From an uncultured Thermoanaerobaculia bacterium (GTDB lineage: Bacteria; Acidobacteriota; Thermoanaerobaculia; Thermoanaerobaculales; Sulfomarinibacteraceae), in the NCBI GenBank assembly GCA_964423595.1, contig CAYRFI010000011.1, positions 15,826 to 63,345 of the forward strand: DNA of 47,520 bases, in the 5' to 3' direction. Under the pieces are notes generated by a model. That model was not told the origin of the DNA and did no database searches. It saw nothing but the letters and a program-made list of their open reading frames with translations. This document shows, piece by piece, positions 1-47,520 of this stretch (position 1 is the stretch's first letter; the number at the start of each line of letters is the position of its first letter). Made by a program: the position numbers and the translations under genes.

Positions 1-2
1 TC

Positions 3-1709
3 CGACATGTCGAATCGCACGAGCCGGCGCGGATCCTGAAAGAGAAAGCCGGCGAGTTGTCGTGCGACCTCGGTCTTGCCGACCCCGGACGGCCCAAGAA
101 AGATGAATGAACCTATTGGGCGGTCCGGGCTGGTGACACCGAGGCGGCTGCGGCGAATTGCCCTGGCCACGGCCGCAATCGCATCGTCCTGACCGACAAC
201 CCTTTGGCGGAGAATCTCCTCCATCCGCCGCAACCGATCCGCCTCGTCCTCACCGAGGGAGGCAACCGGAATTCCGGTCCAGGACGCCACCACTTCTTCG
301 ACGTCAAAGCGCTCCACCACCACCCGCTCCGGAGGTTCCGCGGCGTGCGTGGCCTCCAGCATCTCGAGCTCTTCGCGCAATCGGAGCTCCTCCTCGCGCA
401 GGTCGACTGCGAGCTCGAAGTCCTTGCGCGAGATTGCATCTTTCATGCGCGCCACGACCTCCCGAATCTCGTGTTGGACCCGTCGCAGGGACGACGTGGA
501 TGATACCTGTCGCAGCTTGACCCGTGCCCCCGCCTCATCGACAACGTCGATGGCTTTATCCGGAAACGCGCGATCGGTAATGTAACGGCCGGCATGACTG
601 ACTGCGGCCTTGATCGCATCATCGGTGTAGCGGACGCCGTGAAACTCCTCGTACCGGCTCTGGACGCCCTCGAGAATCGTGATGGTTTCCTCCTCCGTTG
701 GTTGAAGAATGGTTACAGCCTGGAAGCGGCGGGACAATGCGCGGTCCTTCTCGACGTATTTGCGATACTCACGCACCGTCGTGGCACCGATACACGTGAT
801 TTCGCCCCGGGAAAGCGCCGGTTTGATGATGTTTGCGGCATCGAGAGAACCTTCGGCCGAACCGGTACCGATGAGGGAATGGATCTCGTCGATGAAGATG
901 ATGATCTCGGGGTGGTCCAAAAGCTCTTTGAGGAGCCCTTTGAGACGTTCCTCGAACTGGCCACGGTACTTTGTCCCGGCCACCAGCAGTGAGAGGTCCA
1001 GGGCCAGGATTCGGCGGTCTGCGAGAAGCATCGGCACCGATCCCTCGACGATGCGGGTTGCAAGGCCTTCGACGATGGCCGTCTTCCCGACTCCCGACTC
1101 ACCCAACAACAACGGATTGTTCTTGGTTCGCCGGCTGAGAATCTGCACCATCCGTTCGACCTCTTGCTCACGGCCGATCAGGGGGTCGAAGCCGCCTTCG
1201 GAGGAAATCATCGTCAGATCGCGGGAGTATTCGGCAATGTGGGGCGTCGCTTGTGCCGAGACCTCGGCCTCGAGCTCGCGGCCGCGCTGGACCACCTCCT
1301 CGCGGAGCTGGAAGAGTTCCACCCCGTGCGCGTTCAGGTACTCGGCCGCAGTCGATCCCTCGACCCGAAGGAGACCGAGGATCAAATGCTCCGACCCGAC
1401 GTTCGAGTGGCCCATGCTCTCTGCCTCGTGGACCGCAAAGGCCAAAGCCTTTTTGGTTTCCTCCGCCAGGGGAAGATCGGGCGATGTGCTGACCCGCTCG
1501 ACTGCCACCCGCTCACCAAAAAGCTCGTCGCGAAGCTTCCGGGGATCGATGCCCCTGCTCCTGAGCATCTCGTTGAGGGCCGGGTCCGCCTCGCGAAGCA
1601 TCCCCAGCAGGACATGCTCGAGAGCGATCGAACGACTGCTCGACCGACTCGCTTCGTAGCGGGCAAAAAACAGGCTTCGCCTGACGTGCTCGTTGAATCG
1701 TTCAAACAT
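3..1709 (-). CDS. clpC: ATP-dependent Clp protease ATP-binding subunit, ClpC/ClpA family; 3' end runs off the window
   Basis: Missing from the ORF track because it is open at the edge. Manual translation from ATG 1709 gives MFERFNEHVRRSLFFARYEAS (Clp N-domain). Near the window start it reads PIGSFIFLGPSGVGKTEVARQLA...LVRFDMS (second AAA+ Walker A). Start overlaps the lolD stop. Confidence 0.92.
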   Translation of the reverse strand, partial: MFERFNEHVRRSLFFARYEASRSSSRSIALEHVLLGMLREADPALNEMLRSRGIDPRKLRDELFGERVAVERVSTSPDLPLAEETKKALAFAVHEAESMGHSNVGSEHLILGLLRVEGSTAAEYLNAHGVELFQLREEVVQRGRELEAEVSAQATPHIAEYSRDLTMISSEGGFDPLIGREQEVERMVQILSRRTKNNPLLLGESGVGKTAIVEGLATRIVEGSVPMLLADRRILALDLSLLVAGTKYRGQFEERLKGLLKELLDHPEIIIFIDEIHSLIGTGSAEGSLDAANIIKPALSRGEITCIGATTVREYRKYVEKDRALSRRFQAVTILQPTEEETITILEGVQSRYEEFHGVRYTDDAIKAAVSHAGRYITDRAFPDKAIDVVDEAGARVKLRQVSSTSSLRRVQHEIREVVARMKDAISRKDFELAVDLREEELRLREELEMLEATHAAEPPERVVVERFDVEEVVASWTGIPVASLGEDEADRLRRMEEILRQRVVGQDDAIAAVARAIRRSRLGVTSPDRPIGSFIFLGPSGVGKTEVARQLAGFLFQDPRRLVRFDMS

Positions 1710-2391
1710 GATCGAAATTTTCGCCCGCAGGCGCGAGGCGGAAGATCCCGTCGCACTTGCGGGCCATCTCTTCGTCGTGGGTCACTATAATTGATGTCAA
1801 TCCAGCCATCAAATGGAGTTCGCGGATCAGCGAAAAGACAGCATCGGAATTGGCACGATCGAGGTTCCCGGTGGGTTCGTCGGCCAACAGGAGATCCGGC
1901 TCCATCGCCAGCGCGCGCGCCACTGCAACTCTCTGCTGCTCGCCACCCGAAAGCTGGTCCGGATAATGGTGCGCCCGATCGGATAAGGACACCGCCTCCA
2001 GAAGCTCCTCGGCCCGAGCACGGGCGAACGAGGTACGTTGGCCCGCGATGCGTTGTGGCAGAGCGACGTTGTCCAGAGCGTCGAGCTCGTCAAGCAGATA
2101 GTGATGCTGGAAAACGAACCCGATCATCTTGTTTCGGAGGTGGGCCCGCGCCTCACGGCCGAGTCTCCCGACCTCGCTCCCACCGAGCGTCAGGCGGCCG
2201 TCATCTGGTCGGTCAAGCAGGCCGATGATGTGGAGCAGGGTGCTCTTTCCAACCCCCGAAGGTCCAACAACGGCCAGCATCCGTCCTTTTTCGACTTCGA
2301 TATCGAGGTCTTTTAACACCTGGATCCGGGTCCCGCCGGCGCCGAATCCCTTGCTCAAACCGGCAATCGACACCATCATCGGGTCACTCAT
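1702..2391 (-). CDS. lolD: Lipoprotein-releasing ABC transporter ATP-binding protein
   Basis: Walker A GPSGVGKS, LSGGEQQRVAVARAL, LLADEPTGNLD, VTHD. Start MSDPMMV overlaps the stop of the upstream permease. Confidence 0.9.
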   Translation of the reverse strand: MSDPMMVSIAGLSKGFGAGGTRIQVLKDLDIEVEKGRMLAVVGPSGVGKSTLLHIIGLLDRPDDGRLTLGGSEVGRLGREARAHLRNKMIGFVFQHHYLLDELDALDNVALPQRIAGQRTSFARARAEELLEAVSLSDRAHHYPDQLSGGEQQRVAVARALAMEPDLLLADEPTGNLDRANSDAVFSLIRELHLMAGLTSIIVTHDEEMARKCDGIFRLAPAGENFDHV

Positions 2392-3595
2392 ACCGGAAGC
2401 CTTCGGCCGGCTCGCGGCGTGCGACCATTCGTGACGGCAGCCACGATGCTGCAGCCGAAAGCGCAAACGCAACCGCCATGACAAACGCCACCATCGACGG
2501 TTCGACTCGAAAGGGAACCGAGGAGAAGCTGAAGACGCCCCGTGGTAAGGGGAGAACACCGCTTTCGTCGAGAAACGTCGATAATGCGACGCCGACCACG
2601 GCACCGAGAGTCGATCCGACCAGGCCGATACCCATCCCCAGCACAAGGAAGAGCCTTCGCAAAGAACGCGGCGTCAAACCGATGCCAGCCAGCACAGCGA
2701 GGTCAACTCGCTTCTCCGCAGCAATCATGGCGACGTTGCACAGCAGATTGAGGGCCGCCACGACGAGCATCAGCCCGACCGCCACGAAGATCATCACTCG
2801 CTCCATGGCAAGCGCGAGAAGGAGCGGGCGATGAAGGTCGACGAGACCCTCAACGCGTATCCGGTAGGTCTCGGGGTCGAGCACAGAGCGGACCCTGTCA
2901 CCCAATTGCCAGGGATCGGTGATGTCGCGAAGCTCGATCGCCTCGACCACCGCTTCGCCCCACAGGAGCCGCTGCGCAAGCTCCAGCGGCAGGCGAACCG
3001 ATCCCTCTTGCGATCCCGGTTCCGGCGCCAACACCCTCGCGATCTCAGCTCGCACCCTGACCGGCAGGGGTCCCATCGGCGTCAATCTCTGGCGCGGCGA
3101 GATGACCGAGATTTCTTCGCCACTACCAATCTGAAGTCGGTTGGCGAGGATACGGTCCAACCCCACATCGAGAGCGTCAGAGCGGCCGATCACGGATGCC
3201 GGAACGGCATCTGTGAACGATGAAACCAGGCATGTACCGCGTACAACCTCTACCAACTCCACCTCTGGAAGCTCTTCCTGCAAAACCGAGGCCAATTCCC
3301 CGGGATCGGCGAGGCGACGGCCGGCGGCCGGAATCACCCTGGCGTGGGTGGCCCTGGTCACGATCTCGGACCGGATGCTCGCCTGAAAGCCCTCGAGAAG
3401 GGAAAGGGTGACCACGAGAGCGAGCACTCCGAGGCCGAGCCCGATCATCGAAATCAAGGTTACGGTGGCGATATGGGTCCGCCGCCTGAGGCCCACGAGG
3501 TAGCGCCGCGCAAGGTGAAGCTCAACCGACAACGGCGGCCATCCGATCTTCGGGAATCCGAATCGCAGTCCGGAAAAGCGTACTGGGGCGCCCAC
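2384..3595 (-). CDS. Lipoprotein-releasing ABC transporter permease, LolC/LolE (FtsX-like) family; true start may be TTG at 3532
   Basis: ELHLARRYL N-terminus, GLGVLALVVTLSLLEGF helix, four-TM FtsX-type layout, C-terminal PSRMVARREPAEGFRYE; adjacent to lolD. Confidence 0.88.
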   Translation of the reverse strand: MGAPVRFSGLRFGFPKIGWPPLSVELHLARRYLVGLRRRTHIATVTLISMIGLGLGVLALVVTLSLLEGFQASIRSEIVTRATHARVIPAAGRRLADPGELASVLQEELPEVELVEVVRGTCLVSSFTDAVPASVIGRSDALDVGLDRILANRLQIGSGEEISVISPRQRLTPMGPLPVRVRAEIARVLAPEPGSQEGSVRLPLELAQRLLWGEAVVEAIELRDITDPWQLGDRVRSVLDPETYRIRVEGLVDLHRPLLLALAMERVMIFVAVGLMLVVAALNLLCNVAMIAAEKRVDLAVLAGIGLTPRSLRRLFLVLGMGIGLVGSTLGAVVGVALSTFLDESGVLPLPRGVFSFSSVPFRVEPSMVAFVMAVAFALSAAASWLPSRMVARREPAEGFRYE

Positions 3596-3645
3596 GCGAG
3601 TCTTTGACGCCCTCTCCTCGGAATTGGTGCTGCGGTGCCGTCATC

Positions 3646-5130
<1,485 letters not shown>

Positions 5131-5215
5131 TTTTCCTCCACGCCTTATTCGCGGCGCGTTATTTTACCCCAGCAATTCGTCTTCGACGAATTGCAGGGCT
5201 GGGTTTTTCAGTGGT

Positions 5216-6043
5216 TTAGCGTTTGCGTTCCAAGCGTCTGCGGGCAGTGCTGCTGCGCTTCGCGGGACCTTTGCCAACCCGTCTTGCAGGTTTCCCGGTC
5301 GGCGGGCGCTGTGTTTTCGAGATCGCACGGCGCAACGACGCCAGCTCCTTCTTCGCGATGGTGCGGAAATCTCCCGGGTTCAAGGAGTCATCGCGAAGGG
5401 GACCGATCGCTGTGCGACGCAGGCGCTGTACGTGGTGGCCGGCGCTGAGAAAAAGCTCCCGAACCTCGTGCGTGCGACCCTCCGAGACTTCCAGACGCCA
5501 CCACGTGGCCTTGCCACCGCGGACCTTCGACGCCTTCTGCGCCCGCTGCGGTTTGACGTGCCGACCCTCGACAGTGGTTCCCGCCATCAGCTTACGGTAC
5601 TCGGAGGCCGTGAGGTCGCCGCGGATTTTCACGAGGTATTCGCGCACCACTCCGAAACGCGGGTGGGCGATCTGAGCAGCGAGCTCGCCGTCATTCGTGA
5701 GGATGAGCAGCCCCTCGGAGTGATAGTCCAGGCGGCCAACCGGGTAGACGCGCTCACGCACAGCCGGCCGCACGATATCGAGCACGGTCTTACGTTCCTC
5801 GGGATCGTCACAGGTGGTCATCACCGCGCGCGGTTTGTAGAGCAGGAGATACCGCAACGCTTCCGGCGCCTTGACTGTCTTGCCGTCAACCTTGATGCGA
5901 GCCGTGCCCGGGTCGGCCTTTTCACCCGGCTCCGCCGCCCGTCCGTCAACTGTCACGCGTCCGTCGGCGATCATCTGGTCGGCGTCGCGGCGCGAGCACA
6001 GACCCGAGCGCGCGATGATCTTCTGAATTCGTTCCTCGGTCAT
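5216..6043 (-). CDS. rluB: rRNA pseudouridine synthase, RsuA/RluB family (S4 domain plus catalytic domain)
   Basis: ERIQKIIARSGLCSRRDAD (S4), PVGRLDYHSEGLL, EGRTHEVR; basic C-terminal tail. Confidence 0.88.
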   Translation of the reverse strand: MTEERIQKIIARSGLCSRRDADQMIADGRVTVDGRAAEPGEKADPGTARIKVDGKTVKAPEALRYLLLYKPRAVMTTCDDPEERKTVLDIVRPAVRERVYPVGRLDYHSEGLLILTNDGELAAQIAHPRFGVVREYLVKIRGDLTASEYRKLMAGTTVEGRHVKPQRAQKASKVRGGKATWWRLEVSEGRTHEVRELFLSAGHHVQRLRRTAIGPLRDDSLNPGDFRTIAKKELASLRRAISKTQRPPTGKPARRVGKGPAKRSSTARRRLERKR

Positions 6044-6106
6044 GATTCCCTCCGGCGGGAGACTCCACCTCGCGGCGGGGGGGTGATTGTAGCGCACGAA
6101 AGGCAT

Positions 6107-6306
6107 AACGGCTATGCGGCCCTGCGGCCATACGGCCCAACGGCTTGACGGCCTTTCGGCCGCGAGCGTCTTGAAGTGATCATGCTCTGCGGAGAGGTTT
6201 GCCGAGCCGCAACCACGTTGGAACCGCAAAGACGCGAAGAGCGCGAAGCTCGGTAGAAAGAACGCGACTTTGCGCCGTCTTTGCGACTTTGCGTCTTTGC
6301 GTTGAC
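6107..6306. repeat. Composite intergenic element, copy 1 (8-mer array, spacer, 9-mer-period palindrome)
   Basis: gagccgcaaccacgttggaaccgcaaagacgcgaagagcgcgaag (6204-6248) closely matches the reverse complement of about 25851-25895; the similarity extends into the acggcttgacggc 8-mer array. Confidence 0.8.
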
Positions 6307-6412
6307 AAAAATGTTGCGGTGGGTGTGAGTCCCTCAAACAAAAGCAGGGCGTTTTTGGCACGGAGGCGGAAACGGAGACGGGCACGGTTTGAAGCGCTAT
6401 TCTGAATTGGCC

Positions 6413-7654
6413 ATGCCCACAGTCAATTCAGCTGCGCTCGAAAACGATCTCCTGTTGCGCGGGGTGTGGGAGGGGCTCGGCACACCGGATTGCCACGTCA
6501 CGGGCGGTTATGTTCGGGATCGGTTACTGGGGCGGGACAGTGTCGATCTCGACCTTGTCCTGCCCGGCGATATCGAGGCCGCGACCGGCCCCGCGCGTCG
6601 GCTGGCGGCGCGGCTCGACACCCGAGCTCACGTTCTCGGGCGCGACGCGAACCGCGTATGGCGGATTGAATGCCCCGACATCAAGATCGAGCTGTGGCCG
6701 CTCGGGAATCTCAGTCATGACGACGACATCAGACGCCGTGACTTCAGTTGCAACGCCATCTGCTGGCGGCTTCCGAAAGGCCCCCTGGACGATCGGATCG
6801 GTGGTCGGAAAGATCTTGAGAGCGGGGTCATTCGCGCTCTCTCGAAGCGAAACCTCGAGGACGACCCGGTGCGGCTTGTCCGAGGCCCACGATTCCTCGC
6901 CCAACTCGAGGGCTTCAAACTCGACCCACAAACCGCGGCCTGGATCGGCGACCTCGCCCCCGCTGTTTCGGACGCTCCTCGCGAGCGCGTCGGTCAGGAG
7001 CTGCTCAAGCTTCTCGTTGGCCCCGGCGCCGCGAACGGGCTTCGCAGTCTGCTGGACCTCGATTTGCTCGAGCCTTCAGCCCCGCGAACAGCTCGCTGCG
7101 ACCGGAGCTGGATTGAAAGCAATCTCACGGCGGTCGCTCGCCTGAGCGGATCCGCGCCCCACCCGGTAGCGGCGTCTGTCCGAACAGGAGGCATCGCCGC
7201 GCGCCTGGCCGTGATCTTCCGCGCCTGGAGCTGTCCGAACGCGGACATCGTCGCTCCCCTCGCATGGTCGCGCTCAGAACGCCGAGACGCCGCCCGAGCC
7301 GCGGCGCTCCTCGAGCACGCCCTGACGACAGTCGAGGCATCTGCCGCCGACAGGCGGGCGTTCATCCACTCGGCCGGGACAGCGTTTCCCGCCACTCTTG
7401 CATTCGCCGCCGCCGTCGAGCCCGACCGAAACTGGACCCGCTGGTGGCGCCTGTGGAGGGAGAGCGGTCAAGAGCTCGTGAGCCCCGACCGGCTGCTAAC
7501 GGGCGAAGAAATCGCCAACATTCTGGAGATCGAACCCGGCCCCGGGCTCGGCCGCGCAATCGACGCCCTCACCGAAGCGCAGGTTCGTGGTGAGGTGAGG
7601 ACTGCACAAACGGCCGAGAGGTGGTTGCGGGTGTGGTCGAAGAGGGCCGTCTGA
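6413..7654 (+). CDS. tRNA nucleotidyltransferase / poly(A) polymerase family (class II NTase), probably CC-adding type
   Basis: GGYVRD..DLDL (motif A), RRDFSCNA (motif B), EDDPVRLVRGPRF (motif D), ERVGQELLK, C-terminal LLTGEEI...PGPGLG. Confidence 0.88.
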   Translation: MPTVNSAALENDLLLRGVWEGLGTPDCHVTGGYVRDRLLGRDSVDLDLVLPGDIEAATGPARRLAARLDTRAHVLGRDANRVWRIECPDIKIELWPLGNLSHDDDIRRRDFSCNAICWRLPKGPLDDRIGGRKDLESGVIRALSKRNLEDDPVRLVRGPRFLAQLEGFKLDPQTAAWIGDLAPAVSDAPRERVGQELLKLLVGPGAANGLRSLLDLDLLEPSAPRTARCDRSWIESNLTAVARLSGSAPHPVAASVRTGGIAARLAVIFRAWSCPNADIVAPLAWSRSERRDAARAAALLEHALTTVEASAADRRAFIHSAGTAFPATLAFAAAVEPDRNWTRWWRLWRESGQELVSPDRLLTGEEIANILEIEPGPGLGRAIDALTEAQVRGEVRTAQTAERWLRVWSKRAV

Positions 7655-7768
7655 ACACGCAGGCACGGACAGACGAAATCGACTGCTGGCCAAGGAGACG
7701 GGAACGGGCACGGGTCGAACGCGGCTGCGAATGCGGACTCGGGCGTGAGAATGGGTAATATATCCGCC

Positions 7769-9457
7769 ATGACATCGACACTGGTTGTTGTGGCGTGTTT
7801 CGGGTTCTATTTCGCGGGCTATCTCTTCTACTCCCATTTCCTCGCACAGCAGGTCTTTGCGTTGCGGCCCGACGCGGTGACGCCGGCGCACTCGATGGAG
7901 GACGGAATCGACTACGTGCCGACCAGACCGATCGTGCTCTTCGGCCACCACTACGCCTCCATCACGGGCCTGTCGCCGATGCTCGGGCCAGCGATCGCCG
8001 TGGTATGGGGCTGGCTGCCGGCAATGTTGTGGGTAGTCTTGGGTTCGATTCTGATTGGCTGCGTGCACGACTTCGGCGCCCTGGTGATATCGGTTCGCGC
8101 GAAAGGGTTGTCGATCGGGGCCATCGCGGAGGGCTTGATGGGGCCGCGTGCGAAGTCCCTCATGCACGCCATCATCTTCTTCGCCATCGCGCTCGCCATG
8201 GGTGTCTTCGCTTACGTGGTCGGGCTCCTGTTCTCGGCCGACTACTACCCCGAGTCGGTGGTCCCGTCCGCGGCGATCCTGGGAGCGGCCATGCTCATCG
8301 GCTGGCTAGTGCGACGCCGCGGGCAACGGCTGATGCCCCTGGTTTCAGTCGCCTTCGCGCTGATCCTGATCGTGGTCGTAGCCTCACCTGCCTTTCCCGT
8401 CCGTTGGGCCTCGTCCGGCGGATGGACCTGGATCCTCCTCGCCTACGCGTGGTTCGCGTCTGTGCTGCCCGTGTGGTCGCTGCTGCAGCCCCGAGACTTC
8501 CTCAACTCTTTGCTGCTGTACGTCGGGCTCGGCCTGACCTACGTCGGGTTTTTCATTCTCCGCCCAGAATTCGCCTCACCGATCGTGGACTCCCATCCAG
8601 TCGGTGCCCCACCCATGTACCCGTTCGTCTTCATCGTCATCGCTTGCGGCGCTGCCTCCGGCTTCCATTCGCTCGTCTCCTCCGGAACCACCGCCAAACA
8701 GCTGGACCGCGAGCCCCACGCCCGCCCGATCGGCTATGGCGCCATGCTTGGCGAATCACTGCTTGGGTTGGCCGCGGTCCTCGCATGCACCGCGGGTTTT
8801 GTCTCACCAACCGCATGGCGCCACCACTATGCCAACTGGGACTCGATCCAGGGACTCGGTTCGAGCATGAGCGCGTTCATCGAGGGCGCCACACGCTTCG
8901 TGTCGACGGTCGGGCTGCCGGAGCAGACCGCGCGCACCCTGATCGCGGTCGTGGTCGTGAGCTTTGCGCTGACAACGCTGGATTCAGCCACCCGCCTCTT
9001 GCGCTACAACATCGAGGAGATCGGCACCTCGATCCGCTTCGCACCGTTTCAAAACCGCTATCTGTCGTCGACGATCGCCGTTGCAGCCATCTCGTTCTTC
9101 GCGTTTTACCGCATCGAGGGCCGCTCCGCCGGCCTTGTCCTGTGGCAGCTCTTCGGCTCGACCAACCAGCTGCTGGCCGGTCTCGCCCTGCTGACAGTGT
9201 CTCTTTATCTCCTCCAACGCAGGCGGTTCGCCCTGCCCTATCTGCTGCCGATGATCTTCATGATGGTCACGACCCTTATCGCCATGACCACGAAATTGCT
9301 CTCCTTCTGGCGGGACGGTAACAACACCCTCCTCTTCATCGGCGGCGCCATCACCTTCATCGCCCTGTGGCTGGTCGTCGAGGCGGTGCTGGCAATCGTC
9401 CGCTACTCGCGGACGCCGGCCGAGGAGAGCCTGGATATCGTCCTGCCGGACGCGTGA
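7769..9457 (+). CDS. cstA: Carbon starvation protein A family transporter
   Basis: TPAH..EDGIDYVPT, LFGHHYASITG, HDFGAL, LLQPRD, IACGAASGFHSL, GYGAMLGE, FALTTLDSATRL, LFGSTNQLLA. Confidence 0.93.
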   Translation: MTSTLVVVACFGFYFAGYLFYSHFLAQQVFALRPDAVTPAHSMEDGIDYVPTRPIVLFGHHYASITGLSPMLGPAIAVVWGWLPAMLWVVLGSILIGCVHDFGALVISVRAKGLSIGAIAEGLMGPRAKSLMHAIIFFAIALAMGVFAYVVGLLFSADYYPESVVPSAAILGAAMLIGWLVRRRGQRLMPLVSVAFALILIVVVASPAFPVRWASSGGWTWILLAYAWFASVLPVWSLLQPRDFLNSLLLYVGLGLTYVGFFILRPEFASPIVDSHPVGAPPMYPFVFIVIACGAASGFHSLVSSGTTAKQLDREPHARPIGYGAMLGESLLGLAAVLACTAGFVSPTAWRHHYANWDSIQGLGSSMSAFIEGATRFVSTVGLPEQTARTLIAVVVVSFALTTLDSATRLLRYNIEEIGTSIRFAPFQNRYLSSTIAVAAISFFAFYRIEGRSAGLVLWQLFGSTNQLLAGLALLTVSLYLLQRRRFALPYLLPMIFMMVTTLIAMTTKLLSFWRDGNNTLLFIGGAITFIALWLVVEAVLAIVRYSRTPAEESLDIVLPDA

Positions 9458-9589
9458 AACGCTACCGGCAGCATTGATGAGCAGCGGGTATTTGCAGGAT
9501 GAGGCCCGCCACTCCCGCGGCCGCGTTTTGGGCAGGGAGCGATGACCCTGCTGATCCGGGGCCGAGCTGATCAGGCATAATGAGAACAT

Positions 9590-10945
9590 ATGTATCTCTG
9601 GAAGCGGCTCGTTCTTGCCTCGCTCATCGCCACTCAGCTGGCGTGCGCAGCGAAGCATCGCAATGTTGTGCTCTTCACCCTCGATACGACCCGCGCCGAT
9701 CACCTCGGCTGTTATGGCTATCAGTACGACACGAGTCCTCGCATCGATCGGCTCGCCCGCGATGGCGTCCGTTTCGACTTTGCCATCGCCCAGTCGAGCG
9801 AGACACCGATTTCATGTGCCAGCCAGCTCACCGGAACCTACCCATACCGGCACAAGCTACGCGCGATGCACGGTTTCGCCATGACCTCGCTCGATGATTC
9901 TGTGCGGACGCTGGCAGAGGTCTTCAGCGGGCACCAATACACCACGGCAGCCTTCATCAGCGCCTTCCCGGCCAGCAGCCGCTACGGGCTCGAGCGCGGA
10001 TTTGCCGTCTTCGATGAGTCATTTCTCCGCCGGCGACCCCCCAGCATTCTCGACGATGGCACGGTCGCCACCGGCAGCAGCCAGAGATCGGCTGACGAGA
10101 CGACGGCTTCGGTTCTGGAGTGGTTGCAGGGCGATCCCGGAGCTCCGTTCTTCCTGTGGGTACACCTCTTCGACCCCCATGACACCCATCTCCTGCCACC
10201 AGCCACGTACCTCGAGAAGCACATGCAGGGACGCCAGATCGAGGATCAGCACGACTATCTGCGTGCTGTGTACGATGCCGAGATCTCCTTTGCAGATATG
10301 CATGTCGGCATCATCGTTGACGAACTCGATCGTCTCGGCCTGCGCGCATCGACCGTGCTCGCAGTCACTGCAGACCATGGAGAAGGTCTCGGCGATCACA
10401 ACTGGTGGAAGCATAGCTTGCTGTACCAGGAGCAGATCAAGGTACCCCTGATCCTGCAGGGGCCGGGGATCCCGGCTGGACAGGTGATTGCGCCGGTCGT
10501 CGAGCATGTCGACCTCATGCCGACCCTGGTGCAGCTGGCCGGCCTCGATCAGTCAACGCTCGCCGGAGTGCAGGGAGAAAGCCTGGTCGGGCTGCTGTCC
10601 GGAGACGGTGTACGCGATCGAGGAACCACGGCCTATAGCGAGGTCCACAGCTTCTTCACCTTGAGCGAGTCTCCCGGCAAACGTGACATTGGCGTCATCT
10701 ACTCGATCATCGAAGACCGCTGGAAGCTCCTCCACTTTCCCCGGCGTCCGGCATACGACAAGCTCTTCGACCTGCAAGAAGATCCTGGCGAGCTTCACAG
10801 CCTCATCGACCAGCACCGAGAGATTGCCGAGAGCCTGCTCGGCGAGCTTGAACGGCGAGAAGCTATCGACATCCAGCTGCCCGATCGGGAGGAGGTCACA
10901 GCGGAAGATCTGGAGCTCCTGAGGTCACTGGGATACGTCGAGTAG
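9590..10945 (+). CDS. Sulfatase-like hydrolase (alkaline phosphatase superfamily), probable lipoprotein
   Basis: NVVLFTLDTTRADHL, HLFDPH, YDAEI, TADHGEGL, VPLIL, LFDLQEDPGE, LRSLGYV; N-terminal QLAC lipobox-like motif. Confidence 0.88.
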   Translation: MYLWKRLVLASLIATQLACAAKHRNVVLFTLDTTRADHLGCYGYQYDTSPRIDRLARDGVRFDFAIAQSSETPISCASQLTGTYPYRHKLRAMHGFAMTSLDDSVRTLAEVFSGHQYTTAAFISAFPASSRYGLERGFAVFDESFLRRRPPSILDDGTVATGSSQRSADETTASVLEWLQGDPGAPFFLWVHLFDPHDTHLLPPATYLEKHMQGRQIEDQHDYLRAVYDAEISFADMHVGIIVDELDRLGLRASTVLAVTADHGEGLGDHNWWKHSLLYQEQIKVPLILQGPGIPAGQVIAPVVEHVDLMPTLVQLAGLDQSTLAGVQGESLVGLLSGDGVRDRGTTAYSEVHSFFTLSESPGKRDIGVIYSIIEDRWKLLHFPRRPAYDKLFDLQEDPGELHSLIDQHREIAESLLGELERREAIDIQLPDREEVTAEDLELLRSLGYVE

Positions 10946-10955
10946 CCCGCAAATC

Positions 10956-11378
10956 TTACCAGCTTTCCTCCCCATCAACATCGTCGGGGTCGCTTTGCCA
11001 GCGGTCCCAGAAGGTGCGGCGTTTCTTACCGCCTTCACCCGGGGCGATCAAGTCGTGGACCTCGTCGAAGGTGGCAGCCCACGCACCGGGCGGCGGATCA
11101 TCGCCGACGACCAGCACCGTCGCGCGGTTGGGGTTGATCGGTTCACCGACCAGGACAATCGCTTCTTCCACCTCACCGAGTTTCGGCCCCCACAGAACGT
11201 GGGGAAGGAATGCGAGCTTTTGAAAGGTCCACAGATAGTCGTCAAGGATCTGGCGACGGCCCTCGTCGGCCACCCACACCACAACCCGCGCGCGAGCCTC
11301 GTAGAGCCGCGACAGCAGAGCCGTCAGCTCACCGGCTCGTTTCTCCGTCTTCAGTTCATGCAACTCCAAGCGCGCCAT
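10956..11378 (-). CDS. holC: DNA polymerase III subunit chi
   Basis: RVVVWVAD...LDDYLWTFQKLAFLPH matches the HolC LD..LW.F...SF.PH pattern; 140 aa. Confidence 0.78.
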   Translation of the reverse strand: MARLELHELKTEKRAGELTALLSRLYEARARVVVWVADEGRRQILDDYLWTFQKLAFLPHVLWGPKLGEVEEAIVLVGEPINPNRATVLVVGDDPPPGAWAATFDEVHDLIAPGEGGKKRRTFWDRWQSDPDDVDGEESW

Positions 11379-11512
11379 CGAGCGCGATTCTAACCGATCG
11401 GAGGTGACTCGGAGAGCCGCCAGCCCACAGCTGTCAGCTGATGCCTCGTCCTGCCTTGGATTTGCCACGAAGGCTGCACTCCGCCGCCATCAGGCCCTGT
11501 TATCTTGAAACC

Positions 11513-12823
11513 ATGAGCATTCTCGACGACGGACAATTCGCCTATGTGATCCGCGGTGGTCGCCCGATCCACGGCACACTGGTACCCGGCGGCAACAAGA
11601 ATGCCGCTCTGCCCATGCTGGCCGCAACGCTTCTCGCCGACGGCATCGTCGAGCTCACCAACGTCCCACAGATCCGCGACGTGGCGGTGATGCTGGAGTT
11701 GCTGTCGGAGCTCGGGGCCAGCGTTGAAGAGACGGCACCGTCGGCGTGGCACATCAACGCCTCGACGGTGTTCTCCCTCCCGGTTCCCGAGCGGTTGGCC
11801 TACGAAATCAGGGCCTCGTTCCTGCTCGCCGGTCCACTCCTGGCCCGCTTCGGGAGCGCCGAGCTGCCGCGGCCGGGAGGCGACCGCATCGGCCGCCGAC
11901 CGCTGGACGCCCACCTGCACGCGTTTCAGGCTCTCGGCGCCGAGGTCGAGGTTGGGTCTGACCGTTACCGCTTGAGAGCCCCCAGAGGTCTCATCGGCAG
12001 CGACATCTTTCTGCACGAGATGAGCGTCATGGCGACCGAGAATGCGGTCATGGCGGCGTCCCTCGCCGACGGCATCACCACCATCCGCAACGCCGCCTCG
12101 GAGCCCCACGTCCAGGAGCTCTGCCTCCTCGTCAACGCCATGGGGGGATCGGTCAAGGGCATCGGTACCAACACTCTCGAGGTCGAGGGCGCTCCGAAGC
12201 TCGGCGGCGCTACGGCAACGATCGGACCGGACCCACTCGAGGTCGGGAGCTTTATCGGCCTCGCAGCGGTCACCGGCGGCGAGCTACGGATCGTCGGCGC
12301 CGAGCCCGAGAAACACCATCGCATGACGGAGCTGTGTTTCGGTAGACTCGGCATCACCTGGCGGGTCGAAGGTAACGACATCGTCGTGCCCGCGGACCAG
12401 GAGCTGGTGATCCGCGAGGATATTCACGGCGCAATCCCGAAGATCGATGACGGACCCTGGCCGGCCTTCCCCGCCGATCTCACTTCGATCTCGGTCGTGC
12501 TCGCAACCCAGGCCCGTGGCACAATTCTGATCCACGAGAAGATGTTCGAGAGCCGCCTGTTCTGGGTCGACCGCCTGATCGCCATGGGCGCCCGCATCGT
12601 CCTCTGCGATCCCCACCGTGCGGTAGTCGTCGGCCCCTCGAAGCTCCGCGGTCAGAATCTGGCGAGTCCGGACATCCGCGCCGGTATGGCGCTGGTCATT
12701 GCAGCCCTGGTCGCCGGGGGTGAAAGCGTCATCCATAACGTCCGCCAGGTCGAACGGGGCTACCAGAACCTGCACGCGCGGCTGAGCGCGCTCGGCGCCG
12801 ATGTGGAGCGGATCGAGGAATAG
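11513..12823 (+). CDS. murA: UDP-N-acetylglucosamine 1-carboxyvinyltransferase
   Basis: GNKNAALP, RASFLLAGPLLAR, PGGDRIGRRPLD, SVMATEN, NAASEPH, PAFPADL, FESR, PDIRAG, RGY. Confidence 0.95.
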   Translation: MSILDDGQFAYVIRGGRPIHGTLVPGGNKNAALPMLAATLLADGIVELTNVPQIRDVAVMLELLSELGASVEETAPSAWHINASTVFSLPVPERLAYEIRASFLLAGPLLARFGSAELPRPGGDRIGRRPLDAHLHAFQALGAEVEVGSDRYRLRAPRGLIGSDIFLHEMSVMATENAVMAASLADGITTIRNAASEPHVQELCLLVNAMGGSVKGIGTNTLEVEGAPKLGGATATIGPDPLEVGSFIGLAAVTGGELRIVGAEPEKHHRMTELCFGRLGITWRVEGNDIVVPADQELVIREDIHGAIPKIDDGPWPAFPADLTSISVVLATQARGTILIHEKMFESRLFWVDRLIAMGARIVLCDPHRAVVVGPSKLRGQNLASPDIRAGMALVIAALVAGGESVIHNVRQVERGYQNLHARLSALGADVERIEE

Positions 12824-12873
12824 GCCCAAGGTCGGAGGAAACGCAGAGGCTTGGTCGCGGCCAAGACCAAAAT

Positions 12874-13650
12874 TCAACTCAGCCCCAGCCACAGTGGAAG
12901 ATCCGCGAGTGATTCGAGGATCGCATCGGGCGGTCGCTCGAGGCCCCTGAGGTGCTCTTCGCGAAAGGTGCCGGTCCGCACCGCCAACCCCTGGCAGCCG
13001 GCCCTCTGACCGCCCTCGACGTCGTTGATCAAACTGTCGCCGACGACGGCGACCCGATTCAGGGGAACTCCGATGTATTCAGCGGCGGCTGCAAAGAACG
13101 GCGTGCTGGGTTTTCCCACCAATACAGCATCTTTCTCGCTCGCATACTCCAGTGCGGCGACAAACGCCCCTGCATCGAGACACAGCCCGCCTCCCGGATC
13201 CCAGAAGCGGTTCTTCTGGATCGCGACCAGTGACGCGCCACGCCGGAGCGTGCGGAAGGCCCGATTGAGGCGATCGTAGGTCCACTCCTCACCGAGGTCG
13301 CCAACCACGACGTATTCCGGAGTCTCGTCATCGAGAGTGAATTCCTGAAATTCTTCAAAGGTCGATTCCGGCAGCAGGAGTGAGACTCTCTGCGCTCCGA
13401 CGCCCGCCAACCATCTCGACGTCGCGACCGGTGCAGTGAACAATTCCTCCGCCTTCACTTCCACCCCCATCACTGCGAGGCGGTTCACAATTTCGGATCG
13501 CGGCCGGCGGGTGGTGTTGGTGGCAAAACACAGCGGCACACCCGACCGCCGCAGCCGGACGACTGCATCGGCCGCGCCTGGAATGAGGTCGTCGTCAACG
13601 TAAACCGTCCCGTCGAGATCGAGGACGCAGCCGTCCGCAGGACGCATCAT
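12874..13650 (-). CDS. HAD-superfamily hydrolase subfamily IIA (LHPP/NagD-like)
   Basis: DLDGT, TNTT, VGKPS, VGDS...DVEG, VRTG. Confidence 0.9.
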   Translation of the reverse strand: MMRPADGCVLDLDGTVYVDDDLIPGAADAVVRLRRSGVPLCFATNTTRRPRSEIVNRLAVMGVEVKAEELFTAPVATSRWLAGVGAQRVSLLLPESTFEEFQEFTLDDETPEYVVVGDLGEEWTYDRLNRAFRTLRRGASLVAIQKNRFWDPGGGLCLDAGAFVAALEYASEKDAVLVGKPSTPFFAAAAEYIGVPLNRVAVVGDSLINDVEGGQRAGCQGLAVRTGTFREEHLRGLERPPDAILESLADLPLWLGLS

Positions 13651-14786
13651 TCCTCCGCGATGGCCTTGAGAAGGTCCTCTCCAAACACCTCGAGCCGCCA
13701 GCCTTCAACTCCTGCTGCCGAAAGGTCCTGCACGGTCGTACACAACGGTTTTCGCGACGACACCACCTCGGCCACGCCACGTGAACAGAGCAGCCCGGCC
13801 TGAATCCCCAGCTCCTCGGCTTTCGCATCTCGGGCCGCGAGCAACCTTTTGAGCCGTCTGCGTTGCGATGCGTCCGGTGTTGGCGGCCGCGGCGGCCGCA
13901 CCCGCGCTGGGGCCCGGCGCGGACGATCGATCAGGCGGAGGAGGTCGCGCCCCCAGCGGCGGACCGCACGTGGCCCCACCCCCTCGACCTCGCCGAGCTC
14001 TTCGAGATCCGATGGCGGTTTTTCGGCCATCGCCAGCAGCGGCTTGTTGCCGAGGATTTTGAATGGCGGGATGTCTCCTGAACGAGCGCACCGATCTCGC
14101 CACTGGTGGAGAGAAAACAGGCGGTCCCGAGCAACGCCGCGGAGGCCACGCGCACCCTTGATGCGCTCGAACGCCAGCGGATCGGGGTCGACCGGCGTGT
14201 AGCGGACATTCTCCAACTTTCCGAATTCCTCCACCGCCCATGTCCATCGTTCGAGTTCCCTGAGTCGGGCTGTGAGGCGATCGACCAGTTCACCGAGGTG
14301 GGCGGTGTCGGCGGCGGCGTACGCGAGCTGGCCGGCATGCAGCGGGCGGCATCCCCAGTCCGCTCTCTGGTACTTCTTGTCGAGAAGGACCCCGAGCTCC
14401 TTTTCCAACAGGGCGGCGAGGCCGGTCTTCTCCTCACCGAGGAGTTGCGCCATGATCTGCGTGTCCTGGAGCCCTGCAATCCGGACGCCGTGATCCCGAT
14501 CGAGGATTCGGATGTCGTAGTCCGCGCCGTGCATCAAGACCGGTACTGCCGGATCGCTCACCACCTCCCACAGCGGCCGCAGATCGCCAGGCTCGACGGC
14601 CAAGGGGTCGATCACCATGTCGTGGCCGTTGGCACTGATCTGAACCAGACACACCTTGTGAAAAAAGGAGTGCATCGAGTCGGCTTCGGTGTCGAGAGCG
14701 ATCCGTCTCGCGGCGGCGCACCTCGCGGCAGCCTCACGCACACCGTCCGGTGTGTCGATCCAGAGAGGTCGCAGTTCGGATGACAT
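13647..14786 (-). CDS. rnd: Ribonuclease D (DEDDy exonuclease plus HRDC)
   Basis: ALDTEAD, CLVQI, HGADYDI, DTQI, QRADW..RPL...QLAYAAAD, HRDC WRD..AR..DIPPFKIL. Confidence 0.9.
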   Translation of the reverse strand: MSSELRPLWIDTPDGVREAAARCAAARRIALDTEADSMHSFFHKVCLVQISANGHDMVIDPLAVEPGDLRPLWEVVSDPAVPVLMHGADYDIRILDRDHGVRIAGLQDTQIMAQLLGEEKTGLAALLEKELGVLLDKKYQRADWGCRPLHAGQLAYAAADTAHLGELVDRLTARLRELERWTWAVEEFGKLENVRYTPVDPDPLAFERIKGARGLRGVARDRLFSLHQWRDRCARSGDIPPFKILGNKPLLAMAEKPPSDLEELGEVEGVGPRAVRRWGRDLLRLIDRPRRAPARVRPPRPPTPDASQRRRLKRLLAARDAKAEELGIQAGLLCSRGVAEVVSSRKPLCTTVQDLSAAGVEGWRLEVFGEDLLKAIAEE

Positions 14787-14806
14787 GGGTGGGGATGGTA
14801 GCAGAG

Positions 14807-14861
14807 TTCCGTCTCCGTCTCCGTGCCCGATCGGAGACGGAGAGGGGCGCGGAGACGGGAA
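14807..14861. repeat. 6-mer-period palindromic cassette (ccgtct)n ... (cggaga)n
   Basis: ttccgtctccgtctccgtgcccga tcggagacggagaggggcgcggagacgggaa, between divergent genes. Confidence 0.65.
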
Positions 14862-14878
14862 TCAGCTATCCTCACCGC

Positions 14879-15643
14879 ATGGGCAAAGCCGAATGGGGAG
14901 TCGACCCCGAGTTCTTCGGGCCGCGACACGCACATCGCGAAGGCCGTATCACCTCGCGGCTGCGGCGGCATGTCTCCGTTCCCGGCCTCCACCTCGAGTG
15001 CGCAGCCGGCGTTGGATCCCTTTCTCTCACGCTTGCCCACACGGGGCACACAGTCATCGCGGCCGACCAATCGCTGCGTTCTCTGCGCGTGCTTGCCGAG
15101 CGCGCCGAATCCATCGGGACAGCTCAACGGGTCCTGCCGGTGGTTGCCGACATCACCAATCTTCCGTTCCCTAGCGACGCCTTTGCCAGCGCCACCAGCG
15201 CCGAAACCCTGGAGCACATCCCGAACCATGAGGATGCCGTTGCCGAGCTCGCGCGCGTGCTCGCGCCCGGAGGATGGCTGGTGGGCACGGTACCGGCTGG
15301 TCCCAGACAGTGGTCGGATTGGGACGAGTGGGCAGGTCATCTGAGACGCTACTCTGCTGCCGAGATGAGAGGGATCCTGACAGCCGCCGGCCTCAAGCCA
15401 GAGGTCGACGTTTGGGGATGGCCTCTCCTCCGACTCTACGACGAGTTCTTCCTCAAACCGGTCAATCGTCGCCGCCTTCTTCACGACGGTGCGGTCGACG
15501 GCGATCCCGCCTTGAGCACCGTTTCATCTCTCGGCCGCAGACGCTGGCTCGTCGCTCTGGTGCGTTCGGTCTTCGGCTTTGACCGCCTCTTCGACGACGC
15601 ACCGTGGGGCGTCGGGCTCATGTTCGCCGCCCGCAAGCGGTGA
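14879..15643 (+). CDS. Class I SAM-dependent methyltransferase (Methyltransf_11-like)
   Basis: LECAAGVG (motif I variant), ADITNLPF, ETLEHIP, ELARVLAPGG, GHLRRY. Confidence 0.85.
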   Translation: MGKAEWGVDPEFFGPRHAHREGRITSRLRRHVSVPGLHLECAAGVGSLSLTLAHTGHTVIAADQSLRSLRVLAERAESIGTAQRVLPVVADITNLPFPSDAFASATSAETLEHIPNHEDAVAELARVLAPGGWLVGTVPAGPRQWSDWDEWAGHLRRYSAAEMRGILTAAGLKPEVDVWGWPLLRLYDEFFLKPVNRRRLLHDGAVDGDPALSTVSSLGRRRWLVALVRSVFGFDRLFDDAPWGVGLMFAARKR

Positions 15644-15698
15644 TGCGTCCGGATGAAAAACAACCGCGACCTCCGAACGGTTGTCGCGTGCGGGGTGG

Positions 15699-15860
15699 AA
15701 AAAAACGCAGAGGTGCGGAGGCGCAGAGTCACAGAGGGTTTCAATAGAGGAGCGCGGGTACGATCAAGGGATCCCTTCGATCGACTCCTAAGGGCAAACG
15801 CCCTCATCCCAAAGGATTATCTCTGCGCCTCTGCATCTCTGTGTCTCTGCGTTTTTTTTT
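15699..15860. repeat. 9-mer-period inverted-repeat element (cgcagag arms) with structured interior
   Basis: Left arm aaaaaaacgcagaggtgcggaggcgcagagtcacagag; right arm ctctgcgcctctgcatctctgtgtctctgcgttttttttt. Confidence 0.75.
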
Positions 15861-16031
15861 GGGTGGCCGGAAAGAGAGAACTACGGAATCACTACCGGCG
15901 GTGGCTACGGCGAGTGGCGCCCGTCGACGCTCTCCGTTTGAGTTCCGTTGCGTCGGACTCGCACGCGGGCCACCAGGGTTCTTCCCCGGTTGTCGGTCAG
16001 CACCGTTCGCAGCAGCCGATCGATCCCCGGA

Positions 16032-16763
16032 TCAACGGCGCGCCCGGAACAGTGTTTCCCGCTGTTCTTTCGGGAGATACTTGGAACCCTCTCGCAGGGT
16101 GAGTCCCGAAACCTCGTGGACATGCTCCGCGAGAAAAGCGAAGGCGAGGTCCGGCCGCTTCTTGCTGACGTCTCGGAGGACCCAGCCGATCGCCTTGCGG
16201 ATGAAGAACTCCTTCTCCCCCACCATGCGCGACGCGAACGACGCAAAGAGTCCGAAATCGCCGCCACCGGCGCGAAGAGCCGGCAGCTGGGCGAGCATGG
16301 AGGCGCGCCGGACCCAGAAATCTCCGTCCCGGGACCATCTTTCGAGCACGACCGCGGCGGAATCGGGTTGACGTTCAACCAGAGGCGCCGCCACCTTGGT
16401 ACAGAGCCAGTCCACCAAGGCCCAGGTATGCGAACGGCGCAGAAGATCTTCGACGAGTTCGAGATCTCCGGCAACGAGATCACCCGGGCGGCGCTCGAGC
16501 AGCGCCACTGCGACAGCCCTGAGTTCGAAGATCGGCCGCTGCCAGAGTGCCTGCACGATTTCGAGGAGCGCGCTGCGATCGATCTCGGGATGACCCGCGG
16601 AAAAGGCGCCGGCCACCGCGCGCAAAGGTCGTGCCGCGACACCGATGAACTCAAGGTCGATCTTCAGGTAGGCCTTTGCGCCGACCGCCCTCTTCTCGTC
16701 GCCAACGGCGCGAAGATCGTGTTCGAGCTCTTCAACCAGGGGAGCCGTTTGCAGATTATGCAT
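16032..16763 (-). CDS. DNA alkylation repair protein (AlkD-like HEAT-repeat glycosylase)
   Basis: AYLK...F.GV, TWALVD, WSRDGDFWVRR, EFFIRKAIGWVLRD, LSGL-like SGLTLREG.KYL. Confidence 0.87.
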   Translation of the reverse strand: MHNLQTAPLVEELEHDLRAVGDEKRAVGAKAYLKIDLEFIGVAARPLRAVAGAFSAGHPEIDRSALLEIVQALWQRPIFELRAVAVALLERRPGDLVAGDLELVEDLLRRSHTWALVDWLCTKVAAPLVERQPDSAAVVLERWSRDGDFWVRRASMLAQLPALRAGGGDFGLFASFASRMVGEKEFFIRKAIGWVLRDVSKKRPDLAFAFLAEHVHEVSGLTLREGSKYLPKEQRETLFRARR

Positions 16764-17613
16764 TTTCAGAGATGCTGCGATGCCAACCGTTGATCGTCGC
16801 TGCGACGGCTGTTGGTTGTTCCATGGGTAGGAAGTGTGTCGTGTCGGGGAGCTCGGTGATCGTCGCGTTCGGCAGCTCGCGGCGGATTTTTTTTGCCGCA
16901 CCCGTGAGAAAGGTATCCGATGACGCGCCACGAATAACCAATATCGGCACCTTCAGCTGACGGAGATCCGACCACACCGACGCCGGTGTGAGCTCGAAAA
17001 CCCTCGATTCCCAGGTCTTCGAATAGCGGAGCATGACCTGGCCATCTTCCGTTTCGCTGAATGCCGCCTGGACATAATCCTCGAGCACCTCCGAGTCCCA
17101 CGTCGAGAACACCGATTTCCCGGCATACGCGACGCGGACGGCCTCGAGGTCCGGGAAGCGCTCCCGCCGCCGTCGCGCGCCGCGGATCAAGGGTAGGCGA
17201 TGGCTGAAACCGAGACTTTTGAGGCTTCCCCAGAAAAGCGCGTGGAGACCGCTGAAAACTACCGGATCGACCAGGGCAAGAGCGCTGAAGAGCGAAGCGT
17301 CGGTGGCGGCCGCCATGATCGAGAGGGCGCCGCCAAGGCTGTGGCCTACTCCGACAACTCGCTGGAACCCGCGCTGAGCCATGGCCCGACGATAGTCCAC
17401 AACGAGGTCTCTCCACGAGGTGATAGACGAGGGATCGCTCTCCGGCCACAAGGGGCGTGCGGCGAACGCCATCACCCGGAATTGGCGGCTCAACTCGTCG
17501 AGTAACAACCTGTAGGTAGCCGGGGGAAAGCCGTTGGCGTGGGCAAAAACGAGTGCCGGACCGTCACCCCCCCACTCTGACCAGGCTTCCTTCGGAGCCG
17601 TGGAGCTGCTCAC
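16756..17613 (-). CDS. Alpha/beta hydrolase
   Basis: HANGF, GHSLGG nucleophile elbow, GASSD, HFLPMEQP. Confidence 0.88.
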   Translation of the reverse strand: MSSSTAPKEAWSEWGGDGPALVFAHANGFPPATYRLLLDELSRQFRVMAFAARPLWPESDPSSITSWRDLVVDYRRAMAQRGFQRVVGVGHSLGGALSIMAAATDASLFSALALVDPVVFSGLHALFWGSLKSLGFSHRLPLIRGARRRRERFPDLEAVRVAYAGKSVFSTWDSEVLEDYVQAAFSETEDGQVMLRYSKTWESRVFELTPASVWSDLRQLKVPILVIRGASSDTFLTGAAKKIRRELPNATITELPDTTHFLPMEQPTAVAATINGWHRSISENA

Positions 17614-17624
17614 GAGGCAGCCTT

Positions 17625-18809
17625 TCAGATCACTCCCAACTTGCGACCGACGGATTCGAATGCGGAGACGGCGCGATCGAGGTGCTCACGCTCGTGGGCG
17701 GCCGAGATTTGGACCCGAATTCGCGCCTGACCCTTGGGTACCACGGGGAAGGAAAAGCCGATGACGTAGATTCCCTCGTCGAGCATCGCGTTGGCGACGT
17801 CGGTGGCGAGCCTGGCGTCGTAGAGCATCACCGGCACGATTGCCGTCTGACCCTCGAGCAGGTCGTAGCCGACGTTCGAAAGCTTGTCCCGGAAGTAACG
17901 GGTGTTGTCCATCAGCTTTTCGCGCAGCGCGGTTGTTTCCGAAAGCATGCGGAAGACCTCGATGCCGGCCGCCGCCAATGAAGGAGTCAAGGTGTTGGAG
18001 AAGAGGTACGGCCGCGAACGCTGACGCAGCAGATCGACGATCTCTTGCCGGCCGGTGGTGTAACCACCGGAGGCGCCGCCGAGCGCCTTGCCGAGGGTCG
18101 ATGTGATGACGTCGACTCGACCCTGCACGCCGCAGTGTTCGGGGGTACCGCGCCCGGTCTTGCCGATGTAGCCGGTGGCGTGGGAGTCGTCGACCATCAC
18201 CATTGCGTTGTATCGATCGGCCAGATCACAGATCTGGTCGAGCTTGACCAGGTATCCGTCCATCGAAAAGACGCCGTCCGTGGCGATCAAGCGCCGGCGA
18301 TGGTTCTGTGTTTTTTCGAGGATTGCCTCGAGCTCGCCCATGTCCGAGTTTGCGTAACGAAACCTCTCCGCCTTGCACAGACGAACGCCGTCGATGATCG
18401 ACGCGTGGTTGAGCAGGTCGGAAATGATGGCGTCATCCTTTCCAAGGATTGTCTCGAAAAGACCGGCGTTGGCATCAAAACACGATGAGTAGAGGATCGT
18501 ATCGTCGGTGCCGTTGAAGGAGCTGATGGAGTTCTCGAGCTCCTTGTGCAGGTCCTGGGTGCCGCAGATGAAGCGGACCGAGGCCATCCCGAACCCCCGC
18601 TCGTCAAGGGCCCGCTTGGCCCGGGCTATGATCTCGGGGTTGTCGGCTAGACCCAGATAGTTATTTGCGCAGAAGTTGAGGACCTCCCCCTGCGCCACGT
18701 CGATGGCCGCACTCTGCGGCGATGAAATGATCCGTTCTTCCTTGTAGGTGCCCGCCTTGCGAATCGCTTCGATCTCCTCACGAAAACCCGCTCGAAAGCT
18801 GTCGAACAT
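17625..18809 (-). CDS. kbl: Glycine C-acetyltransferase (2-amino-3-ketobutyrate CoA ligase)
   Basis: [68 protein letters not shown]. Confidence 0.95.
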
Positions 18810-18892
18810 GAACCCACCCCCTGTCAATGATGTTCACGACGCGGTCACGCTGACGGAGAACATCGACGGCGCCTATCCGCTGGCGAACCGAG

Positions 18893-19237
18893 TCAGTTCG
18901 TCTGAAAGCTCGCAATGGCCTCGGTCTCTTCGTCAAAGACCTCGAGCAACGGTAGGAGCTGGGTCAGCCTCAGCGTGCGTTGAATCTGTGGTGCCGGGCG
19001 CAGCAGCTTGACCGAAGCGCCGAATCGCCGTCCGAGCTTCCAACCCGAAACGACCTCGCCAATGCCCGAGCTATCGATGATTGTGACCTTGCGCAGGTTG
19101 AGGAGGATCTTCTTCCAATCCTCCGCGATGAGCTCGTTCATCACATCACGGAGGAGCTCGTCGCCGACCCCCATCACGAGCCGTCCTTCGAGGTCAACAA
19201 TGATCACGTCATCCACGTGCCGAACATCGACTTTCAT
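18893..19237 (-). CDS. STAS-domain anti-sigma factor antagonist
   Basis: IVDLEGRL, ILLNL..V..IDSSGIGE, LTQL...LEVF. Confidence 0.9.
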   Translation of the reverse strand: MKVDVRHVDDVIIVDLEGRLVMGVGDELLRDVMNELIAEDWKKILLNLRKVTIIDSSGIGEVVSGWKLGRRFGASVKLLRPAPQIQRTLRLTQLLPLLEVFDEETEAIASFQTN

Positions 19238-19266
19238 GGCGCGTATCTTAGCACCCACCCGCACGC

Positions 19267-19370
19267 CCAGATGCCAGATGCCAGATGCGGCAGGACGCGA
19301 ATCCTCTTCCTCACGTGCCAAAGGGGGGGTGAGCGGATCTGGTATCCGTCATCTGGTATCTGGTATCCGG
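19267..19370. repeat. 7-mer-period head-to-head cassette (ccagatg)3 ... (yatctgg)5
   Basis: ccagatg x3 at 19267-19287; gatctgg tatccgt catctgg tatctgg tatccgg at 19336-19370. Confidence 0.75.
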
Positions 19371-19383
19371 GTGGGTGGTGGGG

Positions 19384-20631
19384 TCAGCGCGTTTCGATCG
19401 GGTTGAGACCGGGTTCTTCGGCCCGAAACACCTGGTTACGTCCGCCTGTCTTCGCGCGATACAGGGCATTGTCAGCCGCCTGCATCAGCTCGACCTGCTC
19501 GGAGGCGTCGTCCGGGAACACCGCCACGCCACCGGAGATTGTCACCTTACCGAGTGGTTGCGTGGCCCCACCTTCGAAGGGGTAATCCTCGATGCGCTTC
19601 CTGACCATCCCGGCAGCTTTCATCGCCTGCGCACCGGTACGGTTGGGCATCACGAGTAGAAACTCCTCGCCACCGAACCTACCGAAAACGTCATCGGCCC
19701 GTACGGTGTCCTTCACCAGTTCCGCGAGCAGCGACAGCAGTCGATCGCCAGCGAGGTGGCCGTTGGTGTCGTTGTAGATCTTGAAGTTGTCGAGATCGAA
19801 CATGAAGATCGCAGCCTTGCCGCCAGTCGTGCGAGCTTCGTGAAGCGCCAGCCCAAGGCGGCGCAACAATGCGCCCTTGTTGAAGATCTTGGTCAGCTTG
19901 TCGATCTCGGCTTCGACCTCTTTGCTGCGGTAGGCCTGGACATTCTTCCACGTCAGAGCGCCGATGCGGGCGATCATCTCGAGAACGTCGCGTTCACTCT
20001 CGTGGTGGCGGTCTGGACGCGAGATCGCCAGCACACCGAGGGTGTCGCCACCGGCGATCATTGGTGCCACGATGTCGTACTTGGGCTCCACCGTGACCTT
20101 GGAGCGCTCGTAGGCGGCCAACTGATCTTCCTCGAAGTCCTTGCGAACCATCACGTGACCCCGTTCGGCGGCCAGCCCTACCTGCCCCTCACCGAACTTG
20201 AACTCCATCCCGACCTTGAGCGCGCTGCGAATCGAGTGCAGGGCTACAACTGAAAGACGTTGCCCCTCGAGTCCGTCAGCGCCTGGAGCGCCACGTTTCA
20301 CGAGGACCGCCGCAACCTCGGGTTGGAAGATGCGAACAACCGCGCTGAGGAGAGCTTTGGGGATCATCCGAACTTGCCGCTCGGCATGCATTTCTCCAAC
20401 CAGCTGCGCAAAGATCCGGAAGAATTCGACCAGAAAATTGAGGTCTTGTTCGATCCGCCGGAACTTCCGCGCCGCCTCCTCTCCGATGTCTTTGGCTTGT
20501 TTCTCAGCCGCCTGGCGCTCAGCCGAAGCACGACGCAGAGCCACAAGCACCGCGAGCAACACGAGCACCAGGGCCGGCACCAACGCCATCGCAATCAGAG
20601 CGATCGGCGGCCACTGAGATAGTCCGGTCAA
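19384..20631 (-). CDS. Membrane-anchored GAF + GGDEF diguanylate cyclase
   Basis: N-terminal TM helix, GAF-like region, DLDNFK.YND..GH..GD, RADD I-site, GGEEF, ADNALYRAK..GRN. Confidence 0.9.
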   Translation of the reverse strand: MTGLSQWPPIALIAMALVPALVLVLLAVLVALRRASAERQAAEKQAKDIGEEAARKFRRIEQDLNFLVEFFRIFAQLVGEMHAERQVRMIPKALLSAVVRIFQPEVAAVLVKRGAPGADGLEGQRLSVVALHSIRSALKVGMEFKFGEGQVGLAAERGHVMVRKDFEEDQLAAYERSKVTVEPKYDIVAPMIAGGDTLGVLAISRPDRHHESERDVLEMIARIGALTWKNVQAYRSKEVEAEIDKLTKIFNKGALLRRLGLALHEARTTGGKAAIFMFDLDNFKIYNDTNGHLAGDRLLSLLAELVKDTVRADDVFGRFGGEEFLLVMPNRTGAQAMKAAGMVRKRIEDYPFEGGATQPLGKVTISGGVAVFPDDASEQVELMQAADNALYRAKTGGRNQVFRAEEPGLNPIETR

Positions 20632-20806
20632 GCTCGCACCTCCATCAGTCCAGTCATCCGATCCGCTGCACCTGATGCACGGACAGCGGCTCGCACAGAT
20701 TCCTCATTCGATTGTACATCGAATCCGTCCAACACTTCCTCCGGCATTCCGCGGCGGAGTTCACGAGAGACCCGGAATCCACAATCACACTCGCTGTGTT
20801 CCCTCA

Positions 20807-22063
20807 ATGAGGACCTTGATGATTCGATTTTACGCGATCCTTCTGGCAGCAACATTGGTGACTTTTCTGGCGGCGGCGGGGCCCATCTGGGGTGGTGTCG
20901 AAGAATCCGGTTCATTCCTCAAAAGGACCCCTGATCCGAGCCGGGTCAACGTCACGATCGAGCTGGTTGTCAACGGGCTCGAACGGCCCGTCGCCGTACG
21001 TGCCGCGGGCGACGGCAGCGGGCGGTTGTTCATCGTCGAACAACCTGGACGTATTCGGATCGTCGATAGGGGCATTTTGCTATCAACCCCGTTCCTCGAT
21101 ATCACGAATCGTGTACGAGACTCCTCCAACGAACAGGGTTTACTCGGTTTGGCCCTTCACCCGGACTATGCGAGTAACGGACGGTTTTTTGTCAATTACA
21201 CCGATCTGTCCGGCGACACGGTGGTCGCCGAGTACTCGCGCTCTGACGGAGACCCAAATCTATCGAACTCGATGTCGGAGGCAATCATCATCACCATCCA
21301 GCAGCCGTATGCGAACCACAACGGCGGCGATCTCGCATTCGGTCCGGACGGTTATCTGTGGATCGCGACCGGAGACGGCGGTAACGGGGGCGATCCCCAG
21401 GGTAACGGCCAGAAACCCGAAACACTCCTGGGCAAGCTCTTGAGAGTGGACGTCGACAACGGTTCGACCTACACCATCCCACCCGACAACCCGTTCGTGA
21501 ACGACCCGATGGCGAGAAACGAGATATGGGCTCTGGGCCTGCGAAACCCGTGGCGCATCAGCTTCGATCGGTTGACGGGGGACCTCTACATCGGTGACGT
21601 CGGGCAGGGTTCGTGGGAGGAAATTGATTTCGAAGCGAGGACGAACCCGGGCGGACGCAATTACGGCTGGAACACGATGGAGGGAAGCCACTGTTTTGGG
21701 AGCTTCCCGTGCTCGACCGAAGGTCTGACCCTCCCGGCCGCCGAATACAGCCACGCCCTGGGCTGCGCTGTCACCGGAGGCTATGTTTATAGAGGCACGC
21801 GTTTTCCGGCGCTCCGCGGGCTTTATCTCTATGGCGACTTTTGCAGTGGAATTGTCTGGGCGTTGGCCCGGTCAGCCTCCGGCGATTGGACGGCGGCGGA
21901 AGTTGGTCAGACCGGGGCGTCGATCTCGAGCTTCGGCGAAGACGAGAGCGGCGAGCTCTACCTTACGGATCTCTGGACCGGCTCCGTGTACCTCGTCACC
22001 GGAAGAGCTCTGCCTCCAGCTCCGAGAAGGCCTTCAGGGCGCGTCCCGTCGGGATCGAGATAG
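20807..22063 (+). CDS. PQQ-dependent sugar dehydrogenase (glucose/sorbosone dehydrogenase family), secreted
   Basis: Signal peptide, EQGLLGLALHP, NHNGG.LAFGPDG, GDGG, GLRNPWR, DVGQ, NYGW, SSFGED. Confidence 0.9.
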   Translation: MRTLMIRFYAILLAATLVTFLAAAGPIWGGVEESGSFLKRTPDPSRVNVTIELVVNGLERPVAVRAAGDGSGRLFIVEQPGRIRIVDRGILLSTPFLDITNRVRDSSNEQGLLGLALHPDYASNGRFFVNYTDLSGDTVVAEYSRSDGDPNLSNSMSEAIIITIQQPYANHNGGDLAFGPDGYLWIATGDGGNGGDPQGNGQKPETLLGKLLRVDVDNGSTYTIPPDNPFVNDPMARNEIWALGLRNPWRISFDRLTGDLYIGDVGQGSWEEIDFEARTNPGGRNYGWNTMEGSHCFGSFPCSTEGLTLPAAEYSHALGCAVTGGYVYRGTRFPALRGLYLYGDFCSGIVWALARSASGDWTAAEVGQTGASISSFGEDESGELYLTDLWTGSVYLVTGRALPPAPRRPSGRVPSGSR

Positions 22064-23029
22064 CTATCGGTTATCAGCTTTCGATGGAGGTATTCGAAGT
22101 AGGAGCGTTCGTGTCTCTCCCGGCGGTGGTAAGGGATCATGTATCACGCCGGTGACAGCGTTGTCAGCCACCAGCCACAGCGATCCGTCGCCGCTGACGG
22201 CAATCCCTTCGACGTTGTTGGACCACCCCTCCCTTGCAAGAACTCTAAGGAGCCTCGTTGGATTCAGCAGCACCACGGTGTCTCCGGTCTCGAGGTCGAC
22301 AGTCACGACCTCGTACCGCATGCCCGGGAATTGGGTCCTGAGGGCGATAAGCCCTCCTTCCCACCAGGCGAGCCCCGTCAATCGCCAGGTGCAGTCCTCG
22401 AGCTGCACGTCGATTGGATCGCCGTCGGAGAGGAGGGCGCCATCGGTCCGCTGGAGGTCCCAGATCCTCGACACGCAGCCGGTTTCCTCGGTGCCGCTCC
22501 GCTCGAGTAGGAGGTAGACCGTGCCGTCCTCAGGATTGACCTCGATCCCTTCGAAGCCGGTTTTCCCGCCGTGAACGTCGACTCCTTCGAGAGTGAGGGT
22601 TTCAGCCGGCAGCGCGTGTGCCGGCGGGGACTCGAAGACCTGTTGTTCGTTATCGATCCGCACCTCGTAAACCGCCGCGTGAGCCTCATCACACAGCAAC
22701 ACCCCCCCAGCGAACAGCGCCACTCCTTCGAGTTCCGCGTGTTGCGGCACGCCGACTCGGACAGTCTTTACATACGGGCGTCCCTGTAGGTCGATGAGGA
22801 GAAGACCTCCGTACTTTTCGGAAGACAACCAGAGGAATCGAGCCGAGGCCGCCAATCCCGATGCCTCGATGGCGAATTCCTGGGCAAAGTAGGGTTCGTC
22901 TGCATGCCACCGGACCACCTCGGCCCGGGCGATGTTCCAGGGGGGAGTCGTCTTTGGTTTTGAGGCGGTGGCCGACCGGCAGCCAGCGGCCGATGCCAGG
23001 AGCAGAAACAGAATGGTCCAGCGTCTCAT
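22064..23029 (-). CDS. Putative lipoprotein, beta-propeller (phytase-like esterase / SdiA-regulated type)
   Basis: Signal peptide with AAGC; repeated [28 protein letters not shown] blade motifs; ATGA overlap with mtnA. Confidence 0.7.
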
Positions 23030-24120
23030 CGGACTCGTTCCGGGAACAATGTAGCAAGTCCCTCGGCGGACGCATCGCAGAGCCCGCGTTCGGTGATCAG
23101 CCCGGTCACCAACCGCGCTGGCGTGACATCGAAGGCCCAGTTGCCTGCAGGACAACCCGGGGGAGCAACCTCAATCGATATCACCTCACCCTCGAACGTC
23201 CGACCGGACACTCGGGTGAGCTCCTCAGGAGGGCGTTCCTCGATAGGAATCTCGGCGATGCCGTCGCGCGCCGTCCAATCCACAGTGGTCGACGGGAGGC
23301 AGACGAAAAACGGCACCTGGTTGTCTCGGGCCGCGAGCGCCTTGAGATAGGTCCCGATCTTGTTGGCGACGTCACCTGCGGCAGTAGTCCGATCGGTGCC
23401 CACCAGGCACAGATCCACCATCCCGTGTTGCATGAGATGTCCGCCCGCGTTGTCCGCGATCAGAGTGTACGGCACACCGTGCGCGGCCAGCTCGTAGGCC
23501 GTGAGGGCGGCACCCTGATTGCGCGGTCGGGTCTCGTCGACCCACACGTGCACCGCCATCTTGGAGTCGTGCGCCATGTAAATCGGTGCCAGCGCGGTCC
23601 CCCAGTCGACCGTGGCCAGCCAGCCGGCGTTGCAGTGCGTCAAGATGTTGACGCTTTCTCCGCCTTTTCGGCTGGAGATCTCTTGCAGCTTGAGGAGCCC
23701 TTGCTCACCGATACGTCGGCAGATCTCGACGTCGTCGTTGCAGATGCGCGCCGCGCAGGTCCAGGCCGCGTCCGCCCTCTCGCGCTCCGGGAGCGGTGTT
23801 ACCTCTCGCGCCATCTCATCGAGAGCCCACCGCAGGTTGACTGCTGTCGGACGGGTGGCAGCGAGCATCTCCCGAGACGCTTCAAATGCATCGTCCGAGG
23901 CATCTGCGCGCAACGCGAGAGCCAACCCGTAGGCGGCGGTGGCGCCGATCAAGGGCGCTCCCCTGACTCGCATGGTCCGTATCGCCTCCGCGGCGTCCTC
24001 CACGGAATCCAACCTGCGGACTTCAAAGAAATGGGGCAATAGAGTCTGGTCGATGATCTCGACAGCCAGCCCATCTTCGGTCGGCCATATCGTCCGGTAC
24101 CAGGTATCGCCGATTCGCAT
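23026..24120 (-). CDS. mtnA: S-methyl-5-thioribose-1-phosphate isomerase
   Basis: [55 protein letters not shown]. Confidence 0.95.
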
Positions 24121-24192
24121 GACAAGGACTATAGCCGTTTCGCCGCGTTAAAGTCCGCGATCCTGGGACTCTCACCAATGGTCTGACGCCTC

Positions 24193-24291
24193 AACGGCTT
24201 ACGGCTCGACGGCTATGCGGCCGTGGACGGGTGGGCGGGGGAACCCGTATAGCCGTAGGGCCGCGTGCGGGTGGGCGGGTGGGCGGGTGGG
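24193..24291. repeat. 8-mer-period cassette plus G3-tract array
   Basis: acggctt acggctcg acggctat gcggccgt ... ccgtatagccgt ... GGGTGGGCGGGTGGGCGGGTGGG. Confidence 0.65.
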
Positions 24292-24356
24292 ATCGGCACG
24301 CGTATACTGCTCCGGCGCGCAAATGAGCACATGGCGCGCCCATGAAAGGAGGGTTC

Positions 24357-25688
24357 ATGTCACGAAAATCGACAATTCTGACCCTGGTCGTCCTCGTCGG
24401 TCTCGCCGGCGCCTGCGCAAAGCAGGAGCAGGCGAGCCCCGCGGAGGAGGCATGGTCCGCGCTGGTCGAGGAATGGAGTGGGCTGGAGACGGCTCAGGAG
24501 AAGACGACACTTGCCGAGAACTATCTTGCGGAGTTTCCCGACACCGAACACAGCGGATCGATGGCGGGGGTGGTGGTCTACTACCGCGGCCACGAGATGG
24601 AGGATCCCCAGGGTGCCTACGACGTGGTCGCCTCGACCCTCGAACACGTCGAGGACCCCGAGCAGCGATTCGAAGTGAGCATGGAACTGTTCAGCCTGGC
24701 GGACTCCGTGGAGGTACCGCTCGAGTTGGCGCAGGTGGCCAACAGTCTCAGTGCGCACCGGCCACTTACATACTCCGAACATCAGCAGGTATTCGAGACG
24801 GCCGTCGATCTCGAAGAGTGGATGGTGGCTGACGAACATGCCCTCGCGGCGCTGGACATGGCCACCCCCGAGGCCTATCGAGCCGACTACCCCGATCGTG
24901 AGTTTACCGACGAGGACGTCGCCGAGCGCGTTCAAACCCGCAAGGCCGCAGCGCTCGCTTACGACGGGTGGGCGCTCTACAACATGGGTGACACCGAGCT
25001 GGCGTTCGCGCGCTTCGCCGCAGCCGACGAAGTTGGAAGCGTGAGCTTCGTCGGAGTTCCAAACACTCCGCTTTACACGTTCTGGGGCCGTGCATGGCTG
25101 GCTGAGGGAGACGTCGACTCGGCGATCGAGAAGCTCGGCGCCGAAGCGGCGTTCGGCAGTGACGGTTCAGGTGCCGAGGTCTATCTTCGCGAGGCCTATG
25201 CGGCCAAGAATGGCGACGAAGAAGGCTTTGACGAGTTCCTTTGGGCCACCCGCAATCGGCTCGCCACCACGGTCGCCGACTTCACGCTCCTCGACTACGA
25301 GGGAAACACAGTCAGGATGGCGGATGTGAGCACCGGAAAGGTGACATTGCTCGCCTTCTGGTTCCCCACGTGAGGCGGCTGCCGCGTGGAGTTGCCACGC
25401 CTGCAACCGTTGTATGAGCAGTACAAAGACCAGGGCTTCGAGGTCATTGCCGTCGAGGCCAAACGAGACACCGAACGCGCAAAGAAGTTCATCGAAGAAA
25501 AAGGCCTCACATACACGATGCTCGAAAACGCCGAGGACGACGAAGAAATTGTCGGTTCGATCTTCAAGGTTCGTTCCTTCCCGTCGTCATTCCTGATTGA
25601 TCGTGACGGCAAAGTGATGTACTTCCATCTCGGATTCGAAGCCGGCGATGAAGAGCATCTCGAGGACGAGATCAAGACTCTGCTGTAG
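24357..25688 (+). CDS. Lipoprotein selenoprotein: TPR-like helical region plus TlpA/AhpC-TSA thioredoxin-like domain with UxxC (UGA 25371-25373 read as Sec)
   Basis: ORFs 24342-25373 and 25386-25688 are in one frame. The joined text is ...DFTLLDYEG...GKVTLLAFWFPT-U-GG-C-RVELPRLQ...FPSSFLIDRDGKV, a complete TlpA domain. SD AGGAGG precedes ATG 24357; LAGAC lipobox-like motif. Confidence 0.85.
25374..25408 (+). promoter_or_regulatory. Putative bacterial SECIS element
   Basis: Stem gcgtgg(25384-25389)/ccacgc(25395-25400) with AGUUG loop starting 16 nt after the UGA; lower pairs tgc/gca. Confidence 0.7.
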
Positions 25689-25715
25689 CTGTAGCAGATT
25701 TCGAATTTGCCCCTG

Positions 25716-25738
25716 CCCGCCCCGGGTGGGGGTTTTTT
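25716..25738 (+). terminator. Probable intrinsic terminator
   Basis: cccgcc-ccg-ggtggg stem followed by gg and T6, just after the redoxin gene. Confidence 0.55.
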
Positions 25739-25778
25739 CGTCCCGGTTATTGGATTGATTCTGCTGACGGCAAATATA

Positions 25779-25966
25779 TTGAAAACGCAAAGACGCCAAG
25801 AGCGCGAAGAAGACGCAAAGGAAATATTTTGAGTTTTTTTTCGCGACAGTCTTTGCGCTCTTCGCGTCTTCGCGGTTCCAACGTGATTGCGGCTCAGGAG
25901 AGCCTTCTACAGAATTTCATTCTTCCGAGACTTCCTAGCCGTCAAGCCGTATGGCCGTATGGCCCC
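25779..25966. repeat. Composite intergenic element, copy 2 (inverted relative to copy 1)
   Basis: ttgaaaacgcaaagacgccaagagcgcgaag ... ctttgcgctcttcgcgtcttcgcggttccaa, followed by spacer and a gccgtcaagccgtatggccgtatggcc array. Confidence 0.8.
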
Positions 25967-25986
25967 TTCCGAGCGATAATCGCCCC

Positions 25987-26409
25987 ATGCTCCGAATCAA
26001 CAACGACCTGTGGATTGACGAGGACGAACTCCGCTTCGAGTTTTCTCGCAGTTCGGGACCGGGGGGGCAGAACGTCAACAAGGTCGAGACTAAGGTCCGC
26101 CTGCTTTTCGATCTTCGAGGGTCCCGCTCCTTGAGTTCGGAGCAGCGTGCACGAATCGAGGAGCGCCTCTCCACCCGCATCACCAAGGGTGGGGTTCTCC
26201 ACGTGTCATCCCAGCGCCACCGCACCCGCGAAGCCAACCGCCGCGCAACCATCGAGCGGTTCGTCGATCTGCTCGCCGAGGCCCTCGAGAAGGAGGAACC
26301 GCGTGTACGCACGAGGGTGCCGAAGGCGGCGAGCAAGCGCCGGTTGGAATCGAAACGGCGGCGGGCGCAGAAGAAGGCGATGCGAGCGCGGCCCGGCGAA
26401 GAGGATTGA
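25987..26409 (+). CDS. arfB: Alternative ribosome rescue peptidyl-tRNA hydrolase ArfB (YaeJ)
   Basis: FSRSSGPGGQNVNKVET, SQRHRT...NR, basic tail RRLESKRRR..KK.MR. Confidence 0.92.
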   Translation: MLRINNDLWIDEDELRFEFSRSSGPGGQNVNKVETKVRLLFDLRGSRSLSSEQRARIEERLSTRITKGGVLHVSSQRHRTREANRRATIERFVDLLAEALEKEEPRVRTRVPKAASKRRLESKRRRAQKKAMRARPGEED

Positions 26410-26447
26410 ACTCGAAGCGTCTTCGCGCCTCTCCCTTCGGCGAGGAA

Positions 26448-26529
26448 GGTGCCACCCTTCACATTGTTTGAATTCATCGCCTCCCAATCGAGTAACGGCT
26501 TCAGGGCAAACAATGTGAAGAGTGGCACC
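26448..26529. repeat. 23-bp inverted repeat with 36-nt spacer
   Basis: ggtgccacccttcacattgtttg (26448-26470) and caaacaatgtgaagagtggcacc (26507-26529): 22 of 23 positions complementary. Confidence 0.85.
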
Positions 26530-26594
26530 AGTGTCAACGACGCAGCAAGGCGCCCATGATAGGCGGTATCCGGGCACGTGCACGGAGACGGGTC

Positions 26595-26843
26595 CTACTC
26601 GAGGCCGAGCTCGGCAAATGTCGAAGACTGGCCGCGGAAACCGATCGAGACGCGCTCGTGGTCGGCGACGACCGGGAGCCGGTGCTCCCAGATCAGCTCT
26701 TGAAGGTGGGCCATCTCGTCAGGCTCGCGCCTGAGATTGATCTCGCGGTAAACGACCCCTCGCAGATCGAAGTCCTCGCACAGCGCACGGCAATGCGGAC
26801 ATCCGTCGGCAGTGAAAACGAGAATAGTATCGAGCGCGACCAT
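26595..26843 (-). CDS. Glutaredoxin-like protein
   Basis: ILVFTADGCPHC, RGVVYREINL, LPVV, IGF; start uncertain. Confidence 0.8.
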   Translation of the reverse strand: MVALDTILVFTADGCPHCRALCEDFDLRGVVYREINLRREPDEMAHLQELIWEHRLPVVADHERVSIGFRGQSSTFAELGLE

Positions 26844-26863
26844 CCTACCCGCCCACCACTCGC

Positions 26864-26968
26864 GAATCAGGAATGAGGAATTCTGAATGAGGAATTCCCA
26901 CCCCTCCTCCCCAGAATCCGACAGGCGGGAGGGCGGCATTCCTCATTCCTAATTCTTCATTCCTCATT
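26864..26968. repeat. 7-mer-period head-to-head cassette (gaatgag)5 ... (cattcct)4
   Basis: gaatcag gaatgag gaattct gaatgag gaattcc at 26864-26898; cattcct cattcct aattctt cattcct at 26937-26964. Confidence 0.75.
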
Positions 26969-27928
26969 ATCTGAGACGAGACCTTGCATATCTCCAAGGT
27001 CAGCGGTGCCCGGCTCCATCTCGCGGAGAACACGGGGATCGTCCCGCCAGCGGGGGTGGACCTTGACCCGCAGCCCGAGGTAGATCTCGGTGCCGAGCAC
27101 CCTCTCGAGCTCCTCGCGCGCAGCCTGACCGACATCGCGAATCATGCGCCCACCCTTACCGATGACGATGCCCTTCTGGCTCTTGCGTTCGACGTATATC
27201 ACTGCCTCGATATGGAGAACCCGGCCGCTCTCGTCAAAGAGGTCGACGACCACGCCGGTGGTGTAGGGCAGCTCGTTGCGGGTCCTCTCGAGGAGCTTTT
27301 CCCGAATCACCTCGGCTACGAAAAACCGCTCGGTCTGTGTCGTCGTGAGATCGGCAGCGTAAAACGACGGTTCCGCGGGCAACCCGTCGAAGAGTTCACC
27401 CAACAGCTCTTGCAGCCCGTCCCCTGTGATCGCCGAGATCGGGACCACAGGTGTTTCGGGCCGGCGCTCTGCGTATCGTTCGATCAACGGCAGGAGATCG
27501 GTTTTGGCCCGCAGGAGGTCGATCTTCGTCAGCACCCCCAGGACCCACGGACGAATCGAATCCAAGAGGTCGAAGAGATACTCCTCACCGCCACCCCAGG
27601 ATACGGACGAGTCCACCAGGTGCATCACGACATCGACCTCGTCGAGCGCCGATCGTACTTCCTGCATCATGCGGGTGTTCATCTTGTGGAGTGGCTTGTG
27701 GACCCCCGGGAGATCGAAGAAGACCGCCTGACCTCTCTCCTCGGTGAGAATGCCGATGATTCGATTGCGGGTGGTCTGAGGTTTGTCGGACACGATCGCA
27801 ATCTTGTCGCCGATGAATGCGTTGAGGAGCGTACTCTTACCGGCGTTCGGCCTCCCCACCAGCGCCACCGTGCCCGAACGAAGCTCTCCATCATCAGGAT
27901 TCAGCGATGAGGGTGCCGATTCCGCCAT
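26957..27928 (-). CDS. era: GTPase Era
   Basis: GRPNAGKSTL, KPQTTR, DLPG, TKID, EVIREK..ELPY, KH domain SQKGIVIGKGG. Confidence 0.95.
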   Translation of the reverse strand: MAESAPSSLNPDDGELRSGTVALVGRPNAGKSTLLNAFIGDKIAIVSDKPQTTRNRIIGILTEERGQAVFFDLPGVHKPLHKMNTRMMQEVRSALDEVDVVMHLVDSSVSWGGGEEYLFDLLDSIRPWVLGVLTKIDLLRAKTDLLPLIERYAERRPETPVVPISAITGDGLQELLGELFDGLPAEPSFYAADLTTTQTERFFVAEVIREKLLERTRNELPYTTGVVVDLFDESGRVLHIEAVIYVERKSQKGIVIGKGGRMIRDVGQAAREELERVLGTEIYLGLRVKVHPRWRDDPRVLREMEPGTADLGDMQGLVSDNEE

Positions 27929-27937
27929 GTGTAAGAC

Positions 27938-29203
27938 TTATTCCGACGCATCCGCGTCGGGATGCGCCTTTATTTTTCTGGCCGTCACGCTGACAATGCG
28001 GCGCTCATCCATCTCATCGACGGTGAATACGAGGCCGTGGGCCTCGTCGACGACCTCGGTGCAGGCCTCAGGCACGGTTCCGTGGCGCGCAAAGACCAGA
28101 CCGCCGACTGTGTCCACGTCGTCCTCTACGACCTCCACACCTAACAGCTCCTGGAGTACCTCCAGCGACGCACGACCCTGGAGCCGATAGACGCCTGGGC
28201 TCAGCTCCTGCCACTCGGGCGGCGATTTGTGATCGTGCTCATCCTCGATTTCGCCGACGATCTCTTCGAGGATGTCCTCGAGGGTCACGAGCCCTGAGGT
28301 TCCCCCGTACTCGTCGACCACGATCGCCAGCTGCTGGAACTCCCGCTGAAAGTCGCTCAGGAGCTCACCGAGCGGTTTGCTCTCCGGCACCACCAAACAC
28401 TCCCGGCAGAGCTCAGCCACTGTCGGCTCGTCGCCCTCGAGGCGGTGCTCGACGAGGTCTTTGACGTGAACTACTCCGGCGATCCGATCGACGGTCTCGT
28501 GATACACGGGGATCCGGCTCTTGCGGCTTTCGGCGAAGACACGCAGCACATCCCGAAAGCCGGTGTCGTCGGACACCGCCACCATCTCGGTTCGAGGGGT
28601 CATCACCTCGCGCACCACAGTGTCGAAGAAGTCCACCAGCGACTCGACGAACTCGCCCTCTTCACTCTCGAAAATGCCCGCCTCAGCGCCGGCTTCGAGA
28701 TAAGCCTGGATTTCGGCCTCGCTCGCCTCTTCCTCCGGGTCCTCGAGCGGTTGGGTTGCGACCGAGGAGCCGCGTCTAATAAGCACCGACACGAATGGTG
28801 TGGCGAGCGGCCTGACAACACGCAAGAGAACGGTAATCATGTCCTCCGACAGTGGCCGAAAGACAAAATGGGCGGCGCCGATCAGGACCACCGGCAGGGC
28901 AATTGCCGCTGCCAATCTCTCACCCCCGGCGACACCAGGGATACGCGCGACGGCCAGCCACAAAGCACCAAGCAGCGCGAGTTGCAGCCAGCGGGCAACG
29001 TCGATGACATGCGAGATCTGTGCGCCCGTCTTGCCTCGGAAGAGATTCGGATTCTCCTGGAGAATCCCCTGGAAGCGGACGTTGCCAAGCTCGGCGAGTG
29101 ACCGCAAGAGAAGTTCAGACGCGGCAAACAGCGTCGATAGGACGGTAACGACAAGCGCCACCGTCACCGGGTGGCTCAGCCATACAGCGAGAACCGTCCT
29201 CAT
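27938..29203 (-). CDS. HlyC/CorC (CNNM-CBS-CorC) family protein
   Basis: N-terminal TMs, [44 protein letters not shown], CorC domain DTVGGLV. Confidence 0.9.
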
Positions 29204-29625
29204 GACAATAGTTCCTGCCGCAGTTTCAGTTCGATCTCGTTCATCTCTCCCTGGTCTCGCACATGATCATAGCCCAGCAGGTGCAGGGTTCCGTGCAGGG
29301 CCAGCTCACAGAGCTCGCGAATCTCGCCATGTCCGAGGGCCTCGGCCTGACGCCGGGCGCTGTCACGAGAGATGATGATCTCACCGAGAAGGCGTCGCCC
29401 GGACGGCAGATCGTCACCGTCCGGAAACGAGAGGACATCGGTCGCCCGGTCGATATTGCGGAACCGCCGATTCAGCTCGCGTATGGTCTGGTCGCTGGTG
29501 AGAACGAGGTGGACCTCGGCATTCTCTGTGCCCAATCGCCCGAGACAGTTGGAAATCACCTCTCGCAACGCTTTAGCTGCCGGCTGAGCCGGCCTTCGAT
29601 CCCACCTGATGTGGACCCGTGTCAC
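29200..29625 (-). CDS. ybeY: rRNA maturation endoribonuclease YbeY
   Basis: LNRRFR..D.ATDVLSF, LGEIII, HGTLHLLGYDH; probable GTG start inside the end of the HD gene. Confidence 0.92.
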   Translation of the reverse strand: MTRVHIRWDRRPAQPAAKALREVISNCLGRLGTENAEVHLVLTSDQTIRELNRRFRNIDRATDVLSFPDGDDLPSGRRLLGEIIISRDSARRQAEALGHGEIRELCELALHGTLHLLGYDHVRDQGEMNEIELKLRQELLS

Positions 29626-31897
29626 CTGTCTGCCGCCTCCTGTTGAAATCAAATCCCGGATAGTCGATCCGGTGGTGGTACATGTTCGTGAGCACCCAGA
29701 GGAAGGCCGACGCCACCTTGTCGAGCTCCGAAAATGTGAGATCGCAATTGGCGAGCTGGTCATCTTCCAGGGCGTTGCTGAAAATCTTGTCGATCATGGC
29801 CTGAATTTTCACGGGAGTCGGACTTTCCAGGGTTCGCGCCGCCGCCTCGACCGCGTCAGCGAGGAGCAGGATTCCCAGCTCCTTGGTGTGAGGCTTGGGT
29901 CCCGGATAACGGTAATCGCTTTCACGGACCTCTGTTTTGTCGTTCGCGTTCCGCTCCTGCGCCCGGTTGAAGAAGTAGCGGATCAGTTTGGTGCCGTGAT
30001 GGGTAGCGATGGCCTGGCGGATCGGAAGGGGCAAATTCGCTTCGCGAGCGATCTCCAGGCCCTCCTTGACGTGACTCTGGATGACAAGGGACGACATCGA
30101 CGGCAAGAGCGCGTCGTGCGGGTTGCCGTTGCGCTGGTTCTCGACGAAGTACTCCGGTTTCACCAGCTTGCCGACATCGTGATAATAAGCGCAGACGCGA
30201 AGGAGAAGGGCATTGGCACCGACCGCGTCGGCCCCGGCCTCGGCCAGGTTGCCGACCGAAAGCGAATGTTGATAGGTTCCCGGCGCTTCGAGCGAAAGCC
30301 GTTTGAGAAGCGGCAGGTTCTGGTTGGAAAGCTCAAGCAGTCTGCTGTTGGTCGTGATGCCGAAGGCGCTCTCCAGCATTGGCAGGAAAAATGACACGAT
30401 ACCCACCGAAACCAGCCCGCCAACCAGGGCGCACGCGACCGACAGACCGATCGTCGACGACCGGTCCGGCAGACCGCGGTAGAGCTCCAGGACCAGTACG
30501 AGTACGACATTCGCGACACCGATAACCACCCCGACCCTGCTCAGAGACGCACGGTCACGCGACCGTTGCGCCGCGAAGGCGCCGATCGCGCCCGACGCCA
30601 GGGCGTAGACGGCAATCGAAAAATCGCCCCCCAGGAGGACGCCGGCGAGACCGGCTCCGCAGAGGGCGAAGAGCAGCGCCGGCTGCAGCCCGAACAGAAC
30701 GAGAACGGTCACCGGCCCAGCTGCGACGGGCAACCCCCAGAGATAGGCCTCAACCGTCGACAATGCCTCCCCCTGGGCGTTGAAGGCGACCGCATTCGCG
30801 ATGAACAGGCCAAGCCGGACTGCGGTTGCAAAGAGCAGCAACAGTATGAAGATCCTCGAAAGGCGGCGCTTGACCACCGCTGGACCGCCGGATTGACCCA
30901 TCACCGGCCACCATCCGATGACCATGAGGGTAACCAGCAAACCGATCCCAGCGACTCGGGCCCAGGACCCTACATCCCGACGTTGGCGCTGGAACACCAA
31001 AAGGGTGTCAGCCACTTCCTGGGTCACCGTGTCACCACGCCGCACCAGGACCTGTCCGCGGCGAAGCTCTCGCGACCGTGGCAGCACCGCTGCGGCTGCC
31101 ACCCGGCCGCGCTGCGACGTCTCCGCCCGGTTGAACACGAGGTCCGGGGAGATATTGGCCTCAAGGAAATCACCCACGGGCTTCATCCATCGCCGCGCCA
31201 CGGCGGGGCGTTCGAGGAGCGTGGCACGCAGCACCTGTTCGAGACCCGTGCGCACGTCGATGGCTGCGGAAAGCTCGTCGAGCCCGGCGGTCTTCTCGGC
31301 GCCAGAAGCGATGTTTCTGATGATGACACCCCGCGAACCGCGTCGCTCCAACGCTCTTCGATCATCGACGATGTGGTCTCGAAATACCTGACCGACGACA
31401 CCAACCAATGCACTTTCCAGGGGCTCGGAACATGACGAGGAGTCGAGAATGCGGAGTATCGCCTCGGTGGCCCGGAGGTCGGTAATGGCCTCGAGGTCTA
31501 CGACGTCTTTGTCACCAGCCTCTTGGCGTTCCCTGCACCCTTCAAAGAGTATGTGCAGCTCGTTCTCGAGCTCCAGCCTCAGTCGAGGCTCGAGGTCGTA
31601 CACCGGCAGCACAGAGGCTGCGGCCTCCTCCCGCGCAGCCCTCGTCGCCGCTTCGTCGGGGAGCGTTGTGTCGAACGGAATCACGAGGTCGAAGCTGGCC
31701 ACCTCCCCAGGCTGCCAATCGGGCGGACCGCCGAGGCGGGGAAGGACCAACCAGGTACAGCCGACGATTGCGACGACGGCCCACAGGACAGGAAATCCGA
31801 GCAGTCCGTCCCACCAGCTCACACCCTCCTCGAGGCCGCGCTCGATCCTCGTCGTGGATGATCTGCCCTCCGCCTTTTGTTGACCATTTTGCTTCAT
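29573..31897 (-). CDS. 7TM-HD (HDIG) phosphohydrolase, PgpH-like
   Basis: Extracellular domain, about 7 TMs, EAPGTYQHS, YYHDVGK, YFVENQ, HHGT, YRYPGPKP, LADAVEAA. Confidence 0.9.
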   Translation of the reverse strand: MKQNGQQKAEGRSSTTRIERGLEEGVSWWDGLLGFPVLWAVVAIVGCTWLVLPRLGGPPDWQPGEVASFDLVIPFDTTLPDEAATRAAREEAAASVLPVYDLEPRLRLELENELHILFEGCRERQEAGDKDVVDLEAITDLRATEAILRILDSSSCSEPLESALVGVVGQVFRDHIVDDRRALERRGSRGVIIRNIASGAEKTAGLDELSAAIDVRTGLEQVLRATLLERPAVARRWMKPVGDFLEANISPDLVFNRAETSQRGRVAAAAVLPRSRELRRGQVLVRRGDTVTQEVADTLLVFQRQRRDVGSWARVAGIGLLVTLMVIGWWPVMGQSGGPAVVKRRLSRIFILLLLFATAVRLGLFIANAVAFNAQGEALSTVEAYLWGLPVAAGPVTVLVLFGLQPALLFALCGAGLAGVLLGGDFSIAVYALASGAIGAFAAQRSRDRASLSRVGVVIGVANVVLVLVLELYRGLPDRSSTIGLSVACALVGGLVSVGIVSFFLPMLESAFGITTNSRLLELSNQNLPLLKRLSLEAPGTYQHSLSVGNLAEAGADAVGANALLLRVCAYYHDVGKLVKPEYFVENQRNGNPHDALLPSMSSLVIQSHVKEGLEIAREANLPLPIRQAIATHHGTKLIRYFFNRAQERNANDKTEVRESDYRYPGPKPHTKELGILLLADAVEAAARTLESPTPVKIQAMIDKIFSNALEDDQLANCDLTFSELDKVASAFLWVLTNMYHHRIDYPGFDFNRRRQTGDTGPHQVGSKAGSAGS

Positions 31898-32865
31898 GAC
31901 TGCCCGTCGTCCCGCGCCCGATTCTTCGTCTCCCACCGCGCGTATCGGTCGACAACGGCCTCCACCAGTGGGTGGCGCACCACATCTCGGTGTGTGAATT
32001 GAATGAAGGCAAAACCCTCGACGCCGTCGAAAATGTCAAGGGCTTCGACGAGACCCGACGCCCGCGCGCCCGGCAGATCAATCTGGGTAATGTCGCCGGT
32101 GATCACCGTCTTCGAGTGAAAGCCCATTCGAGTCAGGAACATCTTCATTTGCTCGTGAGTCGTGTTCTGAGCCTCGTCGAGAATAATGAACGCATCGTTC
32201 AACGTCCGCCCCCGCATAAAGGCCAGTGGCGCAATTTCGATGACCTGGCGGTCAAGCAGTTTCGAGACCTTTTCATAGCCCAGAATGTCGTACAGAGCGT
32301 CGTATACCGGACGCAGATAGGGATTGATCTTCTCGACCAGGTCGCCGGGCAGAAAACCGAGCCGCTCGCCGGCCTCGACCGCCGGCCGAACGAGCACGAT
32401 GCGCCGTACCTGTTTGTCCGTCAGCGCGGCCGCCGCCAATGCGACTGCAAGATAGGTCTTGCCGGTCCCTGCCGGACCGGTGACAAACACGTAGTCGTGG
32501 GAGGAAACCGAACGAATGAAGAGACGTTGGTTGAGGTTTCGCGGGGTCACGAAACGCCTCAAGGAGCTCGCAATCGACGCGTCGAGGAAGAACTCGACCA
32601 GATCGACCTCGAGATCTTCTTCCAGCACGCGCACTCCAGTCCGGTACTCCTCCTTACTGACCGCAGCTCCGGACGCCAACATGCGATCAAGGGACTCCAG
32701 AACGCGAAAGGCGATCACCTCTCCATTCTCTTCCCCTGACACCTGCACTTCTGGTCCGCGCGCGCTGACAGTAACACCGAGGCGCTCCTCGAGGTATCGG
32801 AGATTCTCGTCGCGCGTGCCGAAGAGCTGTTCGAGATGGCCTTCGCTGACGGTCAGACGCTGCAT
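31894..32865 (-). CDS. phoH: PhoH family protein
   Basis: GPAGTGKTYLA, RPAVEAGE.LGFLPG, LAFMRGRT, DEAQN, TGD.TQIDL, DVVRHPLV. Confidence 0.93.
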   Translation of the reverse strand: MQRLTVSEGHLEQLFGTRDENLRYLEERLGVTVSARGPEVQVSGEENGEVIAFRVLESLDRMLASGAAVSKEEYRTGVRVLEEDLEVDLVEFFLDASIASSLRRFVTPRNLNQRLFIRSVSSHDYVFVTGPAGTGKTYLAVALAAAALTDKQVRRIVLVRPAVEAGERLGFLPGDLVEKINPYLRPVYDALYDILGYEKVSKLLDRQVIEIAPLAFMRGRTLNDAFIILDEAQNTTHEQMKMFLTRMGFHSKTVITGDITQIDLPGARASGLVEALDIFDGVEGFAFIQFTHRDVVRHPLVEAVVDRYARWETKNRARDDGQS

Positions 32866-32890
32866 CGACTCGCCCGTACTGTTTGCCGGC

Positions 32891-33002
32891 CGTAGCCCGG
32901 GACAGCCATGTTCAAGGAAAAAAGTGGGTCTTCGTAATCCATGGGTTGACGCTCTATGAACGGCGCAACCGAGATCCGGTTGATCTTCATCCCGCCCACG
33001 AG
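32891..33002 (-). ncRNA. Candidate structured ncRNA, 6S-like (or structured phoH leader)
   Basis: Extended -10 TGgTACAAT (hexamer 33009-33014). Terminal stems CGUGG/CUACG and CGGGAUG/UGUCCCG, UCAA/UUGA, and an internal bubble containing ACCCAC...CCUUGAAC. Short for a 6S RNA. Confidence 0.45.
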
Positions 33003-33025
33003 GAGTCGATTGTACCAAGTGGGCA

Positions 33026-33574
33026 TCAGATTGACCGCTTGGAGTGCCACTCGGTCTCCGGAATGCCCGACGAGGCGTTGAGATACCGGGAGAGAGTGAA
33101 GAGCGCATCGGACAGGCGGTTGAGGTAGGCCTGGAGGCCTTCCGGCGCCCCGCCTTCAGCGCCCGCCAGCGTGCCAACACGCCGTTCTGCACGTCGACAC
33201 ACCGTTCGGGAAACGTGTGAGATTGCGGCGGCCCGGCTGCCACCGGGAAGAATGAATGCCGTCAAGGGCTCGATTTCCAAATCCATGGCGTCGATCCATG
33301 CCTCGAGTGAATCCGCGTCCCAGGCACCAGGATCGTGTTCAATGCGACCCCCCGGATCGGCAAGCGCCGCCCCTACCGAGAAGAGCGATTCCTGAATCTC
33401 CACCAGCCGTTTTTCGACATCATCGGGCAAGGGCTCGCAGCGCAGCAGTCCGAGCAGCGATGTCAGCTCATCGATCGTGCCGTACGCCTCGACGCGAATG
33501 CTCTCTTTGCGCACCCGACCACCCGAGAGGAGAGAGGTTTCTCCTGAGTCTCCTTTGCGTGTGTAGACCTTCAT
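33026..33574 (-). CDS. PduO-type ATP:cob(I)alamin adenosyltransferase
   Basis: KVYTRKGDSGET, AYGTIDEL, FILPGG, RTVCRRAER, YLNRLSD.LF..SR. Confidence 0.92.
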   Translation of the reverse strand: MKVYTRKGDSGETSLLSGGRVRKESIRVEAYGTIDELTSLLGLLRCEPLPDDVEKRLVEIQESLFSVGAALADPGGRIEHDPGAWDADSLEAWIDAMDLEIEPLTAFILPGGSRAAAISHVSRTVCRRAERRVGTLAGAEGGAPEGLQAYLNRLSDALFTLSRYLNASSGIPETEWHSKRSI

Positions 33575-33840
33575 TCGGGCATTCTACTGGCTTTGGCGCT
33601 GGTCATCCACCAAAAACCCGCTGGAGGGCGCAGGGTGCGCAGGGAGCATAAGCCGTTTCAGGGGGTGGGCGACCCTGGATCCTGCATCCGGGCGGGCGTG
33701 TGGATAGGTGAACCCTGTATCCAGGCAGTTCTTTGGCTGGATCGAGGGTTCGCAGAGCATTCTCTGGGCCCTCGATACACCTTCAACAGACCCCCTTGTG
33801 GTAATCTCGAAAGAGCTCACCGGAGCTCTTGGGAGGGGTG

Positions 33841-35280
33841 GTGGAGCTCAACGAACTGCTCATGTTCATGACCAAGAAGGGGGCGTCCGACCTCCACATC
33901 AAGCCGATGCGGCCGCCTCTGCTTCGGATTCAAGGCCGGCTCATTCCCATCAAGGCAAACCCTCTCCAACCCGAAGAGGTCGAGAAGATGCTCGGCGAAA
34001 TCTTGAAACCCGGCCAGCGAGCGCGTTTCGACGAGCGCCAGGCGGTCGACATGGGCTATGGCGTGCCGGGAGTCGCCCGCTTCCGGTGCAATATCTTCCT
34101 TCAGAGGGGCACCATGGCGGGCGTGTTCCGTCGCGTCCCCTTCGAAATTCAGGGCATCGAGGATCTCAATCTTCCCGATGTGATTGCGTCGTTCACCGAT
34201 TACCAGAGTGGCCTGGTGTTGGTCACAGGACCGACCGGATCCGGCAAGTCGACGACCCTCGCGGCGATGATCAACCTGATTGCGAAGGCCCGTCAATGCC
34301 ACGTCGTGACAATCGAAGATCCGATCGAGTTTCTCTTCCAGGACGACAAGGCAACCGTTTCCCAGCGCGAGGTCGGCACCGACACGCCGACCTTCCACGA
34401 AGCCCTGCGAAACTGCATGCGGCAGGATCCGGACGTGATCATGGTCGGTGAGATGCGCGATCTCGAAACCATGGCGACCGCGATCACTGCCGCCGAGACC
34501 GGCCACCTGGTTTTCTCGACCCTGCACACGAACAACGCCGCGCAGACTGTGGATCGGATCATCGACTCGTACCCTTCGGACCAGCAATTGCAGGTCAGGG
34601 GACAGCTGGCCCTGGTGTTGAGGGCGATCGTCTCGATGCAGCTGGTGGAGGACCATGAGGGTAAGCACCGCCTGCCCGCGTGCGAGATCCTGGTCAACGC
34701 TCCAAAGATCTCCAAGCACATCGAAAACGGCGAAATCAAAGAAATCCTCGAGGAGATGGAGAACTCGGTCAACTTCTACCACATGCAGAGCATGAACCAA
34801 TCATTGATCTCACTCCTTGCCCACAACAAAATCACCTACGAACAAGCAATTGATTCATCGAGCGAACCCGATGATCTCTCGCTCAAGCTGCGAGAGATGT
34901 TCCCGTCCATCGAAGACCGCTTTAGGGAGGGTGAGATGGCACCGTCGCCCGCAGATTTTTCTCAGATCACCGAGCTTCTGGAGACCAAGCGCCTCTACGA
35001 AGAAATGGAAGAGCGGCACCGAGCCAAGATTCAGGAGAAGGACGAACAGATCGAGGCACTCGAGGCCGATCTCACCGCTCTCAGGGAACAGGTCCAAGAA
35101 ACTTCGGGCAATACCGACGAACTGCGCCGCGAGGCCGAGATCGCCCGCTCCGAGGTGCAACGCGCCCGCGAGGAGGCGCAGCAGAAGATTAACGCTCTCA
35201 ACGAGCGGATCCGCGAGCTCAACCAGCAGCTCGGTGGCGGTGGCGCCGGCAAGGGTTCATCGGGCTTTTTCAAACGATAG
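33841..35280 (+). CDS. PilT/PilU-family type IV pilus ATPase with C-terminal coiled-coil extension
   Basis: ASDLHI, RFRCN.F.QRG, GPTGSGKSTT, TIEDPIEF, QREVG.DT, RQDPDVIMVGEMRD, AETGHLVFSTLHT. Confidence 0.9.
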   Translation: MELNELLMFMTKKGASDLHIKPMRPPLLRIQGRLIPIKANPLQPEEVEKMLGEILKPGQRARFDERQAVDMGYGVPGVARFRCNIFLQRGTMAGVFRRVPFEIQGIEDLNLPDVIASFTDYQSGLVLVTGPTGSGKSTTLAAMINLIAKARQCHVVTIEDPIEFLFQDDKATVSQREVGTDTPTFHEALRNCMRQDPDVIMVGEMRDLETMATAITAAETGHLVFSTLHTNNAAQTVDRIIDSYPSDQQLQVRGQLALVLRAIVSMQLVEDHEGKHRLPACEILVNAPKISKHIENGEIKEILEEMENSVNFYHMQSMNQSLISLLAHNKITYEQAIDSSSEPDDLSLKLREMFPSIEDRFREGEMAPSPADFSQITELLETKRLYEEMEERHRAKIQEKDEQIEALEADLTALREQVQETSGNTDELRREAEIARSEVQRAREEAQQKINALNERIRELNQQLGGGGAGKGSSGFFKR

Positions 35281-35513
35281 CCCCACCACCCATCCAGGCT
35301 TGAGGCTTGCTGACGGCCTTCGGCCGTCGCGACTCACCCCCGCCAGCGAGTGGCCGATCACCGGCACCTACACCCACCCTTCCTTTTCGGTGTCGGCCAC
35401 GAATTTCTGCCGGCGGCGAGTTGTGACCTGAGGCTTGGTGTTGCCCAACCTCCACCCTGATCGTCTACTCCTCTAGACGGCTCCTTTGCGTTAAGATCAC
35501 TGCCGGAGACAAC

Positions 35514-36869
35514 GTGCCTGATCTCACTTCCGCCGACGCGCTCCTTGAAGAGCTCCACGCCCTCCTCGTCGAAGGCGAAGAGGACGCGCTCAAGATCTTC
35601 CTGCGTCTTGTCCGTCCGGAGGACATCGCCGAGTGGCTGGAACTGTTGGCGACAGATGATCGTCAGAAGATCCTCTCGGCCCTCGATCACGAATCGGCAG
35701 GGACGGTCCTCACTGACACCACCGCTTCAATCCGCGCCGAGCTGGTCGAGGAGATCGGACCCGAACGCCTCGCGCGTATCGCTGAAGCCCTGCCCGCGGA
35801 CGAGGCAGCAGACCTCATCGGCGAGCTCGAGTTGGCGGAAACCGAAAAGGTCTTGCACCACATCTCGACCGAGGACGAGGAGGTCCTTCGACAGCTCCTG
35901 ACCTACCCGGATGACACTGCCGGCGGTATCATGAACCCGGACGTCGTCGCCCTCCGGCCGGGTGAAACCGTCGATGACGCCATCCGCTATTTGCGCTCGG
36001 TGGCCGAGGACACCCCAGTTTCCGCGGTCTATGTGGTCGACGAGGATCGCCGGCTTATGGGCTTTGTTCGCTTGCGGCGGATGGTCACGGCACGTCCGGC
36101 CGCGCTGCTCGGCGACATCATGTCCACCGATGTCATCTCGGTTCTGGTCGACACCGATCAGGAAGAGGTCGCGGACATTGTCGACAAGTACGACTTCCTG
36201 GCCATTCCGGTCGTCGACGCGAACGGCCATTTGATGGGCGTGGTCACCGTCGACGACATTCTCGGCGTCATCGAGGATGAGGCCACCGAAGATATCTACA
36301 AGATGGCCGGTTCCTCGATCGAGGAAGAGGAGTCGGAGTCGATTCTCCATGTCGCACGCTATCGTCTGCCGTGGCTGCTGGTGTGTCTCGCGGGGACCCA
36401 GCTGTCGTCCATGGTTCTCCTCTTCGCTTCGAAAGAGGTCCACCTTTACGACCAGATGTCAGTATTCACCGCCGCCATCATGGCGATGGCGGGCAACACC
36501 TCGCTGCAGTCATCCACCACGACCGTTCGACGGCTCGCCCTCGACACTCTTCCCCGATCGCGATTCCTGCGCCACATCTCACGCGAGGTTCTTGTCGCCC
36601 TCTTGATGGGCATCGTGTGCGGAGCCCTGGCGTCGGCACTTGCGGTGGTTTTTCATCACAACCCCTTGATCGGGCTGGCGTTGGGCCCGGCGATGGCGAT
36701 CGGCATGTCGGCCGCAAGCCTGCTCGGCGCTGCCATGCCGATGGTCCTCGACATCGCCGGTGTCGATCCCGCGGTTGCCTCCGGGCCACTGGTCTCGACG
36801 ATCAATGACTCCCTCGCCCTTGCGGTGTACTTCTCAGTCGCGACGGCAATGATGGTGTGGATTGGGTGA
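35514..36869 (+). CDS. mgtE: Magnesium transporter MgtE
   Basis: YPDDTAGGIM, tandem CBS domains, RLPWL, MAGN, DPAVASGPLVSTIND. Confidence 0.93.
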   Translation: MPDLTSADALLEELHALLVEGEEDALKIFLRLVRPEDIAEWLELLATDDRQKILSALDHESAGTVLTDTTASIRAELVEEIGPERLARIAEALPADEAADLIGELELAETEKVLHHISTEDEEVLRQLLTYPDDTAGGIMNPDVVALRPGETVDDAIRYLRSVAEDTPVSAVYVVDEDRRLMGFVRLRRMVTARPAALLGDIMSTDVISVLVDTDQEEVADIVDKYDFLAIPVVDANGHLMGVVTVDDILGVIEDEATEDIYKMAGSSIEEEESESILHVARYRLPWLLVCLAGTQLSSMVLLFASKEVHLYDQMSVFTAAIMAMAGNTSLQSSTTTVRRLALDTLPRSRFLRHISREVLVALLMGIVCGALASALAVVFHHNPLIGLALGPAMAIGMSAASLLGAAMPMVLDIAGVDPAVASGPLVSTINDSLALAVYFSVATAMMVWIG

Positions 36870-37050
36870 AGGCTTTACGGCTTTACGGCTTTACGGCAAA
36901 ACGTCAGGGCCTGCCGTCTCATTGTCAAGATCAGGTGCCGACTCGCCGTCTATCCGTATTGCCGTACGGCCTGGGTGCGCGGGTGGTGCCGTATAGCCGT
37001 GGGTGGGCGGACGGCGGTCCATTGGGAACGCGACCGGGATCGGGATCGGA
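36869..37050. repeat. 8-mer head-to-head cassette plus 6-mer tract between convergent genes
   Basis: aaggcttt acggcttt acggcttt acggcaaa ... ctcgccgt ctatccgt attgccgt ... atagccgt; cgggat cgggat near 37035-37046. Confidence 0.7.
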
Positions 37051-38316
37051 TCAGGCTGGTTCGGGATAGCCGAAGAAGTAGCCCTGTTGGAGCTCGATGC
37101 CGAGACTTTCGAGAGTTTCGACCTCGTCCTCGGTCTCGACGCCCTCGGCGATCACAACCGACTGGCTGTCACGTGCAAAGCCGGTAATCGCCGACACCAG
37201 ATTGCGTTTGATCGGCTCGTCGGGTAGGTCGCGCACCAGCATTTTGTCGAGCTTGATGAAATCTGGCTGCAGTTCGGCCAGCACATGAAGCGCGCTGTAG
37301 CCGGTTCCCATGTCGTCGATCGCGATACGGAATCCGTGTTTGCGGAGCTCCGCCACCCGTTCACGCAGCCTGCTGGCGCTTTCAGCATAGGTGCGTTCGG
37401 TGATCTCCAGGACGCACTCGCTGGGAGATCGCCCTGAATTCTTGACGCGTCCCGTCAAACCGAGCCCTTCAGACTCGATGTACTCGAGGCCGAGCATCGA
37501 CAGATTGACAAAGAGGATCGATCCCTCAGGCAGTTTTCGGGCGTTCCCGAGTGCACGATCCAAGCACAACAGCTCGACCTCGCCGAGCATGCCTGCCCGC
37601 TCGGTAAAACCGAAAAGATTGTCAGCAGTCTCCAGGTAGCACCCCTCAGGGCCGCGGCTCAGCGCTTCGTAACCGATGACCTCGCGCCCTGGCACGCGGA
37701 CAATGGGTTGGAACAGAGTGCGGATCGAGCCCTCTCGGAGGATCTGCCGCACCTCGTCGAGACGCGCTTGATCGAGAGCCTCACCGCGGCGGTGAAAATC
37801 CTGCCGGGCTTCGAGGATTCCGTTGTAGATAGTCCGCTCGACACGGAGGGCCGGACGCATCTTGATCACTCCCTGCCCAACACGCACCGCTACCTTTTCG
37901 CTCTCTCCGGTTTCGTGGGTGATGGTGATTCCGTCGATCAAGGAGTCGTGCAGACGGCCGGCCTCGAAATGGTCAGCCAGGATAACGAGAAAGATGTCGC
38001 CGCGAACATTCTCCTGACACAGGAGGCTGGCCGAGCCGGCCGTAGCTTCAAGCAGACCGCTGAGATGGCCGGCGACACTGAACAGAACAGCGTCATATCG
38101 TTCCCATCCGACGATTCGCTCGAGATTCTGTTCGTGCTCGATACGCACAAGGAGAACCTGAAGAGTCCCGCGTTCGTCCAGCATCCTGCGGATCCGATCG
38201 AGCACGACGGGCAGGGTCGGAAGCTTGGTAACGGGATCAAATAGGCTCGCGCGATACTGTAGAATCCTCGTCTTCAGCTCGACGGGATCGGAGATGACGA
38301 AGCCGTTGAGTGACAT
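37051..38316 (-). CDS. EAL-domain c-di-GMP phosphodiesterase with degenerate GGDEF domain
   Basis: FQPIV, YEALSR, FVN, LEITE, AIDDMGTGYS, IKLD, AEGVE, QGY; N-terminal DPVTKLP and RGDIF. Confidence 0.88.
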   Translation of the reverse strand: MSLNGFVISDPVELKTRILQYRASLFDPVTKLPTLPVVLDRIRRMLDERGTLQVLLVRIEHEQNLERIVGWERYDAVLFSVAGHLSGLLEATAGSASLLCQENVRGDIFLVILADHFEAGRLHDSLIDGITITHETGESEKVAVRVGQGVIKMRPALRVERTIYNGILEARQDFHRRGEALDQARLDEVRQILREGSIRTLFQPIVRVPGREVIGYEALSRGPEGCYLETADNLFGFTERAGMLGEVELLCLDRALGNARKLPEGSILFVNLSMLGLEYIESEGLGLTGRVKNSGRSPSECVLEITERTYAESASRLRERVAELRKHGFRIAIDDMGTGYSALHVLAELQPDFIKLDKMLVRDLPDEPIKRNLVSAITGFARDSQSVVIAEGVETEDEVETLESLGIELQQGYFFGYPEPA

Positions 38317-38321
38317 GCCGG

Positions 38322-38711
38322 CTACGCACTCGTGTCGGCGTCGGATATCTCGAGAAGCTGCCGGACCTGGCGCACCAGCTCACGTGGTGAAAACGGCTTG
38401 CAGATATAGGCATTTGCACCCAACTGCAGCGTGCCGAGCTGGTCCTGGTGACCGCTCCGGGCACTGACCACGAGTACCGGCACGTCTGCCCCTTTGACAT
38501 CGAGGCGGAGAAGCTTCAGCAGCTCCATGCCGTCGAGATCAGGCATCATCAGGTCGAGAAGCACGAGGTCGGGGGGATCGGCCAGCAGCCGGGCCAGAGC
38601 TGAACGCCCGTCAGTGTCGGTTTCCACCTGAAAACCGTCCGATTTGAGGATGGTAGCCAGGAGATCCACCATATCCGGTTCATCATCGACCACGAAAACC
38701 CGCGCCATCAA
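38322..38711 (-). CDS. Single-domain response regulator
   Basis: VVDDE, LLDLMMPDLDG, VSA, KPF. Confidence 0.92.
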   Translation of the reverse strand: MMARVFVVDDEPDMVDLLATILKSDGFQVETDTDGRSALARLLADPPDLVLLDLMMPDLDGMELLKLLRLDVKGADVPVLVVSARSGHQDQLGTLQLGANAYICKPFSPRELVRQVRQLLEISDADTSA

Positions 38712-40303
38712 ACCTCCCTCGCGGCTGGACGGTCATCGTCAGCCTCTTCGAGTCTAACAGACGGACCGCTCCCTCTCGCGACGTCGCTGGCGAATCCTCC
38801 AAATGGCAACCATACAAAGAATGTGGAACCGATCCCCTCTTCACTCTCAGCCCACACCGCTCCCCGGTGGGCCTCGACGATGCTGCGTACCAGTGACAGG
38901 CCGAGGCCCATTCCGCCGAATCGGCGCCGGGAGCTCGGATCCACCTGGTAGAAACGGTCGAAGATCCGGATCAGCTCGGTCGGTGGAATACCGACACCAC
39001 TATCCTGGATCCGCACCAGAACACCATGTCGTCCCTCGTGATCACAGTCCTCAGCGAGCACCAGAACAGTTCCGCCCTGCGGTGTGAATTTCACCGCGTT
39101 GTCCAGGAGATTGAGGAAGACCCGTTCAATCTGCTCGGGGTTGGCCTCCAAAGCCCGCAGATCCGGTTGCATCTGCAACACGAAGTGCACTCCATCGCCC
39201 TCCATCCGAGGCCTGAAAGTGTCGATGGTTCCTTCCAGAATCGTTTTGAGGTCGATCTCCTCGCGCGCCGAATCGAGCGCAGTGAATCGGTCCAGACGCG
39301 ACAACTGGACCAGCTCTTCGACCCGCAGCGATAACCGCTCGACATTCTTTCGGCACACCATGACCGCCCTGACCGATTCGTCGGAAATCGTCCCGAGACC
39401 GCCATCCGCCATCAACTCGAGATATCCCCGAAGCGCGGTGAGCGGCGTTTTGAGCTCGTGCGAAACGTTGGCGACCAGATCGGCCTTGGTTTGGTCGAGA
39501 GTCTCCAACTCGCGGTTGGCTTCTCGGAGCTGGCGGATAGTCGCTACCAGCTCGTCGGCCATGAGATTGAAGGCATCGGCAAGCTCCTCGATCTCGTCCC
39601 GGGAGTCGATGGAGACCCGTTCTTCGAGGCGGCCTTGCTGAATCCGCATGACCCCGGCCCGCAGACGGTCGACGTCGTGCGTGATGCCCCCGGCGAGGGT
39701 CACGGAGACCCATTGGGTCAGACCGAGGCCGATCGCCAGGATCAGCGCCGAAAGCCACAACGAGGAGCGGAGCTGGCGGTCGACGTTGGCGTAGGTGAAG
39801 GTCCCCACGAGCGAGTAAACGTGCTCGCCCCATTGTTTGACCACCGGCGCAACGACCCGGTAGGCAGTACTTCCATCGGCCTCAGTTACCTGTTCGGCAG
39901 TCGACTCGAGACCAGAAATGGCTCGAAGCAGCTTACGATCCGTGATCACCGGTGACTCGATGCCGTCGCCGAAAAGAACGACGTCGTTGCCCTCAGCACG
40001 CAACACGACCTTGCCGCGAACATCGATGATTTCGAGGCGTTCGACGTCGTTGTTGAGCTCTCGGAGTTGCGCCACCTGCTGGTCGAGGAGTCCCTTGCCG
40101 GAGGAACCGAGGAAACCCACGAGATAGGTCAGAGGTTCACTGATCAGAGATGCGTAGGTGCGAGCGGATCGCTCCATGTTCCGTCGCACCGCATGGTGGC
40201 GGAACACCACCAGCACCAATGCGCTGAGCACGAGACTGACCACCACCGCGAACGCTATGTGGCGGGCAATCCGCGTCTGCAGCAGGACACGTCGACGAGT
40301 CAC
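38708..40303 (-). CDS. HAMP-domain sensor histidine kinase
   Basis: Two TMs, DEIEELADAFN.M (HAMP), SHELKTPL, NLLDNAVKF, DSGVGI, FDRFYQ, GMGLGL. Confidence 0.93.
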   Translation of the reverse strand: MTRRRVLLQTRIARHIAFAVVVSLVLSALVLVVFRHHAVRRNMERSARTYASLISEPLTYLVGFLGSSGKGLLDQQVAQLRELNNDVERLEIIDVRGKVVLRAEGNDVVLFGDGIESPVITDRKLLRAISGLESTAEQVTEADGSTAYRVVAPVVKQWGEHVYSLVGTFTYANVDRQLRSSLWLSALILAIGLGLTQWVSVTLAGGITHDVDRLRAGVMRIQQGRLEERVSIDSRDEIEELADAFNLMADELVATIRQLREANRELETLDQTKADLVANVSHELKTPLTALRGYLELMADGGLGTISDESVRAVMVCRKNVERLSLRVEELVQLSRLDRFTALDSAREEIDLKTILEGTIDTFRPRMEGDGVHFVLQMQPDLRALEANPEQIERVFLNLLDNAVKFTPQGGTVLVLAEDCDHEGRHGVLVRIQDSGVGIPPTELIRIFDRFYQVDPSSRRRFGGMGLGLSLVRSIVEAHRGAVWAESEEGIGSTFFVWLPFGGFASDVARGSGPSVRLEEADDDRPAAREV

Positions 40304-40354
40304 TCGAGCGCCGCCCCCCAGTCCATTTGCCTTCCGATCATACCGCGCGCACGC

Positions 40355-41251
40355 CTATTCGAGGTTCTGAACCTGTTCACGGACCCGCTCGGCGGCGGAC
40401 TTGGCATCCACCAACCGATCAGCAACTCCGAGCTCCCGGCACTTCGAACCGAGGGTGTTGAGCTCACGATGGATCTCCTGGCAGAGAAAATCGAGCGAGC
40501 GCCCAACCACCCCACCTGCCGCCAGGCGTTCTGTGAAGTTCTCGAGATGGGCCCTCAGCCGCACGATCTCCTCCGCCACATCGGCCCGATCCGCCAGCAC
40601 CGCCGCCTCCTGAAGGATGCGTTCAGTGTCGACCTGCACCTCGGGCCCCATGAGATCTTCGACCCGCTCCCGTATCCGGTCGAGAAGCCGTTGTCGAAAC
40701 TCTTTCATCTGTGGTTCGAACCAGTCGGCAAATGCAGCCACCTCCGCGAGTTCCAATTCGATTTGGTGGACGAGGCGTTCGCCCTCCTCACGCCGCATTT
40801 TCACCGCCTCAGCTACGGCCTCAGAGGCCACCGAACGCAATCCGGACACTTCATCTTCCTCGAGAATCGTCTCCTGCGAAGCAACCGAAACCAGTCCCGG
40901 CACCGTCAGGACATCGCCGAGATCCACCTTCGAGCCGAATTTTTCGGGCACAGTGACTTTGGATAGCTGATCGAGTACCTCACGCACAGCTTCGGTGTTG
41001 ACCGCGACATCCACCTCTGCCGTGAGGATTCGTTCCAGGTTGACTTGCGCACTCACACGGCCGCGATGAAAATGCTTCGAGATCACCGAGCGAACAGCGG
41101 CTTCGATCTCGGGCGTGTCCTCGCGCAAGTTGGTACGCACCTGAATATCCAGGAATCGGTGGTTGACCGACCGCACCACCACCGTTACGCCGAACCGATC
41201 CGAGAGCTCGGCCCGTGCGCGCCCGAAACCGGTCATGCTCATCAAGGCCAT
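40355..41251 (-). CDS. YicC/YloC family endoribonuclease
   Basis: SMTGFGR, RSVNHRFLD, DVAEEIVRL..H, GR.LDFL.QE..RE.NT.GSK, REQVQNLE. Confidence 0.93.
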   Translation of the reverse strand: MALMSMTGFGRARAELSDRFGVTVVVRSVNHRFLDIQVRTNLREDTPEIEAAVRSVISKHFHRGRVSAQVNLERILTAEVDVAVNTEAVREVLDQLSKVTVPEKFGSKVDLGDVLTVPGLVSVASQETILEEDEVSGLRSVASEAVAEAVKMRREEGERLVHQIELELAEVAAFADWFEPQMKEFRQRLLDRIRERVEDLMGPEVQVDTERILQEAAVLADRADVAEEIVRLRAHLENFTERLAAGGVVGRSLDFLCQEIHRELNTLGSKCRELGVADRLVDAKSAAERVREQVQNLE

Positions 41252-41353
41252 ACCGCCTCCGTCCTTCTTTGTCCCCAGTCTTTCAGGTTAGCGGGTCCAA
41301 GCCTGGCGATCAAACGATTGATCGTCAAAACTTTAGAGACATGCGGGTGTGCT

Positions 41354-43171
41354 TCAGGAAAGTACCTGCATCTCGACCATCCGCCAATACGGGCCACCGG
41401 CAGCGACCAGCTCGTCATGGCTCCCCAATTCAGCAACTCGACCATTCGCGAGCACGGCGATCACGTCTGCACGGCGAGTCGTCGACAACCGATGGGCGAT
41501 CACGAGGGTGGCGCGATCACGCGTGAGACGGTCGAGAGCCCGTTGGATCATGGTCTCCGACTCCGGGTCGAGAGCCGATGTCGCCTCGTCGAGAATCAGA
41601 ATCGGCGGATTCTGGAGCACGGCTCGGGCGATGGCCAGGCGCTGGCGTTGTCCGCCCGAGAGCTTCACCCCACCTTCGCCAATAATGGTGTCGTACCCGG
41701 CCGGCAGGCTCCGGATGAAATCGTCGGCATCGGCGGCGTTCGCGGCCGCCTCTACAGCGTTGTCAGAAATGCCCTCGCGACCACAGACGATGTTGGTTCG
41801 CACAGTGTCGTCGAAGAGGAGGGGCTCCTGAGTCACCAGGCCGATCTGTGTCCTCAGGCTCGCAAGCGTGAGATCTCGCACATCGTGGTCGCCCACCCAC
41901 ACCGCTCCCTCCTGGACATCAATGAATCGTGGGATAAGCTGTGCCACGGTGCTCTTGCCGGCTCCCGAAGCTCCAACCAACGCCACCGTCGACCCACGGG
42001 GAAGATGAAGTTCGAAATCACGCAATACCCACCGGTCGGGCCGATAGGCGAAACCGACCTTTTCGAATCGGACGCCCGCACCGATTCCGGTGAGGGCACG
42101 AGCGTTGGGCCGCTCGCACACCGCCACAGGTGCGTCGATGATTTCGAAGATCCGGCTCGCGGCCACCACTGCCGGCTGCAGCACGAGATTGAACTTGTTG
42201 AGTCTCTTGAGTGGGTTGTACACAGCGTAGGCGCCAAGAACAAACGCCGACAGATCGCCGAGAGTCATGCCACCGGCTGTGATTTGAGATGAACCGTAGG
42301 CGATCACCGCCACCGCCGCGACAACTCCCGCAACCTCCATCACTGGCGCGTTGGCCGCCTGAATCGCGCGCGCGGCAAGGCCGGCAAGATACTGTCTTTG
42401 ATTGACACAACGGAATCGTTCGGCCAAAAAATCAACCATTCCGAAGGTCTGAACAACCCGGATACCGCGCACCGTCTCGTCAATCACCACCGCGATCTCG
42501 TCGGTGCGTTCCTGGGCCTGAAGCGCCCGCGCCCGCATCCGGCGGCTGAAGTGGAGAACTGGTGCGAAGAGCATAGGCGCTGCGAGGGTTGTTGCCAGGG
42601 TCAGGCGGAGGTCCAGGGACACCAGGAAAACGAGAATCACCGGCACGGTGACAAGGTCCTGTGCGACATCACCGATACGTTCCGCCAGGGCCTCGCGAAG
42701 AAGCAGGAAATCGCTTGTCGCCCGCGACACCAACGCAGCGGTGGAGCGATCATGAAAAAACACCGGCGTTTGGACGAGGAGGCTCTCGAAGAACAGATCC
42801 CGCAGATCTCGGACTGTCGCGAGACCAAACCTCGCTGATGCAAACCGTACGAGAAACGCAAAGAGGTTCTTGACCACGATCGTCAACAACGCCAGAACCA
42901 GGATGGCGGCACGATTTTCACCAACCCAACCCCGGAGAGTCCGCTCCGCACGAGCGGCGGTCACGTCAAGCGCGCCGACCACGCCGGCCACAGGTGGTTC
43001 GAGAGACGCCTGGGCGGTCGAGGACGGCCGCAACACCTGGTCATAGATCGGGCGCACGAGGTTGAATACAAAAACGGTCGCACCTGCCACCACGACCATG
43101 CTCGTCAACGCGAGAAGAATCCATGCCCCATGCCTCTTCGCCAGCCCGAGGACACGCAGGAAATCTCTCAT
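41354..43171 (-). CDS. MsbA-like ABC transporter (fused TMD and NBD)
   Basis: Six-TM domain, GASGAGKST, LSGGQRQR, ILDEATSALD, IAHRLST. Confidence 0.9.
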   Translation of the reverse strand: MRDFLRVLGLAKRHGAWILLALTSMVVVAGATVFVFNLVRPIYDQVLRPSSTAQASLEPPVAGVVGALDVTAARAERTLRGWVGENRAAILVLALLTIVVKNLFAFLVRFASARFGLATVRDLRDLFFESLLVQTPVFFHDRSTAALVSRATSDFLLLREALAERIGDVAQDLVTVPVILVFLVSLDLRLTLATTLAAPMLFAPVLHFSRRMRARALQAQERTDEIAVVIDETVRGIRVVQTFGMVDFLAERFRCVNQRQYLAGLAARAIQAANAPVMEVAGVVAAVAVIAYGSSQITAGGMTLGDLSAFVLGAYAVYNPLKRLNKFNLVLQPAVVAASRIFEIIDAPVAVCERPNARALTGIGAGVRFEKVGFAYRPDRWVLRDFELHLPRGSTVALVGASGAGKSTVAQLIPRFIDVQEGAVWVGDHDVRDLTLASLRTQIGLVTQEPLLFDDTVRTNIVCGREGISDNAVEAAANAADADDFIRSLPAGYDTIIGEGGVKLSGGQRQRLAIARAVLQNPPILILDEATSALDPESETMIQRALDRLTRDRATLVIAHRLSTTRRADVIAVLANGRVAELGSHDELVAAGGPYWRMVEMQVLS

Positions 43172-43253
43172 TGGCGGAGGTTAGCATGTGGCCGAGGGCC
43201 TGAGGCCCGGAGCTCGGGGTTCTATTGAAAGCTCCTCCGAACGTCAAAAACTG

Positions 43254-43344
43254 TGGAACCGCAAAGACGCGAAGGGCGCAACGATCGTCGCCAAGAAAAA
43301 CTCAAAGAAAATCTCTGCGCGTCTTTGCGCCTTTGTGTTTTCAA
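43254..43344. repeat. Dispersed palindromic element, copy 3 (9-mer part only)
   Basis: tggaaccgcaaagacgcgaagggcgcaacgatcgtcgccaagaaaaactcaaa...gtctttgcgcctttgtgttttcaa resembles the reverse complement of 25779-25880, including the loop. Confidence 0.78.
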
Positions 43345-43394
43345 AGCCATGGCATCCAGCGAATACGCCTAAAAAACGCCTACCGGTGGAAGAA

Positions 43395-44003
43395 TCAGAA
43401 GTTTGGGTCGCGCTTCTCGAGGAAGGCACGCGCTCCTTCTTCGGGGTCGCCGGTGGCGAAGAGCAGGCGAAAGGACGCCAGTTCGAGAGCCAGTCCGGCG
43501 CTGCCCCGCGCGGACGCTCGCATGAGATCACGGGCGGCCGTCACCGAGGCCACCGACATCGAATCAGGGAGGGGCAACGGCGCGTCCGCCGGCACGATCC
43601 CAGTGGCGACACCGAGCGTGACAGCGTCGGCTGCCGACAGATCATCTACCTCCAATAGACCTCGCGCGAGGGCCGCACGGCCCGCGCGCCCCAGGGCCCA
43701 GATCACACCGTCTGCAGGTGCATCGGCGCTCGCCGCCAACCTCAGATTCGCCTGCGGACGCAGGTAGACCAGATCCGAGCACAGGGCAACATCGAGCGCG
43801 GGCGATGAGAGCTCTCCAGCCACGTCCGCCACGGTCACTGCGCGGCTTCTCGTCCACTGCTCCACGACAAACCACGGAAGAGGATCACCGCTTCCTCCCT
43901 TCAGGAAAGCTACAACCATGTACCCGATCTCGCGCGCCTCGGCGGCCAGGGCGGCAGCCTGCGCGCCGCCATCCTCGTGATGGTTCCAATCGATCCGCCT
44001 CAT
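43395..44003 (-). CDS. Divergent enoyl-CoA hydratase/crotonase-like protein
   Basis: ALCSDL, LSAADAVTLG and C-terminal LELASF..LFATGDPEEGARAFLEKRDPNF match the crotonase C-terminal part; the N-terminus is atypical. Confidence 0.65.
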   Translation of the reverse strand: MRRIDWNHHEDGGAQAAALAAEAREIGYMVVAFLKGGSGDPLPWFVVEQWTRSRAVTVADVAGELSSPALDVALCSDLVYLRPQANLRLAASADAPADGVIWALGRAGRAALARGLLEVDDLSAADAVTLGVATGIVPADAPLPLPDSMSVASVTAARDLMRASARGSAGLALELASFRLLFATGDPEEGARAFLEKRDPNF

Positions 44004-44080
44004 GCGCCAAGTCTACCCGTACGCAACCCCAGAACTTGAATGAACGGGACCTCATGAATAATGTGGGCTAAAATCCCGCC

Positions 44081-44653
44081 ATGAATCCACGTATCCTCGC
44101 CGAACACGCCAGCGACCATTACGTGCTCCAGGCAGTACTCGGTGACATGACGGCGGAGCGGGTCGACGCTATCGTCAACGCGGCGAACTCGAACCTCGCT
44201 CACGGCGGCGGCCTCGCGGGTGCCATCGTTGCCCGCGGCGGCGCGGTGATCCAGGAAGAGTCGGACAAGCTCGCGCCAGTTACCACCGGAAATGCCACAG
44301 TCACCTCGGCCGGCGCTCTCCCCTGCCGCTGGGTGATCCACGCGGTGGGACCGATCTGGGGCAACGGAAACGAGGAGGCCTCGCTGCGATCGGCGGTGCG
44401 AGCGAGCCTGGATCGCGCCGCTGATCTCGGTGCGGAATCGATCGCCCTACCCGCTATCTCGACTGGTATTTTCGGCTACCCCAAGCAAGAAGGGACCGCA
44501 ACCATCGTCAAGGAAGTTCAATCGTGGCTCGACTGCCATCCACACACTTCGCTGGCAACGGTCCGTTTCACCGCTTTTGACGAACCCACCGCCGAGCTGT
44601 TTGCAGAGGCAGTCCGGGTTCTAGCAACCTCCGTGCCCAATTCGGGTATCTGA
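44081..44653 (+). CDS. Macro domain protein (ADP-ribose binding / O-acetyl-ADP-ribose deacetylase)
   Basis: GDMT...VDAIVNAANSNL.HGGGLAGAI, VIHAVGP, SIALPAISTGIFGYP. Confidence 0.92.
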   Translation: MNPRILAEHASDHYVLQAVLGDMTAERVDAIVNAANSNLAHGGGLAGAIVARGGAVIQEESDKLAPVTTGNATVTSAGALPCRWVIHAVGPIWGNGNEEASLRSAVRASLDRAADLGAESIALPAISTGIFGYPKQEGTATIVKEVQSWLDCHPHTSLATVRFTAFDEPTAELFAEAVRVLATSVPNSGI

Positions 44654-44778
44654 CCCCGATTCCGGTCAGCCTTTAGCCCCCAAATTATTGACCTTAATAA
44701 TCTTAGCTCGATGTCCAGGGTGTGTGCTACAATCCCCCGCCGTATCGACGACTTTTAGAGGAGGGTCAACCTCACCCC

Positions 44779-46269
44779 ATGGCAGATCTTCACCAATTCC
44801 GCACATCGCCCGAAGAACCCCTCGATTGCATGTACATCATAAAGAGCACCGACAGCGATCCGCTGGGCGGGCTCGAGTTCTCGGCCAAGGAGCGCAAGTC
44901 GCTGAGAACAAAAGCCAAAGCCCTCGGTCCGCGCGGTGAAGAAGGCGAATTGATCTCGGGCGAATGTCCGATCGACATCGCCCACCGGATCACTTTCGTA
45001 GGTGTCGGCGACGAAAAAGACATCACTCACTCGAGGATGCGCGAGGCCCTCAACAGAGTCATGCGCCAGGCTACCAAGAACCGCGAGTACCAGATCGCAC
45101 TCGGCGTGCCGGTCAAGGTCCACGGCCTCACCGCCGCCGAATCGCGCCTCTTCGCGCTCCGCGAGGCGTCGATTTCGGACTACACCTTCGACACCTTCAA
45201 ATCGAAGAAGAACGAGTTCGAGAAGATCGACGGCCTCCATATTCTCCCCCTCGTCAAGGAAACCGAGGACGAGCTGGAAGAGCGGCTGGTGAAGGTCCGC
45301 CTGTTGAGGGCCTCGCAGGTGCTGGCACGCAATCTCGGAAACCGACCGGCAAATGACCTCAACCCGGAAACCTTTGCGCAGGCGGCAAAGGAGATGTCCG
45401 AAGAGGCGAAGGGTCTGCGGGTCACCATCCTCGGAGTGAAGGAGCTTCAAAAAGAGAAAATGGGCGGCATCCTCGGCGTCAGCCAGGGCTCCGTGCAGGA
45501 GCCGCGGATGATCATCATCGAGCATCGGCCCAAGAAGCCAAAAAAATCGGTGGTGTTGGTCGGTAAGGGCGTGACCTTCGATTCCGGAGGCATTTCGATC
45601 AAACCCGCCGCCGGGATGGGCGCGATGAAGGCTGACATGGTCGGCGCCGCAACCGTCATGGGCATCATGCGCGCGGTCGCTGACCTCGACCTTCCGATCA
45701 AAGTTGTCGGTCTGATCCCGGCGGTCGAAAACATGCCCTCGGGATCCGCGATCAAACCCGGAGATATTCTCACGACCTCGAGCGGCAAAACCGTCGAGGT
45801 CGACAACACGGATGCCGAAGGCCGGCTGATTCTTGCCGATGCGCTGCACTACTCCGCGCGCTTCAATCCCGACATCGTGATCGATTTCGCCAGCCTCACC
45901 GGGGCCTGTGTCGTCGCACTCGGCCACGAGGCCGCGGGCATGATGGGGAACGACAAGGATCTCATGGATGAGCTCCAGAAGCTCGGCGAGCAGGTCGGCG
46001 AGCGGGTGTGGCCGATGCCTCTGTACGAAGAGTACCTCTCCTACCTCAAGAGCGAGTGGGCGGATATCAAGAATGCCGGTTCACGCTGGGGCGGGGCCGT
46101 CACCGCCGGGACCTTCCTCAAGCAGTGGGTCCCCGACAAGGTGAGTTGGGCGCACCTGGATATCGCCGGTGTCGGCTACAACGAGAAAGAGCACAACGGA
46201 CTGCCGAAGGGTGCATCCGGCTTCGGCGTGGTGCTCGGCGCGACCTTCCTCGAAAACCTCTTGAAGTAA
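44779..46269 (+). CDS. pepA: Leucyl aminopeptidase (M17)
   Basis: VGKGVTFDSGG..IK, MKADM.GAA, ENMP, VEVDNTDAEGRLILADAL, LTGA, WAHLDIAG. Confidence 0.95.
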   Translation: MADLHQFRTSPEEPLDCMYIIKSTDSDPLGGLEFSAKERKSLRTKAKALGPRGEEGELISGECPIDIAHRITFVGVGDEKDITHSRMREALNRVMRQATKNREYQIALGVPVKVHGLTAAESRLFALREASISDYTFDTFKSKKNEFEKIDGLHILPLVKETEDELEERLVKVRLLRASQVLARNLGNRPANDLNPETFAQAAKEMSEEAKGLRVTILGVKELQKEKMGGILGVSQGSVQEPRMIIIEHRPKKPKKSVVLVGKGVTFDSGGISIKPAAGMGAMKADMVGAATVMGIMRAVADLDLPIKVVGLIPAVENMPSGSAIKPGDILTTSSGKTVEVDNTDAEGRLILADALHYSARFNPDIVIDFASLTGACVVALGHEAAGMMGNDKDLMDELQKLGEQVGERVWPMPLYEEYLSYLKSEWADIKNAGSRWGGAVTAGTFLKQWVPDKVSWAHLDIAGVGYNEKEHNGLPKGASGFGVVLGATFLENLLK

Positions 46270-46291
46270 TGCATCTCCACTCTCTCATGCG

Positions 46292-46323
46292 AAACGCCGC
46301 GGAAGACGCGGCGTTTTTCTTTT
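46292..46323 (+). terminator. Intrinsic terminator after pepA
   Basis: aaacgccgcg-gaaga-cgcggcgttt followed by a T-rich tail. Confidence 0.8.
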
Positions 46324-46332
46324 GAGGTATTG

Positions 46333-47463
46333 ATGACGCATTCTCCGAGTGTCCACATCGGGCCGATCGAGGTCTCACCACCGGTCGTCCTCGCGCCGAT
46401 GGCCGGGGTCACCAATTATCCATTTCGCACGCTGTGCCGCCGTTTCGGGGCAGGGCTCTACATCAGCGAGATGATCACCGCCCGGCCGCTGGTTGAGGGC
46501 CGCGAGAAAACCCTCAAGCTGGCTGACTTCGGCCCCACCGAGAGCCCTCGCAGCCTCCAGCTCTACGGCGTCAATCCGCACGACGTCGGCGAAGCGGTAC
46601 GCCGTCTCGTGGGTGAAGGCCGTATCGACCACCTCGACCTCAACTTCGGGTGTCCGGTCCGCAAGGTGACCCGCAAAGGTGGCGGCGCCGCCATCCCGGC
46701 GAAACCGCGGCTGCTGGAGTCGATCGTCCGGGCTGCGGTCAGGGCGGCCGTCGAGGTGCCGGTGACGATCAAGTTCAGGATGGGAATTGATGATGAACAC
46801 CTCAACTTCCTTGATTCCGGCCGGATTGCGGAGGACCAGGGGTGCGCGGGTGTCACCCTTCACGCACGCACCGCCGCTCAGCTGTATGACGGCCACGCCA
46901 GATGGCGCGCCATCGGCGAGCTCAAGCAGGTTGTGACGTCGATTCCGGTCTTCGGCAACGGCGACATCTGGGTCGCAGACGACGCCGTCCGCATGGTGCG
47001 GGAGACCGGCTGCGATGGTGTCGCGGTCGGGCGTGGCTGTCTCGGGCGCCCGTGGTTGTTTCGCGATCTGGCTGACGTGTTCATGGGACGTGAGCCGCAG
47101 ACACCACCGAATTTTGGCGAGGTCGCGGACCTCATGATCGAGCACGCGCGACTCCTCGTGGACTGGTTCGGCGAACGGCAGGCCATGCTCTCGTTCCGCA
47201 AGCACAGCGGCTGGTACACCAGAGGTTTCCGGTCGAGCGCACGCCTTCGCGATCGGCTGATGCGGGTGCGGCATTTCCCCGAACTCGAGGAGATCCTTGC
47301 CGAGATCGATCGCGAGGCACCGTTCCCCGAGCACGGCCACCTCGTTCGCCGCGGCAAACGCGGCGGCACCCAGAAAGTCGCACTTCCAAAAGGCTTTTGG
47401 GACGATCCCGACGACCCGACGCCCCCCGATGCTGAAGCGGAACAGGCTATATCCGGGGTTTGA
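46333..47463 (+). CDS. dusB: tRNA-dihydrouridine synthase, DusB family
   Basis: LAPMAGVT, SEM, QLYG, DLNFGCP..KV, TIKFRMG, LHART, GNGDI, GRGCLGRPW, RKH..WY. Confidence 0.9.
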   Translation: MTHSPSVHIGPIEVSPPVVLAPMAGVTNYPFRTLCRRFGAGLYISEMITARPLVEGREKTLKLADFGPTESPRSLQLYGVNPHDVGEAVRRLVGEGRIDHLDLNFGCPVRKVTRKGGGAAIPAKPRLLESIVRAAVRAAVEVPVTIKFRMGIDDEHLNFLDSGRIAEDQGCAGVTLHARTAAQLYDGHARWRAIGELKQVVTSIPVFGNGDIWVADDAVRMVRETGCDGVAVGRGCLGRPWLFRDLADVFMGREPQTPPNFGEVADLMIEHARLLVDWFGERQAMLSFRKHSGWYTRGFRSSARLRDRLMRVRHFPELEEILAEIDREAPFPEHGHLVRRGKRGGTQKVALPKGFWDDPDDPTPPDAEAEQAISGV

Positions 47464-47520
47464 CACTTCTTTTCGCGACCACTCGGATGCTCTACGCTCG
47501 ATAGCACAAACAGGTAAGTC

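Follow-up and report, generated by a model that had tools for sequence, protein, structure and literature searches.

A predicted TPR-like/thioredoxin-fold lipoprotein of an uncultured Thermoanaerobaculia bacterium with a conserved in-frame UGA that is very probably decoded as selenocysteine

The window, that is the whole 47,520-nucleotide stretch of DNA that was analysed, harbors an unusual gene: interrupted by an in-frame UGA, it very probably encodes, as a single unit, an exported lipoprotein with a TPR-like and a thioredoxin-fold domain, the UGA being decoded as selenocysteine (Sec) via a SECIS element and SelB. The comparisons establish that the locus is one gene, that its UGA is conserved and forms a Sec/Cys pair with homologues, that the SECIS covaries and that the genome has Sec machinery; they also establish the folds of both domains. 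Read directly from the sequence, positions 24357-25688 of the forward strand form a single 443-codon gene, in which the ATG at 24357, the TGA at 25371-25373 and the closing TAG share one frame (Table 1). The read-through translation comprises 443 residues, with U339 and C342 located within LLAFWFPT-U-GG-C-RVELPR. Under translation table 11 the same region yields two open reading frames, of 343 aa (24342-25373) and 100 aa (25386-25688). An earlier note on this DNA had described two same-frame ORFs split only by the TGA, had placed this codon at the first Cys of an FW-x-x-C-x-x-C site (FWFPT-U-GG-C) and had expected standard annotation to split the gene; all three points are borne out by the translation and the table 11 ORFs. 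The ATG at 24357 is favored over the upstream ATG at 24342 because AGGAGG lies 4 nt before the former, and orthologue N-termini likewise begin M-S/F/L-R-K/R.

Table 1. Positions, in window coordinates, of the features of the gene and its flanks, with the basis of each assignment.
Feature	Position	Strand	Basis
Shine-Dalgarno sequence AGGAGG	24347..24352	+	4 nt upstream of ATG; read from sequence
Predicted signal peptide with lipobox (LAGA-C20; Cys20 codon 24414-24416)	24357..24416	+	PROSITE-style lipobox rule
Acidic TPR-like solenoid, helical throughout (aa 21-303, ~283 aa)	24417..25265	+	AlphaFold2, Foldseek, VIA-align
TlpA/ResA/DsbE-like thioredoxin-fold domain, UGGC active site (aa 304-443)	25266..25685	+	Pfam, Foldseek
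UGA, very probably read as selenocysteine (U339)	25371..25373	+	Aligned TGA in orthologues, Cys in homologues, independent DNA runs
Possible extended lower SECIS stem (CGG/CCG, UGC/GCA flanking the core)	25376..25409	+	MFE and centroid folds
Predicted resolving cysteine C342 (TGC)	25380..25382	+	Invariant in alignment
SECIS core hairpin, stem GCGUGG/CCACGC, loop AGUUG (25390-25394)	25384..25400	+	Pairing, covariation, RNAalifold, energy, synonymous constraint
True stop codon TAG	25686..25688	+	Sequence, read-through translation, orthologous loci
Intrinsic-terminator-like hairpin followed by T-run	25709..25743	+	Consensus scan: 11 pairs (8 G-C), then TTTTTT; pattern match only

Conservation of the TGA extends from the genus to the order and the phylum, so that it is not specific to one strain. 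Full-length matches with exactly one TGA occur in 21 of 24 same-genus genomes, at 59-75% identity. The aligned codon is TGA in all 20 genus loci examined, after which the frame stays open for 104 further codons to the real stop; the same holds for the aligned codon in five of five further loci, three of them from another family at 37-39% identity, so that the combined count is 25 of 25 orthologous loci. In a sample of 401 genomes of the phylum, 28 have matches at E ≤ 1e-25; one TGA is present in 31 of the 33 strong match rows, with family members down to ~25% identity. Among the genus orthologues the residues flanking the TGA are invariant on both sides and the downstream protein is conserved, while U339, C342 and P409 are invariant in an alignment of 40 sequences. 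Contigs of two independent DNA runs span the TGA, with no difference listed. Gene callers terminate at this codon, and the 120 database matches listed all stop at or before residue 338, none covering more than 76% of the query; this would be expected if the TGA were confined to this genome, whether as a nonsense mutation, as a lesion in a pseudogene or as a mistake in sequencing or assembly. However, such a lesion or error is vanishingly unlikely: it is refuted by the conservation of the TGA across genomes, and the open downstream frame, conserved at the protein level, and the concurring DNA runs also speak against it. In this respect the earlier note, which did not take the TGA for a strain-specific change or an error, was right.

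The domain that contains the UGA matches the Pfam models AhpC-TSA (PF00578, 72.8 bits, cut-off 26) and Redoxin (PF08534, 66.2 bits, cut-off 26.6). Foldseek aligns it with DsbE (3gl3) and ResA (1st9 and 2f9s) at TM (target) values of 0.89-0.91 and an rmsd of ~2 Å. In the full-length AlphaFold2 model (pLDDT 93.6, pTM 0.86) a helix spanning residues 340-359 directly follows U339, and the invariant P409 is the cis-Pro. The proposal of a TlpA-type redoxin therefore stands for Pfam family and fold but not at the level of the NCBIfam models, whose cut-offs are missed for ResA (NF002854, 83.5 vs 170), TlpA (NF047696, 48.7 vs 230), DsbE (TIGR00385, 45.4 vs 123) and WAxxUGC_long (NF041054, 47.2 vs 300). 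Searches with the whole model return only thioredoxin-domain matches; the one longer alignment, with 4yod, is poor (rmsd 14 Å), and none of the Foldseek matches listed is a solved structure that combines the two domains in this way.

A search for Cys at the UGA position, suggested by the earlier note, recovers 12 CxxC homologues, nine of which are full-length two-domain proteins and three fragments; in one of them the aligned codon is TGC at the DNA level. These homologues bear on whether the locus comprises two genes, with translation always stopping at the TGA to yield a TPR lipoprotein of 338 aa; the thioredoxin part would then either have its own start at the GTG at 25386 or remain untranslated. 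Table 11 does yield two ORFs, and the shortened product probably arises each time Sec is not inserted. However, the 100-aa ORF lacks a signal peptide and, because the domain begins near residue 304, also lacks the opening strands of the fold together with the entire U/CxxC site. The Cys homologues, moreover, are continuous two-domain proteins, and the TGA is framed by invariant residues on both sides, with a covarying SECIS lying exactly where SelB needs one. Two separate genes are thus very improbable.

The SECIS core hairpin has a stem of 6 bp whose first base is the 11th nucleotide past the UGA, giving a UGA-to-loop spacing of exactly 16 nt. The AGUUG-loop hairpin of the earlier note is present, but the 16 nt given there for its start is the distance to the loop. 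In a comparison of 50 distinct segments of 57 nt, pairing holds in 99.3% of cells and compensatory changes affect four of the six pairs. The covariation score of 0.313 compares with a shuffled mean of 0.094 and is reached by none of 500 shuffles, controls with the helix slid along the alignment score at most 0.111, and RNAalifold independently predicts the same helix. Synonymous variation is likewise suppressed. Codon heterozygosity at codons 343-349 is 0.027, vs 0.45 in 99 other columns with invariant amino acids, and is the lowest among 104 sliding runs; single-codon columns make up 5 of 7 positions here and 5 of 99 elsewhere (Fisher p 4.8e-5). The peptide encoded by the hairpin, RVELP, is retained in several Cys forms too, and part of the conservation of this region is therefore at the protein level. 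The loop consensus is AGUUN, with GAGUU fixed in 50 of 50 sequences; a 51st family member has the loop AGUAU. The TGA and the hairpin recur together, with covariation, in 50 distinct sequences, and on this comparison their association is confirmed as more than a chance coincidence.

The bacterial SECIS (bSECIS) model, as set out in the available text of PMC13188914, comprises a loop of 3-9 nt with G in one of its first two positions, a stem of 4-16 bp, a UGA-to-loop spacing of 16-37 nt and an MFE of at most -7.5 kcal/mol. With its 5-nt loop, 6-bp stem, 16-nt spacing and -9.0 kcal/mol, the hairpin lies within every one of these limits, so that the bacterial SECIS search called for by the earlier note returns a conserved, covarying element that fits the published model. 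Two relatives with a Cys codon (TGC and TGT) form no hairpin at the equivalent place (0.0 and -0.8 kcal/mol), vs -8.4 to -10.5 kcal/mol for the nine Sec forms folded alongside them. The 76-nt region 25365-25440 folds no better than its shuffles (z 0.22; single-sequence folding). Single-sequence folding is uninformative here, and it is covariation and synonymous constraint, rather than energy, that support the hairpin. Within the genus, the changes TGC>TGT and CAA>CAG preserve wobble pairs in the flanking helices and weakly suggest an extended lower stem; this stem is not conserved in distant family members. No bulged U is evident in the SECIS.

The genome carrying the window is 95.6% complete and encodes the machinery that Sec insertion requires. 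SelB matches its model over the full length with 343 bits (cut-off 242), SelA scores 492 bits (cut-off 268) and SelD 374 bits (cut-off 125); tRNA-Sec scores 75.9 bits (cut-off 47) and is also called by ARAGORN, as tRNA-SeC with anticodon TCA. The search for these four components, another check that the earlier note had asked for, thus finds each of them above its curated cut-off. Four other tRNA-Sec-like Rfam matches were checked and all proved to be tRNA-Ser, two of them ~2.4 kb from selB on its contig and two on another contig. TGA also serves as a normal stop: it ends four of seven Pfam-supported neighbouring genes, which shows that UGA is not reassigned here, and three of the 20 orthologues terminate in TGA. 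These data bear on read-through without Sec, in which the UGA would be translated as Cys (through Cys-tRNA(Sec) or near-cognate decoding) or Trp, or would have been reassigned throughout the lineage. Cys does work at the position of U339 in homologues. However, the complete selA/B/C/D set, the ends of the neighbouring genes, and a SECIS that matches SelB-dependent elements in its G-U loop signature and its spacing make such read-through very improbable.

The N-terminus of the protein reads MSRKSTILTLVVLVGLAGA-C20. A PROSITE-style lipobox rule is satisfied by 19 of 20 genus orthologues, and each of the 20 has its Cys at residue 20 or 21; the lipobox Cys is absent from some distant family members. 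The lipoprotein-type N-terminus of the earlier note is thereby upheld, and the sequences support the prediction of an exported, membrane-anchored lipoprotein. Residues 21-303 have a pI of 4.13 and are all-helical, with 15 helices in an AlphaFold2 model of the domain (pLDDT 96.3, pTM 0.91), in line with the acidic helical region noted before. The top 50 Foldseek and VIA-align matches consist almost entirely of TPR or TPR-like helical-repeat proteins; the match to 4r7s has an E-value of 5.4e-4. Sti1 TPR2B and PP5 align over 118-122 residues with VIA-align Z-scores of 13.6-13.7, values below ~13 being possibly generic for helical repeats; the overall range of 12-13.7 is one that the tool itself flags as possibly generic. 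The TPR-like scaffold of the earlier note is accordingly retained by fold only: none of the Pfam TPR families matches at E ≤ 0.1, and no Pfam or NCBIfam model matches the N-terminal domain.

In the mechanism favored here, the SECIS hairpin, with its 6-bp stem and its G-U at loop positions 2-3, would recruit SelB together with Sec-tRNA(Sec), and the UGA would then be decoded as Sec instead of stop, placing selenium at residue 339. By analogy with the TlpA/ResA/CcmG family, the exported and lipidated protein would face the periplasm, where the U339 selenolate may attack a substrate disulfide or other oxidised sulfur and C342 would resolve the mixed selenenylsulfide. The oxidised U-C pair could be re-reduced via a DsbD/CcdA-type membrane electron transporter, for which the genome encodes a candidate elsewhere (a DsbD_TM gene at 59401-60033 of its contig, 171.8 bits); the direction of the redox reaction, as a reductase, would likewise follow the family. 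Judging from its modelled fold, the TPR-like domain may select or hold the substrate or a partner. Where translation stops at the UGA, for example when selenium is scarce, the product would be a TPR lipoprotein of 338 residues that lacks the catalytic domain. A more far-reaching proposal is speculative and rather unlikely: that the family consists of periplasmic reductases of sediment Acidobacteriota which depend almost obligately on Sec, that the UGA acts as a selenium-gated switch between two products (with selenium a TPR-guided selenol reductase, without it a TPR lipoprotein of 338 residues that binds the same client but is unable to reduce it), and that the near-invariant minimal SECIS, with its GAGUU loop context, reflects co-adaptation with the SelB of the lineage.

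Gene neighbourhoods of related loci contain no conserved redox partner beside the gene: within the genus and one family-level locus, conserved synteny is limited to an mtnA-like and an arfB-like gene. The neighbourhood check also finds no cytochrome-maturation or Sco/Cox gene adjoining the locus. One metatranscriptomic library contains an identical 205-nt contig, located upstream of the UGA, and a contig of one relative that spans the UGA; a second RNA run has no contig matching the gene. The RNA support for expression is weak.

The two-domain family is large, unannotated and cut short in databases. Among its 150 best representatives at 50% identity, 102 end one residue before Sec, in W-x-P-T or W-x-P-G, and 9-12 are Cys forms. 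In a search for related loci with this single protein as query, the relatives recovered after the first nine loci are mostly thioredoxin-domain-only. Public protein sets label the family hypothetical or TPR protein and cut it at the Sec codon; the catalytic domain is therefore lost from every functional prediction, and a family model that makes an exception for Sec would put hundreds of records right. A predicted exported, membrane-anchored selenoenzyme is added to lineages classified as Candidatus Sulfomarinibacteraceae, Thermoanaerobaculales and Holophagales. The paper naming Sulfomarinibacteraceae links them to seafloor sulfur cycling, and the word selenocysteine does not occur in the portions of its text that were available. 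With its compact, covarying SECIS and with Cys forms interleaved among its members, the family offers a clean case for asking why a periplasmic reductase keeps Sec. The Sec/Cys tree is a quick, midpoint-rooted version with many long branches.

The UxxC "Prx-like" thioredoxin-fold selenoprotein type is well known, and the protein does not represent a new kind of system. "Prx-like 1", described by Zhang, Gladyshev et al., comprises Prx-like thiol:disulfide oxidoreductase selenoproteins with PF00578 and UxxC, which are listed in the available text of PMC1088965, PMC2398784, PMC1794560 and PMC13188914. The protein shares with them the PF00578 thioredoxin fold, a UxxC motif that begins with Sec, homologues with Cys and a bacterial SECIS just past the UGA; it belongs there by definition (PF00578 plus UxxC; PMC2398784, PMC13188914, as available). 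In contrast to these proteins as described there, the domain here makes up only the last third of a lipoprotein, behind a TPR-like domain of ~283 aa at the N-terminus. Literature searches on TPR-, TlpA- or lipoprotein-type selenoproteins and on selenoproteins of these taxa, including the available text of PMC13326102, PMC12013277 and PMC1794560, revealed no description of this architecture, although supplementary files could list it. The UGC-type selenoproteins of the TlpA family, represented by NF041054 ("ResA-like WAxxUGC motif-containing protein", as far as its record describes it), also join a TlpA/ResA-like domain to Sec, but their motif is U-G-C, whereas here it is U-x-x-C (U-G-G-C); its score, far below the NF041054 cut-off, excludes the protein from that family.

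With TlpA, ResA and CcmG (DsbE) the protein shares the fold, the W-x-x-x-C-x-x-C site, the cis-Pro and, by prediction, extracytoplasmic membrane tethering; it differs in having Sec in place of the nucleophilic Cys and an extra TPR-like domain. In E. coli fdhF the minimal element, an upper stem-loop of 17 nt, has to be placed 11 nt from the UGA, and the hairpin described here has the same geometry. It also resembles the bSECIS consensus, as available in PMC13188914, as a small stem-loop in the coding region with G then U early in the loop and comparable spacing (16 nt) and energy (-9.0), but differs from both in being very short and nearly invariant in sequence. The Gram-positive lipoprotein thioredoxins, pneumococcal Etrx2 and S. 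gordonii SdbA (structures 2yp6 and 5um7 are among the Foldseek matches), likewise have a lipid- or membrane-anchored extracytoplasmic TlpA-like domain; unlike the protein here they use Cys instead of Sec, have no TPR-like domain and belong to another phylum with another cell envelope. Proteins of the CnoX/YbbN type also combine a thioredoxin-fold domain with a client-holding TPR domain, but they are cytoplasmic, lack Sec and carry the two domains in the opposite order.

Comparison establishes a single gene with a conserved UGA that has Cys counterparts, a covarying SECIS (the hairpin recruiting SelB), selenocysteine (Sec) machinery in the genome, and both a redoxin and a TPR-like fold. The overall reading of the earlier note, a Sec-containing lipoprotein with a UxxC redoxin, is thus supported by the UGA, the Sec/Cys pair, the SECIS and the machinery; its coordinates, residue numbers and motif also proved correct when the sequence was re-read. 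The read-through product comprises 443 aa, with the site LLAFWFPT-U339-G-G-C342-RVELPR. Translation table 11 yields two ORFs instead, one of 343 aa that begins at an upstream ATG (24342) and one of 100 aa that begins at a GTG (25386). The signal peptide ends in LAGA-C20. A PROSITE-style lipobox rule is satisfied in 19 of 20 orthologues, the Cys itself being kept in all 20; this Cys is missing from some distant family members in the 40-sequence protein alignment of Sec and Cys forms (A2). With a pI of 4.27 the mature protein is acidic, and its only Cys or Sec residues are C20, U339 and C342.

Features of the gene and its immediate neighbours (window coordinates)
Feature	Position	Strand	Basis or role
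mtnA-like gene	23026-24120	opposite to gene	neighbour
AGGAGG upstream of ATG	24347-24352	+	read in sequence
Start ATG	24357	+	read in sequence
In-frame TGA (U339)	25371-25373	+	read in sequence
SECIS hairpin GCGUGG-AGUUG-CCACGC	25384-25400	+	sequence, covariation, synonymous constraint
Stop TAG	25686-25688	+	read in sequence
RF-1-domain (ArfB-like peptidyl-tRNA hydrolase) gene	25951-26409	+	directly downstream neighbour

The organism uses TGA as a normal stop codon: it ends four of seven Pfam-supported neighbouring genes and is the terminal stop in 3 of 20 orthologues. The alternative that the internal TGA is a lesion, strain-specific or erroneous, is ruled out by its recurrence across the genus and phylum ahead of a conserved downstream frame. 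A six-frame search covered 40 relatives, 24 from the same genus and 16 from a second family of the order. Full-length matches (59-75% identity) with exactly one internal TGA occur in 21 of the 24 same-genus genomes; of the others, in G011 the gene is represented only by fragments where a contig ends, no orthologue was found in G006 (66% complete) by this search, and G007 (locus L045, G007:C23:142900-146300) has the orthologue in two frames, broken near residue 308, with the TGA and downstream part retained. A frameshift or a pseudogene could lie behind this split, as could an assembly error. Three of the 16 second-family genomes have a full-length match (37-39% identity), each with one TGA. 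In all 20 excised loci the TGA falls at the aligned codon (338-342), the frame stays open for 104 codons to a real stop and the protein downstream is highly conserved; five further excised loci have the same TGA position and open frame. Of 401 genomes sampled evenly across the phylum, 28 have a match at E<=1e-25, and their 33 match rows comprise 31 with one TGA, one fragment located after the site and one Cys form. Contigs from two other DNA runs also cover the TGA, with no difference listed there.

Several copies stand apart. Genome G020 has an intact copy and a second, diverged one (L044, G020:C5:29200-32500; 36-39% identity) spread across three frames with the TGA kept, which looks like a decaying paralogue. 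Genome G053 has four copies, all with TGA, on contigs C49 (L056/L075) and C145; two stand in tandem on one of these contigs and two are on the other. Between the copies, the SECIS stems show compensatory differences. Locus L078, from a record labelled Deltaproteobacteria bacterium, has an orthologue 75% identical to the window protein with the same SECIS. Its label or binning is probably wrong, because all other close relatives are labelled as Acidobacteriota lineages.

In an exhaustive HMMER search over 1.84 billion representatives, the best 150 matches were sorted by their end and CxxC motif. In 102 of them the sequence stops exactly one residue short of the Sec position (95 in [F/A/L]-W-x-P-T, 7 in W-x-P-G); these are gene calls truncated at the UGA. 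The Cys that the earlier note proposed to look for at the UGA position is present in nine full-length two-domain homologues, with motifs including WNPA-C-GP-C-RVELP, WFPT-C-GP-C-RVELP and WAHP-C-GS-C, and in three fragments of Cys forms. The remaining 36 are multi-thioredoxin-domain proteins, single-domain thioredoxins or N-terminal fragments. Only three columns of A2 are invariant: U/C339, C342 and P409. A quick, midpoint-rooted tree of 37 rows (A2 minus three fragments) has many long branches; Cys forms are interspersed among Sec forms, and well-supported branches require at least two state changes, to which no direction is assigned.

Nucleotide 11 downstream of the UGA is the first of the SECIS stem, and 16 nucleotides lie between the UGA and the loop; the 16 nt first assigned to the hairpin therefore hold for the loop and not for the foot. 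RVELP is also retained in several Cys forms, so amino-acid conservation alone is no proof of an RNA element. Synonymous and compensatory patterns do prove it. The codons of residues 343-349 (CGC GTG GAG TTG CCA CGC CTG) show almost no synonymous change within the genus: heterozygosity is 0.027 vs 0.45 in 99 other invariant-amino-acid columns, the lowest among 104 sliding runs, and single-codon columns number 5/7 vs 5/99 (Fisher p 4.8e-5). Distant members encode REEFPH, RAEFQH, MAELPH or LVELPR here, and the stem changes along. Across 50 distinct 57-nt segments, 99.3% of 300 cells are paired, with two-sided changes at four of six pairs (G-C to U-A, C-G to U-A, U-A to A-U or C-G, G-C to U-A). 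The stem scores 0.313 for covariation; shuffles score 0.094 (0/500 reach 0.313), and sliding the partner gives at most 0.111. RNAalifold unaided yields the same six pairs, and GAGUU, made up of the closing G and the loop AGUU, stays the same in 50/50 segments; a further member, at 26% identity, still pairs its stem (GUGUGG/CCACAC) around the loop AGUAU. Nine Sec forms fold at -8.4 to -10.5 kcal/mol, whereas the hairpin is absent at the same place in a Cys-codon family member (TGC, 0.0 kcal/mol) and a single-domain Cys relative (TGT, -0.8 kcal/mol). Folded as a single sequence, the wider region does no better than its shuffled versions (z 0.22). The bacterial SECIS model, as given in a 2026 review, has a 3-9-nt loop, a 4-16-bp upper stem, MFE <= -7.5 kcal/mol, a G at loop position 1 or 2 that usually has G or U after it, and a UGA-to-loop distance of 16-37 nt (PMC13188914). 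The window hairpin lies within all these bounds (5-nt loop, 6-bp stem, A-G-U, 16 nt, -9.0 kcal/mol).

The window's own assembly (95.6% complete) encodes the whole Sec machinery asked after in the earlier note, each gene above its cut-off: selB (343 bits, cut-off 242, whole model matched), selA (492, cut-off 268), selD (374, cut-off 125) and one tRNA-Sec gene, selC (75.9, cut-off 47), called tRNA-SeC with anticodon TCA by ARAGORN. Four of ten weaker tRNA-Sec-like matches were checked and all four are tRNA-Ser. The four genes lie on four different contigs, tRNA-Sec (L013, G000:C89:1493-1873) about 200 nt from a divergent tRNA-Ala(GGC).

Residues 305-436 match Pfam AhpC-TSA (72.8 bits) and Redoxin (66.2 bits), and the best NCBIfam matches (ResA, TlpA, WAxxUGC selenoprotein, StoA, DsbE) all score under their cut-offs. 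An AlphaFold2 model built from A2 (mean pLDDT 93.6, pTM 0.86) superposes its C-terminal domain on Chlorobium DsbE (3gl3) and Bacillus ResA (target TM 0.89-0.91, about 2 A). The proposed TlpA-type redoxin thus holds by Pfam and fold, not by NCBIfam TlpA/ResA cut-offs. Modelled alone (56 sequences), the N-terminal domain is a stack of 15 helices (pLDDT 96.3). Its best Foldseek matches are TPR proteins: 4r7s (E 5.4e-4), then designed CTPR proteins, LapB and KLC2. A Foldseek-independent search places three-repeat peptide-binding TPR modules on model residues about 117-270, Sti1 TPR2B, PP5 and STUB1 matching at Z 13.4-13.7, near a level possibly generic for helical repeats. Because of this level, and because no Pfam TPR model matches the protein, "TPR-like" is a statement on the modelled fold only; the suggested scaffold stands by fold and not by Pfam. 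Elsewhere in the same genome, another thioredoxin-fold match (G000:C74:21306-21629, -) contains one in-frame TGA; similar matches recur in many relatives and may represent a second UxxC-type selenoprotein family of the lineage.

The UGA, with the covarying SECIS behind it, is very probably read as Sec. By analogy with the TlpA/ResA/CcmG family, the protein would be exported, lipid-anchored and periplasm-facing; the U339 selenolate would attack an oxidised substrate, C342 would resolve the selenenylsulfide and a DsbD-type transporter would re-reduce the site. A DsbD/CcdA-type membrane domain (171.8 bits) is encoded elsewhere in the genome. The TPR-like domain may, from its modelled fold, bind a client or partner. 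Failed Sec insertion would leave a 338-residue TPR lipoprotein.

The gene stands alone between the mtnA-like and RF-1-domain genes, with a terminator-like hairpin after its stop codon and Era and a CorC/CBS protein farther out. An mtnA-like neighbour occurs in 20 and an ArfB-like one in 21 of 54 loci compared (own included), all from genus members or one family-level genome: this is plain synteny, with no functional link. An overlapping 200-aa ORF (25935-26537) on the strand opposite to the ArfB-like gene has matches in the same loci, which is to be expected of any frame that overlaps. Upstream of the gene, the intergenic region at 24200-24300 holds several repeated G-rich GGGTGGGCGGG-like units, and a TA(C/T)AGCCGT... 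motif is present there in duplicate. At 24220-24262, contigs from other DNA runs break off or diverge, and the terminator (25709-25733) includes a similar CCCGCCCCGGGTGGGGG. The region may be a small repeated element or variable spot. Close relatives are labelled Candidatus Sulfomarinibacteraceae, Thermoanaerobaculales and Holophagales MAGs, and near-identical DNA occurs mostly in salt-marsh metagenome runs. Five runs contain at least half of the sampled words, three being possible sources of the window DNA. In one metatranscriptomic run, a 205-nt contig is identical to an internal part of the gene and a contig from a relative crosses the UGA, which is no more than a hint of expression.

In the literature searched, supplementary tables lying outside it and possibly listing some, no TPR-TlpA lipoprotein selenoprotein and no selenoproteins of these taxa are described. 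The window protein is not a member of the UGC-type TlpA selenoproteins, its NCBIfam score being under the cut-off. UxxC thioredoxin-fold selenoproteins with PF00578 have been catalogued since 2005 as "Prx-like", "Prx-like 1" or "Prx-like thiol:disulfide oxidoreductase" (PMC1088965, PMC1794560, PMC2398784, PMC13188914), and the C-terminal domain belongs there by the definition PF00578 plus UxxC. A specialist would find little to be surprised at; the use of the finding lies in annotation and in the question why a periplasmic reductase keeps Sec. The selenoprotein kind is well known, and the gene adds to it a new and large member that carries a fused TPR-like domain and is systematically mis-annotated.
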